Positions 1 to 64,000 of a stretch of 64,000 nt of DNA are shown piece after piece; the stretch's first letter is position 1, and each line of letters starts with the position of its first letter. Source of the DNA: Sporopachydermia quercuum (taxonomy: Eukaryota); assembly GCA_001599295.1 (NCBI GenBank), contig BCGN01000001.1:62001-126000 (forward strand), read 5' to 3'. A program made the translations under genes and the position numbers. Under the pieces are notes generated by a model. That model was not told where the DNA came from and searched no databases. It saw only the letters and a list, made by a program, of their open reading frames with translations.

Positions 1-1041
1 TGAAGCTGAAGCTTCTAATAAAGGTGTGATAGTATCTGCAAGACTAGGTACAAGAACACGAGTGAGGCCTAAGAATCTCGCTAGCACTGCTTTGAATGAT
101 CGTTGATCGTTATTACAAGAATTATATGGTTGGCATACTTGTTCGTACATGACATCTTCTTGGAAAAAAAGATTAGCCGCCGAATTCACTAAATTGGTTG
201 TAATAGTTTCCCATTCTGTATCATTGGTGAATTCAGTTAAATAAGCAGCACCACCAAGAAATAGGGCATAGTTGTACGTCCATTCGTTTACTGACATATC
301 AGTACAGTTATCATCAACTCCTGCACCATCATAAACTTTCATATCACTACCGGTTCCTGAAATAAACCCAACTCCTGTTATCCAATCCCATACTTTATGA
401 GCTGTGTCCACATAAGTAGTGTTTCCTGTATAACGCGCCAATCTGGCGGCCANGTTGAATAAACATCCTGCAGAAACAGTGTTTTTATAATCATAACCGT
501 TATTCCAAGTAAAAATCTGCCAACGTAAACCTCCGTTGCAATATTCCATATCCCAACGAGCATCAATTGTATTATAAACAGCCTGGGCAAGGTATAACCA
601 TTGAGGCTCATCATCGGCAGGATTGGTAAAATTCCTTTCAACAGCTTGCATTGCTGCAAGCCCCCAAAAGCCTTGATCATCATTACCTTCAGTAGTTGTT
701 TGATTGGATGGCATATAATTTCTTCCTGATCCAACTTGGTAGAGTAATGATTGCATCAATATGTCTTCATAAGTAGTATTTCCAGTCAAGTACCAGAAAT
801 CAATCATGCCTCCCCATGCTGAACCTGCTTGCCACCAATAATAAGGAGGAATCATCATGCCAACAACACCACCGTAAACAGATCCCCAATAGTAATCCAT
901 AAGACCTGTGGAAATATACGCTAAGGCCGATTTAATGGATGTAGGATCGTTGACATCAAGGGGAAGACCATTGGCATGACCACTGAACTGAGAGAACACT
1001 ACTAGCAAGCTCGCTAGCCATGAAAAGGAGTTTAATTTCAT
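1..1041 (-). CDS. DCW1/DFG5: GH76 mannan endo-1,6-alpha-mannosidase / cell-wall transglycosidase, Dcw1/Dfg5 family (3' end runs off the window)
   Basis: Hand translation from ATG at 1041 gives signal peptide MKLNSFSWLASLLVVFSQFSGHANG, then PYYWWQAGSAWGGMIDFWYLTG and TTTEGNDDQGFWG (GH76 catalytic DD). Missing from the ORF track because no stop lies in the window. The two paralogues cannot be told apart here. Confidence 0.92.
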   Translation of the reverse strand, partial: MKLNSFSWLASLLVVFSQFSGHANGLPLDVNDPTSIKSALAYISTGLMDYYWGSVYGGVVGMMIPPYYWWQAGSAWGGMIDFWYLTGNTTYEDILMQSLLYQVGSGRNYMPSNQTTTEGNDDQGFWGLAAMQAVERNFTNPADDEPQWLYLAQAVYNTIDARWDMEYCNGGLRWQIFTWNNGYDYKNTVSAGCLFNXAARLARYTGNTTYVDTAHKVWDWITGVGFISGTGSDMKVYDGAGVDDNCTDMSVNEWTYNYALFLGGAAYLTEFTNDTEWETITTNLVNSAANLFFQEDVMYEQVCQPYNSCNNDQRSFKAVLARFLGLTRVLVPSLADTITPLLEASAS

Positions 1042-2240
1042 GATAGGTGATAAAAAAGAGGACTGGATCGCTCGTGAATGTGAGTTAATAGATTGGTGTC
1101 TAATAGACTTTTAATTTGTAAATGTGTCTGACGAGAATACAATATCAGATGAATCTGTTGCAATACCAAATAACAGAACGCTGTGGTTGATTGCCAGATT
1201 TCTATGCTAGGCAAGTTGTATCATTAGACAAAAAATAACAAAGACTCAGTAGCCACTAGATATGAGTGCGTGTCTATGTCAATATGATCTAACAACAAAT
1301 CGCCGTTATAAACAAAAAGATGGAGACAATGACAATGCTATGACGACAAGATACCAAATGATGAGATATATCCTGTAAAACTGGAAACTCAAATCAATTT
1401 TCTGTTATTTTTCCTTAAATAGATTGTAATTTATTTGTTGTTTTTATTTATTGTCTAGTAAGAAGACATATATAGCTAGAAAACTGTCAGCAAAAGATAC
1501 ACACTTTGAACNATCGCTGTGCATCAGAAGGAGAGAGACAAAGGGTTTGTTAGGTATGGTGGTTAAAAATACAAAAATAAGTGATGAGGATGCTGCGGGA
1601 AAATGCGAGGCAATGCAAGTATTAGGGAGATGCATAGATGTGCGGGAAACTTCATTCTAATTATAGAGGCAAACAAACAAAATGAGCGTTTACATGTAAT
1701 GAGAGTATTCGTATTCATTACTTCTTGATTTATTATACGTTTTATGTAAAATACCAACANAGAAATATCAAAGTCCAGAGGCCTGAATATGAGTAAATTT
1801 CACTGTTCCATAGCGATCAATTCTNCTCGTACTTTAATCTCTATTCCTANTTAAAGAAAATCACGAGTCAGAATAAGTACATCTCGCACCTACTAGACTA
1901 CAAGAAGTTAACTGTCCCATGGATTATTGGAGTAAAATTGTCCTAATCATAACACAAATAGAATTAAGAAGCAGCAGGTTGTTTACATTAGAAATAAACT
2001 ATAACTAATTGCCCATCGATTTTCATTATTTTGCAACTCTTCATAAATTAATGTTCAATATCTATATTTACATTCACAATACACACATACATACTTCTCG
2101 TTGCACAGCCAAGACACTAAATATCATGCACGCCCTGGCATAAAGTATATACATAAAAAGTGGGCATTGTGCGAAACACACTTCATCTCAAGCACTGTCT
2201 TACCAGCTTCACTATTTCAACATCCTAGAACCAACTTATA

Positions 2241-3380
2241 TTATACACCAAATAATCTCTTTAAAGCTGTGAAATGGCGTATCACAACTTTAAAGTTGAA
2301 AGGACCTTCATCTTCTGGATCAGCTAACAGTAGTATATCATCTGTGACAACAAATAACTTGTTCCCCAGGCTATCATAAATCTCTTCACCATCTTTCAAT
2401 CTCTGAACAATTTGTAGGTTTGCATCAAAATATTTACCCTTATTAACACCAGAATGATCAATTAGTATAGCACCGCAACCAGGAACTCGAGATGCTCCTT
2501 CTAAGTCAAATTTTGGGTCATCGCCAACATGCCAAAATATAGGTAGATGTATCTTATCATCATCTACAGGATGTTGTGATGCTTCAATAAAAGATTGCAC
2601 TTCAGGTTTTAGTTTGGGGTCTAGAAATCGTTCTTTAAACATCGTGTCAATCATTAAATCAAACGCTTCTCTCTGAGGCTTTTCAAGTCCTGTTTCGTAA
2701 GATACAAATACATGTTTGAAAGATGATTCCAACTTAAGCTCTCGCAAAATGTTATGTACTCTTGAATCAGCATTGCTTAATACTGTAAGACATATATTAG
2801 CACTATCAAGACACTTTAACGTATCAATGAGATCATCTGTAATTGAATATGCATCTTTTCCNCCAAAATACTTCAGAATATGGTCTACGCACTTTTCTTC
2901 ATGTTCTGACATATTCTCATCGAATTCGAGCGACTGCCGCACCAACTCTCTCCACCACCAGATTAATGGTTTGCCTACTTTTCTACCAAAATTTGGGTAC
3001 TCATTTGCCATCCTCTTATAGACTGTGTTGCTATTAGTATTTGAATTTTAATTAATTTCATAGAAATTTACAATATACTTACCAGTTTTGAAATTNTGTC
3101 TTATAATTTCCTCTGATACTGGATATCCATATTCATTTGCTATGTCAGTATATAGTTCTGATACGGACTTAGTAGGCTCATACAAAGTTCCATATGCATC
3201 AAAGCTGACCATTAGAGGCTTTGGCAATGGCAGGTTCAAAACGCCATAGCTGTTCACGTCAGGATATGCATTATTATGAATCGAACGTCGGTGCAGATAA
3301 TATGATAGGCAAGGATATGGAGATTGCTTAGTGCTGGTGAACCGGTACAAGGTTCTTGATAGAGGGTTAGTCACTGGCAT
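2241..3380 (-). CDS. HAD-superfamily hydrolase (HDHD3/YMR130W-like), 2 exons: 3380-3083 and 3022-2241
   Basis: Motifs FDAYGTLY, LSNADSR, EKPQREAF and HVGDD. Intron 3082-3023 (GTAAGT...TACTAAT...CAG) joins the two track ORFs in frame (NFKT-V-YKRMANEYPNFG). The Arg/Ser/Thr-rich N-terminus resembles a mitochondrial presequence. Confidence 0.85.
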
Positions 3381-4232
3381 TCTTTCTGCATAGCAAAAAA
3401 AGAAATAAATAAACTGGACTCTGGATTCTGAATGTAATGATTTCGTTATATTGAAAGTCTAATCAAAAATATCATCAATTGTCATTATTAATGCCTTGTT
3501 ATTTCTTTTAAGTGAAGAGGAGGAAATGTTAGGATATTTTCCTTCTTGGTATTAGAGTTTGGAAATAATTGGGAGTTACTTACTATGCCTAGTTGATAAA
3601 GTCTATGGGCAAGTATATTGCTTAGAGGGTACAAGTCAGTAGAAAAAAGAAAAGAATAATCAAAAGAAGAAAAGAGTTCTTATGCACTCGTTAATGACTA
3701 ATTCTTGTAAAGCTTGTTCCGTTGCAATCAACAAGAAATGGAATGAAGTGAAAGAGAATAGTTAATGGCAATTGTAATCATCTATTTAAGTTTATTTTAA
3801 TCATGCATCAAGTAGGCAGATAAGTAGATAGTGTGATACAGTATCAAAGACAAAAACCTCGTTTTATGAATATTGGGACCGTATAGATGTTTGACAATAG
3901 TTAGAAACTAAGGAAGTTTAATTTTATATANTAAAATTTTTCGATAATAGTTGAAATCAAATGTTTTAATTACAGCTAAGTCCTTGAAAAGTATAGCTAA
4001 GCTGACACATTATACAACATATACTGTTTGCTGGTTAGATGTGCCTACCNCGCGCAGCCAGTTTTAACTTTCCATATTGACTCTGTGCACAGGATTGGAT
4101 AAAGGCGCTACCTCCTGCTACCCAAACCTCCAACAATATATAATCTTCGAACTACAGTCTCATCTACCTCGTATTTACCACAGGTATCATAATTTCTTTC
4201 TCTAAAATAAATACATACAGAATAATGAAACA

Positions 4233-7200
4233 TCATCCAAGTAGAATCTCCCATCCCCAATCTTTCATTACTGTACTCCAGTGAGTCCAACTCTTAAACT
4301 TCCTTTCTTCCAAATCTTCCTCTTCAATCATATTACCAGTAGCAACAGCAGCTATATGTGCTATATGGCTTGCTATCATCTCCTGATTTCTGTTGCTATT
4401 GCCCAGCCCTGCTTCTCTTCCTATCATCACGTCATTATCATGGCTCCCTTTCCGCTGTTCAGATCTCTGTTTCTCTCGTTTATTCTTACGATAGATATCT
4501 TTTCTTTTCCAAACTTCTTCAACGACTTCAACTGCTCTTTCAACATTTCCAATCCACATTGAATCTGTCAAAAGTTTCCATCTGTTTCGAACAAATTCTC
4601 TTTCCTCTCCTGGTTCTGCTTCGCAGCCCGCTAAAAGCAGTGGATACATATGTACGATAGAAGTTCGCGAAGACGAAGGGATTGATGCCAATAACATGAG
4701 AACTTTTTCTGCTAATTCGTGAGATGTAGAAGATGGTATTTCTGGTACTGCCTGATGAAGATATAGTAAAGTAGCATATCTATAAGCTTCTGCTGTTGAT
4801 ATACAAGCTGATAGATCCAAATAAGTGGAGCTTCCGCCACTGTTTCCTTTAGAGCTAGAGCCTCCATTCATATTGTTGCCATTATTAATGATTGTGGGTT
4901 TCCAGTTTTCTAATTGCTGCTTCAATTCAACTCCAGTAGATATTATTGATAAAGAGTTCTTAGGCTCCTTTCTTACTCTATTAACCAAAGTTGCAACTCT
5001 ACCAATGACTGGAAACAATGTTTGAGAACACCCGAGTAAAGGATCAATTTCTGGGAAATTAATGTTCATAGAGTCGAGCTCATGGACAATTTCTCTGGTA
5101 GTTACTGGCTTCTTTTTATGAGAAGAGGTATTAGAATTAGCACGAGACTTGGCAGAATACTCTGAATTGTCAGAAGACACCGAAGATGCAGAGCTAGTTG
5201 ACTCAGACCGTTTGGTTTTAAACAATGAGTTGATAGAATGTCCATTGCTATTGCCAGAGATATGTTCATTGATAGTGGATGAGATAGGTACACGAGAGGC
5301 AGATGAAGAGGATTCCAGGTTAGGATTAGCACCATTAGAACCAGGACCGGAACCAAGGCCAGAGGAAAAGTTTGGATTTTTAGTACTATTAATTTCATTA
5401 TCAGCAGTAGCATTAATATCATTGATATTATTGTTATCAGTACTATAGTCATTATTTCCATTGTCAATTCCACTGCAAGTTGAAGTTTCATTCAAGGACC
5501 ACATACTTTTGGACTCATCATTGGTCTCTGAAGTGATTCTTGCCATTACATCGAAATAAATCCATGAATTGAATAAAAACTGCAATTTCTCGGGTACTTT
5601 CCTCACAATTCTATTTCTCTGACCCCCTTCTTCATTCCCATCTAAATAGCTCTCAATCACTTGAGTAATCATTGTCTTGGCTCCTTTCAGATGAGCAATG
5701 CCTGTCGAAATAGTTCTCTCCCAGCATTCAGAACATGCTAATGCTAAACAAGCTACTAATGCAACATCAGGCTCTATAGTATTATCACCGAGACCTTTGG
5801 CTAACTCAATTATTGCCTGTTTCATATGTCTAACTCCACAAGCTTTCAACTCTTCTGAGCCTCTAGCAATATGAAAACATGTCATAGCGGAAATTGCATG
5901 AAGAACGGTTGAATTATAGAATGCTAATGGTCGAATATACGTTCTCCAAGGATTTTCATTAGGCCCATCTTTAATTGACATGATAGAACATGTATAGTTA
6001 TCAAAGAAGTGTAAAATCCTGGAAAACTCTTCGTTCAATGTTATACTTGGTGGAATAGGTAGGAAGGAGGATTGCAGTTGTTGAATTTGTCGTAATTGAG
6101 ATTCTGTCATCGGCATGAAAGGATTCTTCTGCTGATAAGGATTTGAGATGATATCTCGAAAGAATGTCTCAGATCCTGCAGAAGAACCTCTAGCTGGTGA
6201 TAATGTTATAGTTGATAGAGCAGAATTCGTAGAACCTGAGCGAGATCTTATACNGGAAGCCGAAGGTGGACGGACAACGGAACCACCAGGAGACATTGAA
6301 ATCTCAGAGTTGGCTCCCACGTTGTCATCGTCCTCAATTGCGCTTCCAGTCCCGCTTTTACTTCCACTGAGTACCATAGCATTGTCGGAACGGATCATTT
6401 CCGGAGTGTGAACAAGCCGAGAAAACAGATCGGCCGTAGTCCCGCTGATTGGCGACATTGCAGAATCTTCAGTAAAAGCTTTAAGCATAGCAGAAACACT
6501 AGGAGATCCCGGAGAAGGCATTGTAAAGGAATTCAAATAATTTGGTATCATATTACTGACAGAATTACCATTGGAAGAATTACCATTAGACAAGTCTAGA
6601 GCATCTGATTCCATATTGGAGAACAATTCCGATACTTGATTTGCAGGTATTGAAGGCAGAAAGTTTGGAGACGTTAGGAAAAATTGCGTTAAAGACGAAG
6701 GAGAAAAAGGGGTGACTCTCTTTAACATTTCTGTATGATCATTTGATTGAGGATTTGCTTGAGACAAGCTTTGAAGTAATGGAAAAGAAACTGGAGATTT
6801 GATATCAACTGCAGAGGTTGATGCACTCCTATTCATTTTCATTCTCTTACTATTCTGACTCTGGTTACTTGATAAATCCGAATGCTCGTGATCGGCTGTT
6901 GAAATGTCTGAAGGTTCTGTGATAATGCAGGTTGAATTCACATGTCTTTTCAATGGTGAATTAACAATAGGAATAGGACTTGGAGCAACAGGGGTCGCTG
7001 AAATTCCATTACCTGTTGTGCTCGTGCCATTGTTAGGAGTCAGAATTGGATGCTCTAATCTTTCTCTGTCTTCATTTAGTTCTTCTACTGTTTTTCCTAC
7101 CATTGAAACAGAAGCTGCATCAATAGCTTTCCTTAGTATATCATCTGTACTACCACCAATGCTTGTACCACTAGAAACATCCATAGCACCACTAATTACA

Positions 7201-7478
7201 CTGGCACTGCCATTNCTGCTACCCTTATCTGAAGCAGACCCCGGAGAAACACTTGCCAATTTCCCTTTTGTCATCCCAGTGGTTTCTTCAAAGGATTTCC
7301 ATTTAAACGAAACAGCATATCCTCCACAAGCGATATTTCGCTTAGTACAATTGAGACATACTGGTTTTGTCTCATCGCACTTTAGTCTTTTCTTCTTGCA
7401 TGTGACGCAACCTTTCCTCGATTTGAATTGTTTCTTTTTACCATTTGGTTGAGACGTAGTTGTGGTAGTTGGCGTCAT
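4233..7478 (-). CDS. Zn(II)2Cys6 transcription factor with a C-terminal fungal-specific TF domain (Fungal_trans_2-like)
   Basis: SRKGCVTCKKKRLKCDETKPVCLNCTKRNIACGGY zinc cluster. NPWR, HLKGA and IDPLLGC blocks in the C-terminal domain. Confidence 0.9.
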   Translation of the reverse strand: MTPTTTTTSQPNGKKKQFKSRKGCVTCKKKRLKCDETKPVCLNCTKRNIACGGYAVSFKWKSFEETTGMTKGKLASVSPGSASDKGSXNGSASVISGAMDVSSGTSIGGSTDDILRKAIDAASVSMVGKTVEELNEDRERLEHPILTPNNGTSTTGNGISATPVAPSPIPIVNSPLKRHVNSTCIITEPSDISTADHEHSDLSSNQSQNSKRMKMNRSASTSAVDIKSPVSFPLLQSLSQANPQSNDHTEMLKRVTPFSPSSLTQFFLTSPNFLPSIPANQVSELFSNMESDALDLSNGNSSNGNSVSNMIPNYLNSFTMPSPGSPSVSAMLKAFTEDSAMSPISGTTADLFSRLVHTPEMIRSDNAMVLSGSKSGTGSAIEDDDNVGANSEISMSPGGSVVRPPSASXIRSRSGSTNSALSTITLSPARGSSAGSETFFRDIISNPYQQKNPFMPMTESQLRQIQQLQSSFLPIPPSITLNEEFSRILHFFDNYTCSIMSIKDGPNENPWRTYIRPLAFYNSTVLHAISAMTCFHIARGSEELKACGVRHMKQAIIELAKGLGDNTIEPDVALVACLALACSECWERTISTGIAHLKGAKTMITQVIESYLDGNEEGGQRNRIVRKVPEKLQFLFNSWIYFDVMARITSETNDESKSMWSLNETSTCSGIDNGNNDYSTDNNNINDINATADNEINSTKNPNFSSGLGSGPGSNGANPNLESSSSASRVPISSTINEHISGNSNGHSINSLFKTKRSESTSSASSVSSDNSEYSAKSRANSNTSSHKKKPVTTREIVHELDSMNINFPEIDPLLGCSQTLFPVIGRVATLVNRVRKEPKNSLSIISTGVELKQQLENWKPTIINNGNNMNGGSSSKGNSGGSSTYLDLSACISTAEAYRYATLLYLHQAVPEIPSSTSHELAEKVLMLLASIPSSSRTSIVHMYPLLLAGCEAEPGEEREFVRNRWKLLTDSMWIGNVERAVEVVEEVWKRKDIYRKNKREKQRSEQRKGSHDNDVMIGREAGLGNSNRNQEMIASHIAHIAAVATGNMIEEEDLEERKFKSWTHWSTVMKDWGWEILLG

Positions 7479-10202
7479 TGTTATGAGCAGAATATGGTGT
7501 ATTGAAATAATATGTTTCTGCTGTGTATGTGGTGCAATGACGATTAGGTAATAAAAATCATTTGTTACCTGAAGTCAGGCGTGCTACTGTTGAGGTAGCA
7601 GACTAGTCGATAGTTGAATANAATAGTAGTTATTGTTGTTGACACTAACATAAGAAATTTTCAAACCAGTTCAGAAAGAGTTTAAGGATGTAACAATTGG
7701 CAATGACATTCATTAAAAGAGATTTTATTATTTATGTGTCGATATTCAAGGAACTAGTGAAAAATGTTTAGTTCATTGGTACTAATTGGTAAAATAAGAT
7801 AAAGGGAGTTGGTGAATGCGATGTGTTGGAGGGTCTTTAGAGAAAATAAGTTTATAGATAAGACAAAGTTTGAGGGTCTTGGGAGGTTAGTGTTCAACAG
7901 TTATGTTAAATACATGATGAGAATGGGAATTTTAATTGATAGGTGTACTTAAATTTAGCTCAAGGTTCTGTTAATGCCTGAGAACTGGGGTATTAGTAGG
8001 AGAGGCTGCAGAATTGATATCTGATTGGATTATAGCCTGTGTAGGTTTTTAGATGTAAACTAGTTTATCTTTTCATATGATAAGTGCTTTATTACAACTG
8101 TTACTTCTAGTTGACAAGTTTCCTGTTGGCTTATAGTTTGACTTCCTTTCTTTATCATCTGAAATAAGTAATAACCGTTAAACTTCCAACCAAAAGGAAA
8201 ACGCCCTAATTTAGGGCGATTAATGCGCAGTAATTAAGGTAAATATTAAACTTTAAAGCATATCTATAACCTTATTCTTCCTACTAATCCATCTTTTCAA
8301 TGATTGGCGAGACGTTTTCTATTATTTTGGACTTCGAAGAAGAATATTCCAAGAATAACATCAGTCCAATCTAGATGTAAGCGAAAACACAAATTGTAAA
8401 ACTGCTGTGGTTTTTCCAATGCGTCGACAACTGGCCTTACGAATGACTAGGCTTNTTTTGTTCAAGAATACTTCACTTCTTTTCTATATCGTCGAATATA
8501 TCTCATTTGCTGTAACTGTAATGANACAGCTTACACCATATACTATCTGTTTTGAAATTATCAACCAGTGAATTGGTTCAAATGGCGTACAAGTATGTAC
8601 ATTTGAGTCTGATCTACTTTGTTTTCTGATTCATTGTCTGAAACTTTTTTTATCACTTGTCTTCAAATTGAGACCCTAGCTCTTCGGTCAANGATGCAGT
8701 ACCCGATCCAACCGATAGTTACTGTCTGCTACAGGACATGTTCATATTTCAGTGAAGTAGTGAGCATAATGTGACCTGAATGTTCAAAACAAGCCTTGAA
8801 TTGATGATTCGTAAAAATCTGTAGTGATGTTCTTGTTATCTCTAATCTGGTAAGATAGCGAATACCTCATAGGCCCTGAATAACCATTGGACATTAGTAG
8901 AATTTTTCTCCTTTTAGATTACTATTTTGGTAGACTCGTTTCTTACCGTCATAATCTTAAATATATATATATAAACGTGAACTACTTAAATTTTCATCTA
9001 TGGCTGATTAACTTATTAACACTCTTTTTTTAGTATATCATTCTTATATTGAATTAGGTAGGAGTGTCATATCATGAGGATTGCCAGCTAGACAATATCA
9101 TTTTCTTAATAAAGCAGTAAATCTCTATGGTGTGAAATATAACTGTGAGTACTTTTTTCTATTATGGAACTATATAAAAATTGGTGAGAATCCATCATAT
9201 TCCTGTAAGAGCAATGTAGAAGCTTCAACTAACTTCATATCATGTTCAGTGATCCACCAGACTCCAGCAAGCATCTAAAATTTCGTCGAAAGGTCGTACT
9301 ATTTTACAACTCAAACTTGTCATAGACCGTAATGTACTATCACGATAATACCCATTATAATTCAACTAACAGATATNTCTACAAAGTTGTAAAATANCTT
9401 TACACATCTAACATAAATATCCGTCAGCTTGTCGTACTTCAGGCATTCAACTCTTCTATCTTCATGTTGTAATAGACAATTAGAGTGCAACATTCTGCGA
9501 TTTTCATGCATGTTTAGACTAACGTTTAGTTGGTTTTTATCGTTCTCGAAACTCTAACACTTCTGCAATTGATGCATCATACTTTACCTTTGGTTTATCA
9601 ACATGCGATAGGCAATTCGTAACTATAGACCCTTCAATCTTATTTCAGTTATTGATTCAATGTTGTTCCAGTCTTCAATTTTTCACTCAAGCCTTCATTA
9701 CAGGTCATTATTTTGCACGCAGATGGATCTAATCTGTCACGTGAGTCATTGAAGTTTGGCGGGAAAAGTGACAGGGATCATTTTACTTAATTTGGATGGA
9801 AAACCCGATAAACAAAACAATTGCACAAGCTAACATTGGACTTTTGCCTGTCAATTGCTGCTTTTCATATGAAGAATGAATCATCATTAGTAGTTGATAA
9901 ACCGTTATATTAAATTATCAGCTATGAAAACCAGTAGTTAACCGAATTCAAGGTAATAGTTAGTATGGCGTGAACAATTTATTGTTTCACTTATACTGAG
10001 ACAGGGTCGAGAAGTGCAAAGTGACAACCTTTCTCTATAGTACAGTTATGTGTTATAAAAAAGACTACTATGCCAACAAACTGGTCTCTATAATAACAAT
10101 ATATATTCTAGAACAAGATAAAGGATGCCTAATCTATAGGCACCAATTATATTAAGTAGAAAACAAAACAAAAAGAATTTTCTTCTCACACCCGGTCGAA
10201 CA

Positions 10203-11834
10203 CTACTTCTTTGACTTATGACTGAAAACTTGAACCAAATTCTCAGCTTCTTCAGCCCTCATAGTACTTGTCTTGAACTTGTGCTTACCTCTGATAAACC
10301 AGTATACAATAGCATATCCAATAAAGAACACAATGACAACTGATGCATAATTCATATCATTTGGTGCCACAGGCATAGTGAATGGGAAACAGAAGAAAAC
10401 AACTGCAAATATGGTCCAGCATATTAATACAATGTTAGCAAATAATCCCAGTTTTCCTAACCAGAATGGACCGTGTGTGATGTTATTTCTTCCTTTGATC
10501 AATAAGCAAATGGTAGGAACGCAGTAAGACATAAGTAAAAAGGTAATACAACCTGTGATCATTGCATTGAACGCTGTAGTGGAACCCATGTATAAAGCAC
10601 CTAAACATGCAACCCAGAAACATGACATCAAATGTGCATTTAGTGGTACTCCAAGTGTAGGATGGATCTGTGACCAATATGTGGAACCCCAGATACCTCC
10701 ATCTCTGCTGAATGACCAACATAATCTTGCTTGCCAAGTATGGCATGAAATATTGCATCCAACAGCAGTTAAGAAGATCAACACCTCCAAGCAGACAGCA
10801 CCAGCTTTTGATTTGGTAGCTTGGTAGAAAATATCCATGATTGGTACCCCAGTGTTGGAATTCATTATAGCATCTAAATTATTAATGGAGAAAAACATAG
10901 CAATTGAGTATGCAAAAGATGTAACGAATCCAATTGCTACTGTAGACATAATTGAGATAGGAATCTTTCTCTCAGGATTATTGATTTCCTCTGCCATATG
11001 GGTTGCACAATCCAAACATGAAAATGACCAGTTAGGATTAATCAAACCAACAATGAAAGCAATTCCTGATGATGACCAACCAGTAGCATTTTCAAACCTA
11101 ACGAAAACAAAATCTGCACTTTGGAAATTTGGTGATGCGCATGCAAGAACTGTTATCGTAATTATAGCAAATGAAGCTAATGATGTGTATAAGGCTGCTT
11201 GTGAAATGTGTGGTAAGTACTTTTCATAGCAATTGAACAATAAAATGAAAATGTTTACTAACTCATAAGTGACGAAAATAATCCAGTTATGGACAACAAA
11301 ATCAGGTCCTCCAGCTGTTAATGTATACATTCCCACAAGAGAGAAGGCAATGGCAAGAGTAACCGAAGCAGAAGTGAAAACCGAGCCAAACCAAGCAAGA
11401 GAACCGCACAAATAAGCAAGAAAAGCAGAGTACTTCTTTGGTGCTAATACACTGGTCCAGAAATATTGTCCACCAGAATTTGGGTATGCAGAGGCAAGTT
11501 CTGATAATGTGATTCCAATAAATGAAGAAACAAATGCAATGATAAGAATACCATATACAACAATAATAGGACCACCAGAAGCGATACTGGTAATCAAAGA
11601 AGCAGAAATACCGAACCAAGAATTAGTTAAACCAAAACCAACTCCAAGTAAAGACCAGATTGAGAAATTTCTTCTTAATTCTGGCTTGTAACCCATTTCT
11701 GCCAGCTTCAAATTATCATCATCCAAAATGATTGATGAAACATCACCAACTTCTGCTTCATTATCCGACGAAGTGAAAGTATCGTGTTGTAAACCAAGGT
11801 CTTGAACCTTGGATGAGATTTCTTGTTTCTCCAT
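10203..11834 (-). CDS. HNM1: Choline/ethanolamine permease (APC superfamily)
   Basis: 543 aa with about 12 hydrophobic segments. GVGFGLTNSWFGISAS, ELASAYPNSGGQY and SFSCLDCATHMAEE motifs. Confidence 0.88.
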   Translation of the reverse strand: MEKQEISSKVQDLGLQHDTFTSSDNEAEVGDVSSIILDDDNLKLAEMGYKPELRRNFSIWSLLGVGFGLTNSWFGISASLITSIASGGPIIVVYGILIIAFVSSFIGITLSELASAYPNSGGQYFWTSVLAPKKYSAFLAYLCGSLAWFGSVFTSASVTLAIAFSLVGMYTLTAGGPDFVVHNWIIFVTYELVNIFILLFNCYEKYLPHISQAALYTSLASFAIITITVLACASPNFQSADFVFVRFENATGWSSSGIAFIVGLINPNWSFSCLDCATHMAEEINNPERKIPISIMSTVAIGFVTSFAYSIAMFFSINNLDAIMNSNTGVPIMDIFYQATKSKAGAVCLEVLIFLTAVGCNISCHTWQARLCWSFSRDGGIWGSTYWSQIHPTLGVPLNAHLMSCFWVACLGALYMGSTTAFNAMITGCITFLLMSYCVPTICLLIKGRNNITHGPFWLGKLGLFANIVLICWTIFAVVFFCFPFTMPVAPNDMNYASVVIVFFIGYAIVYWFIRGKHKFKTSTMRAEEAENLVQVFSHKSKK

Positions 11835-14800
11835 GGTTGTTCTGAACGATGGATTCTGATGTTGCNCGGTCCAAATATATGATGTATTCTAAGGTATTGA
11901 ACTCTACTGCTGGTCTAATGTTTTACCTTCAGAATGACCGGATTCTCCCCAATATATAAGCAAGATATAAGGGAAAGGAAGATTGTTCAATAATTACAAT
12001 CAGCTTATCCTATTCTTTAGTAGTAGCAAATAACGACCAATCGTAACATATATCAGTAATGAGGACTTACGTAGCTTAGGTCTTCTGTTCTGTGTTTTCT
12101 AACGTTTTTTCACTTCCCGCGTCAAAACTACAAGCAAGACTATCGACATCTATTTATAATCTCAATCATACAGTTGAAAAGAATGAGTAATGGTGTCATT
12201 TAATATAAATTTTATGTGTATTAGTTTCATTTTTTATACATACTTCCATTTATTNTATCGATTGTAAGTAAAATTACACTCATGGAAGACACTTCACCAC
12301 CATCTATAGTTCATTGCTCTGATAAGTGATAAAGGAACTTACTTATTATGTGTGCAACATAAATCTGTCATGATTATCTATACGGTAATCGGAATAAAAT
12401 TTCTGAACTAATTCGCTACTCGCATTTAGTTTCAAGCTTTAATAATAATAGTTCATAGAAGTAACACATTTGTCTTCGGATAGTCCACTTAAAGATTGTT
12501 GAACGGTAATTGTTACTCAATTCATGATATCTTGGGCAGAGACGGGTAAATAACCTTTAGAGTTTAGTAACTGTGAGAGGTTAAATCTGGATGAAGATAA
12601 TTATTCACCACGTAATCAGTTCTTCTAGGTGTAAATTGTTCATAGCTTGGAGTTGATGAGTTAGAAGATTAGATATTGATTTGGAGAGTACGGCTTATAC
12701 TCGATGGTATTTGATAAAAGAGTGTAGATAAAGACTAAACAAAAGTGTTAAACTTTAACTCTAACAAGAATGTTGAATGGAAGGAAGGTAATCAAAAATA
12801 GTTGAATGTATCTGTAATAACACACTAGACAGTTAGGAATACTTTTAGTTATTTATTTTTGTAAGTAGATAAATATATTGTACTAACAGACAAAAGATTT
12901 TACATTTAAGNTGACTTGCTTTTGCTGTATTGATACCATTTCCTCTCAGCGCTATGCCGGTTTATACCGAAGATCATTGAGGATGGAACGGCATTAGTGA
13001 AATAAAGTTAGCTGCTTGTTTATTAAGGTTGGAAACCTTAAATTAAGTAAGGAAAATTAGTCCTGTTATCTTTACTGCTCCACATTTCAATTACCCTTTT
13101 CGTAGAACATGTATTCCCGTTATCTTCACTTCAATTCCAGCCAGTCAGATAACTGGATTTTTTTTACTTGTTGAATGAATGGAATTAGTTATCTGATAAA
13201 AAGGCACATCAGGATCATTGGACTCGAATTGTGATGAGATTGAAATTCTATTGTGAGTAAAAGTAAGGCTTGACAGTTCTCTGTATCTTGTTATCAAAAA
13301 AAATTCATATTGTGGAGTCAATATAAAGTAGATGTACCAGAGATGAGTCCTACTGTATGTATTTCAGTGCCTATGAACCTTGCATCGCGCTGACAGAGCT
13401 GGCTCGTTTTGTAACAACCTTGTCAGTTGAGATTAATGAGGNCGACCGTTGAGTTGTTTTCTCCCAANGGTGCATAGATAGTAGAATTTCGGTTAGGGCG
13501 ACAACTACATGGAAGAACCACGTTGCTCGCACAATAGTGGTAGGCTAGAAAAAACAATAGTTTCGGATTAAATACTAGTACTATTGCAAGCCAAGCTTTT
13601 CTATTATAAAATGCCAAGTAATGATATATTATTAGATCGTTCCATAGGAGGAGAGCTAAATCTGTAGTAGGTGGATGTTCTAACGTTCACCAGAGTTCCA
13701 TCTCACATGATATTACTGCAACTAAATTTAATACTTTTTTATGGTCCTTCAACAACTATAATGGCTTATAAAAGACATCCAATTGCGAGAAATTCTAATC
13801 AATCAAACATTGAAATCCTGAAATACTGAGATGGACGTGGTTCGAAAGAAGCAGCAAATAAGTATTTATGATGATGCATAGTTCTGCATGATTAACCTAA
13901 ATTCCTGCAATCCCAAATTGATGTACTAAATAGATAGATAATAAGTTGATATATTTATGATATGGTAACAAACGAAAACTGTTCTCTCAAGTCAAAAATA
14001 AATATATTGTTTATATATTTTATTTATACCAAATATGAGTAATAAAAGGTATGTACTAGAGATACACTCAAGACAGATTTGTTGAAGGGATAAAGCCTGA
14101 TCGCCATGAAAATTCAACAATTAAAAGCAAGATGCATATGAATCCCAATATTACTACCTTCATCTCCTTCCATTCCAAATAACCAAAACAAACAAAACTC
14201 CACAGTCAGGAAACATACTTATCTCAATTTTAAAGAGACACTTTATTTCTAGTTTCTATTCACAAACTTAATGATTCCCAATGTGTGTATTTAAGTATAT
14301 ATTTGACATATTGAGCAAAGGAAGATTCGACAAGCGGACATAAAGTTCAAAATCAAAATCAAGCTAGTTATGGATTAACCCAATCTAGGAAAAGATTCAT
14401 CGAACTTTATTTTCTTAGTAACGTCCTCGAACATAACTTATTACTAGTATATCTTCCTAGAAAAGGAAGAGCTTTTAAAGCTCACTGCTACTTCTTATGT
14501 TATTTATTAGTGCATTACTATTAGGTGACAAAAATTATTATCTCCTATTATCAATTGGTCGATAAATACTCACTCTCATATTTCGCTACAGTCTTGGAAC
14601 CGTCAGTCTTCGGACTCATTTCCAACTTTATAGTTCTTGATCCAAAATTAAGCATTTTAGATCTTCAAACTTAAACTTTTAGTCCCCAATTTACTTCCGA
14701 ATTTGTTCGATAGCTATCATACCTACAACTTTTATACCATTTTCAGTATTATTAATATGAGTTTTAAATACAGTTGCTCTATTTCCTGAGCTTATTTCAT

Positions 14801-15893
14801 CTACTTAACCCTTCTTTGTCTTAAACATGAACTCTAGCAAACCTGCAAAGACATTGTTATATCGACTAATTGCTACTATCTTCCTGCATTACAAGAAACG
14901 GACAACCTATGAACGGCTATTAGTGGAACTTGTGATTTGTTATTTTCATTCATCAGTTTGTCGTTATACTAAACGAACAGACAAGGTTTTCTAAACTTCA
15001 TCGCGAAACTGAATGACAAGCAGTAGAACCTAGGTGTAAGATATACATCTATCTACTTTGGTTATTTATCTGATGCACTTGAATTGATTCTACTTTATAC
15101 CAGTTATTGTATAAGTATGTATAGACGATTCTGCGATATAAGATAAAGCATTGTAGATGAAATTCTCATTTATATGGTTAATGCTTTCATAATATTTCAT
15201 CTTTTTTATCACATAGTGATATAATAATCAAACAAATAGCAGCTGAAGTAGATTTGAGTGTCTTCATTAATTAGTTATTATAATTATTGTAACGGCTATA
15301 ACTGCTGCAATAAGAGACCTAATCAAGGCGCCTATATTAGCTTTATACCTAGAAAGTAAATGTACCAACTCCATAGAGTCAGTAGAGTTTTATCAGTAAC
15401 TTATCAAATAGTCCTATAGATATAAATATGATAAGCATTAGGTAACAGTGTTTATTTTTTTCAACATATTGTAAATCTCACCATTATTCACGTCCATCTA
15501 GTATAATTTCTCCATTTAGACATAAAATACATCTCTGAAATCAATAGGAACTTCATATCCGATTTATTCAGAGAATGGCTCCTCATCTTTAAGAAGTAAA
15601 AAGTGTTGCAAACTTTGCACTTTCGATTTCGATAGTTGATAACACATTTCACACACATTTCACGTATTTTCACCAACTATTATGGCTGGTTTCACCTAGT
15701 TCAATCGCAAGAGAAATTCATCATAGTAATTGCTGTGAAGTTTACTAACACACGTTCACTTGAACAAACCATCAAAGGTATTATTGTTATTACAGTCANA
15801 TCATAATAACTATTACTATTGCTATTAATACTATTAGCTAACTAACTATATCAAGTAAAATATAAAAGTAAATAAACGAATTTCAGGATAAAC

Positions 15894-18800
15894 CTATAAT
15901 TGATTTGCAGAAGTGTAGCTTCCATAATCTCTATCAACTAGCATCCTTTCAAGCATTTTTCTTTGATTCATTTTGTTGCTCCTAACTCCATTCGGTATTG
16001 TAGTAACATTATTTATACTATTCATAGAACTACCAACATTATCACTCATAGTATTGATATTATTGATAGTATTGTTCATGTTTTTCATACCCCTGATATT
16101 ATCAGTATTATTACTATCACTAACAATATCATATCTTTGAACATTCTTATGGGCATTAATAGGAACAGCAATAACTTTCTGAATAGTAAACTCTTCAATA
16201 CTTGTAACACTCGAACTAGTAGATTTACAAGAGTTTGATGAGTTATTACTATATGTTGCTTGTGACGATGTTGTTTCTGGTGATGAATCAGTTGTGTTGT
16301 TGTTTCGCTCATTGGTTGAATTCTGTTTTTGACCTGAAGTGGACACTGAAGAAGGCATTGAAGCAGGCACAGGCCGACGACTAGCGTCAGTTTTACTCTT
16401 ATGGTAGAGCTGATTTTGGAAAGATTTCATATTTAATTGCTTGATCTGATTATAATGATGAGTTGGTTTAGGGATACTAGGCATGTTAGACATGGGCTTA
16501 GAGATTGATCTGTTAGCCAGGGAACCCGTATTGCTAGGCATAGTATGCACATCATCAGCAACATTGTTTGCCTCAGTAATTACCGCATTATTCCTAGAAC
16601 CATTATTATAGCCATTACTAGCAGTTCCACTACTAGCATTGGCATGCTGTAAACTCAGCGGCAATGAAGGTAAACTTCTACCGTTATAGTTATCACCTAA
16701 CCCATTATCATTAGCGCCATTTCTATTTGATTGAGCATTTAAGAAATTCCGTTTGGGGTTTCTAATAGGTAATGCATACAATCCAGTAATATTAGTATTG
16801 TTGAAATTACTAGTATTGTTAGTACCNGCTTTATAATCAAATCCTGGTAGTAACTCTTTCGACTCTCCTTTCTGTTCACCTTTAAGGCTATTATCATTAC
16901 TGCCAATGCTACTATTGACAGGAACAGTTAGTGGACCTTGTTGAATAGAACGATCAGGGTGATATGCAATAGTATTGCTTTGAACGTAACTTAATGGTAA
17001 ACATTCTGATGATTTCGAAAGATACTTTAACGGTTCAACAGGTGAGAATGAGTTATTATCCATTGGGCGGACATTGATAGGTGGATGAACAGTTACATTA
17101 GCATTAACGTTGTCGACATTGATATTGACATTGCCAGTGCTGCTAGTTTGCAAGTTGGCATTAAGCAGATTAGCAGTATTAGCACTACTGCTAGTATTTG
17201 TCATACTAATATCGTTAATATTTCTAACCGGTGTCCTTGACAATGGCATCGAATTATTATCAGTAGGCACACTCGAATCACAACCTGCATTGATTCCAGC
17301 ATTGTTTGCTGTGACGCTTCCATCCTTTGGATTCCATGCTTTCTCTTTCACATCGACTAATGGCGGCAGTATTTTCTCGACTGATGCTCCAGTCGTGGTA
17401 TTCTCAGTATCAATTGACAAAGGTGACGGTTCCTTGGTGTTTCTAGTACCGGCATTAATAATATTTGCTTTGACTCTACTGCCTGAGTTGTTTTGACTCT
17501 TTATACTAGAATCATACTTGAATGCAAACTGCTGGCTGTGGTTGTCCTCAACGTTGTTTTCATTATTTCCCACATTGTTATTTTCATTTTTGTAACTTTT
17601 GTCATGTTTGTCCTGTTTGTCAGCAACAATTGGAGCATCATTAATTCCACGTTCATTTCTAGAGCCTTTGTCAGACAATTTCTTATGAACAGCTTTTTGT
17701 AACGTTTTTCTTAATAGCAATTGGAATTTGCTTGGCTTCTTCCGCTTCGAATTATTTGAATTGTTACTAGTAATAACATTTAGATTAACATTATTTCTAG
17801 TAGAATTATTATAACTATTATTAGTGCTAGCATTAATTCCATTGCCACGATCGGTTTCCTCGTACATCAAAGAAGTGTTTAAACAGGAATCAAAGTACGA
17901 AACGCTTGCTGAATCAGCATTGTTGATGATTTGCGCATTTGAGATACGGGAGGCTGAATTGAAATTTGATCCCGATGATGTGTTGAATTCAACTGATTGA
18001 ATATGAGGATTAGCAAGTGAAGTAGTGTCAATTGAATCTGTTGATGGGTTTGTTACTATTGACTCATGTGATATTATAAGGTGATTAAGAGTGTTAGAAG
18101 TAGTAGCAACATTGGTACTATTCATATAGTTGTCAGTGCATATATCACTGTTATAACGATCAAAGGACGTATTGGATTTGTTGANCCTAATTGAGTTGTC
18201 TGTATTACTGGCCAAGTAAACGTTCTCATTAATTCTACTGCTAGCAGTAGTTGATTTAACCAATCCTTCAGTTGTTTCAACCTCACGTAAGTAAACAGAT
18301 GTTTTATTCTTCCTTAAGCTATTATCGCTGCCATGATCATAATCATCATCCTGTTGCTTATTGATGACTTCATTTTCAAATGTTTCTTCGAGTTCTTCCT
18401 CGGTTCCACCATTTTCGATAAATGTTAAATATAAGGAATAGTCAGCCAAAGACATTCTTTTGACATTAATTGAGGATTTACTAGCTCGTATAGCTTTGTT
18501 GGGAACATTTCCAGCACCGTTTCGAGTATATTTAGCTAAAGTTGTAGCATCGATTCCAGCAGTTGCATTAGTTGCGTTGGTTGTATTAACCGTATCTTCC
18601 TTGTTCATTTGCTCAGCTTTCATTAACACTTTTCTATCTATTCCTAGTTGTTTCATTTTCTCTTCTTGAGCTTTAGGATCCAAAATAGGGCCAGGAACAC
18701 CAAGATAGTTATAATGATAGCTGACAGTGTTGACCAATGTTTTTGAATTATTGTTCATAAAGGGATCAAGCGTTGGTAATGAATTTGAATTAATAATTGA

Positions 18801-21800
18801 AGCAACTGAAGGATTTCCACTTGAATTTTCGACTTTATTCAAACAGTTTGGATCCACCGTTTCATGATTGAATAACCAATTGTTCATATGTCCTTCAATG
18901 ATTGGATTTGATATTATTAAAGTATGATGATGCTGACCTTCTTTATGATTCTTCTTGATAAATTTCGATTTCAGTCTATCAATAACATTATGTGTATCAT
19001 AATGCTTATTATAGCTATCACTAGAATAAATTCTATCTTCAGCTTCCTCATTTTCATCAATCGTTTCAAGAGGGTTTTCCTCATTGATGATTTCTTCTAT
19101 TGCTAGCCATTTATTAGCATCAACTTTATCATTACTGTTCAAGCTATCAAATTCATCATTTTTCAACCACTGGCTCTCTAATTCAAGGAAAAACACATTT
19201 GAAAGAATGTACTTATTGCTTAGTGGCTGTTCATGGTTGATCATTAAAAACCAGGACCAAATATGCAGTTTAGATATTTTGATCTTTCTGACATCAAGTT
19301 GATATCTATTTCCATTGCCATGAAGATCATTGCTATTATCATTGCCATCTTCATTATTATTATTATTGGCAGCAAGCAAATTCAAGTTGTGCATTGATTG
19401 TCTTGAAGACAAGACAGAGAAATCAACATCCCAAGCAATTGTCTCATCAAATGGAACATTAATACGACTCATACGATGCGTCTCTCTCTTTTTCAGTAGC
19501 TTTTTGGCTTGAGAAAGTTGATTCAAAAAGTATAATGATTTCTTAGAAACCATCTCGGTAATCATTTCCGGTTCATTAAAACAGGTGAAGATCAAATCAC
19601 GATCAGCTTGATTAAATGTGGATGAATTACTGAAAGAAACATTCTTACAGTCAGCAATGGTTCTTAGAAAGGACTCACCAGAAGAACAGAAGTTCATCGC
19701 AGATGATTTTTTGTTAGTTGCACTGTTGTTAATCAAGGTTATTAATGACATTTCCATTCCAGATTCTGACTCCGATAGAATTGATGGAAACTTTGATGGG
19801 GTGTAAGGAAATTGATCTATCAATTGTTGAATATTATTTGGTAGCTTGAGATATGAGAATGATGAGTTTTGATTTGATTTTTGACTTGTATTATTGATTG
19901 CACCAGGCAATGAACGAACATAAGCAAAAAACAAATGAAAGCTTGCAGTGAAACATTTATTCCATTCGGCAACAGTTTCTGTTAATCGGGGCGGTGAGGA
20001 TTTATCGCCAATTGTGTCAAAAGACAAAGGAAATGCATAAATCCCAGCAATAAATGCAAAATCTTTGCCGTATAGATTAATAAAATTATAATTAACAGTA
20101 TTAATCTCGCTTTCTTCGGCTACAGCTTGGTACACCAAACGGAAGAAATCAGTTGCAATTGAGTAGGATGCATCATCTTTGAAGCATTCAGCAAAATGTT
20201 GATTAAACACTTTACTGCTGTATTCCATCTCCTTTTCAATATCGACATATTTATTATAAGCATCCCATGTTATTATACCGTTTGGTAATCTACTCCATAA
20301 CCATCTCAAAGCGCCCATTAGAGTTACTTCATCAGCAATTAGGATCTCTCTTTTCAAGGAAGGACCTGTTAATAAAGTGTTTGAGTTTATGACCACAGAC
20401 TGAAGAAAATTTCTTATGTGAATTGTATGAGATGAGTCAGTTAACGGTAAGAAAATTGATGAGATATTTGATTCATAGTTTAGTAGTTTAATTGTTATAT
20501 CATTAATCAAGCTACTAAGTAATGACGGAGATAACTCGTTTATGGAGAATATAGACATTGTAGCTAATTGTTGTAGTAAAGGGTTTTCGGTGAATGGGGA
20601 ATCAAATTTGGCAGGCTGCTTTGACTCAAAAAGTTGAGACGTAATATTTTGTTGAGAAAAAAACGACAAACGTNTTGCAAAAGGATTTGATAGATTCTTG
20701 TTGATTGTGATCTTTCTTTTTAATGCTGCGCCTAAAGAAAGTCTTTTAGTCTTGTTAGCAATAGAACGAGAAGCGCTAGAAGGAATAGGACGTGAGGAAG
20801 TAGTCAATACTGAATTTCTAAATAAGTTTTCATCAATCTCAAATGATAGCTTCAGACCATTTGAATGTCTTGATCGAGAATCAGTGAGGTCGGCTGAATT
20901 GATACCGTTAGCAGTAGAAATGTTATGACTGGTAGTAAACCACTTATCTGTTATAGCAAGTAAATCACTAGAACAAGAATCATCAAGAACGGTATCAATT
21001 TGATTGTAACTCTTGTTAATTCCAGTAACACTAACAGGATGGCTAATAACTCTTTTCCTCTTCTGATTAGATTCCAGTTGTTCCTTTGTTTGGAATTCAA
21101 ATTGAAAGCCGTTGTCAGAGAGTAACAATTCATTTGATAGTAAAGAACAAGATGAAGGTGATCTGTCTCCATTGAATGAATCAAGAGAATAATTCGATTT
21201 ATTGCAAGAGTCACGGTTTTTCATAATTAAGGAAATATTTGAACTTTCGCGGCTCATTTCAATTGATTCTTCATGATTTAAGTTCAATGAATTAATGTTT
21301 GGATGGGGTTTCATTGAAATAGGCTTGATGTCGCGCTGGGGATACGCGTTTTGAGAATTAGAGTTAAACCCAGGGGTAATATAGGTGTCGTGTCCTGAAA
21401 TTGAATCCAAAATTAGGCCAATATTAGAATTTGGAGAAACTTTGTTTCCTTCACTTGCATAACTTATGCATGAAGTTCTTTGAAAATGTTTCCTTTTCCG
21501 GGAAAACCATTTCAACGACCGAGTAAATGAGGAACGAGTTTTGGTATTAATTCTGGTATTTCCTTCTATTTTGTTTCCAGATGGAACGTAGGGAATATTA
21601 TTTGGTTCCAGGGAAAAGACGTTGGTGGAATTTAAACCAGCAAAATGCATTGGCTCTTGTGTATTTGGAGAATGTTTAGCATTTAATGATTTAGCATCGT
21701 TTGAATTAAGGGAACCAATGCCATTGTTGTCGAGTAGAGAAAACAACTTCGAAGATGTTCCCTTATATTGATTTTCTGATTGATTGATGCCTTTCGTTGT

Positions 21801-22007
21801 TGCTGATTGATCGTTTGATGATCCCGGCGGAGAATTCTCTACTGAGTTCTCAGTACCTTGGTTATGGTTGAATCNTCCCAGCTGTTTAACTAATCGCAGT
21901 TGTTGAGTTCTTGACTTATCCTTGCCTTTATAATTGGTTGATGGTTGAATCAATTTTAANAACAGATCACTGCCGAGTAAGAGCTTCCATTTCCACGCAT
22001 CTGTCAT
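15894..22007 (-). CDS. Large Asn/Ser-rich protein with an Msb1/Mug8 (DUF1708, RhoGAP-like) domain
   Basis: Uninterrupted 2037-aa ORF. The block LKREILIADEVTLMGALRWLWSRLPNGIITWDAY resembles the Msb1-family core; the rest is low complexity. Confidence 0.62.
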   Translation of the reverse strand: MTDAWKWKLLLGSDLXLKLIQPSTNYKGKDKSRTQQLRLVKQLGXFNHNQGTENSVENSPPGSSNDQSATTKGINQSENQYKGTSSKLFSLLDNNGIGSLNSNDAKSLNAKHSPNTQEPMHFAGLNSTNVFSLEPNNIPYVPSGNKIEGNTRINTKTRSSFTRSLKWFSRKRKHFQRTSCISYASEGNKVSPNSNIGLILDSISGHDTYITPGFNSNSQNAYPQRDIKPISMKPHPNINSLNLNHEESIEMSRESSNISLIMKNRDSCNKSNYSLDSFNGDRSPSSCSLLSNELLLSDNGFQFEFQTKEQLESNQKRKRVISHPVSVTGINKSYNQIDTVLDDSCSSDLLAITDKWFTTSHNISTANGINSADLTDSRSRHSNGLKLSFEIDENLFRNSVLTTSSRPIPSSASRSIANKTKRLSLGAALKRKITINKNLSNPFAXRLSFFSQQNITSQLFESKQPAKFDSPFTENPLLQQLATMSIFSINELSPSLLSSLINDITIKLLNYESNISSIFLPLTDSSHTIHIRNFLQSVVINSNTLLTGPSLKREILIADEVTLMGALRWLWSRLPNGIITWDAYNKYVDIEKEMEYSSKVFNQHFAECFKDDASYSIATDFFRLVYQAVAEESEINTVNYNFINLYGKDFAFIAGIYAFPLSFDTIGDKSSPPRLTETVAEWNKCFTASFHLFFAYVRSLPGAINNTSQKSNQNSSFSYLKLPNNIQQLIDQFPYTPSKFPSILSESESGMEMSLITLINNSATNKKSSAMNFCSSGESFLRTIADCKNVSFSNSSTFNQADRDLIFTCFNEPEMITEMVSKKSLYFLNQLSQAKKLLKKRETHRMSRINVPFDETIAWDVDFSVLSSRQSMHNLNLLAANNNNNEDGNDNSNDLHGNGNRYQLDVRKIKISKLHIWSWFLMINHEQPLSNKYILSNVFFLELESQWLKNDEFDSLNSNDKVDANKWLAIEEIINEENPLETIDENEEAEDRIYSSDSYNKHYDTHNVIDRLKSKFIKKNHKEGQHHHTLIISNPIIEGHMNNWLFNHETVDPNCLNKVENSSGNPSVASIINSNSLPTLDPFMNNNSKTLVNTVSYHYNYLGVPGPILDPKAQEEKMKQLGIDRKVLMKAEQMNKEDTVNTTNATNATAGIDATTLAKYTRNGAGNVPNKAIRASKSSINVKRMSLADYSLYLTFIENGGTEEELEETFENEVINKQQDDDYDHGSDNSLRKNKTSVYLREVETTEGLVKSTTASSRINENVYLASNTDNSIRXNKSNTSFDRYNSDICTDNYMNSTNVATTSNTLNHLIISHESIVTNPSTDSIDTTSLANPHIQSVEFNTSSGSNFNSASRISNAQIINNADSASVSYFDSCLNTSLMYEETDRGNGINASTNNSYNNSTRNNVNLNVITSNNSNNSKRKKPSKFQLLLRKTLQKAVHKKLSDKGSRNERGINDAPIVADKQDKHDKSYKNENNNVGNNENNVEDNHSQQFAFKYDSSIKSQNNSGSRVKANIINAGTRNTKEPSPLSIDTENTTTGASVEKILPPLVDVKEKAWNPKDGSVTANNAGINAGCDSSVPTDNNSMPLSRTPVRNINDISMTNTSSSANTANLLNANLQTSSTGNVNINVDNVNANVTVHPPINVRPMDNNSFSPVEPLKYLSKSSECLPLSYVQSNTIAYHPDRSIQQGPLTVPVNSSIGSNDNSLKGEQKGESKELLPGFDYKXGTNNTSNFNNTNITGLYALPIRNPKRNFLNAQSNRNGANDNGLGDNYNGRSLPSLPLSLQHANASSGTASNGYNNGSRNNAVITEANNVADDVHTMPSNTGSLANRSISKPMSNMPSIPKPTHHYNQIKQLNMKSFQNQLYHKSKTDASRRPVPASMPSSVSTSGQKQNSTNERNNNTTDSSPETTSSQATYSNNSSNSCKSTSSSVTSIEEFTIQKVIAVPINAHKNVQRYDIVSDSNNTDNIRGMKNMNNTINNINTMSDNVGSSMNSINNVTTIPNGVRSNKMNQRKMLERMLVDRDYGSYTSANQL

Positions 22008-23339
22008 TTTTTTTTGTTTTTGTTCAAATCGTATTTTGTCTGGGGTAAATTATCAATAACAGCAGTTTGATAGTTCGTGCTGGTTATAATTGTGATGCGA
22101 AGAAGTCTGGCAATTTATCGTCAATCATTCTTCCGTACCCAGATTATCAAAACAAAAACTTGAATCCAATCTATTCAGTTATTTACAATACCCTTTTCTC
22201 AAGAACCATCTTCTTTTATATACTAAATGAACCTGCAACCAACATTTCTTAACCGCTGAGATCAAAGATGACATCAAACATACTTGAAACATAGAATGAA
22301 CATTCCTCTTTCATTCTAATATTTGGCATATATTTCATACTGATTAATAGAGGAGTCTAGTCTTAAGAAACTCCGGCAAAATTATTGAAACTCTGATGTT
22401 GATGTGGTAATTAACAGAGCTACCAAAAAAAGATACTAATAAAAGTAGNTNATCATGTCGATTTTTCCATCTGTCAACTCCACCTACGTTAGACTGAAAG
22501 AATAATAGTCTCTAATTAATTTAATACTTGACTGATAAGTAAATCATACCGGATAAACTCCAAATATAGAAAAAGTATTTAATGACTAATGTGAGTTGAT
22601 TTATTACTCGATAACGTTTCAACATTAATGGCCATTCAGGTATATTTAATTACTACTCGTCCTCCTTATCTGCTTTTAGGAAAGTAGTGAGAAGACGTTT
22701 CTATGAACCATCAAACATCACGTCCCACTATGATATGTACAATCTACAAGAACCTCTAAACGTGAGTGAAATCGCAGCAATATTCTATTAATGAGTATCA
22801 GCAAAATAATTGTTGTTTTCCGTTAATAACCATACAATTTCTACACAATTATCATAAACAACTCTTGCAGGATTGCTCAAAGATTTGGCTGATTTTCTGT
22901 CTAGAGGTGTCCATTTTCGATTGTCATTATTCCCTAATTGTTCCAATCCCAAACGCATTTCAAACTCGTTTAGGCGATACCAATAAAGAAGGTTTAAGAG
23001 TGTAACCATTGAAGTGAGACAGGAGATAAAATTGCACAATATAATCATAATGAAGAATTATATTTAGGTTTTTCATAGTAAGGTTAAACGATTATGTGAA
23101 CAATATATATATATATGTAGTACTTGCATGGCATGCATATTAATGCAGTGAAAATTCTCTTTCAAATGCCGAGAGCCTCAACCTGCCCACACAGTTCGTT
23201 TTTTTTCTTTCTTATCTTTTACATAACATAACTGCTTTACAAGGCGTGACATTGTTATATTACGAGAATCAGAACGAGTTCAAAGAGTTGTTCTTGGAAT
23301 TGTATTCTCTGCTCCAGTACAGGTTTTGCATAGAACATA

Positions 23340-24738
23340 ATGATTGAATATTCAGGAAAGTTAGTTTTGGCTCCTATGGTAAGTTCTTGATTTAGTGCAA
23401 GGGAGTAAAGGAACATTATCTATATAGTATTGCCTTGCCTTGATTTATGAATATACTAACCCTTTTTGAAGGTTAGGATAGGTCATCTTCCTACACGTCT
23501 GGTAGCTTTGAAGTATGGAGCAGATTTGGTTTGGGGACCGGAGATCATCGACAAAAAACTTGTGAAATGCCGAAGGGTAGTTAATGGTATGTTAAAAAGA
23601 ACTTTTTGTTATTATCTTTTCTAATATTCATACTTGGTACTAATTCAGGTTTCTTATAGAGCAACTTAAAACTATAGATTTCATAGAACCCGGGGAAACA
23701 ATCAAAAATAATGTTGCTTTCCGCACAGCTCGTGATATGGAAAAAGGAAAGCTAGTATTTCAATTAGGGACTGCTGATCCTGATTTAGCTGTAGAAGCAG
23801 CCAAAGTTGTAGCACAAGATGTTGATGCTATTGATGTGAATTCGGGATGTCCCAAACATTTTTCTATTCATTCAGGAATGGGAGCAGCACTATTGCGAAC
23901 ACCAGACAAGCTTGTTGCAATTCTAAGAAATCTCGTTGAACATGTGGGAATTCCGTATAAAATACCGATCTCAGTGAAAATCAGATTATTAGAAGAGAAA
24001 GAGGCTACATTGGCTTTGGTAGAAAGACTTGCTCAAACTGGTGTGCAATGCATAACAGTGCATTGTCGTTTAACGGAAATGCGAAATCGACAAATCCCTA
24101 TTAGACTCTACCTGAAAGAGATTGTAGATGTGTGTCATAAATTCAATGTCTCCTGTTATGTCAATGGAGGTGTAAGAGACAGAGTAGACTTTGAAGGATT
24201 AAAATTAAAGTATGGAGTCGATGGTGCAATGATCGCTAGCTCAGCTGAGTTGAACCCCTCGGTGTTTGCTCAATTAACTGAAGAAGAAAAATCAAAAATA
24301 GAAGAGCTATTTAAAGAGCAAGAAACAGGTAAATACGACTATGAATTACATCCTACTATCCGGAACATTCAGCCTTGGTGGACAGTAGCTGCTGACGTAT
24401 GCAAAGAGGCTATCAAATACGACAATTTCCCTGCAAATACAAAGTATTGTTTGACAAGAGTCGTTCCAGGTAAAGAAGCGACTTACAGAAATGTCGCTCA
24501 ATCGAAAAACAACGAAGAAATGTCCAATGCAATATCCAANTTTATTAAGGATATCAAACAAGAAGTGCAGGAGGATCAGAAAACTCAAATGCAAACAACA
24601 GATTTTAATGACAATAGTGATGTCCAAACCGAAAGTATTGGTGATAGTAAGATTCATGAAGATGAAAGCATATGTGAAATGAAAAGACCACTAAGTCCAG
24701 AAACTGAAATTTCAGTGGATAAGAGAATTCGAGTTTGA
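23340..24738 (+). CDS. DUS2: tRNA-dihydrouridine(20) synthase, 3 exons: 23340-23378, 23472-23586, 23660-24738
   Basis: Spliced N-terminus MIEYSGKLVLAPM|VRIGHLPTRLVALKYGADLVWGPEIIDKKL, then FQLGTADP and IDVNSGCPKHFSIHSGMGAALL. Introns are GTAAGT..TACTAAC..AAG and GTATGT..TACTAAT..TAG. S. cerevisiae name SMM1. Confidence 0.93.
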
Positions 24739-24887
24739 TGGAACTAGATGTAACATATATAAGTGCATATACATAATAGAACAAACCAGGTAAAGGAAGG
24801 TTAGATAATTGTAAAATCAACGTTACTATGTACATAACTAAAAAAGGAAGAATCTTGAGGGAAATAAAACCTTACATTACCATTTAA

Positions 24888-25529
24888 CTAATCCCTGGAG
24901 CTGATAATAGCTCTCTTCAATCCACACCATCCAGTAGCAACCGCACCAATAACAGCTGATGAAATAGCCATTGGCCGCAGACCTTTAGTACTTCGGAAAA
25001 TGGCTCCCGAAATAAAACCAGCAGCAATAGAATTAAGATCATCATGTTTACCTCTAAATCCATCAATAGCACTGTTAACTAGATTGTAGATCATAGCACA
25101 TACACCAGCGCTGTTACCAATGAAAGGACCACGTCTAGTGATAGAGTTGAGCACAGTATTTATCTTCAGCTTGGTTGGTTGACCAGCTTTGATTGCAGAC
25201 AAACCTTCTGTTAAACCATAAGCACCACCAGTACCCAATCCCAGTAAATAAACCGTACCAGTACCGTAACAAAGATCATCGGTCCAACCTCTCGAAGGGA
25301 TGATAGCGTCATGTCCTTGTAATGTTGATAAACCATCATCTTCTAAATCCAAAAACTCTAAATCTTTGCCAACTCCTGCTAAAGGATGCAATTTTTCAAA
25401 GTCAACAGATTGTGAAAGAAATGAGTTAACATCTTGAACTGCTGAAGGATCAAATCCTAATGCTTGTGAAGACCCTGTTTCAGAGATGGTCTCTTCCTTC
25501 TTTTTACTACCGCCTAAAAGCCACGACAT
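24888..25529 (-). CDS. TIM23: Mitochondrial inner-membrane translocase subunit Tim23
   Basis: LHPLAG, PSRGWTDDLCYGTGTVYLLGLGTGG and LNSITRRGPFIGNSAG motifs. Confidence 0.96.
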   Translation of the reverse strand: MSWLLGGSKKKEETISETGSSQALGFDPSAVQDVNSFLSQSVDFEKLHPLAGVGKDLEFLDLEDDGLSTLQGHDAIIPSRGWTDDLCYGTGTVYLLGLGTGGAYGLTEGLSAIKAGQPTKLKINTVLNSITRRGPFIGNSAGVCAMIYNLVNSAIDGFRGKHDDLNSIAAGFISGAIFRSTKGLRPMAISSAVIGAVATGWCGLKRAIISSRD

Positions 25530-26754
25530 CTTGTGCCTATTCTATATTGTGTGTTGTTGTATGTATGCTAAATAGGAAAAAATCCCTTATGATGGAAATT
25601 TTCAATCTGGCGTATTGGTTCCGTTTGATCAAGCTCGTTGAATGCAAAGTTCGCTTCCTTTATTGTCTATATTCATCTATCCGTAGAAATACTGGCAACC
25701 CTGTCCACACAACCGGCAGCGTATCACTATATCACATAAATCAAGCAAGTTCTTCTAAAGTAAGACTTCGGTGCTATGAACACTTAAATCAGTATATTTG
25801 AATATCGTTAATTTTGCTAATAGAGGGACCAACAATAAGTATATTTTCCTCCTTTTCCGGTTCTGAGGAAAGCGAAAAATTGAANAAAGTGAAAAATTGT
25901 TATGTCAGGACAAGACTGACAAGACATATCACTGATATTCTATTGCCACAATAACTTACCAAGAAACGTGACTTAATTTTCTGATGAGATGAGTCTTGTA
26001 GACAAAATAGTATGACATATGACATATAGGTGTATGGGTGATGTGTACTTAATAATTTTTCAGTCCTGAAGATTAATGGAAGAACTTCCGTAATTAGGTT
26101 ATTTGGAGTGAGCTGTCATGTTAGAAAGATGGTAGGTAATGAGACTCAACGGGTATCTAATTCAGGNGGGCTGATCGTGAGATTTAGGGAAGAAACTGCT
26201 ACTGGAAAGTTCAAGAGATTGTTGAGTTTTTAAAAGCCGAAGTTTGAACTTAATATACCAGAGTAATCATGTCAAAAGCCGGAAATTGACTCTGATGGCT
26301 TAATGGGTGAATTGTCTGTATATCTTAAAGAACAATCAAGCTGAATGAAATTGGGCTGTAAAAGAAGATTCGATGGGTAAGGAAAGGTGTGCTAGAAGAA
26401 GGAAGACATGATGTAGTTCAGAAAAATAACAATGGTTAATTCAAGATTAACTTGGTACATTAATTGTAGTGTTTAGTTACCTTAAACCGCAAAATAAAAT
26501 TCGAATTTCAGTTTAACTGTTTGTGTAGATGGCTTATGATGATAAATTGACTAATGTTACTATTGTATAATGGCTTCTTAATTACAGGTAACTAATGATA
26601 AGTAACTATGTTAGACATGGAATACCAAACGTGAAGATCATGATAAACCTTGGACTACAGAATCAACCCAATATATGTCAGAGTTGTANTTCAATCTTAC
26701 TTATTACGATCCAAGTTCTAAGTACATTTACGTCTCGTATTAGCGACGTCTCAT

Positions 26755-26861
<107 letters not shown>

Positions 26862-29077
26862 CTCAGCCCTAGCTAATCAGACAATCTAGATTCACTTGTC
26901 AATCTTGACACTAGCGATCTTTCCCTATAAAGCTGGTTTTATTAGAAACGCATATATCCTCTCATCACTGGAAATTAATACCCCAGTTTTACGGCTCCTG
27001 CCTTTTGATACAAGATCTCGTCTTGCTTGAATGATGATGATTCCCTTGAACAATTTAGTTTTTTTTCAGTACTTGTAGTTTTCACCAAAATGTGTTTTCG
27101 ATCCGTCTGTACAAATCTAATTGAACGATCTTGTATTAAATTTCCAATTCACTTAACACATCATTATTTAAGATTATCTATCTGCCCTTGATTTCTAGCA
27201 TTATCTACTCATCTCTTTCAATTACTTGGTAATATTCTCTTTATCGCCGATTCGTTGGGCATAAATTATAAGAGAAAATGTTGGGGTCCTAATAACGGAC
27301 TCTGTCCGAGTGTCCTAATAGTAGTCCTGTTTAACTTGGTGTTGCGTTTGACTAAGCGGGGAAAACTGCATAAAAAATAGAAAATGCGATTATTTTGTAT
27401 GAGTTTGGTTATTTATAATATAAGATGTGCCTACTTTGGGAACTATTCTACTATTTAATTAGAAGCAAATAATGCTGAATGGTTAGGAAACAGTATAACA
27501 TATTTACATGAGGCTATTATTAACGGTTGTGAGCTTTGCTTTGAATAAGATGCATGTGGGAATATGTGATGTTGAAAAACATGCATAATACTGCATGCTG
27601 ATAAAAACGGAGATGTCATCTAGAGACTACTATAATAACAACAACGAGACACCAAAAACAATTTTTATTTCACACTTTTTTTAAATAGGTACGAATATTA
27701 TCCCTCTAATAAGGAGGTGCNATAATTAATACACCCCAATATCAACAATTAGATCAACTTCTACCGACCAAACCCTTTGAATTCGACACGCCCTCCAGAT
27801 TCGTCTAGTGCTGTCCTACATATCATGCATGAAATCCTAAACCCAATTCATATTTCCAGTCTCCAGTATGCCCCCTATAGATTCTTTCAGTTCTTCATAT
27901 ATCTCCATCTTCACACCACATACAACTAGTTACTGCTCTTCATACAATCTCCTCTTATTCCATTAATCTATATTTCCACTTTCAATCTTGCAACAATTTT
28001 ATTTCACATCTTCCTTTTTTCCTTTCGTTGCCTATAAAAATCTGTTCGACATTCATCCCACCACTCGTATATCAAGCTGCCAAACTCAATTTCTGTTGGC
28101 TCTCCATGTAATTGTTAAAGTTGATTTCCCGGTTTTTGAAATACATTTTATTCCGTACACATACCATTTCGCAATCGTTTATTTACAGCATTTCTTCAAA
28201 AAAACGTCATCAACAGTGTCAATTTCTACTATATTTCTCNTGTTTGAGGAGAATTGTCTCTAGAGAATCAGCTCTGTATTGCCCTAATTTCAACCTAATG
28301 AAGACATAAGAAGCCGGGCTGCGCTTCATTGTACCTTAAACACTCCTTCCGTTCACTCTCTTCCTATGTAACCAATACGGTAAGCGTAAGCCTCCCATTT
28401 CCTCACGCGTCCGTTAAGCGTTTCATTAAGTTGGTTTCGAGCGACACGTAAGAATGAAAAATATGATATACGGGAATAGAAACGTAGTTTCACTATAAAC
28501 AATCTTTCCAGCTAACAAGTAATGTATTATTGGATTAATTGCTACAGTTTTATATATACTAAGACTAGTACTGTACTTGTTGTATTCTGTTCGTCTTCCT
28601 CTATATCCAGGTTGTATCACAGGTTCGATAGCTTTTCCGTTCTCATTTCTCAACACATCTTACTGTTGGTGTTTTCCCATTGTCCATTAAATTACCTTAG
28701 ACTGTATCAAGTTGTTGTTTGACAAATCATTAAACGCAACGCGATACTTGAGCCTTTACAAGGTTGGGATTAACAATAGAAATAAAAGTGATTCTACGGT
28801 GCTAAGAAGGAAACTGCATGATATCGGGTTGACATTGTATTTCAAAAGTTCAGTACCAGTATCAGTATCAGCATCTTATTTGCATTGGTTCAATATTGGA
28901 AACCTGAGATTGAAATCGACATCATCAACATCGAAATCAATATTAACCGCAAGATTACCATTTGTATATAACTATAGCTATAACTATAACTTGAAGGGTA
29001 ATTGTCTCAGCAGTCGATTTGGAACCCCATCTAATAACCATTCAATCCACACAACACCTACAACACAAGCAGCAAAT

Positions 29078-32000
29078 ATGGCTTCAGTGATTTACTCCCA
29101 CGATAAACTGCCTCCCCATTTCATTGGGTTGAACACTATTGATCGGGCTGAACCAGGACCAGTTCGTGAATTTGTTCAGTCTCATGGCGGTCATACTGTT
29201 ATCACCAAGGTTCTTATTGCGAATAATGGTATTGCTGCTGTTAAAATGATTCGCTCAGTTCGAAAATGGGCTTACGAAACATTCAATAACGAAAAAGCTA
29301 TTCAATTTGTCGCCATGGCCACTCCTGAAGATTTGGAAGCCAATGCCGATTACATTAGAATGGCTGACCAATACATTGAAGTCCCCGGTGGAACTAATAA
29401 TAATAATTATGCTAACGTTGAACTTATTGTTGACGTTGCTGAAAGAACCGACGTTAATGCTGTTTGGGCCGGTTGGGGTCATGCTTCAGAAAACCCAAAA
29501 TTGCCAGAAATGCTGGCCGCTTCTCCAAAGAGAATCCTNTTCATTGGTCCTCCTGGTTCCGCTATGCGCTCTTTAGGTGATAAAATCTCTTCTACTATTG
29601 TTGCTCAGCATGCCAAGGTCCCCTGTATTCCATGGTCTGGTACTGGTGTTGAGGAAGTTTTAGTTGACGAAAAGACTAATCTAGTATCAGTTACTGATGA
29701 GGTATATCAAAAGGGATGTTGTACATCTCCACAAGATGGTTTGAAAAAGGCCAAAGAAATTGGTTTTCCTATTATGATTAAAGCCTCTGAAGGTGGTGGT
29801 GGTAAAGGTATTCGGAAGGTCGAGAGAGAAGAAGATTTTTTATTAATGTATGATCAAGCAGCATCCGAGATTCCTGGTTCACCGATTTTCATTATGCAGT
29901 TGGCTGGTGATGCCCGTCATTTAGAAGTACAATTACTTGCTGATGAATACGGTAATAATATTTCCTTGTTTGGTCGTGACTGCTCTGTTCAAAGAAGACA
30001 TCAAAAGATTATCGAAGAAGCCCCAGTAACTATAGCCAAACCTGATACTTTCACAGCTATGGAAAAAGCTGCAGTTAGATTGGGTAAATTAGTAGGCTAT
30101 GTTTCTGCTGGTACTGTCGAATACCTTTACTCTTATAAGGACGACAAGTTTTACTTCTTAGAGCTGAATCCTCGTTTACAAGTAGAACATCCTACTACCG
30201 AAATGGTCACCGGTGTGAATTTACCTGCCGCTCAATTACAAATTGCCATGGGTATCCCGTTACATCGAGTAAGAGACATTAGATTGTTATATGGTGTTGA
30301 TCCTCATACTGCTACCGAAATTGACTTTGAATTCTCCACTGAATTATCTAAGAAGACCCAAAGAAAACCTGTGCCCAAGGGACACACCACTGCTTGTCGT
30401 ATTACTTCTGAAGACCCTGGCGAGGGATTCAAGCCTTCTAGTGGTATGATGCATGAGCTGAACTTCCGATCGAGTTCTAACGTTTGGGGTTATTTCTCTG
30501 TCAGTAACCAGGGTGGAATTCATTCGTTTTCTGACTCACAATTTGGTCACATTTTTGCCTTTGGTGAAAATCGTCAAGCCTCTCGTAAACATATGGTTGT
30601 AGCTCTAAAGGAGTTGAGCATTAGAGGTGATTTCAGAACTACTGTCGAATACTTGATCAAGTTGTTAGAAACACCAGCTTTTGAAGGGAATAAGATCACA
30701 ACTGGTTGGCTTGATGAATTAATCTCTAAGAAGCTCACCGCTGAAAGGCCCGACTCACACTTGGCAGTTATTTGTGGTGCAGTCACTAAAGCGCACATTG
30801 CTTATGATGAAAGCATCAAAGGCTATATTAACTCTTTAGAAAGAGGTCAGGTATCACCTGCAGACACTCTCAAGACGATTTTCCCGGTGGATTTCATTTA
30901 TGAAGGTGTTAAATACAAGTTCACTGCTACCAAGTCATCCTTAGATACATATACATTATTTGTCAATGGAAGTAAATGCCAGGTTGGTGTTCGAGCTCTT
31001 GCTGATAGCGGTTTATTGATATCCATTGGTGGTAAGTCCCATAATGTGTACTGGAAGAAGGAAGCTGCTGGCACGAGATTGTCTGTTGATTCAATGACCT
31101 GTTTATTAGAAGTTGAATCCGATCCAACCCAGTTGAAGACACCATCTCCTGGTAAGCTGGTTAAGTATTTAGTAGAAAATGGTGATCATATCAAGGCAGG
31201 TCAACCTTTTGCTGAAGTGGAGGTGATGAAGATGTTCATGCCTTTAGTTGCTCAAGAAGACGGTATTGTCCAGCTAATCAAACAGCCAGGATCAACTCTG
31301 AATGCTGGTGATATATTGGCTATTTTGGCTTTAGACGATCCTTCAAAGGTGAAACATGCTTTGCCCTATGAAGGCACCTTACCGGAATTTGGAGCTCCTA
31401 AGATTTCTGGTGATAAGCCTTCTCAGAAATACAGATTGTTATATTCTACTTTAGAGAACATTCTTATGGGTTTTGACAATCAAGTCGTGATGAAGCCAAC
31501 ATTAGCGGCTTTGATTGAAGTATTAAGAGACCCTGAATTACCTTACTCATCATGGCTTGCAAAAGTGTCTGCTTTACACAGCAGATTACCGGCCGAGTTA
31601 GATGCCACTTTGAACAGTTTAGTGGAGAAAGCAAGCCACCGAAAGGTTGAGTTCCCCGCTAAGCAAATATTAAAAGCCATTAAGAAGTTTGCTGCTGAAC
31701 AAAAAGTGGATCATGCATTCAAAGATGCTGTTGCACCATTGATTGAAATCGCCGAAGAATTCTCTGAAGGTTTACTTGTTCATGAGTATAAAGTATTTGC
31801 TGGCTTACTAGAAGAATACTATAAAGTTGAGCAGTTATTCTGTGGACAAAATGTTCGTGATGACGATGTTATTTTGAGGCTTCGTGACGAAAATAAGGAT
31901 GATCTATTCAAGGTTGTGTTGACAGTGTTATCACACTCTAAATGCAGTTCAAAGAACAACTTGATTCTTGCTATTCTTAATGAGTATCAACCATCAAAAA

Positions 32001-35000
32001 TTAATCACGGTAATGTCTCAACATACTTCAAACCTGTGTTAAAGAAGTTTGTTGAACTAGAATCTCGATCGTCAGCTAAAGTTGTTTTNAAAGCAAGAGA
32101 AATCCTTATTCAATGCGCGTTACCTTCTTTGAAAGAACGCAGTGATCAATTAGAGCATATTTTGAAATCATCAGTGATGGAAACGAGCTATGGATCTGTT
32201 GGTTTATCTCATCGATCACCTGAATTCGAGGTGCTGAAAGACGTTATTGATTCCAAATTCACAGTTTTTGACGTGTTATCGCAATTCTTAAACCATTCTG
32301 ATCCTTATGTAGCCATTGCTGCTATGGAAGTGTATGTGAGAAGAGCTTACAGGGCTTATATCGTTAGTGATATCAAGTATATCAATGACGATGAAGGTGC
32401 CCCTGTTATCAACTGGAAGTTCAAGTTACCAACGTTAGCTGCTGCTGCTTATAATGCAGTTGCTCCTAATGCTATTCGAACTGGTCAAGGCAATATGGGA
32501 AGAGCATTATCGGTGTCGGATTTGACTTATGTTAGTACTGGTAATAAGTCCGATAGCGAGCCAATGAGAAATGGTGTTATTACTGCTGCTTCTCATATCG
32601 ATGAGTTGGATGAAGCTCTATCAAGGGCTTTGGACGCTACCCCGAAGAAATCGTTGTCTATCAATGCTGTTCGCAACAATATTCTGAACCCAAGAGATNC
32701 TCGTGACAATTCGCCTCCTATCAGTGCTAAGGAGCTGACGAATGTCTGTAATGTTGTTATTAGTAGTATTGATGGTTATGAAACTGACGCTGATGTGTTA
32801 GATAAGATTCAAGAATTCATAAAGGATGCTAAAGATGATTTACTTGCTGGCTCCATCAGAAGATTGACTTTTGTTCTAGCCAATGATTTAGGTAAATACC
32901 CNAAGTACTATACTTTCCGTGGTCCTGAATACAAAGAAGATAAGGCAATTAGACATATTGAACCAGCTTTGGCGTATCAATTGGAACTTCGAAGACTTTC
33001 CAACTTTAACATCAAGCCAGTTTTTACTGACAATAGAAACATTCATGTATATGAAGCTGTTGCTAAGAATTCCAGCACTGATAAGCGGTTCTTTACTAGA
33101 GGTATTGTTCGACCTGGCAANATCCGTGATGACATTACTACTGCTGAATATCTTATTTCTGAGGCTGATAGATTGATGAGTGATATTTTGGATGCTTTAG
33201 AAGTTATTGGCACAACCAACTCTGATCTTAACCATATTTTCATCAACTTCTCTGCTGTGTTCAGTCTTGTTCCTGAAGAGGTTGAAGCTGCTTTTGGTGG
33301 ATTCTTGGAAAGATTTGGTAGAAGGTTATGGAGATTAAGAGTCACTGCTGCTGAAATTAGAATCATGTGTACTGACCCTGCCACAGGTGTTCCTTTCCCC
33401 TTAAGAGCCATGATTAACAATGTATCTGGTTATGTTGTAACCAGTGAATTATACGTTGAAGCCAAAAACTCTGATGGAGAATGGGTTTTCAAGTCTCTCG
33501 GTAGGCCTGGTAGTATGCATATGAGAAGTATCTCAACTCCTTATCCTACAAAGGAGTGGCTACAACCCAAAAGATACAGTGCTCATTTGATGGGGACCAC
33601 TTACTGCTATGATTTCCCTGAATTGTTCCGACAGGCTGTTTTATCCTCTTGGCATAATTACAACTCCAAAGCTAAAATTCCTGATGATTTTTTCTCATAT
33701 AAGGAATTAATTCTTGAGCAAGGAACTGAACTTTCTGAAGTNTCAAGGGAACCTGGGGCCAATACTTGTGGTATGGTTGCTTGGAAGTTGTTCATGAAAA
33801 CACCGGAATACCCACGGGGAAGAGAGATTATTGTTGTTGCTAATGATATCACTTTTAAGATTGGTTCCTTTGGTCCCGAAGAAGATAAGATGTTCAACAA
33901 GGTAACTGAATTCGCTAGAGAGTTAGGAATTCCCAGAATCTACTTGTCAGCGAACTCCGGTGCACGAATTGGTATTGCCGATGAGCTTATCCCATTGTTC
34001 TCAGTTGCATGGAATGATGCTGAAAACCCTGATAGGGGCTTCAGATACTTATACCTTACTCCTGATGTAAAGAAGAGTATGGATAAGCAAAATGTCACTT
34101 CTTGTATTACTACTAAGATTGTTGAAGATGGTGAGGAAAGATATAGAATTGATGCTATNGTTGGTGCTGAAGACGGTCTTGGTGTTGAATGTTTAAGAGG
34201 ATCAGGTCTTATTGCTGGTGCTACTTCTCGGGCATACAAAGACATTTTCACAATTACCTTGGTCACTTGTAGATCTGTTGGTATTGGTGCTTATTTAGTC
34301 AGATTAGGTCAAAGAGCCATTCAAATTGAAGGTCAGCCTATTATCTTGACTGGTGCTCCAGCCATCAATAAATTATTGGGTAGAGATGTATATAGTAGTA
34401 ATTTGCAACTGGGTGGCACCCAAATCATGTACAGAAATGGTGTTTCTCACTTGACTGCTAATGATGATTTAGAAGGTGTTGAGCAAATCGTTGAATGGCT
34501 GTCTTATGTTCCTTCAAAGAAGGGTATGCCTGTTCCCGTGTTAGAATCAGAAGACACTTGGGACAGGGATGTGGACTACATACCTATCAAAAGTGAACCT
34601 TATGATGTCCGTTGGTTAATTTCTGGCAGAGAAACTGAAGATGGATTTGAATATGGTTTGTTTGATAAGGGATCCTTTAGAGAAACATTAGGTGGATGGG
34701 CTAAGGGTGTTGTGGTTGGCCGCGCAAGATTAGGTGGTATACCTATTGGTATAATTGGAGTTGAAACTAAGACAATTGAGAACTTATCACCTGCTGATCC
34801 TGCTAATCCCGGCTCAACTGAGAATCTAATTCAAGAAGCTGGTCAAGTTTGGTATCCTAACTCTGCTTTCAAGACCGCCCAAGCTATCAATGATTTCAAC
34901 AATGGTGAGGAGTTACCATTGATGATCTTAGCCAACTGGAGAGGTTTCTCTGGTGGTCAAAGAGATATGTACAACGAAGTGTTAAAATACGGTTCGTTTA

Positions 35001-35785
35001 TTGTTGATGCCCTCGTTAACTTCAAGCAGCCAATTATGATTTATATTCCACCCACTGGTGAACTACGTGGTGGCTCATGGGTCGTTGTTGATCCAACCAT
35101 TAACCCTGATATGATGGAAATGTATGCTGACTATGAATCAAGAGCCGGTGTCTTGGAACCAGAAGGAATGGTTGGTATTAAATATAGAAGAGAGAAGTTG
35201 ATTAGGACAATGTCCAGATTAGATGCAAAATACAAGGAACTGAAGAGCAAGATTGAGAACAGTGAAACACCTGCTGAAGAACTTTCTAAATTAAAGGCAG
35301 CCCTTGTCGAAAGAGAAAAGGAATTGTATCCTATTTATCAACAAATATCTGTTCAGTTTGCTGATTTGCACGATAGAGCTGATAGAATGGTTGCCAAGGG
35401 TGCTATCAGAAAGGCTCTCAAGTGGAGAGATTCTCGAAGATTCTTCTTCTGGAGATTGAGAAGACGTTTGAATGAAGAATACTTGTTGAAGAGAATTGCT
35501 ACTGCTTTACCTAGATCTACTAGACTCGAAAGGGTTGCCAGACTCAAGTCCTGGTATCCTGGTAAAATCGATCTCAATAACGACCAAGAGGTTGCTCTAT
35601 GGATCGAAGAAAATCATTTGGCTATTGATGACCTTGTCAAGAGCTTGCAATCTGATTCTGTTCATCAGTTCGTTGAAACCTATGTTCGCCTGAATAGAGC
35701 CAATGCCCTTGAAGGTCTTGCTAAGGCCTTGAAGAATTTCAGCCCTGAAGAACAAGAAGAATTGTTCAGAGCTGTGCAAAACTGA
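29078..35785 (+). CDS. ACC1: Acetyl-CoA carboxylase (BC-BCCP-CT). First in-frame AUG is at 29078; the frame stays open upstream to 28691
   Basis: [24 protein letters not shown], biotinylation motif EVMKM, Snf1-site motif RALSVSDL, and [13 protein letters not shown]. Confidence 0.98.
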
Positions 35786-36351
35786 TTGCACTTTCTTTCT
35801 CCTTTACTCATGTCTCTACTTACATCCGAATCCTATTTGTCATTCCCTACCTTTTAATTGTTTGACCTTGATTTATATTTAACTCACCTTTTATAGATGG
35901 CATCGTTGTGTTGTCCAATGATTTTTAATTGATTGTATACGTTTTAATATGATGTCTTATGTTTATTGATAATGTGAAATAGTATTTCTGATGTTTGTGG
36001 TTAGTTGATGTAAACAAAGCATTCACGTTTGTGATAATTGGATAGATTACCTTTTGAAGAGTTTGTATTCCTCAACCTGTTTGATGACATTTCTACTTGT
36101 TTACGACGGGAGGAAGTTTACAAAATTATTTTTGTATTATAAATTATGACATTATGACTGCTACTTACCTGATTACTCTTGTTCTTTAATTGTTAGTCGG
36201 AAATTACCCTTTATATGCCGATTCAAAAGTGATTTTTCATTGGTGAATAACTACAAAGCTGAAAACTGATTTGGTATATACTAAAAGGATAGAAAAAGAG
36301 AGTTAATTTGGAGACAAAGAGCGAAGAGTAAATGATAGTTTGTTGTTCAAG

Positions 36352-37696
36352 ATGATCATGGTATACAAGTTGATATGCGTATTGGGTCTGTTCTCAGGAT
36401 TGGCATTTGGAGAAAGACCAAGTCATGTTATTCAGCTTAGAGATAATACAGAATTGAGTCAAGTGCTACCAATGTTTGCTGATTTGTTGGGATTGGCCGC
36501 CGACTTTACTGGATATTCGTTTGGTAGCTTCAGGGCTTTTGCTGGAGTATTAACCAAGCCAATGCTTCAAATATTAGCAACAAATCCACTGGTAAGATCG
36601 CACAAAGGAGAGCTCCCAAATGGAACATTAAAGTCAATATATCGATGAAATTAACAAGAGTTATCAGGTTGAAGAAATATCTCCCAACATTGATGTCTAC
36701 ATTGCAGAAGTACAGGCTGAAGCACCTAGACACTTGGCGAGAGTATCCTCAAGAAGACCCATCAGACAAACCCCCTATAAATATGTTTACCATGAAGATG
36801 GCCTAGGAGTAAATGTATACATTATCGATACTGGTATCAACAAGGATCATGTTGAGTTTGAAGGAAGAGTGTACCAAGAGATAGATTTCACAGAAAGTAG
36901 AGACGGATTGGGTGATAATCATGGACATGGTAAGAGCTAACCATAGAAAAGAACATAATAGTTATCCTGAGCTTGTGTTTGAGTTAACATCAATTATAGG
37001 CACTCACGTAGCAGGGCTAGTTGGTTCAGCAACATACGGGGTTTCCAAGAAAGTTACCATAATTGATGTTAAAGCGTTAGGTGATAATGGCGGTGGGTCA
37101 CTAAGCTCTATTTTGAGTGCATTAGACTATGCAGTTAACCATTACAAGGAAAGTAATAGACCAGGTATCATTAATCTTTCGTTAGGTGCACCAAGAAATA
37201 ATGTTTTAAACCATGCAGTTAATATGGCAGTTAATTCTGGAGTTATCGTTGTCACAGCTGCAGGCAATAACAACCTGAATGCCTGTGGAATTTCACCTGC
37301 AAGTGCCCAAAAATCGCTTACTGTTGGTGCTATTGATGACAGAACAGATTCTGTCGCTTCATTTAGTAATTGGGGTGAATGTGTTGATATTTTTGCTCCT
37401 GGTGTCAACATTGAGAGTGTTGATAGAAACAGCGGTATGAATACTTACCCAAACTAACTATTCATTACTCCCAATACTAACATAAGCAAACAGAACAATC
37501 CTTAAAACTATCAGGCACATCAATGTCCTCACCAATTGTAGCTGGTATCTTGAGTACTTTTCTTGGAGCAGGTTTATCTCAATATGATGCCATAGCAAAG
37601 CTCGCTGATATCGCAACACAAGATAGTATCCCCAGATACTCGATGCTTCTCAGGCCTTATACCCCTAACATGATTGCCTTCAACGGCTACGAATGA
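36352..37696 (+). CDS. RRT12: Secreted subtilisin-family (S8) protease, Rrt12/Osw3-like spore-wall type, 4 exons: 36352-36591, 36668-36929, 37000-37434, 37494-37696
   Basis: Signal peptide, propeptide and APRHLARVS. Catalytic IIDTG, HGH|GTHVAG and LSGTSMSSPIVAG only assemble in frame after removing three introns. C-terminus RPYTPNMIAFNGYE*. The start could instead be the ATG at 36358. Confidence 0.8.
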
Positions 37697-40600
37697 GAAA
37701 AAAGAAACCATGAATAAAAATAGACCTTTGCTTGATGTTTGCTTTATCTCGGTAGGTTGATTGCATGAAGTTCTTAACATCTCTCATTGTTAATAAGAAT
37801 TACCTATCAACGAACCAAACAGTTGAAATTGATTATGTAAACAAATACATATGTAACTTTGTGGGAAGAGATACCCAATTTTTCAATTATACTTCCTAAT
37901 TAGTTACTGAAACTGAAGATTAACCGAATTCAGTAAAGTAATTGATGATTTCAGAAAGAATTTCGAAAGCTTGGACTAACTTTATTTCACCTCTTCTTTT
38001 TTAGTTTAGCTGAATGAATGGATTTACCTACTTAAATATAAACTAGCAACTCAATCATATAACTTGAAGTATGTGGTTGAAACACTTTAGGAAACTATTG
38101 AAATGGTACATAAAACATTTTGTATTAACGTGACTATTGGAAGTTGCACGTATCATCCTCTACTTAGGCAACTATATGATTGACACTATGAATTCTATTT
38201 CGAGTAATTCTATCACAGCTTTCTAAAGACTTATCGTCGTATATTCAAATACCTCTTTCCAGGTCTAATGATAATCTAATTTAAACTATTATTATCCAAA
38301 CTCATTCAAAGCTTTCAGCATTTTTCTGTTCCTCTCGATAGTCTTGCAATATCCGAACAATCAACTACCTAAATGTCCGGTCTTGTGAGGTTGTGCTCTC
38401 TACCTTTATGTTCTTAATTGAGTCCTTACACTCAGTCGCCCTGCACAGGGTGCAGGTGTTGTCCGAATAACCTTCACTCATATGTTGACTATACACTGTC
38501 TACGAAATCCTCACAATCAATCAACAGAAATAATCAAACGATGTCATATATTAATATATCATGCTAGATGAAATTTTAAACTTGGTAGAACTACGTTTCA
38601 AGAGTGAAAAGAGAACAAGAACACGCGTTTCATCGTGAGCACTTTGTCCCATTCACGATGAATCTACCTCCCCTCTTGTACTCAATTCCGGGTTCACATG
38701 TCAACTCTGCTCAAGTAGGAATATCTTTGTCTTGAAAAATCTGTCAAGTCATGATAATGAACTGTCCGTCCTGTCATGTAGGGTCAAACACACATCTAAC
38801 TCAACGATTCTCAATTTTCCTTCTAGATTCGTTTGAGATGTCCAGGACAAGTTTCCTATGATATTTAAACAAACAACAGAAGCTTAAATCGTATTGGTAC
38901 TCACATGCTACGATTTTTGAATAAAAGCAAGTAGCTTATGACGGAATACAAGAACGGAAGATTTGTTGTCAGTTGGCATGTAAAAATAGGGAACTAAAAA
39001 AGTGAAAATATCAGACTGTAACAATCATTAGATTATAAGTATAATAAATAGGTTACTGTTTCGTGGTTCAACTATAATTCTAACATGAAAGCCCCGAAAC
39101 TGACAAATAACGAAAATTGTTTTCAAAAGAATGACACAAAGTTTTAAGCCAATCATGTAGATAATGTGTTCATATCTACTATCTTCCCACTGGAACTAAT
39201 AATCATATATTATCCCAACTCCAGCTCCAGCTGGAACTTATNCCGAATACTAAACTTCTTCTATTGGAAATTGCTTGAAACAATATGCTTGTCAGTCCTT
39301 TCCCAATCAACGGTCATTAACCATAAATATACCATATACTCACACTGGCATACAACACATACTTCAGCCATACTCAACGGACAAGCCTCATTCATCGGGC
39401 CGATCGATCGTATGGCGGACAAATCGATCCTAAATTGCAACTAACTAATGTATTGATTGTATGTAGTAATTTCATATCCACCTGTCAACATTGTTCGATA
39501 GTTTATATAATGATAATAATATTTAGTGAGAAAATAATTAGACAAGTCGTGTTTTGATTATAGATCTGTCCAGAATAGATTTGGATTATTTATACACATT
39601 AATGGAAGAAGGCAAATCGGACGAAATTGCTTCAGTAGCTTACTGGAGGCTAACAATTAGAAAAGAAAGAAATTATTTCATTTGAAAGTATCATAGATAC
39701 ATTGCAGTTAGCGTAGTTGCTACTTTCTGTATGGAATAATAACTCATTCGTACTGCTAGATGAATTTGATGGATTTGATTCAGGCTTGAGAGGTACACTT
39801 TATCGATGAAATGTAATGCCTTCCAATTGGAATTAACCTTCATTTTCATGATTACTTGACGCTCTGATTACTCCATGCAATGCCAATAGCCTGTCCTGTG
39901 TCTATTGTACGTAGCTGCATCGTTTGATCTGTATGATAGTCTGTCTAGGATAGGTGGACCGAATTGGTTGTCATAGAAAATGATGGATCACTAAAGATTG
40001 TCCTGAAGGGTTTTCTGGATGAGATACTCGATGGGGTCTGGGGACTCAATGTCTTATTGATGCTGAGCTGAGTTTGCGTGGTTGGAGACAGATCGTAGCA
40101 ATAAATAATACAAGAGATAGTTACTGATCTTTTGGTAGTAAGGACGAAGTACTGTGAATTAGATAGATCTGATGTAGCTATGGAATAATTTCGAAAAATT
40201 GAAATGGTTAAATGGATTAGAATTGTAGTGGTACCAGTAGTATGATAGTACCAGTAGGACTTAAGAGAACATTCTTGATACTTGTCTTTCTGGACAGCTG
40301 GTAAGAAAGGACATGACATTAATCTGTCATATGATCTAATCAATCTCTTCTCCTTGTCCGGAAAAATATTGGCAGGGCAATTGTTTCATTCTTTCTTTCA
40401 ATCGCTTCGTACTGGACTGAAAAGTTGTTACATTATAGTAACCTCTGTTACCTGGGGAAAGAGCTTATTATTTTATAAAAATAGCTCTCTATACACTTTC
40501 ACTCATGCTATGATTTAACCGCATATTAAGATTCTTTCTGTATTAACATCCACAAATATAATCCATTTTCTTAATGGACAATCAAATTGTGGTTTAGTCG

Positions 40601-42757
40601 CAAACATCTACTCAGTATACTGATATATGATGAAGTATATAGATAGACATAGTTGTAACAAATAATAATCATATTTCTTTCTATACTTTTGCTATTCATT
40701 AGTATATCACAAAGGAACGTATGGTTCTTGTCTTTTCTTTGATTGGTGATTTATATTAGAGGATTTGCAAGTTATTGAAGACCGTAGCTTGGTAGAATAT
40801 CATCCTTTGTCTGCACACCTTTCAGAGGATCAAATAGCAAGAGCTAGATCAAAGGATACAGATGTCCCTACTGAGTTACTGTAGTATCTTGCTTGTTAGA
40901 TAGACGAAAATTCATGACTGGACCATATTCACTGTATTTTCTGATTTAGAGCTGGCTGAGAATCAATCCAAACGACCTTTCTTAGTATTAAAAAACTAGT
41001 GCGTCTGCTCAATTACTATTGTCCCTTGATCAGTTGAGAATCTTTGCTACTGGTAAGCCATTGAAATAGACAGAGGCTCATTGATATAACAATTCTAGTA
41101 GCTCTTTAATGAAACTGAGCATACACTAATACTCGACTCATGATTAAATTATTCAATAAGTAAGTATCACCTTTGAATCTATACAATTGGTATGTGCTAT
41201 GATTGATTAATGAGATGATTCGGGTCTATACTCAGTATGAGATAGATAAAATGAGGGACAAGCGGTTGATGTATTTCCAACCGTTTGATCCTGTTTTTCA
41301 TGAATTCAGTACGTTTCTTTAATTAGGGATCTCTTTTTATTTTCAAGTCGTTTTACGTTATTCTATCATGCCTTGTTGCCATTTACTGTTTGTCCCTACT
41401 ATCTACACATCTTCTCCTTATAACGTTGAAGATCAGATCAATAGGGTCTTCATTTCTCCATACCACAGCTCTTTTTCATTTTCATCCAAATCAACTCACT
41501 ATCCCCAAACACATTCAACGTGTTCTTCAATCTTTCTGTCTCCAAAAGTACCAAGCAATACCCTCCTGTTATACCTCCTATCGATTATCATTTCTATATC
41601 TCCCTTGCTATCTCATGGCTACTTATCAACTGTGCTCAATCAACTCAACTGTCCGTTGCCTATGTCCTACGAGTCTTTATGACAAAGCCACAAACTCAAC
41701 TCAACCGATTCACAAAATCACCCCCACCTACAATCGTTCTCAGTACTGGACTGTGACTCAAGACAAACCCTCGAATGGGACAGTCCAGGTCAGGTCCATC
41801 GGTATGTCTCGACAAGTAATAAAATGATTCCTTTGGTTCTGTCTTTCCGTTCTTATGAAAAGCCCTTTTTTCTTCCTTCGAAAAAAAAAAGAATCATAAT
41901 CATTTACTTGATTCTCATTATGTTTTTCTTACCCTTAAGATAAGCACTTTTGTTTGTTGTTATACAAGTGGGACAATATCATAATCAAACCGTCATTGAA
42001 GTTAATCAGTAGTTATTAGTTGATTGGTTAGTTAGTTGATTGATTCATAGGCTATACTCATTATAGTCTATAATTTACTGCTACTGTCCTATCTACTCAA
42101 CAGGCGAAGAAGAGCTTTTCAGCCACTACTTACTATACAGACAATCACTATTGCTGTAGTGTAGTGTATCGTACTGTATTGTGGTTGAACTGTATTGACA
42201 ATCCAATCAAATGAATAAGAATCTGCTGATTTTGTTTATTTGATTTGATTTTGATTATAGTTTTGTTGTCTTGCATCATTTGATTAATAACCATTGGTTC
42301 AGTTGAGTTGAGTTGGACTGTTGATTGGCTTTTCACAGCATTTACATTTTCATTTGCATATCTTATTTCTGTTTATCTGTCATTATTAATTTCTTGCTTG
42401 CTGGGTTGTTGGTTGGGCTTCTTTCATTGTATTTTCGTATTTTTCCATATTCTCATTAATTCGACGTCAAACTTGGGAAAGACTTCTTACTAGCAAATGC
42501 TATTATCCTTGTGATTGATCTACTGCCACTATTGCGTTGGTCGCACATCCGGATTGCATTTTGCTAACTGTATTATTATTATATTATTATCTCGTCTTCT
42601 CTTATTACTTCATTGTACACCATATTAGTGCTTTTGTTGGTTAGGTCTGGATCAACATATCTTTTATCTAAAGGCATTGTATATGCATGTTAAAGTTCAA
42701 GTTCAATACTAACNAACTACCTGCTGAAGCTATTACTCATTAGGAGATAATGAAACT

Positions 42758-45700
42758 ATGGCAGACTTCTTTGAATCATCGAACGAATATCTGAAAACTA
42801 TGAACGCTGGAAACGACTTAATGGTCCTCCCTGATGGATCACATGATTCAAGCAATATATCAGGGCCCCCTTCAGTGTCGGGATCAAGGTCCAATGCTTT
42901 TGGTTCAAGCAAATTATCACCAAACCATCAAAACACCTCTTCTATTGGTAGCACTGACATCTCGATCTCCGAACCATTGACTCCTCCTGAAATGAGAGAC
43001 TATTCCACTACATCTATCCCATCAAATGACTACATGGCTACTCCTTTATCAGATGGTTCAAACTTTCAACCTTCACGACATCATGGCATTGGCTCTCCTT
43101 CTATTGGAAAAGAGTCATCTTTAGTGAATTCTACTACTACCTCGGGTTCAAGGCTTAGTTCTGTCTTGACTTCGAATTCTGTTTGGAGCATGCCAATGAC
43201 AAACTCCTCTGTACCTGGTTCTGGTTTCCCTATCACCGAAGGAACATTTCCATCAGGCATAAAATCTCCTTTACTAGGCAATGCAGTGACATCTTCTAAA
43301 CGTTCAGATACTCGTTTAGATCGTCTGGGAGTGGATTTCTCTTCTTTACACATAAATTCTGAAAACGATATTATGAACAACTATCGTTCCAACAAATCAG
43401 TTTTCCCTGGTGCTGATTCATTGGCCTTATCATCTCCAATGCAATATTCTGGTAAAAATCATAGCAATACCGGTGCTGGTAGTGCTTCTGCAGCTCCAGC
43501 TACTTCTGCCGGACATGTGTCTACCAGCCAAACGTCTCCCGTGAGCTCGCTGGCTGGAACTCCTGGGCATTATATCGATGCTTCTCAACCTGCTACACCT
43601 ATCAGCTCCTACTCTCTAGGTGGAGCTACCAATAACCGGCGCTACAGAGATGCTACCTCCGGATCATCAAGCTGGTCCGAAATGTCTAATCAAGGACAGC
43701 CAGTAGATGGGTTTATTGTTGGAAACCCCAATGCGAATGGTTATAGCGCTCGAAATAGTCTCTCGGGACACCAACATTCTACTTCTGACGTTGCAGGTCT
43801 AAGCATTGAATCGTTCAGACAAGATCGTCAGGACTCTTCCGTGTCATTGAACAACGCCGATTACTATCCAAGAGCTATTGGTCAACAGAACAGATCTAAC
43901 CATAGAATGAACTCTTCTTTATCTAAAATTGATTATAATGGTGTTATTCCTCAAGTAGGATTAAATGATCACTACCAATCCACAGGACATAGCAATACGA
44001 ATAGCAACAACTCGGGCAAGGCTTCTGACGATCATCGGGACAGAATCTCCGGTCCAAACAGAAATATCTCTAACAACAACAACCGTGAAAGAAAATTGTC
44101 TCAGAATGCTAAGGCAAACTCAAACAACAATAACAGAAGATATAGTGAACGTGAGTTCGCAAGATTAGCATCGGTACCTTTAGCGACATTAGCTAATGAC
44201 ATTCCAGCGTTATGTACGGATCAACATGGCTGTAGGTTCCTACAAAAGAAGTTGGAAGAAGGCAACAAGGCAGATGTAGATTTGGTATTTTCTCATACTT
44301 ATCAACACGTTGTTGAGCTTATGATGGATCCTTTTGGCAACTATCTCTGCCAGAAGCTGCTAGAGTTTGCCAGTGAATCCCAAAGAACTATATTAGTACG
44401 TACAGCTGCCCCAGAAATGGTGAAGATTGCTTTGAATCAACATGGCACTAGGGCATTACAGAAAATGATTGAATTTGTTTCCACACCTGAACAAGTTCAA
44501 TTGATTGTCGATGCCTTGAAGTCAAATGTTGTTGTTCTTATCAAGGACTTGAATGGTAATCATGTGATCCAAAAGTGCCTCAACCGTCTTTCAGCCAAAG
44601 ATTCTCAGTTTATTTTTGATGCTGTTAGTGCCAATTGCGTTACTGTTGGTAGTCATCGTCATGGTTGTTGCGTATTGCAAAGGTGCATAGACCATGCTTC
44701 TCTCAACCAAAAGAAACAGTTGATCAACGAAATCGTTGCCAACGCTTTGACTTTAGTTCAAGATCCTTTCGGTAACTACGTGACTCAATACGTATTAGAC
44801 CTCAATGAATATCAATTTTCTTACCCTTTGATGGAGAAATTTTTGGGGCATATTTGCTTTCTGTCTATGCAAAAGTTTTCATCGAACGTTATTGAGAAAT
44901 GTCTTAGAATCTCTGCTAACACTGAACAATGTAATTTGATGGTTGAAGAGCTAATTGTATCTAACCAATTAGAAACGTTGTTGAGAGACTCATATGCAAA
45001 TTATGTTATTCAAACGGCCCTTGATTATGCTGATGATAGTGCTAAGCGTCGTTTGGTAGAAGCAATGAAACCTATAGTTCATGCTATAAGATCTACACCT
45101 TATGGAAGACGTATTCAGTCGAAGATTGTCTCTTTAAGCTTAGATGATATTGATGACAATGCCGAAAGTAGTATTAATGATCAGAGTAATACCGATTCTC
45201 ATGGGTCATTAGCTTCCAATACTGGCTCTGGAGATAAAATCAATTCTTCTGGGTTCAATGGTAAAGAAGCATCAACCTTATCAAGTGGCAGGCAAAGAAA
45301 CAAGAATGAAGACACCCGTGGGGATGTAAATAACGTGGAAGTGTTCCGGGGAGGACCATCTAAGGGCCAACCAGCACCATCCGGACAACAATCTGATTTA
45401 TTGATACGCAGTAATAACCATGGAATTGTTGATTATAACAGTAGGCCTCCTATGGCTGTGTATGATGGTAATCCTCCAAACAATAATATTCCAATGAACA
45501 TTCCTGTCAATATGAATGGTATGAATATGGGAATGAACATGGCTAATATGAACATGGGGATGAACATGGCTAATATGGGTATGAACATGAATATGGGAAT
45601 GAATATGAATTATATGAACAACATGGGTTTGAACATGGGTTTGAACAATCATCAAATGAATGGAGGAATGAACCCTGTCATGGACTCTGGATTCAATTCT

Positions 45701-45844
45701 AACACTAACCAAGCGCCTGTTCATCCTAATATGAAAATGGATATGGGAATGTATGGTAATAATGGCATGGCTATGAACAATTATGGACCTCCTCATACTG
45801 GAATGGAAAATCCTGGTCGATACAACAACTATCAATATATGTAA
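42758..45844 (+). CDS. PUF4: Pumilio-family RNA-binding protein, Puf4/Puf5(Mpt5) clade; probably has an upstream exon
   Basis: Eight PUF repeats with recognition residues CRQ, NYQ, TRQ, NHQ, CCQ, NYQ, SNE, NYQ. Ser-rich N-terminus and Met/Asn/Gly-rich C-terminus. Confidence 0.85.
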   Translation: MADFFESSNEYLKTMNAGNDLMVLPDGSHDSSNISGPPSVSGSRSNAFGSSKLSPNHQNTSSIGSTDISISEPLTPPEMRDYSTTSIPSNDYMATPLSDGSNFQPSRHHGIGSPSIGKESSLVNSTTTSGSRLSSVLTSNSVWSMPMTNSSVPGSGFPITEGTFPSGIKSPLLGNAVTSSKRSDTRLDRLGVDFSSLHINSENDIMNNYRSNKSVFPGADSLALSSPMQYSGKNHSNTGAGSASAAPATSAGHVSTSQTSPVSSLAGTPGHYIDASQPATPISSYSLGGATNNRRYRDATSGSSSWSEMSNQGQPVDGFIVGNPNANGYSARNSLSGHQHSTSDVAGLSIESFRQDRQDSSVSLNNADYYPRAIGQQNRSNHRMNSSLSKIDYNGVIPQVGLNDHYQSTGHSNTNSNNSGKASDDHRDRISGPNRNISNNNNRERKLSQNAKANSNNNNRRYSEREFARLASVPLATLANDIPALCTDQHGCRFLQKKLEEGNKADVDLVFSHTYQHVVELMMDPFGNYLCQKLLEFASESQRTILVRTAAPEMVKIALNQHGTRALQKMIEFVSTPEQVQLIVDALKSNVVVLIKDLNGNHVIQKCLNRLSAKDSQFIFDAVSANCVTVGSHRHGCCVLQRCIDHASLNQKKQLINEIVANALTLVQDPFGNYVTQYVLDLNEYQFSYPLMEKFLGHICFLSMQKFSSNVIEKCLRISANTEQCNLMVEELIVSNQLETLLRDSYANYVIQTALDYADDSAKRRLVEAMKPIVHAIRSTPYGRRIQSKIVSLSLDDIDDNAESSINDQSNTDSHGSLASNTGSGDKINSSGFNGKEASTLSSGRQRNKNEDTRGDVNNVEVFRGGPSKGQPAPSGQQSDLLIRSNNHGIVDYNSRPPMAVYDGNPPNNNIPMNIPVNMNGMNMGMNMANMNMGMNMANMGMNMNMGMNMNYMNNMGLNMGLNNHQMNGGMNPVMDSGFNSNTNQAPVHPNMKMDMGMYGNNGMAMNNYGPPHTGMENPGRYNNYQYM
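45492..45672 (+). repeat. Coding low-complexity repeat (ATGAAY/ATGGGN units) encoding MNMG/MANM
   Basis: MNGMNMGMNMANMNMGMNMANMGMNMNMGMNMNYMNNMGLNMGLNN is visible in both the translation and the DNA. Confidence 0.85.
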
Positions 45845-47015
45845 GAGCATCGTTGGGATGTATGGGAGATGAGTTTACTGTGATGTTAACATAGCAACAG
45901 CAGATGAGTTACGTGCTCTTTGTTGATCTATTAATTGTTTTTCAAGAAAATGGACAACCATCGTTCTGTTTTCTTTTGTATTTTTTATGTTTTATTCTTA
46001 ATTCTTGGATGATAGCCTCGGGTGTGTGACTTGGACAGCCCTGTGTATTTATGCTTGTTCCCTTGATCATTTACATTAGGGATTCAAGATATCTCTTGTA
46101 TTTATCTTTGTATTCTATTTATTGCTATCTCTATACGACTAAAGAACGTAATTGCTAATGAGAATGTTGTGTTGATTGTAGTTATCGTGGTAAGTGTCAA
46201 GTGAATTCCAGTGAACCTACTTCGGAAAATTGTAACGGTAGCATGAAAGTAATAGCCTATTCTGTTTACAAGTATTATTATACTGTTTCATCAGGGATGA
46301 TTTGTTTTCATGAATGATCATCACTTTCGTATGGTAGCTTTGCCTTCCATCATTTGGACAAATGCTCTCTCTTATTGGTTCAACTATAATGATAATGTCA
46401 AACAAGTAATCACATGAGGCAGTTGAGGTCTCAACTCATGATACTTTCTTTTCACTTTTCAGGTGATGAGAATGGAATTTTTCACTTATATTTCCTTTTT
46501 GGGAATAGAATAAATAGTAAATTTCTCATACAAATCAAAAAATTTGACGTGTTTGATGTCTCGGGACGCGTCTGATTCGTGTTTGATTGTCCGGTTAAGT
46601 CAGTTATCTGTAATGGACAACGTTGAAGTGAGATGTATGGTATGAATGGTGGATGAATGGAATGAATATTGTTATATTCATTGACAATTTGATTTGGTAG
46701 ACTGATAAATCAACGAATAAGATAAGAAGGTATACTAATTAATAGAAAGTGTTTTCTTCAGTAGGTAAAATTTTTCGCGTCATAGTTTACATGTTGCAAG
46801 AAGTTGTTTTCCGTTAGCTTATTCAAACGTTAGATCGTAAATAATGAGTGTATGAAAAATTGACTCTCAATCCATTGGGAACAGAACAAGAATAGATTTT
46901 AGTATTTGAAACAATGAATAATTATCTGGATATAAAAATCTTGCATTATGGAGTTCTAAAGTAATGAAGAGTCAAAAAGCAAAAAGAATAATTTAAAACA
47001 AAGGAAAAAAANTAA

Positions 47016-47098
47016 TGACAACCCTGGGATTCGAACCCAGGCCTCCGAAGAGATCAGGACCTTAACCTGACGCCTTAGACCAACTCGGCCAGATTGCC
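47016..47098 (-). tRNA. tRNA-Leu, anticodon AAG (IAG), intronless
   Basis: Reverse complement is GGCAATCTGGCCGAGTTGGTCTAAGGCGTCAGGTTAAGGTCCTGATCTCTTCGGAGGCCTGGGTTCGAATCCCAGGGTTGTCA. It has an A box, anticodon stem TCAGG/CCTGA with loop TTAAGGT, a long variable arm, a GGTTCGAATCC B box and a downstream T-run terminator (~47005-47011). Confidence 0.96.
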
Positions 47099-48199
47099 GG
47101 TATGTGAGNNAGTTGAAATGTTTTCATTTATATACTTCTGAATAACAGCTAATATTGTTAGACGCGTTTAGAACCAGATTCACATGAAAAGCTCCTTAAT
47201 TAAGGGCAACTAATGAAAATATAATTAACTGATTACTATGCTAAAGTAAACTTATTTTGCTTATAGATGATGTATCGAAAGAGCATGCAGAGTCATCAAC
47301 TACTGACCAACGGCATGAACAGACAGCAGGCCAAATCAGTAAAACCCGCGACATATTTTCTTTCTTTGATTTAATGATTTCCTCCCAATTCATGAAACCT
47401 TACCTTGTTGAAATAATAGTGGTATGCATTTAGAGATTGTTGGAATATCAATACATATAATTCATCACAAAAGTATCATCTAGTCATTTGGATTTTTCCT
47501 ATCATATGTTGATGAAAAAAGCAATTGAATATAGTTAGATCCCAAGTTAAAACATTCAGTAACTTGACAACCCTTAATAATTCGTTACGAGATGCTGAAA
47601 GAAATCTTGTACCATAAAAATGCTGTCTTGTTCTGATTAGGAACCTCAAATATATTCATTACTAGAACATTTATTCAATTAGAGATGTGTTCAGTTCGTT
47701 AAATAGATGAAGAAATGAGAGCACAGAACTTCTAAAGTTAAGGTTTGCAATTGAAATTTAAGATTAAGACATACGGAGAAATTTACGCCAGGTATGTATT
47801 CTGCTCCAATTTTCTTTAACTTTTCTAATGAGAATGAACTATATATATCGTAACAATACAGCCATATATAAACGGTCAATAGACATATAGTTTATTGAAA
47901 AAGGTGTATCAACAATAATGTTCATGATGTTAAATAGTGAATTCTAGTCCATCCTCGATCTGATCAGTGCTAACGGTGGTGCAGTTTTAGTCATAAGGTA
48001 TCTTCGTTCGGATTAAGCTATATCATTGTTAATGACAAAAGGTCTCACGGGAACACTCAGAAATTGAAAATATAAAGATTCGAAAGCTTTCATAAATAAA
48101 TACGCAGATGAAATAGAGTGAAATATTGAAATGTTCTTTTCAGCCCTTCAAATTCTCACAAATCTGTCAAACAATAATGCTAAACAAGAAAATATCCCT

Positions 48200-49303
48200 T
48201 TATATTCTTTGTCGCTTTTTTGTTCTATCCCACACACTTGATGACTTATTCTTTCTCGATGTTGACTTCTTGATATGATCATTGTCATAATTGAGAACGT
48301 TCCAATCTTCCCCAAAGAAAGTATCGTTCTGTCGTTTACGTAGACGTGCATTCTCCTTCTTCTTGGATTCACCAGGCAAACGAACAAAGTTGGATTCTTC
48401 GTATCGTTGAATTTCTTTCTCCTTCTTTCTATCAGCTTCCGTCTTCGAACCAAATTTACCACGAGCAAGAATATTGCTTCCAATAGATGGTTCTGCCAAA
48501 GGAATACCAGAGCTTTCTTGCAAATATTCTTCCATGGCGGCCACCTTCCTTCTTCTTGTAGATTTAGCTTTATCAATCTTATCTGGATCAACATTATATT
48601 TAACAGCAGATATTTTAGGTGGTTTATATTTCTCAACTTTACCAGTCCTCTCAGATGCTTTATCACCCTCATCTTCAGATTCTTCATATCTATGTATCTT
48701 AGCTTTTGGTGGTTTTTTCGTTGTTGATACTAAACTCAATGGGTTAGGTCTATAAGCTAAAGCATCCTCAACTTCACTATCACTATCACTACCACTCCGG
48801 TTTTCATTACCACTATTACTTGCAGCTTCTTTTCCGAAATTTCCATCATTTTCTTCATCAGGGACAGATCCTTTAATGGCCTCATTTTCTTGGTGATTCT
48901 CTTCGTCAGCTTTAACTTTCAAATATGACTTAACCATCTTATCAATCTGATATGATACTCTTGACTCCAAACCTTTGATACCTCTTTCTAGTGTCACCCT
49001 TTGTGTGATTGTCCCCATAATAGCTTTTCTTCTCAGTTCTTCTAATTTTCTCATCTCAACACCATCTTTTCCATCTCCTTTCTCTGACCTTTCTAGCTGT
49101 GCCAACACCACTATTATCAGATTATGTAAGTATGACAGCAAGGCATTATTTTTCAGTGCAAACAAAGAAATTCCCTCTTCTTCTTTGTGACTTTCATCCT
49201 CAAGAAAAGCATCTGGTCCCAGTTCAAATTCTTTCTTAGCTTTCTTCACAGCTGCTACCGTCTCACCCGATGCTGATACTATTGTCTTCAGTATTTCATC
49301 CAT
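48200..49303 (-). CDS. LCP5: U3 snoRNP/SSU processome protein Lcp5 (neuroguidin family)
   Basis: EGISLFALKNNALLSYL, TLERGIKGLESRVSYQIDKMV, LAYRPNP, KYKPPKI and RYEESNFVRLP motifs. Divergent from NSA2. Confidence 0.92.
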   Translation of the reverse strand: MDEILKTIVSASGETVAAVKKAKKEFELGPDAFLEDESHKEEEGISLFALKNNALLSYLHNLIIVVLAQLERSEKGDGKDGVEMRKLEELRRKAIMGTITQRVTLERGIKGLESRVSYQIDKMVKSYLKVKADEENHQENEAIKGSVPDEENDGNFGKEAASNSGNENRSGSDSDSEVEDALAYRPNPLSLVSTTKKPPKAKIHRYEESEDEGDKASERTGKVEKYKPPKISAVKYNVDPDKIDKAKSTRRRKVAAMEEYLQESSGIPLAEPSIGSNILARGKFGSKTEADRKKEKEIQRYEESNFVRLPGESKKKENARLRKRQNDTFFGEDWNVLNYDNDHIKKSTSRKNKSSSVWDRTKKRQRI

Positions 49304-49609
49304 TCTGATGTATATTTACTTTCTGAAAAACAACCAATAATTTCTATTTTTCTAGTTTTACACTCGTACTGCCACCAAACCAACATCAACATTCACCGAG
49401 AGGTTCTTAACGATTATTCTCACTCCAAATTGTATATCCCTCGATGCCATTTTCTTCAAACCATACATTGAAAAATGTGATAAGAGAAAAAAATGTTTTC
49501 TATGTACATGTGAAACACACTCAAATTAGGAAGCTAAAATTCTTTCTCTTGCCAACTCTGTAGACCCTAAAGAGAATATGGGGGTTGGGTGTATGTTTTG
49601 TGACATAGA

Positions 49610-49642
49610 TAAAATTTTTTTGATTTGTGTTAGATAGATGAG
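49610..49642 (+). promoter_or_regulatory. RRPE-like (AAAATTTTTT) plus PAC core (GATGAG) in the LCP5/NSA2 divergent promoter
   Basis: AAAATTTTTT at 49611-49620 and GATGAG at 49637-49642, about 210 bp upstream of the NSA2 ATG, in the usual RRPE-then-PAC order. Confidence 0.6.
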
Positions 49643-49849
49643 TGAGATTGTGTAACGCACTACTTACTATGTTTTGGTTCTAGTTATGAAAGATATAGAA
49701 CTATAGAACGATAGAAAAAAAGAAGCGGCTATTTCTACTGTAGATCAATTGGAAGGGCAGCTGGAATCGAAGAGAATTCTAGGTTGGTGATTGTTTGGAA
49801 TTGAATAAGGGAAGAAAGCAAGGCTAAAGGACCAAGAATCTGTTTCACA

Positions 49850-50727
49850 ATGGTAAGTCAAAATGGAGTGGTGAATGGCGGAGATCAGCAAAATAGAGTG
49901 AATTGACAAGCATTTTTATAGAATCATATACTAACGTGTTGTAGCCTCAAAACGAATATATTGAAAGACATATCAAGCAGCATGGTAGAAGGCTTGATCA
50001 TGAAGAGCGTAAGCGAAAGAAGGAAGCCCGTGAAGGCCATAGAATTGCCAAAGATGCTCAAAACTTAACCGGTTTCCGAGCTAAGATGTTCGCTAAGAAG
50101 CGATACTCTGAAAAAGTGGCCATGAAGAAGAAGATTAAAGCTCATGAGGAATCAAAGGTCAAAGGACCAAGCAAACCAACCGAGGATAATGGGGAAGCTT
50201 TACCTACATATCTTTTGGACAGACAGAATACCAACACTGCCAAAGCATTATCAACTTCTATTAAGCAAAAGAGAATGGAAAAAGCTAGTAAATTCAGTGT
50301 TCCTTTACCCAAGGTCAGAGGTATCAGTGAAGAAGAGATGTTCAAAGTTATTAAGACCGGTAAGAAGAAAACCAAGAGTTGGAAGAGAATGATCACCAAA
50401 CACACTTTTGTTGGAGAAGGCTTCACCAGAAGACCAGTAAAGCTTGAAAGAATTATTCGTCCTTCTGCTCTACGTCAAAAGAAGGCCAATGTTACACACC
50501 CTGAGCTCGGTGTTACTGTTTTCTTACCNATTTTAGGGGTAAAGAAAAATCCTCAAAGCCCTATGTATACACAACTAGGTGTTTTGACCAAAGGTACTAT
50601 TATTGAGGTCAATGTTAGTGAATTGGGTTTAGTCACTGCTGGTGGTAAGGTTGTTTGGGGTAAATATGCTCAGATCACTAATGAGCCTGATAGAGATGGA
50701 TGTGTGAATGCTGTCCTTCTTGTTTGA
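49850..50727 (+). CDS. NSA2: 60S ribosome biogenesis protein Nsa2, 2 exons: 49850-49852 (ATG only) and 49945-50727
   Basis: ATG|GTAAGT...TACTAAC GTGTTGTAG|CCTCAAAAC gives [31 protein letters not shown]...[10 protein letters not shown]. Confidence 0.97.
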
Positions 50728-51627
50728 AACTTCTTTTTATGTCTTTTTTTAATTTTTCAATTTTTCAACATTTTGATCATTCCATTATGTGATTGATTTC
50801 CTATTATTTACTAGTTCGAAATTCATTCATTTAATTCCTTTTGTTTCTATAAAATTCATTTTTGCTTGGGCGGTTTACATTTGGGTTACTGATTCTTTCT
50901 GCATTGTTATTTATAGCATGTCTAAATCCTTGATGTTGGTTGATAAACCTATAATGATGAACTTGTTGTTGTAGGACGTAAATATTGTTCCATTGATTCG
51001 ATCTTGTGTTGTAAAGCAAGTTTCCTAACAAGTACCTTAAATAATAGTCACAAGGCAAATAGAGATCGCAATCAATGTATCTATTACACAAGAATGCAAC
51101 TCTTGGCCTTTTCGCAGTCTTCTATTTCAACTATTTTCAAACACCAAAATACTCTATACCAAAGTAAATCTATCTATATCTCAAAATAATACTTATCAAC
51201 AATTGTTATATCACATTCAACGACAGATAACAAGAAAGACAGACCAGGTCAATAAACTCCTAGCCATTTCAAGTCTCCTCCTGGGTTTTCTCCTGAACTT
51301 GAAACTACATTGTTTTCTCCACAACTCTAATTATTATTACACATTACCTTAACTTTAACTTCAAAGACATTTCCTTAGTACCAAAGTTCAATTAGAAAAG
51401 CGTGGGGGTAAAATCTACTTCACTCAGCCAAATTTCTCCATCTTTCTCCATTTTTCTCCATTTTTCATCACTATTCATACGGTAACATTCTATGAAATCT
51501 CCACATATCATTGGTGAACGACATTTCATACCCAATGACGCATCAAAGATTTGCCCGGATAATTTCCTATGATCTTGGAACCGCTTCTATTACATCTTGT
51601 GGACAGTTTTCTTTCTTTCTTGTTTGC

Positions 51628-51652
51628 TTTTTTTTTTTTTTTTTTTTTTTTT
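51628..51652 (+). repeat. Poly(dT) tract (25 nt), likely a nucleosome-excluding promoter element, followed by TATATAA
   Basis: Seen directly about 145 bp upstream of the C2H2 TF start. Confidence 0.7.
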
Positions 51653-51795
51653 GATATATAACCTTTGTAACGCGCATTTGCTTTGCTGAAGACATTTTTC
51701 AAAGTAAAAGCTAGTTGATATCTGGTGTACGATAAAGATTTGGAAAGAAACAGAAAAATTTTATACGTCATAGACTGAGCATCGACAATGAACGA

Positions 51796-54700
51796 ATGTC
51801 GGAACAGAGAGAAGAACGGTTAACACACGGAACGGAAAGAAACGTAGAAAAGACCAATCCAGATCAGACAGATGATAGTATAATGACATCGGAATCAAAC
51901 GAGAGCGATGACCGCTTGAATTCAGATAAGAGAAGTTTCGGAACTATATCGGCCTCGGCCTCGGCATCTACATTAGGAACAGTAGTAGATAGTAGGCAGG
52001 AAGGAGGAAAAAGCACTAATAATAAAGAGGATCCGCAGGGAGATAAAACGAAACCACCTAAGCGCAATCGGAAGAAACAGGAAAAAAACTTCATATGCGA
52101 TGTGGAAAATTGTGGAAAACAATTTTCAAGAGCAGAACATTTAGTGCGACACCAACTGAATCATAACCCAAAAGCCATCTATAAATGTACTTGGAAAAAT
52201 TGTACCCGAGAATTTGTTCGGATTGATTTATTGGAACGTCATATTCAGCGGCATCAGATGCGGAAGTTGAAAGCAGCGGAAAATGACGGCACGATCAACC
52301 GGAAGAATACTAGCACACTAGAGGTTCATAAGAATAACGTTAAGATCGTGACGGATGTTGCCAAGGAGATTATGAATGCTCCTATACGACCAGATATAAT
52401 AGAAGCTTTAGCACTAAAACCGAGACGGAAACGGATGAAAACAGAAAATTCAGCTCTTGGGAGTAAAATTGAACCTGGTAGTGGATCGGAGATAGTTGGA
52501 TTGGAAGTAGACCCGGAGGTAGAATTNGCGTCGGAAGAAATTCAAGAAACCGGACCGGATATCAAAAATACTCTGAAAAGGTTAGAATACCAGCAAATAT
52601 CAGACACCTTTTTTCTACCGTTTCATCGGCAAAGCTCTTCGGAGAATCTCCTAAATCGGGATTTAGGCACTATGGACACTATAAATATGGGTTTCGTGTA
52701 TGCCGATACCTTGGCCGACCGGAAGAGTCAGGCAGCAACTAGCGATGGTTCGGAAATAACCGATGTCAATTTAGGTTCTGGCTTTGACGATCAGTTTGGT
52801 AACACCCCTTCCCCGTCGGAGTTAATTTCATGGCTTTTTTCCGATACGGCAACCACGGTAGTAGACGGAACAGATAAAAATCCTTATAACTCCAATCTAT
52901 TTCAGGCGTTTGATCCGTTTAATCCCGATCCTCTGAATAGTTTCCTGCATCCGGCAACTTTGAACTTTTCCTCTTCGGCTAAATCTCCTATAGTGGCAAC
53001 CCCGAACCCACTTCCCGCTGAGCTACAGTCACACATACATTCAAATGCAATTACATATTCNCGTGCTTTTCCCCTTACTGCTGCACCACCAATGCCATCG
53101 GAGGTTACCTCTATTTCTTCACTTTCAGCCTCCTCAGGCTTCTCAGTGCCATTAGCCCAGACACCGGTTCCGCAAATTCCTCTAACTCCTGTCACACTAG
53201 CCACAACAACTTCGGAATATCTCCAGTTTTCGTCCGCAGTGGCTTCAGTTCATTTCAATAACCTTTTCACTTGGAATATNTTACCTTATGAACTAAGCGC
53301 AGGAAAAATTCAATCTCTTTACACTACTTTGCCTTGTCTTGCGGCATCTAAACCAGCTGCTCACATTCTACGATCCTGCATAGAAGCATATTGGATGTGG
53401 TTTCATCCCCAGTTTCCTATTCTTCATAAAGGAACGTTTAAAGCTAATGACTGTCCAGATGCTTTATTATTAGCTATTATCTCCGTTGGAGCTTTCTATA
53501 ACCATGAACATAAACTTGCTTTGGAAATGGCAAATGGATTACGTTGGGTTTTGTTCAGCTTGCCTGAATTCAGGGCTCCAGCGCCATTATGGATAATCCA
53601 ATCATTAATACTATTGGAAGTCTTTGAAAAGAACATGGGCGATAGAGAAATGCACGAACGGGGATACTTACATCATGGGACAGCTATACAATTGATCCGT
53701 AGAAGCAGTGTTTTACTAGTTGACTATGAGACTAATTCTACGGCAGATGAGAATAGCGGTAAAGACGATTTGAGCAAATGGATTAATAACGAAGCAATCA
53801 AAAGAGCGGCATTAATGGCTTTTCTATTGGACGTTATGGACTCTGCAATGTTCCATCATTCAATGGTTTTAAGAGCTCATGAAATTGGACTCCCTTTACC
53901 GTGTAGAGACGAATTATGGGATTGGCCAGTTAAAACTAATGTTCTGGACGGAAGTCTAATATTTGAAATAGGAGTTGACGAAGAAGAGAAAAGAGTTCAA
54001 TTACAAAACGAATTAGAGTATAAATCCGGGTTGTTTCTGAATGGATTGAAAGCGGTTCTAAATCGAGAGAAAATAACCGTTGGAGCATTTGGTAAGAAGA
54101 TATTGTTGGCAGGACTTGTTGCTATTAGTAATGAGCTTCAAGAAAGAGATCTGCAGATTTCCAGGCTTGGATTTGATGATATTCGCGATAAATGGCGAGA
54201 TATGTTAACTCCAGCTCTCGATTTTTGGCGTTGGGAGTTAAGTGAAAGCTGTACTAGTTACAATTCATTGGTAGCAATGCCCAATAATACTAAAACATTG
54301 ACACCAACAACAACAGCACGTTTAACGAGTAATGATGATGATAATTATGGTAACAATAGCTATGGCATAAATACGACTAATGGCGCATTTCATTCATGTT
54401 TAATGCCCTTATATCATATAGCGCATTTAACTCTCCGGTGCAATGTACACGATCTGCAGATTTACGCTGGCAGTCAAACTATCTTGAATCAAAAGGTTAC
54501 GAAAAAGATATATATAGAAGCCAAGAAAAGAATTGGAGTTTGGGCCACTGGTACTGGAGGAAGAATATCAGTTTTTCATGCTTTAATGTTTCTATGTGAG
54601 ATTTATTTACAAGAAGATCATGACACTAGTATTAATGCGATGAATGGAATGAATGGTACTCATAGAGTAAACAACAATAGGGATATTGGTGATAAATCGA

Positions 54701-55329
54701 TTAATAGCAGTAATGGAAGTAAACCATTCTGCGGATTTGATGAAGTACTATTCCATGATAATTTCACATTGGAATCTATTAAGAAGAGACCAAATAACAA
54801 TAAGAAGCTGATTGAATATAATGGATCAAATGATAAAGTGTTACAACGAGAACACGTTGTATTTGTAGCAGGGTTGGCGATTTGGGCGTTCGGTTACTGT
54901 TTAGAAGGACCAGAATCATTTTCAGAAAAAGAAAAAGGAATTGATGTTGAATACAAGCATAGATCGAGTAAAGAAAGTGGGATAGAATATTTGCAAAGGT
55001 TGCGAAACTTTTTAGTTAATGTTAAAAGGAAATTGTATAACGATTTGCTAGCCAAACATGCAGAGACAACATCATCAACAATTGAAGCTCAAGAAATGGT
55101 TTTGAAGAAATTAAATGGATTTTCAAATCATCAACTGTCGTTAATATATTCCTCTGTAATCAATCAATTCCCAACCAAGAATCAAGTTGTTGGGTTATTG
55201 AGATTGATCATTGATAGCGTCAAGGGCTCTGATTGGCAGATAATGAATGAACATATTGATTTGCTGAATAATTGTGTTGATAGAAGTTTAGGTAAGGAAA
55301 CTGTTGGAAGTTTTGACGTTGATAGTTGA
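51796..55329 (+). CDS. SDD4: C2H2 zinc-finger transcription factor with a fungal TF domain, YPR022C/Sdd4-like
   Basis: Two fingers, CDVENCGKQFSRAEHLVRHQLNH and CTWKNCTREFVRIDLLERHIQRH, plus YWMWFHPQFPILHKGTF. Adjacent to AGC1, as YPR022C/YPR021C are in S. cerevisiae. Confidence 0.78.
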   Translation: MSEQREERLTHGTERNVEKTNPDQTDDSIMTSESNESDDRLNSDKRSFGTISASASASTLGTVVDSRQEGGKSTNNKEDPQGDKTKPPKRNRKKQEKNFICDVENCGKQFSRAEHLVRHQLNHNPKAIYKCTWKNCTREFVRIDLLERHIQRHQMRKLKAAENDGTINRKNTSTLEVHKNNVKIVTDVAKEIMNAPIRPDIIEALALKPRRKRMKTENSALGSKIEPGSGSEIVGLEVDPEVEXASEEIQETGPDIKNTLKRLEYQQISDTFFLPFHRQSSSENLLNRDLGTMDTINMGFVYADTLADRKSQAATSDGSEITDVNLGSGFDDQFGNTPSPSELISWLFSDTATTVVDGTDKNPYNSNLFQAFDPFNPDPLNSFLHPATLNFSSSAKSPIVATPNPLPAELQSHIHSNAITYXRAFPLTAAPPMPSEVTSISSLSASSGFSVPLAQTPVPQIPLTPVTLATTTSEYLQFSSAVASVHFNNLFTWNXLPYELSAGKIQSLYTTLPCLAASKPAAHILRSCIEAYWMWFHPQFPILHKGTFKANDCPDALLLAIISVGAFYNHEHKLALEMANGLRWVLFSLPEFRAPAPLWIIQSLILLEVFEKNMGDREMHERGYLHHGTAIQLIRRSSVLLVDYETNSTADENSGKDDLSKWINNEAIKRAALMAFLLDVMDSAMFHHSMVLRAHEIGLPLPCRDELWDWPVKTNVLDGSLIFEIGVDEEEKRVQLQNELEYKSGLFLNGLKAVLNREKITVGAFGKKILLAGLVAISNELQERDLQISRLGFDDIRDKWRDMLTPALDFWRWELSESCTSYNSLVAMPNNTKTLTPTTTARLTSNDDDNYGNNSYGINTTNGAFHSCLMPLYHIAHLTLRCNVHDLQIYAGSQTILNQKVTKKIYIEAKKRIGVWATGTGGRISVFHALMFLCEIYLQEDHDTSINAMNGMNGTHRVNNNRDIGDKSINSSNGSKPFCGFDEVLFHDNFTLESIKKRPNNNKKLIEYNGSNDKVLQREHVVFVAGLAIWAFGYCLEGPESFSEKEKGIDVEYKHRSSKESGIEYLQRLRNFLVNVKRKLYNDLLAKHAETTSSTIEAQEMVLKKLNGFSNHQLSLIYSSVINQFPTKNQVVGLLRLIIDSVKGSDWQIMNEHIDLLNNCVDRSLGKETVGSFDVDS

Positions 55330-57686
55330 AAGAGGTTATAAGGGTCAATTCTTACATTGGATTGGATTGGTATAACGACAGGCGCTTTATAATGCAATCA
55401 AGTACAGATAGAAATCGTAGTAATGTAACATAATAGAGATTAATGAAAGTTACTAATTCATGAGCGCAATGAACCAAAACTAGGTGCAATACTATTCTGT
55501 AATGTAAATTGTTTGTTTTGGTTCTGTTAGTTTTAACATCAGATAGTCAGGAAAGCCAACATTTAGCTTCTCCGGAAATCAATTAAAATTACGAAGGAGA
55601 GATAAATAGTGACATTTTGAAACTATTGTGGGATCGAAATAAGAAGAAGCAAAGCAATTGGAATCGTAATAATAATAATGCATAATCATGCACATATGTA
55701 AACCTAAAAAGTTTAAATTTGAACTGGCCTCGGCTAAACCAGAAAGAGAAATTTCAAATCTTCCTACACATTTAACATGAAATCGTTCCAATTAGCACTA
55801 TGAACTGAAATTTTGTTTAGCAAAACCAACCAAAAAACCTTCAAACCTAAAACTAACTGAGAACATAGAAAAGAGGATGGAAGACGAATATTCATTCACC
55901 TTCTTAAAACAAATTAAAGATCAATACAATATGCAGGGATATGCATTGTTGGGATCTTCGCGTACTGATTTGGTTGAATCTTCTCATACCTTCAACCATC
56001 GTTTAACAGGGGATATCAAGTACGTCTCCGAGCCTTTTCATGAGATGTTTGACAAACATACTATTTGGAAAGCATTCACTCACTTTGAAAGCTACTAGCT
56101 TTTCATTCGCTTTCCCCGGTTTAAACGAGTCGAAAGCTTGTGAATTAGTCCGACGAAGGTGTCCAATAAACAGCCATCGGACAGTATTATCCTTTAGGAA
56201 ACTTATCCTAGGATTGTATAATATTCATTCATAAGAGAAAACTGGAAAATTTTCCTAATCATAGTTTAACTCTCCCCAGTACTGATTGATTGATCCAATG
56301 AATATATCGAATAAATGGTTCTAATTGACTTCTTAGTTTTGCACAATAATATCAATCAATATTCTGGTGATTTTTATAGTTAAATGCTTGAAAGCTGGAA
56401 ATATTAATTCATTCTCTATGTCAAAACTCAACCATATGTTGCCATCTTATATCTTACGGTTGCCCCTTGCTCACCACTAGGGCCAATGTAAAATAAAGAT
56501 AGGTATGGTAAATCCATCCATTTGTCATTCCTATACAAGTATTTCCGGTAACCCAACCGTCAAGAAAAAACGGGTTGAAATTAGTTAATTANAATGAACT
56601 AACATAATAGTTAGTATTGTTGTTAACATATCAACAAAGAACTCTTCAACAAAACTAATAAAACTATCAAATCATATATCCTAGTAGTAAATAAGTCCTT
56701 CCACTATATATAATTGAATTAATCATCAATCATATTCAGATCCACTTGGAAAGCATACCCATTGCACACGGCAATTGACTTCCTTAAATATCTTCGGAAA
56801 AATATCACCCATAAGAAAATAAGAAAATGGGGGAGAAGAGTAGGAAACCATTCTTATCTCATAGTTTTAACATTAGTCAAGGTCCAACTAAGCACTATAT
56901 GGGGGATTATGGAGAATAAGATAGTTGAAGATAATAAATAAAATATCCGTTTTGAGCCAAAGTTTGAATTATCCTCTGTTCAGTTTTCTCGATCTGTTTG
57001 AAGCTTTATCCGTGTTTCCAGTTCANTTCGATACAAAAAACTGTCAATATCACTTAAAAAGGCAATTAAAATGTTAGGCTGAAACCATTTTTGAGGTTAC
57101 AAATATCTTTGTTAGGTTCGACTCGAGACATACCTCTAGGTGCATACTCATTGACCTAGCTTTTTACCAATGATTTTTTCCTTTAAGCTATTAGCAAATA
57201 AATACATCAAATCATAAAACTAAGGAGGATGAACTCGGTAAATAATATATTCTGAAAATGCATAAACTTTCCATAAATTTTGATTGATACTTTCTACAAT
57301 CGCTCCATAGTCAACTATTCTCTCTTTTCTATCTTGCAGTCTTGTGGTGTACGCTCCCCGCCTTCCTTTTCTAGTATACGTAACGCAACTCAATCAAATT
57401 AGTCATACGTACGGGGAACTCAAATCCAAGTGAAAAATTTCTGTACCAAACGAGTTCTTTTCTCACAAACTCCAATTTTCCTTCTTTCACGGTTCCAGAT
57501 GTGTTTATTTCATTTATTTATTCATCAGAGTCATAGAATGATGGTACCAGGTGACATCAACACTTTTATCTCATCAATCACCTTTAATCAAATGATAGCA
57601 ATTAATCAGTATAAACTCATTGAAAGAATATTTCAACTAGAGAATTAAGATCTTGAAAGAAAAAAGTCACAACAGCCTCAAGAACA

Positions 57687-59819
57687 ATGGCTCCTTTATT
57701 TCTTGACCCCCCGGAGAAAACATTCACGAAATATGCTTCTCTCTCTTTACCAAGAGAGGAAGGAAAAGTAATGTCACCAGCAGATTTTGTAGATGCTATC
57801 GCTCCACCTTCAATGAACTACACCAAAATTCCAAGATCATCATTCGCCCTTCTATTTGCAATTGCCGATAAAACTGGTAAAGGATATGTCACATTAACTG
57901 AATGGCTATCATTTGAATCATTGCTTGACAAGCCTGACGCTGATTACGAAATCGCTTTCAAGTTCTTCGACAAATCAAGTAAAGGAAAAGTTTCTTATGA
58001 TGACATTATTCGTCTCTATAATGAGCACAAATCTCCTGCTGCTTTACCTTTTGATTGGAATGCATCTTGGGTTTCCCTTTACTTAGGTGATAACAAACAT
58101 AGACATGATTTATCATATCAGGACTTTTCTCAAATGTTGACTGGTCTCGTTGGTGAAAGAGTTCGCCAAGGGTTTTTCTATTTTGATAAATCGAAAACTG
58201 GTTTAATTTCACCGGAGGAATTTCAAATTCTCATGACGAAGATCTTGTCTCATAAGCTATCAGACAAAGTTTTAGCTAATTTGAACAAACTACCTAATAT
58301 AACCAATTCACCTTATATTTCCTATTCTGACGTTCGTGCTTTTCTGAACATTATCAATCATTCCGATTTTATTGATGTGTTGGTGAAAAAAGCTTCATTA
58401 AAAACTCTTGATGGTAGAATCACAAAACATAATTTAATGGCTGAAGTTTCTCAATCAACAAGATTTGTTTCATTATCACCATTAGAAGTCGATATTTTAT
58501 TCTTTTTTGCATCTTTGAACAAACAAGAACAACAAAATGTTCAATCAAAACCTTTGGATAACGATACTTTTTCATTAGATGATTTCCAGTCAGTTATTGA
58601 TCCTTCTTATCAAGATCCCTCAACAAGATATATCATCTCTGAACAACAAAAGATTGCTGCTGCTAAGAATGTCGTTAGCGATCCAAAATCTTTCTTCCAT
58701 CAGGTTTTTGAATCAGCTTATAATTTTGCTTTGGGATCTGTCGCTGGTGCTTTTGGCGCTACAGTTGTTTATCCAATTGATCTTGTAAAAACAAGAATGC
58801 AGAATCAAAGAAGTACTACCCCTGGTCAACAATTACTATATAAGAACTCATGGGACTGCTTCAAAAAGGTCGTTGCAAGAGAAGGATTCAAAGGTTTATA
58901 TTCTGGTTTGGGACCTCAATTGATTGGTGTTGCTCCTGAAAAGGCTATTAAACTAACAGTTAATGATCTTGTTCGTGGTAAAGCTGCCGATGCTAATGGT
59001 AATATTACTTTACCATTTGAAATTCTAGGTGGTGCATCAGCTGGTGCTTGTCAAGTTGTATTCACCAATCCTTTAGAAATCGTTAAAATTAGATTGCAAG
59101 TCCAAGGTGAATTATTAAAGTCGGTTTCTCCAACATTAGAAGGATCAACAATTCAATCAGCAGTTGCAGCTGCAAGTAAACCTCAAAGGAAATCTGCTTT
59201 AACTATTGTAAGGCAGTTAGGACTTTTTGGGTTATATAAAGGAGCAACCGCTTGTTTGTTACGTGATGTACCATTTTCTGCTATTTATTTCCCCACTTAT
59301 GCTCATTTGAAGAAGGATTATTTCGGTGAAGGACCTAACAAAAAGCTTGAAATCTGGCAGTTGCTTAGTGCTGGTGCAATTGCTGGTATGCCTGCTGCTT
59401 ATTTAACAACTCCTTGTGATGTTATAAAGACTCGTTTACAAGTTGAATCGAAGAAAGGTCAAACTACTTATAATGGGTTAGTTCATTGTGCAAGAACTGT
59501 TTTTAGGGAAGAAGGTTTCAAAGCTTTCTTTAAAGGTGGTTTAGCACGTATTTTAAGATCCTCTCCTCAGTTTGGTTGTACTTTAGCTGCTTATGAATTA
59601 CTACATAGTTTATTCCCATTATCTAATCATCCAAAGACTGAAGCTGGTTATTTTGCACCAAGTTCTGAGTATGTTAGTGATCTTAATGCTATTGGTGGCG
59701 CGCCTGGCTTGAAGTATTTAAGAAGCAGAGCTGCTTTACGGTTGTTATTGGATATTGATCACAGTTTTGGTAAAGTAGATCACGATGTTTTCAGGAGAGC
59801 TCCAATTCCTGGTAAATAG
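57687..59819 (+). CDS. AGC1: Mitochondrial aspartate/glutamate carrier with an N-terminal EF-hand domain (aralar/citrin type)
   Basis: Three carrier signatures (YPIDLVKTRMQ, NPLEIVKIRLQ, TPCDVIKTRLQ), plus GVAPEKAIKLTVND and RSSPQFG. EF-hand-like loops in the N-terminal half. Confidence 0.95.
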   Translation: MAPLFLDPPEKTFTKYASLSLPREEGKVMSPADFVDAIAPPSMNYTKIPRSSFALLFAIADKTGKGYVTLTEWLSFESLLDKPDADYEIAFKFFDKSSKGKVSYDDIIRLYNEHKSPAALPFDWNASWVSLYLGDNKHRHDLSYQDFSQMLTGLVGERVRQGFFYFDKSKTGLISPEEFQILMTKILSHKLSDKVLANLNKLPNITNSPYISYSDVRAFLNIINHSDFIDVLVKKASLKTLDGRITKHNLMAEVSQSTRFVSLSPLEVDILFFFASLNKQEQQNVQSKPLDNDTFSLDDFQSVIDPSYQDPSTRYIISEQQKIAAAKNVVSDPKSFFHQVFESAYNFALGSVAGAFGATVVYPIDLVKTRMQNQRSTTPGQQLLYKNSWDCFKKVVAREGFKGLYSGLGPQLIGVAPEKAIKLTVNDLVRGKAADANGNITLPFEILGGASAGACQVVFTNPLEIVKIRLQVQGELLKSVSPTLEGSTIQSAVAAASKPQRKSALTIVRQLGLFGLYKGATACLLRDVPFSAIYFPTYAHLKKDYFGEGPNKKLEIWQLLSAGAIAGMPAAYLTTPCDVIKTRLQVESKKGQTTYNGLVHCARTVFREEGFKAFFKGGLARILRSSPQFGCTLAAYELLHSLFPLSNHPKTEAGYFAPSSEYVSDLNAIGGAPGLKYLRSRAALRLLLDIDHSFGKVDHDVFRRAPIPGK

Positions 59820-60491
59820 GTGAAAAGTCAAGAAGTGAAGACGGAAGAAAAGATAGAGACAAATAGATTCATAACTCTTAAATAGCATGAAAAGAGAGTA
59901 ATAGAATATAACAAGAAGAAAACTGTCTAGCAAGTTCAACAAATATACTGAACAATAAGGAGAAAGTATTGAAGAAAGTATGAACGCTAGTACTAATGTA
60001 TTAAAACAAAATTCTATATAAATGTCAATTGTTTACATTGAGTAGTTTACGAGAGTTCATGAATCAACCATATCCAAAGTCCATTGCACACGGTGAACAA
60101 TTATTTGATATGCCTATTATATTGTTAATGCTTTTTCAACGTTCTTTAGCTCTATCACTTTAAATGCCAGACAAGGCAACCATTTCCTGTGAATCAATAT
60201 AATGCTGTAAATACGTGTATTTCACTGTGTCATTTTTCGCCTACCTATCACTGGTTTGGCGATATAATACAATAGATGCGATATACATAGGTAGTTGAGA
60301 TTACAATCTATGCAGTTTTTCAGCTAGTATACATGTATTCGTTACCAAATAACTGAATTGATGATAATAAAATATAGTGTTCTTGTTAAGAATGAGAATT
60401 AGCAAAAAAGAGAAGAAAATGTGTCTTTTGAATCAGAATTGATTGATTTTGTTACAAAAAAAGAAAAAAAACTATGGCGAAAAATCATCAA

Positions 60492-62726
60492 TCAAAGCAA
60501 ACCTGCCTCTGGTTTCCAAAATTCCGGAGGAGTTGTTGCCAAATCTGCGTTACCATTATCGTTATTATTGCAGTTTTGATTATATCCATTAATTGCACCA
60601 TGAATATCAATACCACTCTTATTAGACTTATTCTTCTTGGTCCTTTCCAGCATTTCCCTTTCACTGATTTTTCTTGTTTTGTTATTTTTGTGGTGATGAC
60701 TTTGATTCTCATTCATTTTCTTGTTTTTGCTTAGTTGAAATTTATTGATGTCATTTTCCTTCCCATTCTGTCCTTCTCTGTTGTCGTTATTATTATCATT
60801 GTTACTAATATCGTTAAAATCGTCATAATCATCAAAATCAATTATTGGACTGCTTGGGACTTCTTCCTGCCATCGTGGACCTCTTATTTCTACTCCGGGG
60901 CCTGCCACTCGAATTAACTACATGGTTTTTGTTAGTAAGAGCAAGAGGGACAAAGAAAGAACAAAAGGAGGAGAAAAACAGTTCATATTTTCACCAATTT
61001 CGAACACTTCTAAAGACGATTCTTTCATTTTTCATTTATCTTACAATAGTAAAATTGGTTGTTTTACTTATCAATAAATGCAGAATGTGAAAGTTTTCAA
61101 TGAATGCTAATACAGACAGGTATCGTAGAATCTGCTGGGAAGATCAGTGAAGTATCCTGTGTTGATCCTGTCCGAAGAAGTTGGGAGGTATTTGAGTAAA
61201 TACCCGCTCACCATTGTAAAGCATAGTCGTTCAAACAAAAGCAAACATTATTGATTGTATTGCAATTCGTACCTCAAACATCAGAACCATTCAGGAGANT
61301 TCCTGCCTTTCCATTTGGATGCAAAAATGAACCAATTGAGATATGTAAACAAACCCAAAAAATGAATCAAAACAAATAATTAAACTCGCCTTTGATAAAG
61401 CATCTTGAGATGTGCTAATGTAATGTGGTTTTGATGGTGTATTTATGTCGTGTGAATTAGTATTATTATTTTTTGAATTATTGTTGGAATCCGCACTATT
61501 TTTGTATAATGATTTTCCATTAGATCTGATTTCTGTTAGTACCTTAATAGCCGAAAGAGCAAAAAGAGGATGTTATTCATGTAATAATAATTGCAAGAGG
61601 GAACCGAAAAGACTTAGTAGAGAGATAGCAAAAAAAAATTTGACGAAGTATTGAAAAAAGAAAAATTGCATGTGAATATTGCATCAGAATGTACTAACGT
61701 TCTCTTCCCTTTTGTTGTAAACCAATCAAATCATAGCATATAATTACATCCTTTTTCATTAAGATCTCCCTATCTTTTTCCAAAACACAACAAAAAATTG
61801 AATACATACCTTTCATCAAATGGATAAATCCTTTTCAATGGTTTCATAATAGAGATTGGAGTTATCATATTCGGTTCTATAAATTCATTTTCGGGTTTTG
61901 CTTGAGTCTCAATAGATTTTGCTTTCGTTTTTGATCTCCTTTTTGGAGTGCGTTTCGGTTTCGGTTTCTGGTTCCGCTTTTGATCTGGAATTTCTACTGC
62001 AAGATCTATCGGGATATGTCCATCAGAAGANAGTACTATCGGATCATCGGATAATTGATAAGGAACGTTCAATGGGAGTTCTCGAACATCTCGATCGCTG
62101 AGTAGATCAGTTGATGTTGATATATAAGCTTTTTGGGCATACAACGTTCTAGGGCTTTGAGTCAAATCAATATCTTGATCATCGGGTAAATTCGATTGAG
62201 AATTTTCAGAGTTTGGCTCCGATGGTATATCCGGTAGCCGTATGGCGGCGGAAGGTTCATCCGACGTCAAGTGTAGTTGGGAGGTGGCCGTCGGAAGTTT
62301 GATGTCCAGTTTCTCCTGTGTCAACGTATATTCTTTGTTCAATGAGATCGCCGAGTCGCAACGGATCACACCTCTCGAGTNCCCTGTTACCCCGAGTTCT
62401 GAAATTCTCCCTTTTAGCATATCATTCTCCTGTATTAATCGTGAATTGAACTGTCGCACAGCCGATAGAGCTTCTTGCAGAGATTCCCATGTTTTCTCAT
62501 GTCTAGCGTACAACTGAACCATTTCCTGTAATCTCCGCACTCTTTCTTCGGCCAATAGACATTTTGTAACAGCGGCAAGACTTTGGAATTCAGTGCTTTC
62601 CATCATATCTCCCAGAATCACCGAGATCAATCTCTTGAAGTACGCGTTTTCCTCAGTCGCGGCTGAATTGAGATCCTTATTTAGAGTCACTTTCTCGGGA
62701 ATTTTCTGGGATTGACACGTGCCCAT
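60492..62726 (-). CDS. SAE2: Putative Sae2/Ctp1/CtIP DNA end-resection factor, 3 exons: 62726-61810, 61525-61390, 60917-60492 (3' end uncertain)
   Basis: N-terminal coiled coil, acidic disordered middle, and C-terminal TTPPEFW resembling the S/T-P-P-G-F-W CDK-site motif. Two phase-consistent introns carry perfect TACTAAC branch sites. Divergent from BUD13, as YGL175C/YGL174W are. RxR and FPSTQ motifs were not found. Confidence 0.55.
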
Positions 62727-63602
62727 TTTGATAGAACTTCAAACTACACGCTACTTAGTAAAACATCACGTTAAGGCGCAGAAAATCAGTTAAATTTTTA
62801 TGGTATTTATGATAGCATAATGATTAGTCCAATATTCATCATGATTCAGTTTTCGGTTAGAAGTAAATAGAGGATCATATCGGATCTCACTACAGAGTTG
62901 TTGGCATCGGAGTGATATTTTATGTGTCTGAATGTAATGGATTACATGATCAGTAAAGGACAAGTAAAAGGAAGAAAAAATGATGATCTATATAGACACA
63001 AAAATACCCTACAAGAAAATAATAGAGGATTGTATTGGTGTATTGGAGTTTAGTGGTAATTAAAATATTTGAATATGCTAAGATTAGGTGATATCCAGTT
63101 TTAAAGTGAGGGATCAATTCATTGGAGTATTTCAATGGCAAGTCGACATGAAGTTCGATTAATAGATTCACAGTCAAACAACTTTGGGTTTCACATCAAA
63201 ATTCTAATGATATATATGTACATTATTACCCAAGTTTTTACAGAACAATAGACGATATACTTACCATTTTGTCTAAAACTCCTTACCTTGTACCGATGAT
63301 TCTTTCGATACAAATAGATAGTTAATAAGCATCTTCATCCCTAACACATTTACTCTAAACCTAACAGAAAATATATGATCATATAATCACCAATCACAAA
63401 AATAGTAAGTAACGCGAAGGACATTCATTAATTATCTTCCAAATTACGCAAAGAAACAGATACCTCAACACATAATGAACTGATTATTACATAACACAAT
63501 ATTCTGTAATCCTATCCGTAAACCTAATACTAGTTTCCACAAAGAAGCAATCAGATCCCCAGAAACTCAGGACACGAACCTCTTTCCATTTCATACCCCG
63601 CA

Positions 63603-64000
63603 ATGCCAATCAATGATTACCTGGCAAAACACTACTTGAATGATGGCAAATCAAAGAAAAAGAAGCATTCTGACAATAACAAATTGGTGGTAGAAGATGA
63701 TCTGCTTGGCTGGGAAGACGATGATTTNATGACTCGTAACCCGAGGGGAAACAGAAGCGGAAGGAAAACGGAAGGGGGATTCAAGAGGATCGGCACATTG
63801 AAAGAGCATAGAAAAAAGCACAAAAGTGGGAAAAAAAAGAAGGATACCGGAAACGATGAAGGAATTGTTAGCGGTATTAACAGCGGAAGCGATATTGGAA
63901 TTTCGCGAGAGGTTTCGGAAGATTTTATCGGAGGTTTAATAACAGCAGAACAACTAGAAAAGCATACTCAACAGAAAGAAACGGAACAAGAACAGTCACA
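63603..64000 (+). CDS. BUD13: RES-complex splicing factor Bud13/Cwc26 (5' part only)
   Basis: Hand translation MPINDYLAKHYLNDGKSKKKKH...GGLITAEQLEKH stays open to the window end. It matches the family N-terminus (DYLAKxYL..KKKK) and the GLxTAEQ block. Confidence 0.75.
   Translation, partial: MPINDYLAKHYLNDGKSKKKKHSDNNKLVVEDDLLGWEDDDXMTRNPRGNRSGRKTEGGFKRIGTLKEHRKKHKSGKKKKDTGNDEGIVSGINSGSDIGISREVSEDFIGGLITAEQLEKHTQQKETEQEQS

Follow-up and report, generated by a model that had tools for sequence, protein, structure and literature searches.

ACC1 in the stretch of Sporopachydermia quercuum DNA analyzed here (the window, 64,000 nucleotides) is preceded by a long reading frame that contains neither a stop nor an AUG. 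This raises the question of whether a single gene supplies ACC both to the cytosol and, through a non-AUG start, to mitochondria. The gene and its upstream frame are as follows.

28691..29077, + strand: 129-codon frame without stop or AUG, in register with ACC1 (open reading frame and null tests)
29078..35785, + strand: ACC1 coding sequence, 2235 aa, cytosolic isoform (open reading frame; AUG context at the 72nd percentile, good)

The product read from ATG 29078 matches eight Pfam families and is a complete ACC. Every coordinate that the initial annotation had given for an AUG-less frame ahead of this codon was borne out: the frame extends for 129 codons from the in-frame stop that bounds it, TAA 28688-28690, to ATG 29078, and the other two plus-strand frames over the same stretch contain 9 and 13 stops. 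The standard genetic code appears to be retained, because, in a comparison with six homologs, 10 of the 13 CTG codons in ACC1 fall mostly on Leu, one falls on Met/Leu and two lie at variable sites. A search for a hidden ncRNA in 25400-29300 gave no Rfam match at E ≤ 1, and a search for a mobile element in 25900-27400 returned only the self-match and a single 117-nt match of 76% on another contig.

Could such a frame be open by chance? Stop-free frames of 129 codons arose in 9 of 100,000 mononucleotide shuffles and those of 93 codons in 109 of 100,000. No non-coding frame among 10,245 reached at least 129 codons and 4 reached at least 93, a control that is biased low because frames of at least 150 codons were masked as coding. 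The gene-start control covered 600 kb of the same genome, with 108 long ORFs in all. None of the 60 comparable starts (long ORFs with A at −3 and without a strict splice acceptor) has 50 or more open upstream codons, the longest having 47. At least 93 open upstream codons precede 9 of the 108 long ORFs; all 9 bear an acceptor-like motif (8 strict, 1 relaxed) and resemble internal exons. Two repeat arrays lie within the ACC1 frame.

28850..28875, + strand: hexamer array (TCAGTA)x4.3, which preserves the frame (repeat analysis)
28967..28991, + strand: hexamer array (TATAAC)x4.2, encoding YNYSYNYN, overlapped at its start by TATATAA 28965-28971

Because these arrays reduce the number of independent codons, the chance probability rises, by hand arithmetic, to roughly 2-3 × 10−4, and about one such gene is therefore expected per genome by chance. 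Against this argument, the literature makes ACC1 a candidate a priori, and the open frame exceeds chance. Within 28799-29077 the repeat periods are 6 and 12, as expected if indels must preserve the frame. An equal score is reached in only 6 of 864 non-coding windows, a null that is tilted in favor of this result as windows with frames of at least 80 codons were masked; the signal sets in near 28820, with little or none of it 5' of that point. The frame-preserving hexamer repeats in an ACC1 extension are new here.

Where translation of the extension might begin was addressed by scoring the contexts of 20 near-cognate codons, ranked by percentile against this genome's starts.

28796..28801, + strand: tandem ACG-GTG, candidate start of a 93-94-aa extension (MLRRKLH...; context and product features)
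28818..28832, + strand: out-of-frame 4-codon uORF, the sole AUG within 387 nt 5' of the main one, in very weak context
28835..28837, + strand: TTG, alternative near-cognate start, 72nd percentile (best context), 2 nt past the uORF stop
28895..28906, + strand: ATT 28895 and CTG 28904, alternative near-cognate starts, 72nd and 20th percentile; muH 0.39

Both ACGGTG 28796-28801 and the out-of-frame uORF (ATG ATA TCG GGT TGA) were found where they had been placed. The GTG at 28799, proposed earlier as the start, does have an A at −3, but its whole context is weak (9th percentile) and it is one of several candidates. The GTG and ACG products are more amphipathic than those of the best-context starts TTG 28835 and ATT 28895, and the TTG 28835 product is poorly amphipathic (muH 0.21); the CTG 28904 product begins MRLKSTSS... 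Given the dual-isoform reading, the case for the ACG/GTG pair as the main start falls somewhat short of probable. None of five windows downstream of the candidate starts is unusual in start-enhancing RNA structure (z −1.46 to +0.59). By context, the uORF AUG ranks last among the AUGs examined, lower than every one of the 79 reference starts, and therefore cannot absorb much scanning and would be leaked past, so that the absorbing role suggested for it on the long mRNA was not upheld.

The presequence character of the extension can be gauged against homologs, 28 of 120 of which carry basic, acid-poor extensions of 15-92 aa (gene-caller-assigned and picked by eye). Our count of the 93-aa GTG product (5 R, 5 K, 1 D, 0 E, 15 S, 9 T) agrees with the composition first reported. 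With a net charge of +3 and a muH of 0.51, this product lies near the median of 27 homolog extensions (net +4, muH 0.53); the muH values of the 28835 and 28895 products lie below those of 27 and 26 of the 27 homolog N termini, respectively. Acidic residues are scarce (at most one in 93, P = 0.017; none in the last 85 codons, P = 0.004). The description "presequence-like" finds modest support in acid content and in placement within the homolog range. It finds none in Arg, which at 5.4% sits at the non-coding background (5.2%); Arg and Lys, 5.4% each, are at background and below the 9% each of homolog extensions, and 9.7% of 4,950 non-coding frames match or exceed the GTG product jointly in charge, amphipathicity and acidity. 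Synonymous codon usage equals the non-coding median (−0.021), in a weak and uninformative test, and the sequence is S/T/N-rich and repetitive. Collectively, these features suggest a modest presequence character. One further motif lies near the end of the extension.

29015..29023, + strand: Arg-Phe-Gly, possible MPP (R-2) cleavage site (motif)

Under the R-2 rule of MPP, this tripeptide may be read as a putative cleavage site. The motif R.?[FY][STAG] occurs in 10 of 28 homolog extensions vs. 16 of 237 control translations.

Upstream of the frame, the following elements bear on the leader.

28033..28040, + strand: another consensus TATA box, TATAAAAA, within sequence rich in C and poor in G
28448..28547, + strand: candidate 5'-UTR intron (GTAAGA ... 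AGCTAAC 28510 ... CAG), weak and not statistically supported, upstream of the open frame
28551..28558, + strand: consensus TATA box TATATATA, 527 nt 5' of the AUG, whose start site would precede the whole open frame

The TATA-TSS spacing applied to the box at 28551 is that given in PMC7849388. TATATAA 28965 does lie inside the extension, 113 nt 5' of the AUG, as had been noted; it fits the 7-base form, fails the 8-base consensus TATAWAWR and overlaps the (TATAAC)x4.2 array. The initial annotation had derived two transcription starts with the help of this element, but with full consensus boxes at 28033 and 28551 these are not needed; the 28965 element may in addition yield a short transcript. 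TATA positions 5' of 73 starts show no clear peak, so that a match to the motif is in itself hardly informative.

The genome contains one ACC gene: the single match to PF01039 (carboxyl-transferase domain) is ACC1 itself, no second, HFA1-type paralogue was found by this search, and two of the other biotin-carboxylase matches are pyruvate carboxylases. The mtFAS/lipoate genes present are MCT1-like (FabD-like), CEM1-like (stand-alone ketoacyl synthase), LIP2 (LipB) and LIP5-like (LIAS_N). The earlier proposal that one ACC gene serves mtFAS and lipoate is therefore consistent with gene content. The argument that mitochondria need ACC1 would be removed by a gene for an ACSF3/MatB-like malonyl-CoA synthetase, L180, located outside the window (G000 contig C4, same genome). 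With this gene present, mitochondrial ACC would not be obligatory. All five PDB matches of L180 at E ≤ 1e-20 are malonyl-CoA synthetases, and its AUG-started N terminus is presequence-like (9 R/K and 1 acidic residue in the first 50 aa). ERYGMTE, presumably a malonyl-CoA synthetase motif, is found in L180 and in 117 of 120 homologs. The homologs are named by source, some as malonyl-CoA synthetase or ACSF3 and others as Pcs60 or oxalate-CoA ligase. Against the bacterial malonyl-CoA synthase model NF005702, L180 (a partial query) scores 133.6 bits, far below the curated cut-off of 558, and its substrate is thus assigned only provisionally. L180 offers a putative other source of matrix malonyl-CoA. 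Among the best 120 matches, the named ACSF3-like relatives belong to filamentous fungi and to yeasts of Lipomycetales and Dipodascales type; none is a named crown-group species. The ACSF3/MatB-like enzyme beside an ACC1 extension in one genome is new here: a search covering few subscription papers and no supplements found no publication on ACC1 of this lineage or on fungal ACSF3 beside HFA1, and the supplements of PMC4263661, PMC2704937 and PMC6582344 may name more species.

Extensions recur at other ACC1 loci. With loci labeled yeast-type or filamentous-type by eye from sequence, extensions of at least 45 codons precede 6 of 8 distinct yeast-type ACC1 genes (0.9% acidic overall; the exceptions include an S. 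cerevisiae-type ACC1) and 9 of 41 filamentous-type genes (5.2% acidic). A basal-looking yeast locus (L036) has a 69-codon extension. No close relative appeared among the 80 loci retained from 161 confirmed, a set from which very near genomes may be missing, or among the best 120 of 2,898 protein matches, where the best ACC1 identity is about 72%. A quick ACC1 tree (37 of 120 homologs picked by hand, first 1100 aa) places this yeast between Dipodascales-type yeasts and the crown group.

By analogy, the ACC1 leader here is most likely a new example of an arrangement already demonstrated in K. lactis, in which a cryptic MTS lies upstream of ACC1 (Suomi et al. 2014, PMC4263661; Turunen et al. 2009, PMC2704937) and the ACC gene (KLLA0F06072g) rescues hfa1-delta only with its upstream region (12/18 vs. 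0/18; Suomi et al. 2014, PMC4263661). Table 4 of PMC4263661 lists the same arrangement for K. waltii, A. gossypii and P. pastoris. In both K. lactis and S. quercuum a single gene follows an AUG-less, in-frame, acid-poor and basic region with a proposed non-AUG start. However, the K. lactis region is 83 aa long, whereas the one described here spans 129 codons, is less basic and repeat-rich, contains an out-of-frame uAUG, belongs to an earlier-branching lineage that also has an ACSF3-like enzyme, and is known from sequence alone. S. cerevisiae HFA1 (AUU start at −372) similarly adds an import signal to ACC from a non-AUG start, but HFA1 is a WGD paralogue dedicated to mitochondria, and its AUG-less region extends over catalytic sequence, while here the AUG product is complete and the gene single-copy. 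Like this yeast, Y. lipolytica is basal with a single ACC1 (YALI0C11407), which has a predicted MTS and a partly mitochondrial GFP signal (Table 4 of PMC4263661; PMC5210315); that MTS lies within the annotated AUG-started ORF, whereas S. quercuum has no upstream in-frame AUG, directly or via a plausible single splice. In the MT-NTE class (S. cerevisiae Ala1, Grs1, Bpl1, Trz1, Rnh1; Monteuuis et al. 2019, PMC6582344, whose main text contains no occurrence of ACC1) and DualNCC genes (Wallace et al. 2020, PMC7049704), an upstream near-cognate start likewise yields an import-competent isoform, mostly by leaky scanning, with alternative transcription starts sometimes helping. Those cases are backed by ribosome profiling or localization, the present one by its sequence. 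S. cerevisiae ACC1, too, has a long leader with a short uORF (at −340, compared with −260 here), which is reported to repress cytosolic Acc1 translation (Blank et al. 2017, as cited in 10.1101/2021.01.03.425130); that gene has no extension, whereas here the uORF sits inside the extension frame in very weak context.

Splicing could give the leader a different meaning. Either an upstream AUG exon would be joined in, as in the Y. lipolytica annotation, or removal of an intron whose end lies within the frame would leave the cytosolic mRNA with neither extension nor uORF. The genome is indeed intron-rich (five introns read by eye in three window genes, more elsewhere), the acceptor-like motifs of the other long upstream frames (9/9) fit this reading, the branch-like GATTAAC 28768 and TATTAAC 28941 lie in the frame in a genome that uses TTAAC branch points, and a yeast relative (L032) has a canonical-looking candidate intron, GTATGT...TACTAAC...TAG, ending inside its extension. 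We nevertheless regard splicing as improbable. The frame contains no RCTAAY branch point, no GTAAGT or GTATGT donor lies between 26100 and 29078, and the nearby donors at 28380 and 28386 (the GTAAGC motifs flagged earlier near 28380-28392) and 28448 supply no in-frame AUG. Among single-intron joins of 22 near-consensus donors with 21 AGs, an in-frame AUG plus a branch-like motif requires an intron of at least 702 nt, compared with 54-346 nt for introns in the calling range of this genome (de novo calling at sizes to 350 nt proposed 39 introns, but only roughly the 10 highest-ranked seem genuine). Single-intron joins that would splice an AUG exon, including a split AUG, into frame gave no plausible solution, and no upstream in-frame AUG, contiguous or via a plausible single intron, was found for ACC1. 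Nor do GTAAGA and GTAAGC donors show an excess of downstream branch points (7 vs. 16 and 2 vs. 10 controls, respectively). Removal of the candidate intron at 28448-28547 would delete uAUGs 28454, 28463 and 28522.

The frame might instead be an untranslated or relic promoter or leader, open by chance and through hexamer microsatellites, with ACC1 cytosolic only and the ACSF3-like synthetase feeding mitochondria. The structural matches and N terminus of L180 are in line with this, as are the extension's modest presequence scores, its Arg content at background level and its codon usage resembling that of non-coding sequence, together with the expectation of about one such frame per genome. We consider it rather unlikely, given that the frame sits on the very gene predicted by the literature (PMC4263661), that no comparable start comes close, that similar extensions occur at most yeast-type loci, including the basal-looking one, and that L180 falls far short of the synthase cut-off. 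Very improbable, in our estimate, is translation of the extension from a near-cognate codon as a regulatory or low-complexity tail, or as a translation-tuning element, that carries no import signal. The low muH from the best-context starts and the S/T/N-rich, repetitive sequence would suit such a tail, but the scarcity of acidic residues and the R-F motif near the extension end do not, and the equivalent K. lactis region functions in mitochondria (PMC4263661).

We therefore return to the reading in which one ACC1 gene yields cytosolic ACC and, by leaky scanning, a putative non-AUG mitochondrial isoform, which from the sequence features we judge fairly probable. The long leader, starting probably 30-120 nt 3' of the TATA box at 28551 or perhaps at a more upstream site, would span the open frame. 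Of the ribosomes that scan it, a few percent would initiate at a near-cognate codon in the interval from about 28740 to 28905. The likeliest is ACG-GTG; TTG 28835, ATT 28895 and CTG 28904 would be alternative or redundant starts. The extended ACC would be imported, its basic, acid-poor extension clipped, possibly at Arg-Phe/Gly, and matrix ACC would supply malonyl-CoA to mtFAS and lipoate. Most ribosomes would leak past the near-cognates and the weak uAUG to AUG 29078 and make cytosolic ACC, the uORF being at most a mild dampener comparable to that of S. cerevisiae ACC1. If so, the one-gene, two-compartment model of yeast ACC reaches a lineage that branches before the groups with shown non-AUG initiation, and the annotated ACC1 protein misses an isoform, which on its own is expected.

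More tentatively, and with some doubt, both routes may be used, a non-AUG ACC1 isoform and the ACSF3-like ligase. The cryptic presequence would then predate an ACSF3 loss in crown yeasts that made Hfa1 necessary for respiration, and the extension here, weakly basic and expanded by repeats, would be a presequence under relaxed selection with a backup. This history is drawn from the absence of named crown-group yeasts among the best 120 ACSF3-like relatives, while long acid-poor ACC1 extensions characterize yeasts rather than filamentous fungi. The added value lies in the ACSF3-like co-occurrence, which could provide a simple genetic system for the origin of matrix malonyl-CoA, ACC vs. malonate activation, a matter debated in mammals (PMC13769450 and PMC13228397). 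A mammalian mitochondrial ACC1 has been proposed beside ACSF3 (Monteuuis et al. 2017, as discussed in the same papers); it is disputed in PMC13769450, which also reports that lipoylation does not require ACSF3. Two possible matrix malonyl-CoA routes thus exist in both cases, visible in S. quercuum as genes only.

Elsewhere in this genome, GRS1 is preceded by 103 AUG-less codons, but a branch point and an acceptor lie inside them and it was set aside as support. The biotin ligase gene BPL1 is also present, with a 52-codon AUG-less extension; S. cerevisiae Bpl1 likewise has a non-AUG N-terminal extension (PMC6582344).

The ACC1 reading frame is open for 129 codons upstream of its first ATG, from the TAA at 28688–28690 to the ATG at 29078, with no in-frame ATG between them as the initial annotation had claimed, and this ATG opens a complete acetyl-CoA carboxylase (ACC) of 2235 aa. 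Over the same stretch the other two forward frames contain 9 and 13 stops, and only 9 of 100,000 shuffles of the ACC1 upstream frame were stop-free. Across 600 kb of the same genome, none of 60 comparable gene starts has at least 50 open upstream codons; the 60 remain from 108 long ORFs once those with a strict splice acceptor (22) or lacking A at −3 (26) are excluded. Among all 108, nine have at least 93 open upstream codons, and all nine show an acceptor-like motif and an exon-like reading. Little weight is placed on a further control, of 10,245 non-coding frames, which is biased low. The feature ahead of ACC1 is real, and the leader probably encodes a cryptic non-AUG mitochondrial isoform of this single-copy gene.

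The presequence was judged by simple features (charge, hydrophobic moment and composition) rather than by targeting-predictor scores. Initiation at GTG 28799 would add 93 residues with the composition initially described (5 Arg, 5 Lys, 1 Asp and 24 Ser/Thr). The first 30 residues have a net charge of +3 and a hydrophobic moment of 0.51, close to the medians of 27 homolog N termini (+4 and 0.53), but 9.7% of 4,950 non-coding frames match or exceed the GTG product on these features. The Arg content of the extension is at background, while its last 85 codons contain no acidic residue (P = 0.004); acid scarcity is the better presequence signal. In addition, an R-F-G motif lies 20 residues before the ACC1 Met, a pattern found in 10 of 28 homolog extensions versus 16 of 237 controls. 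The extension region (28799–29077) also carries repeats of periods 6 and 12, with two hexamer arrays and a signal onset near 28820. Scores as high occur in 6 of 864 non-coding and 15 of 594 coding windows, under a null somewhat biased in favor, which provides a new argument for translation; the hexamer repeats also make a chance open frame easier to obtain. Synonymous codon usage and RNA folding of the extension gave no signal for translation.

As the specific start, GTG 28799 is possible, but a context matrix built from 79 starts of this genome places it at the 9th percentile, with TTG 28835, ATT 28895 and the main AUG each at the 72nd. The two near-cognate codons in better context would give less amphipathic products, and by sequence the ACG-GTG pair, TTG 28835 and ATT 28895 may all be considered candidates. 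In S. cerevisiae, the redundant starts of ALA1 are ACG-ACG. The ACG-GTG pair is reminiscent of these redundant non-AUG starts, which are noted in PMC4263661.

The uORF (28818–28832), the TATATAA and two GTAAGC motifs lie where the initial annotation placed them. As a promoter element, however, the TATATAA fits a 7-base consensus only and overlaps a (TATAAC)x4.2 array. Full TATAWAWR matches lie upstream of it:

28033, TATAWAWR box, consensus match
28551, TATAWAWR box, consensus match

TATA-to-start distances are given as ~30 nt (classic) or 40–120 nt (scanning) in PMC7849388. Transcription from the 28551 box would yield a leader of ~400–490 nt that spans the whole frame and holds one very weak uAUG, and leaky scanning along that single mRNA could produce both cytosolic and mitochondrial ACC1. 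Leaky scanning is described as the usual route for dual-localized fungal enzymes (PMC7049704, PMC6582344), and S. cerevisiae ACC1 likewise has a long uORF-bearing leader, with a repressive uORF reported at −340 (10.1101/2021.01.03.425130). A second, short ACC1 transcript is possible, as is the proposed model of two transcription starts, though the single leader from 28551 would yield both isoforms. That the uORF absorbs scanning is likewise possible, but its uAUG context is lower than those of all 79 reference starts. Two minimal ATGTAA elements (28106–28111 and 28366–28371) and a 3-codon uORF at 28298 lie below the 28033 box and are relevant only if the leader begins there.

The main rival explanation is that the open frame reflects an intron, because the other long upstream frames are attributable to introns in this genome, which is rich in short introns (GTAAGW/GTATGT, branch point, YAG). 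However, no RCTAAY branch point lies inside the frame, which holds only GATTAAC and TATTAAC, and there are no GTAAGT or GTATGT donors within 2.9 kb upstream. Enumeration of single-intron routes gave 123 joins to an in-frame AUG from 22 near-consensus donors and 21 AGs. Only 31 of these have a branch-like motif, all with introns of at least 702 nt and none using the donors at 28380, 28386 or 28448; shorter introns would need donors two mismatches off consensus. Moreover, a downstream branch-point excess is seen in the genome for GTAAGT and GTATGT but not for GTAAGA or GTAAGC. Upstream of the frame, a 100-nt 5′-UTR intron (28448–28547) is possible and would drop three uAUGs, though it is without statistical support.

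Upstream extensions were also compared across fungi. From 80 fetched metagenome loci, removal of duplicates and intron-split N termini left 49 with an identifiable cytosolic Met. With yeast and filamentous labels assigned by reading of sequence, extensions of at least 45 codons occur in 6 of 8 yeast loci (0.9% acidic overall) and 9 of 41 filamentous loci (5.2% acidic), and at least two of the six yeast extensions (L032 and L049) include an in-frame upstream AUG. Similar extensions are seen in 28 of the best 120 of 2,898 protein matches, their starts being gene-caller choices. The survey is in line with Suomi et al. 2014 (PMC4263661), where the start of HFA1 is mapped to an AUU at −372, K. lactis ACC rescues an hfa1-delta strain only with its upstream region, and cryptic signals are listed for several pre-WGD yeasts and the arrangement is proposed as ancestral. 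The earliest proposal is that of Turunen et al. (PMC2704937), and Y. lipolytica ACC1 is reported to have an AUG-started signal, with GFP partly mitochondrial (PMC5210315). S. quercuum is probably a further instance of this published arrangement. In the same genome, BPL1 (L109, G000:C7) is open for 52 AUG-less codons, one of them for an acidic residue, ahead of its first Met, a candidate non-AUG mitochondrial biotin ligase isoform that matches the S. cerevisiae case (PMC6582344).

The organism, a budding yeast, uses the standard genetic code. In a quick tree built from the N-terminal halves of 38 ACCs, it splits off later than Lipomyces- and Dipodascales-type yeasts but earlier than the crown group (SH-aLRT support only, 98 and 100); the small orders Alloascoideales and Sporopachydermiales are placed at that branch point. 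ACC1 is the sole gene in the genome with a carboxyl-transferase domain. The genome also carries genes of the FabD-like, stand-alone ketoacyl synthase, LipB, lipoate synthase and biotin ligase types, so malonyl-CoA has a use in its mitochondria. Among 14 matches to AMP-binding enzymes is a second potential source:

G000:C4 ~437,990–440,078, minus strand, ACSF3/MatB-like malonyl-CoA synthetase gene (L180), two canonical introns near the 3′ end

All five of the solved structures nearest to it are malonyl-CoA synthetases, and it contains an ERYGMTE motif and an AUG-started presequence-like N terminus. We infer the malonate substrate, as the score is well under the cut-off of the bacterial malonyl-CoA synthase model. 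Among its best 120 of 270 matches, every named relative is a basal yeast or a filamentous fungus; the absence of crown yeasts from that list is no proof that they lost the gene. The predicted enzyme weakens the argument that a mitochondrial ACC is necessary here and raises the chance that the ACC1 upstream frame is a relic. It also suggests a reading, rather unlikely as it stands, in which mitochondrial ACC1 and an ACSF3-like ligase coexist in this yeast; our literature searches found no description of both routes in a yeast. A mitochondrial ACC1 in mammals was reportedly proposed by Monteuuis in 2017. Coexistence in mammals is described as proposed and disputed (PMC13228397, PMC13769450).

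Further 5′ structures were seen at other loci. In yeast locus L032, an intron candidate of canonical form, running from GTATGT at −388 to TACTAAC...TAG at ~−77, ends inside the ACC1 extension and would remove the upstream AUG, a candidate for splicing as an isoform switch. In L097 a candidate 5′-UTR intron precedes the extension, and L048 shows a branch point with an acceptor immediately before its Met. In S. quercuum, ALA1 (L120, G000:C4) has two AUGs, of which the one at −96, in weak context, opens a presequence-like peptide; ahead of it lies a candidate 5′-UTR intron (GTGAGT at −331, acceptor ~−124) clearer than that of ACC1. GRS1 (L119, G000:C8) has 103 AUG-less open codons before its first Met. 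With a GTATGT at −827 and, at ~−48, a branch point and acceptor, it may combine a non-AUG presequence with a spliced upstream exon. The first exon of an NSA2-like gene (49850–49944) is the AUG alone (ATG, GTAAGT...TACTAAC...TAG).

Within ACC1, the near-invariant biotin carboxylase motif AVKEIRS reads AVKMIRS (Glu in 117 and Met in 1 of 118 homolog matches), and the Met codon (29246–29248) adds an in-frame AUG that has A at −3. Next to ACC1 lie a Tim17/23-family gene, divergent from it, and a dihydrouridine synthase gene with a pair of introns in its 5′ part (23340–25529 and 29078); SMM1, ACC1 and TIM23 are also neighbors in S. cerevisiae. Between TIM23 and ACC1 lies a pure poly(A) of 101 nt (26756–26856), its flanks not repeated in the genome, which may be a retroposed tail, a nucleosome-excluding tract or an assembly artifact. 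Positions 27140–27251 match G000:C9:244715–244831 at 76% over ~117 nt. Finally, two pyruvate carboxylase genes (L002 and L004, on G000:C8 and C1) both pass TIGR01235, a pair that occurs here in a yeast branching before the whole-genome duplication.
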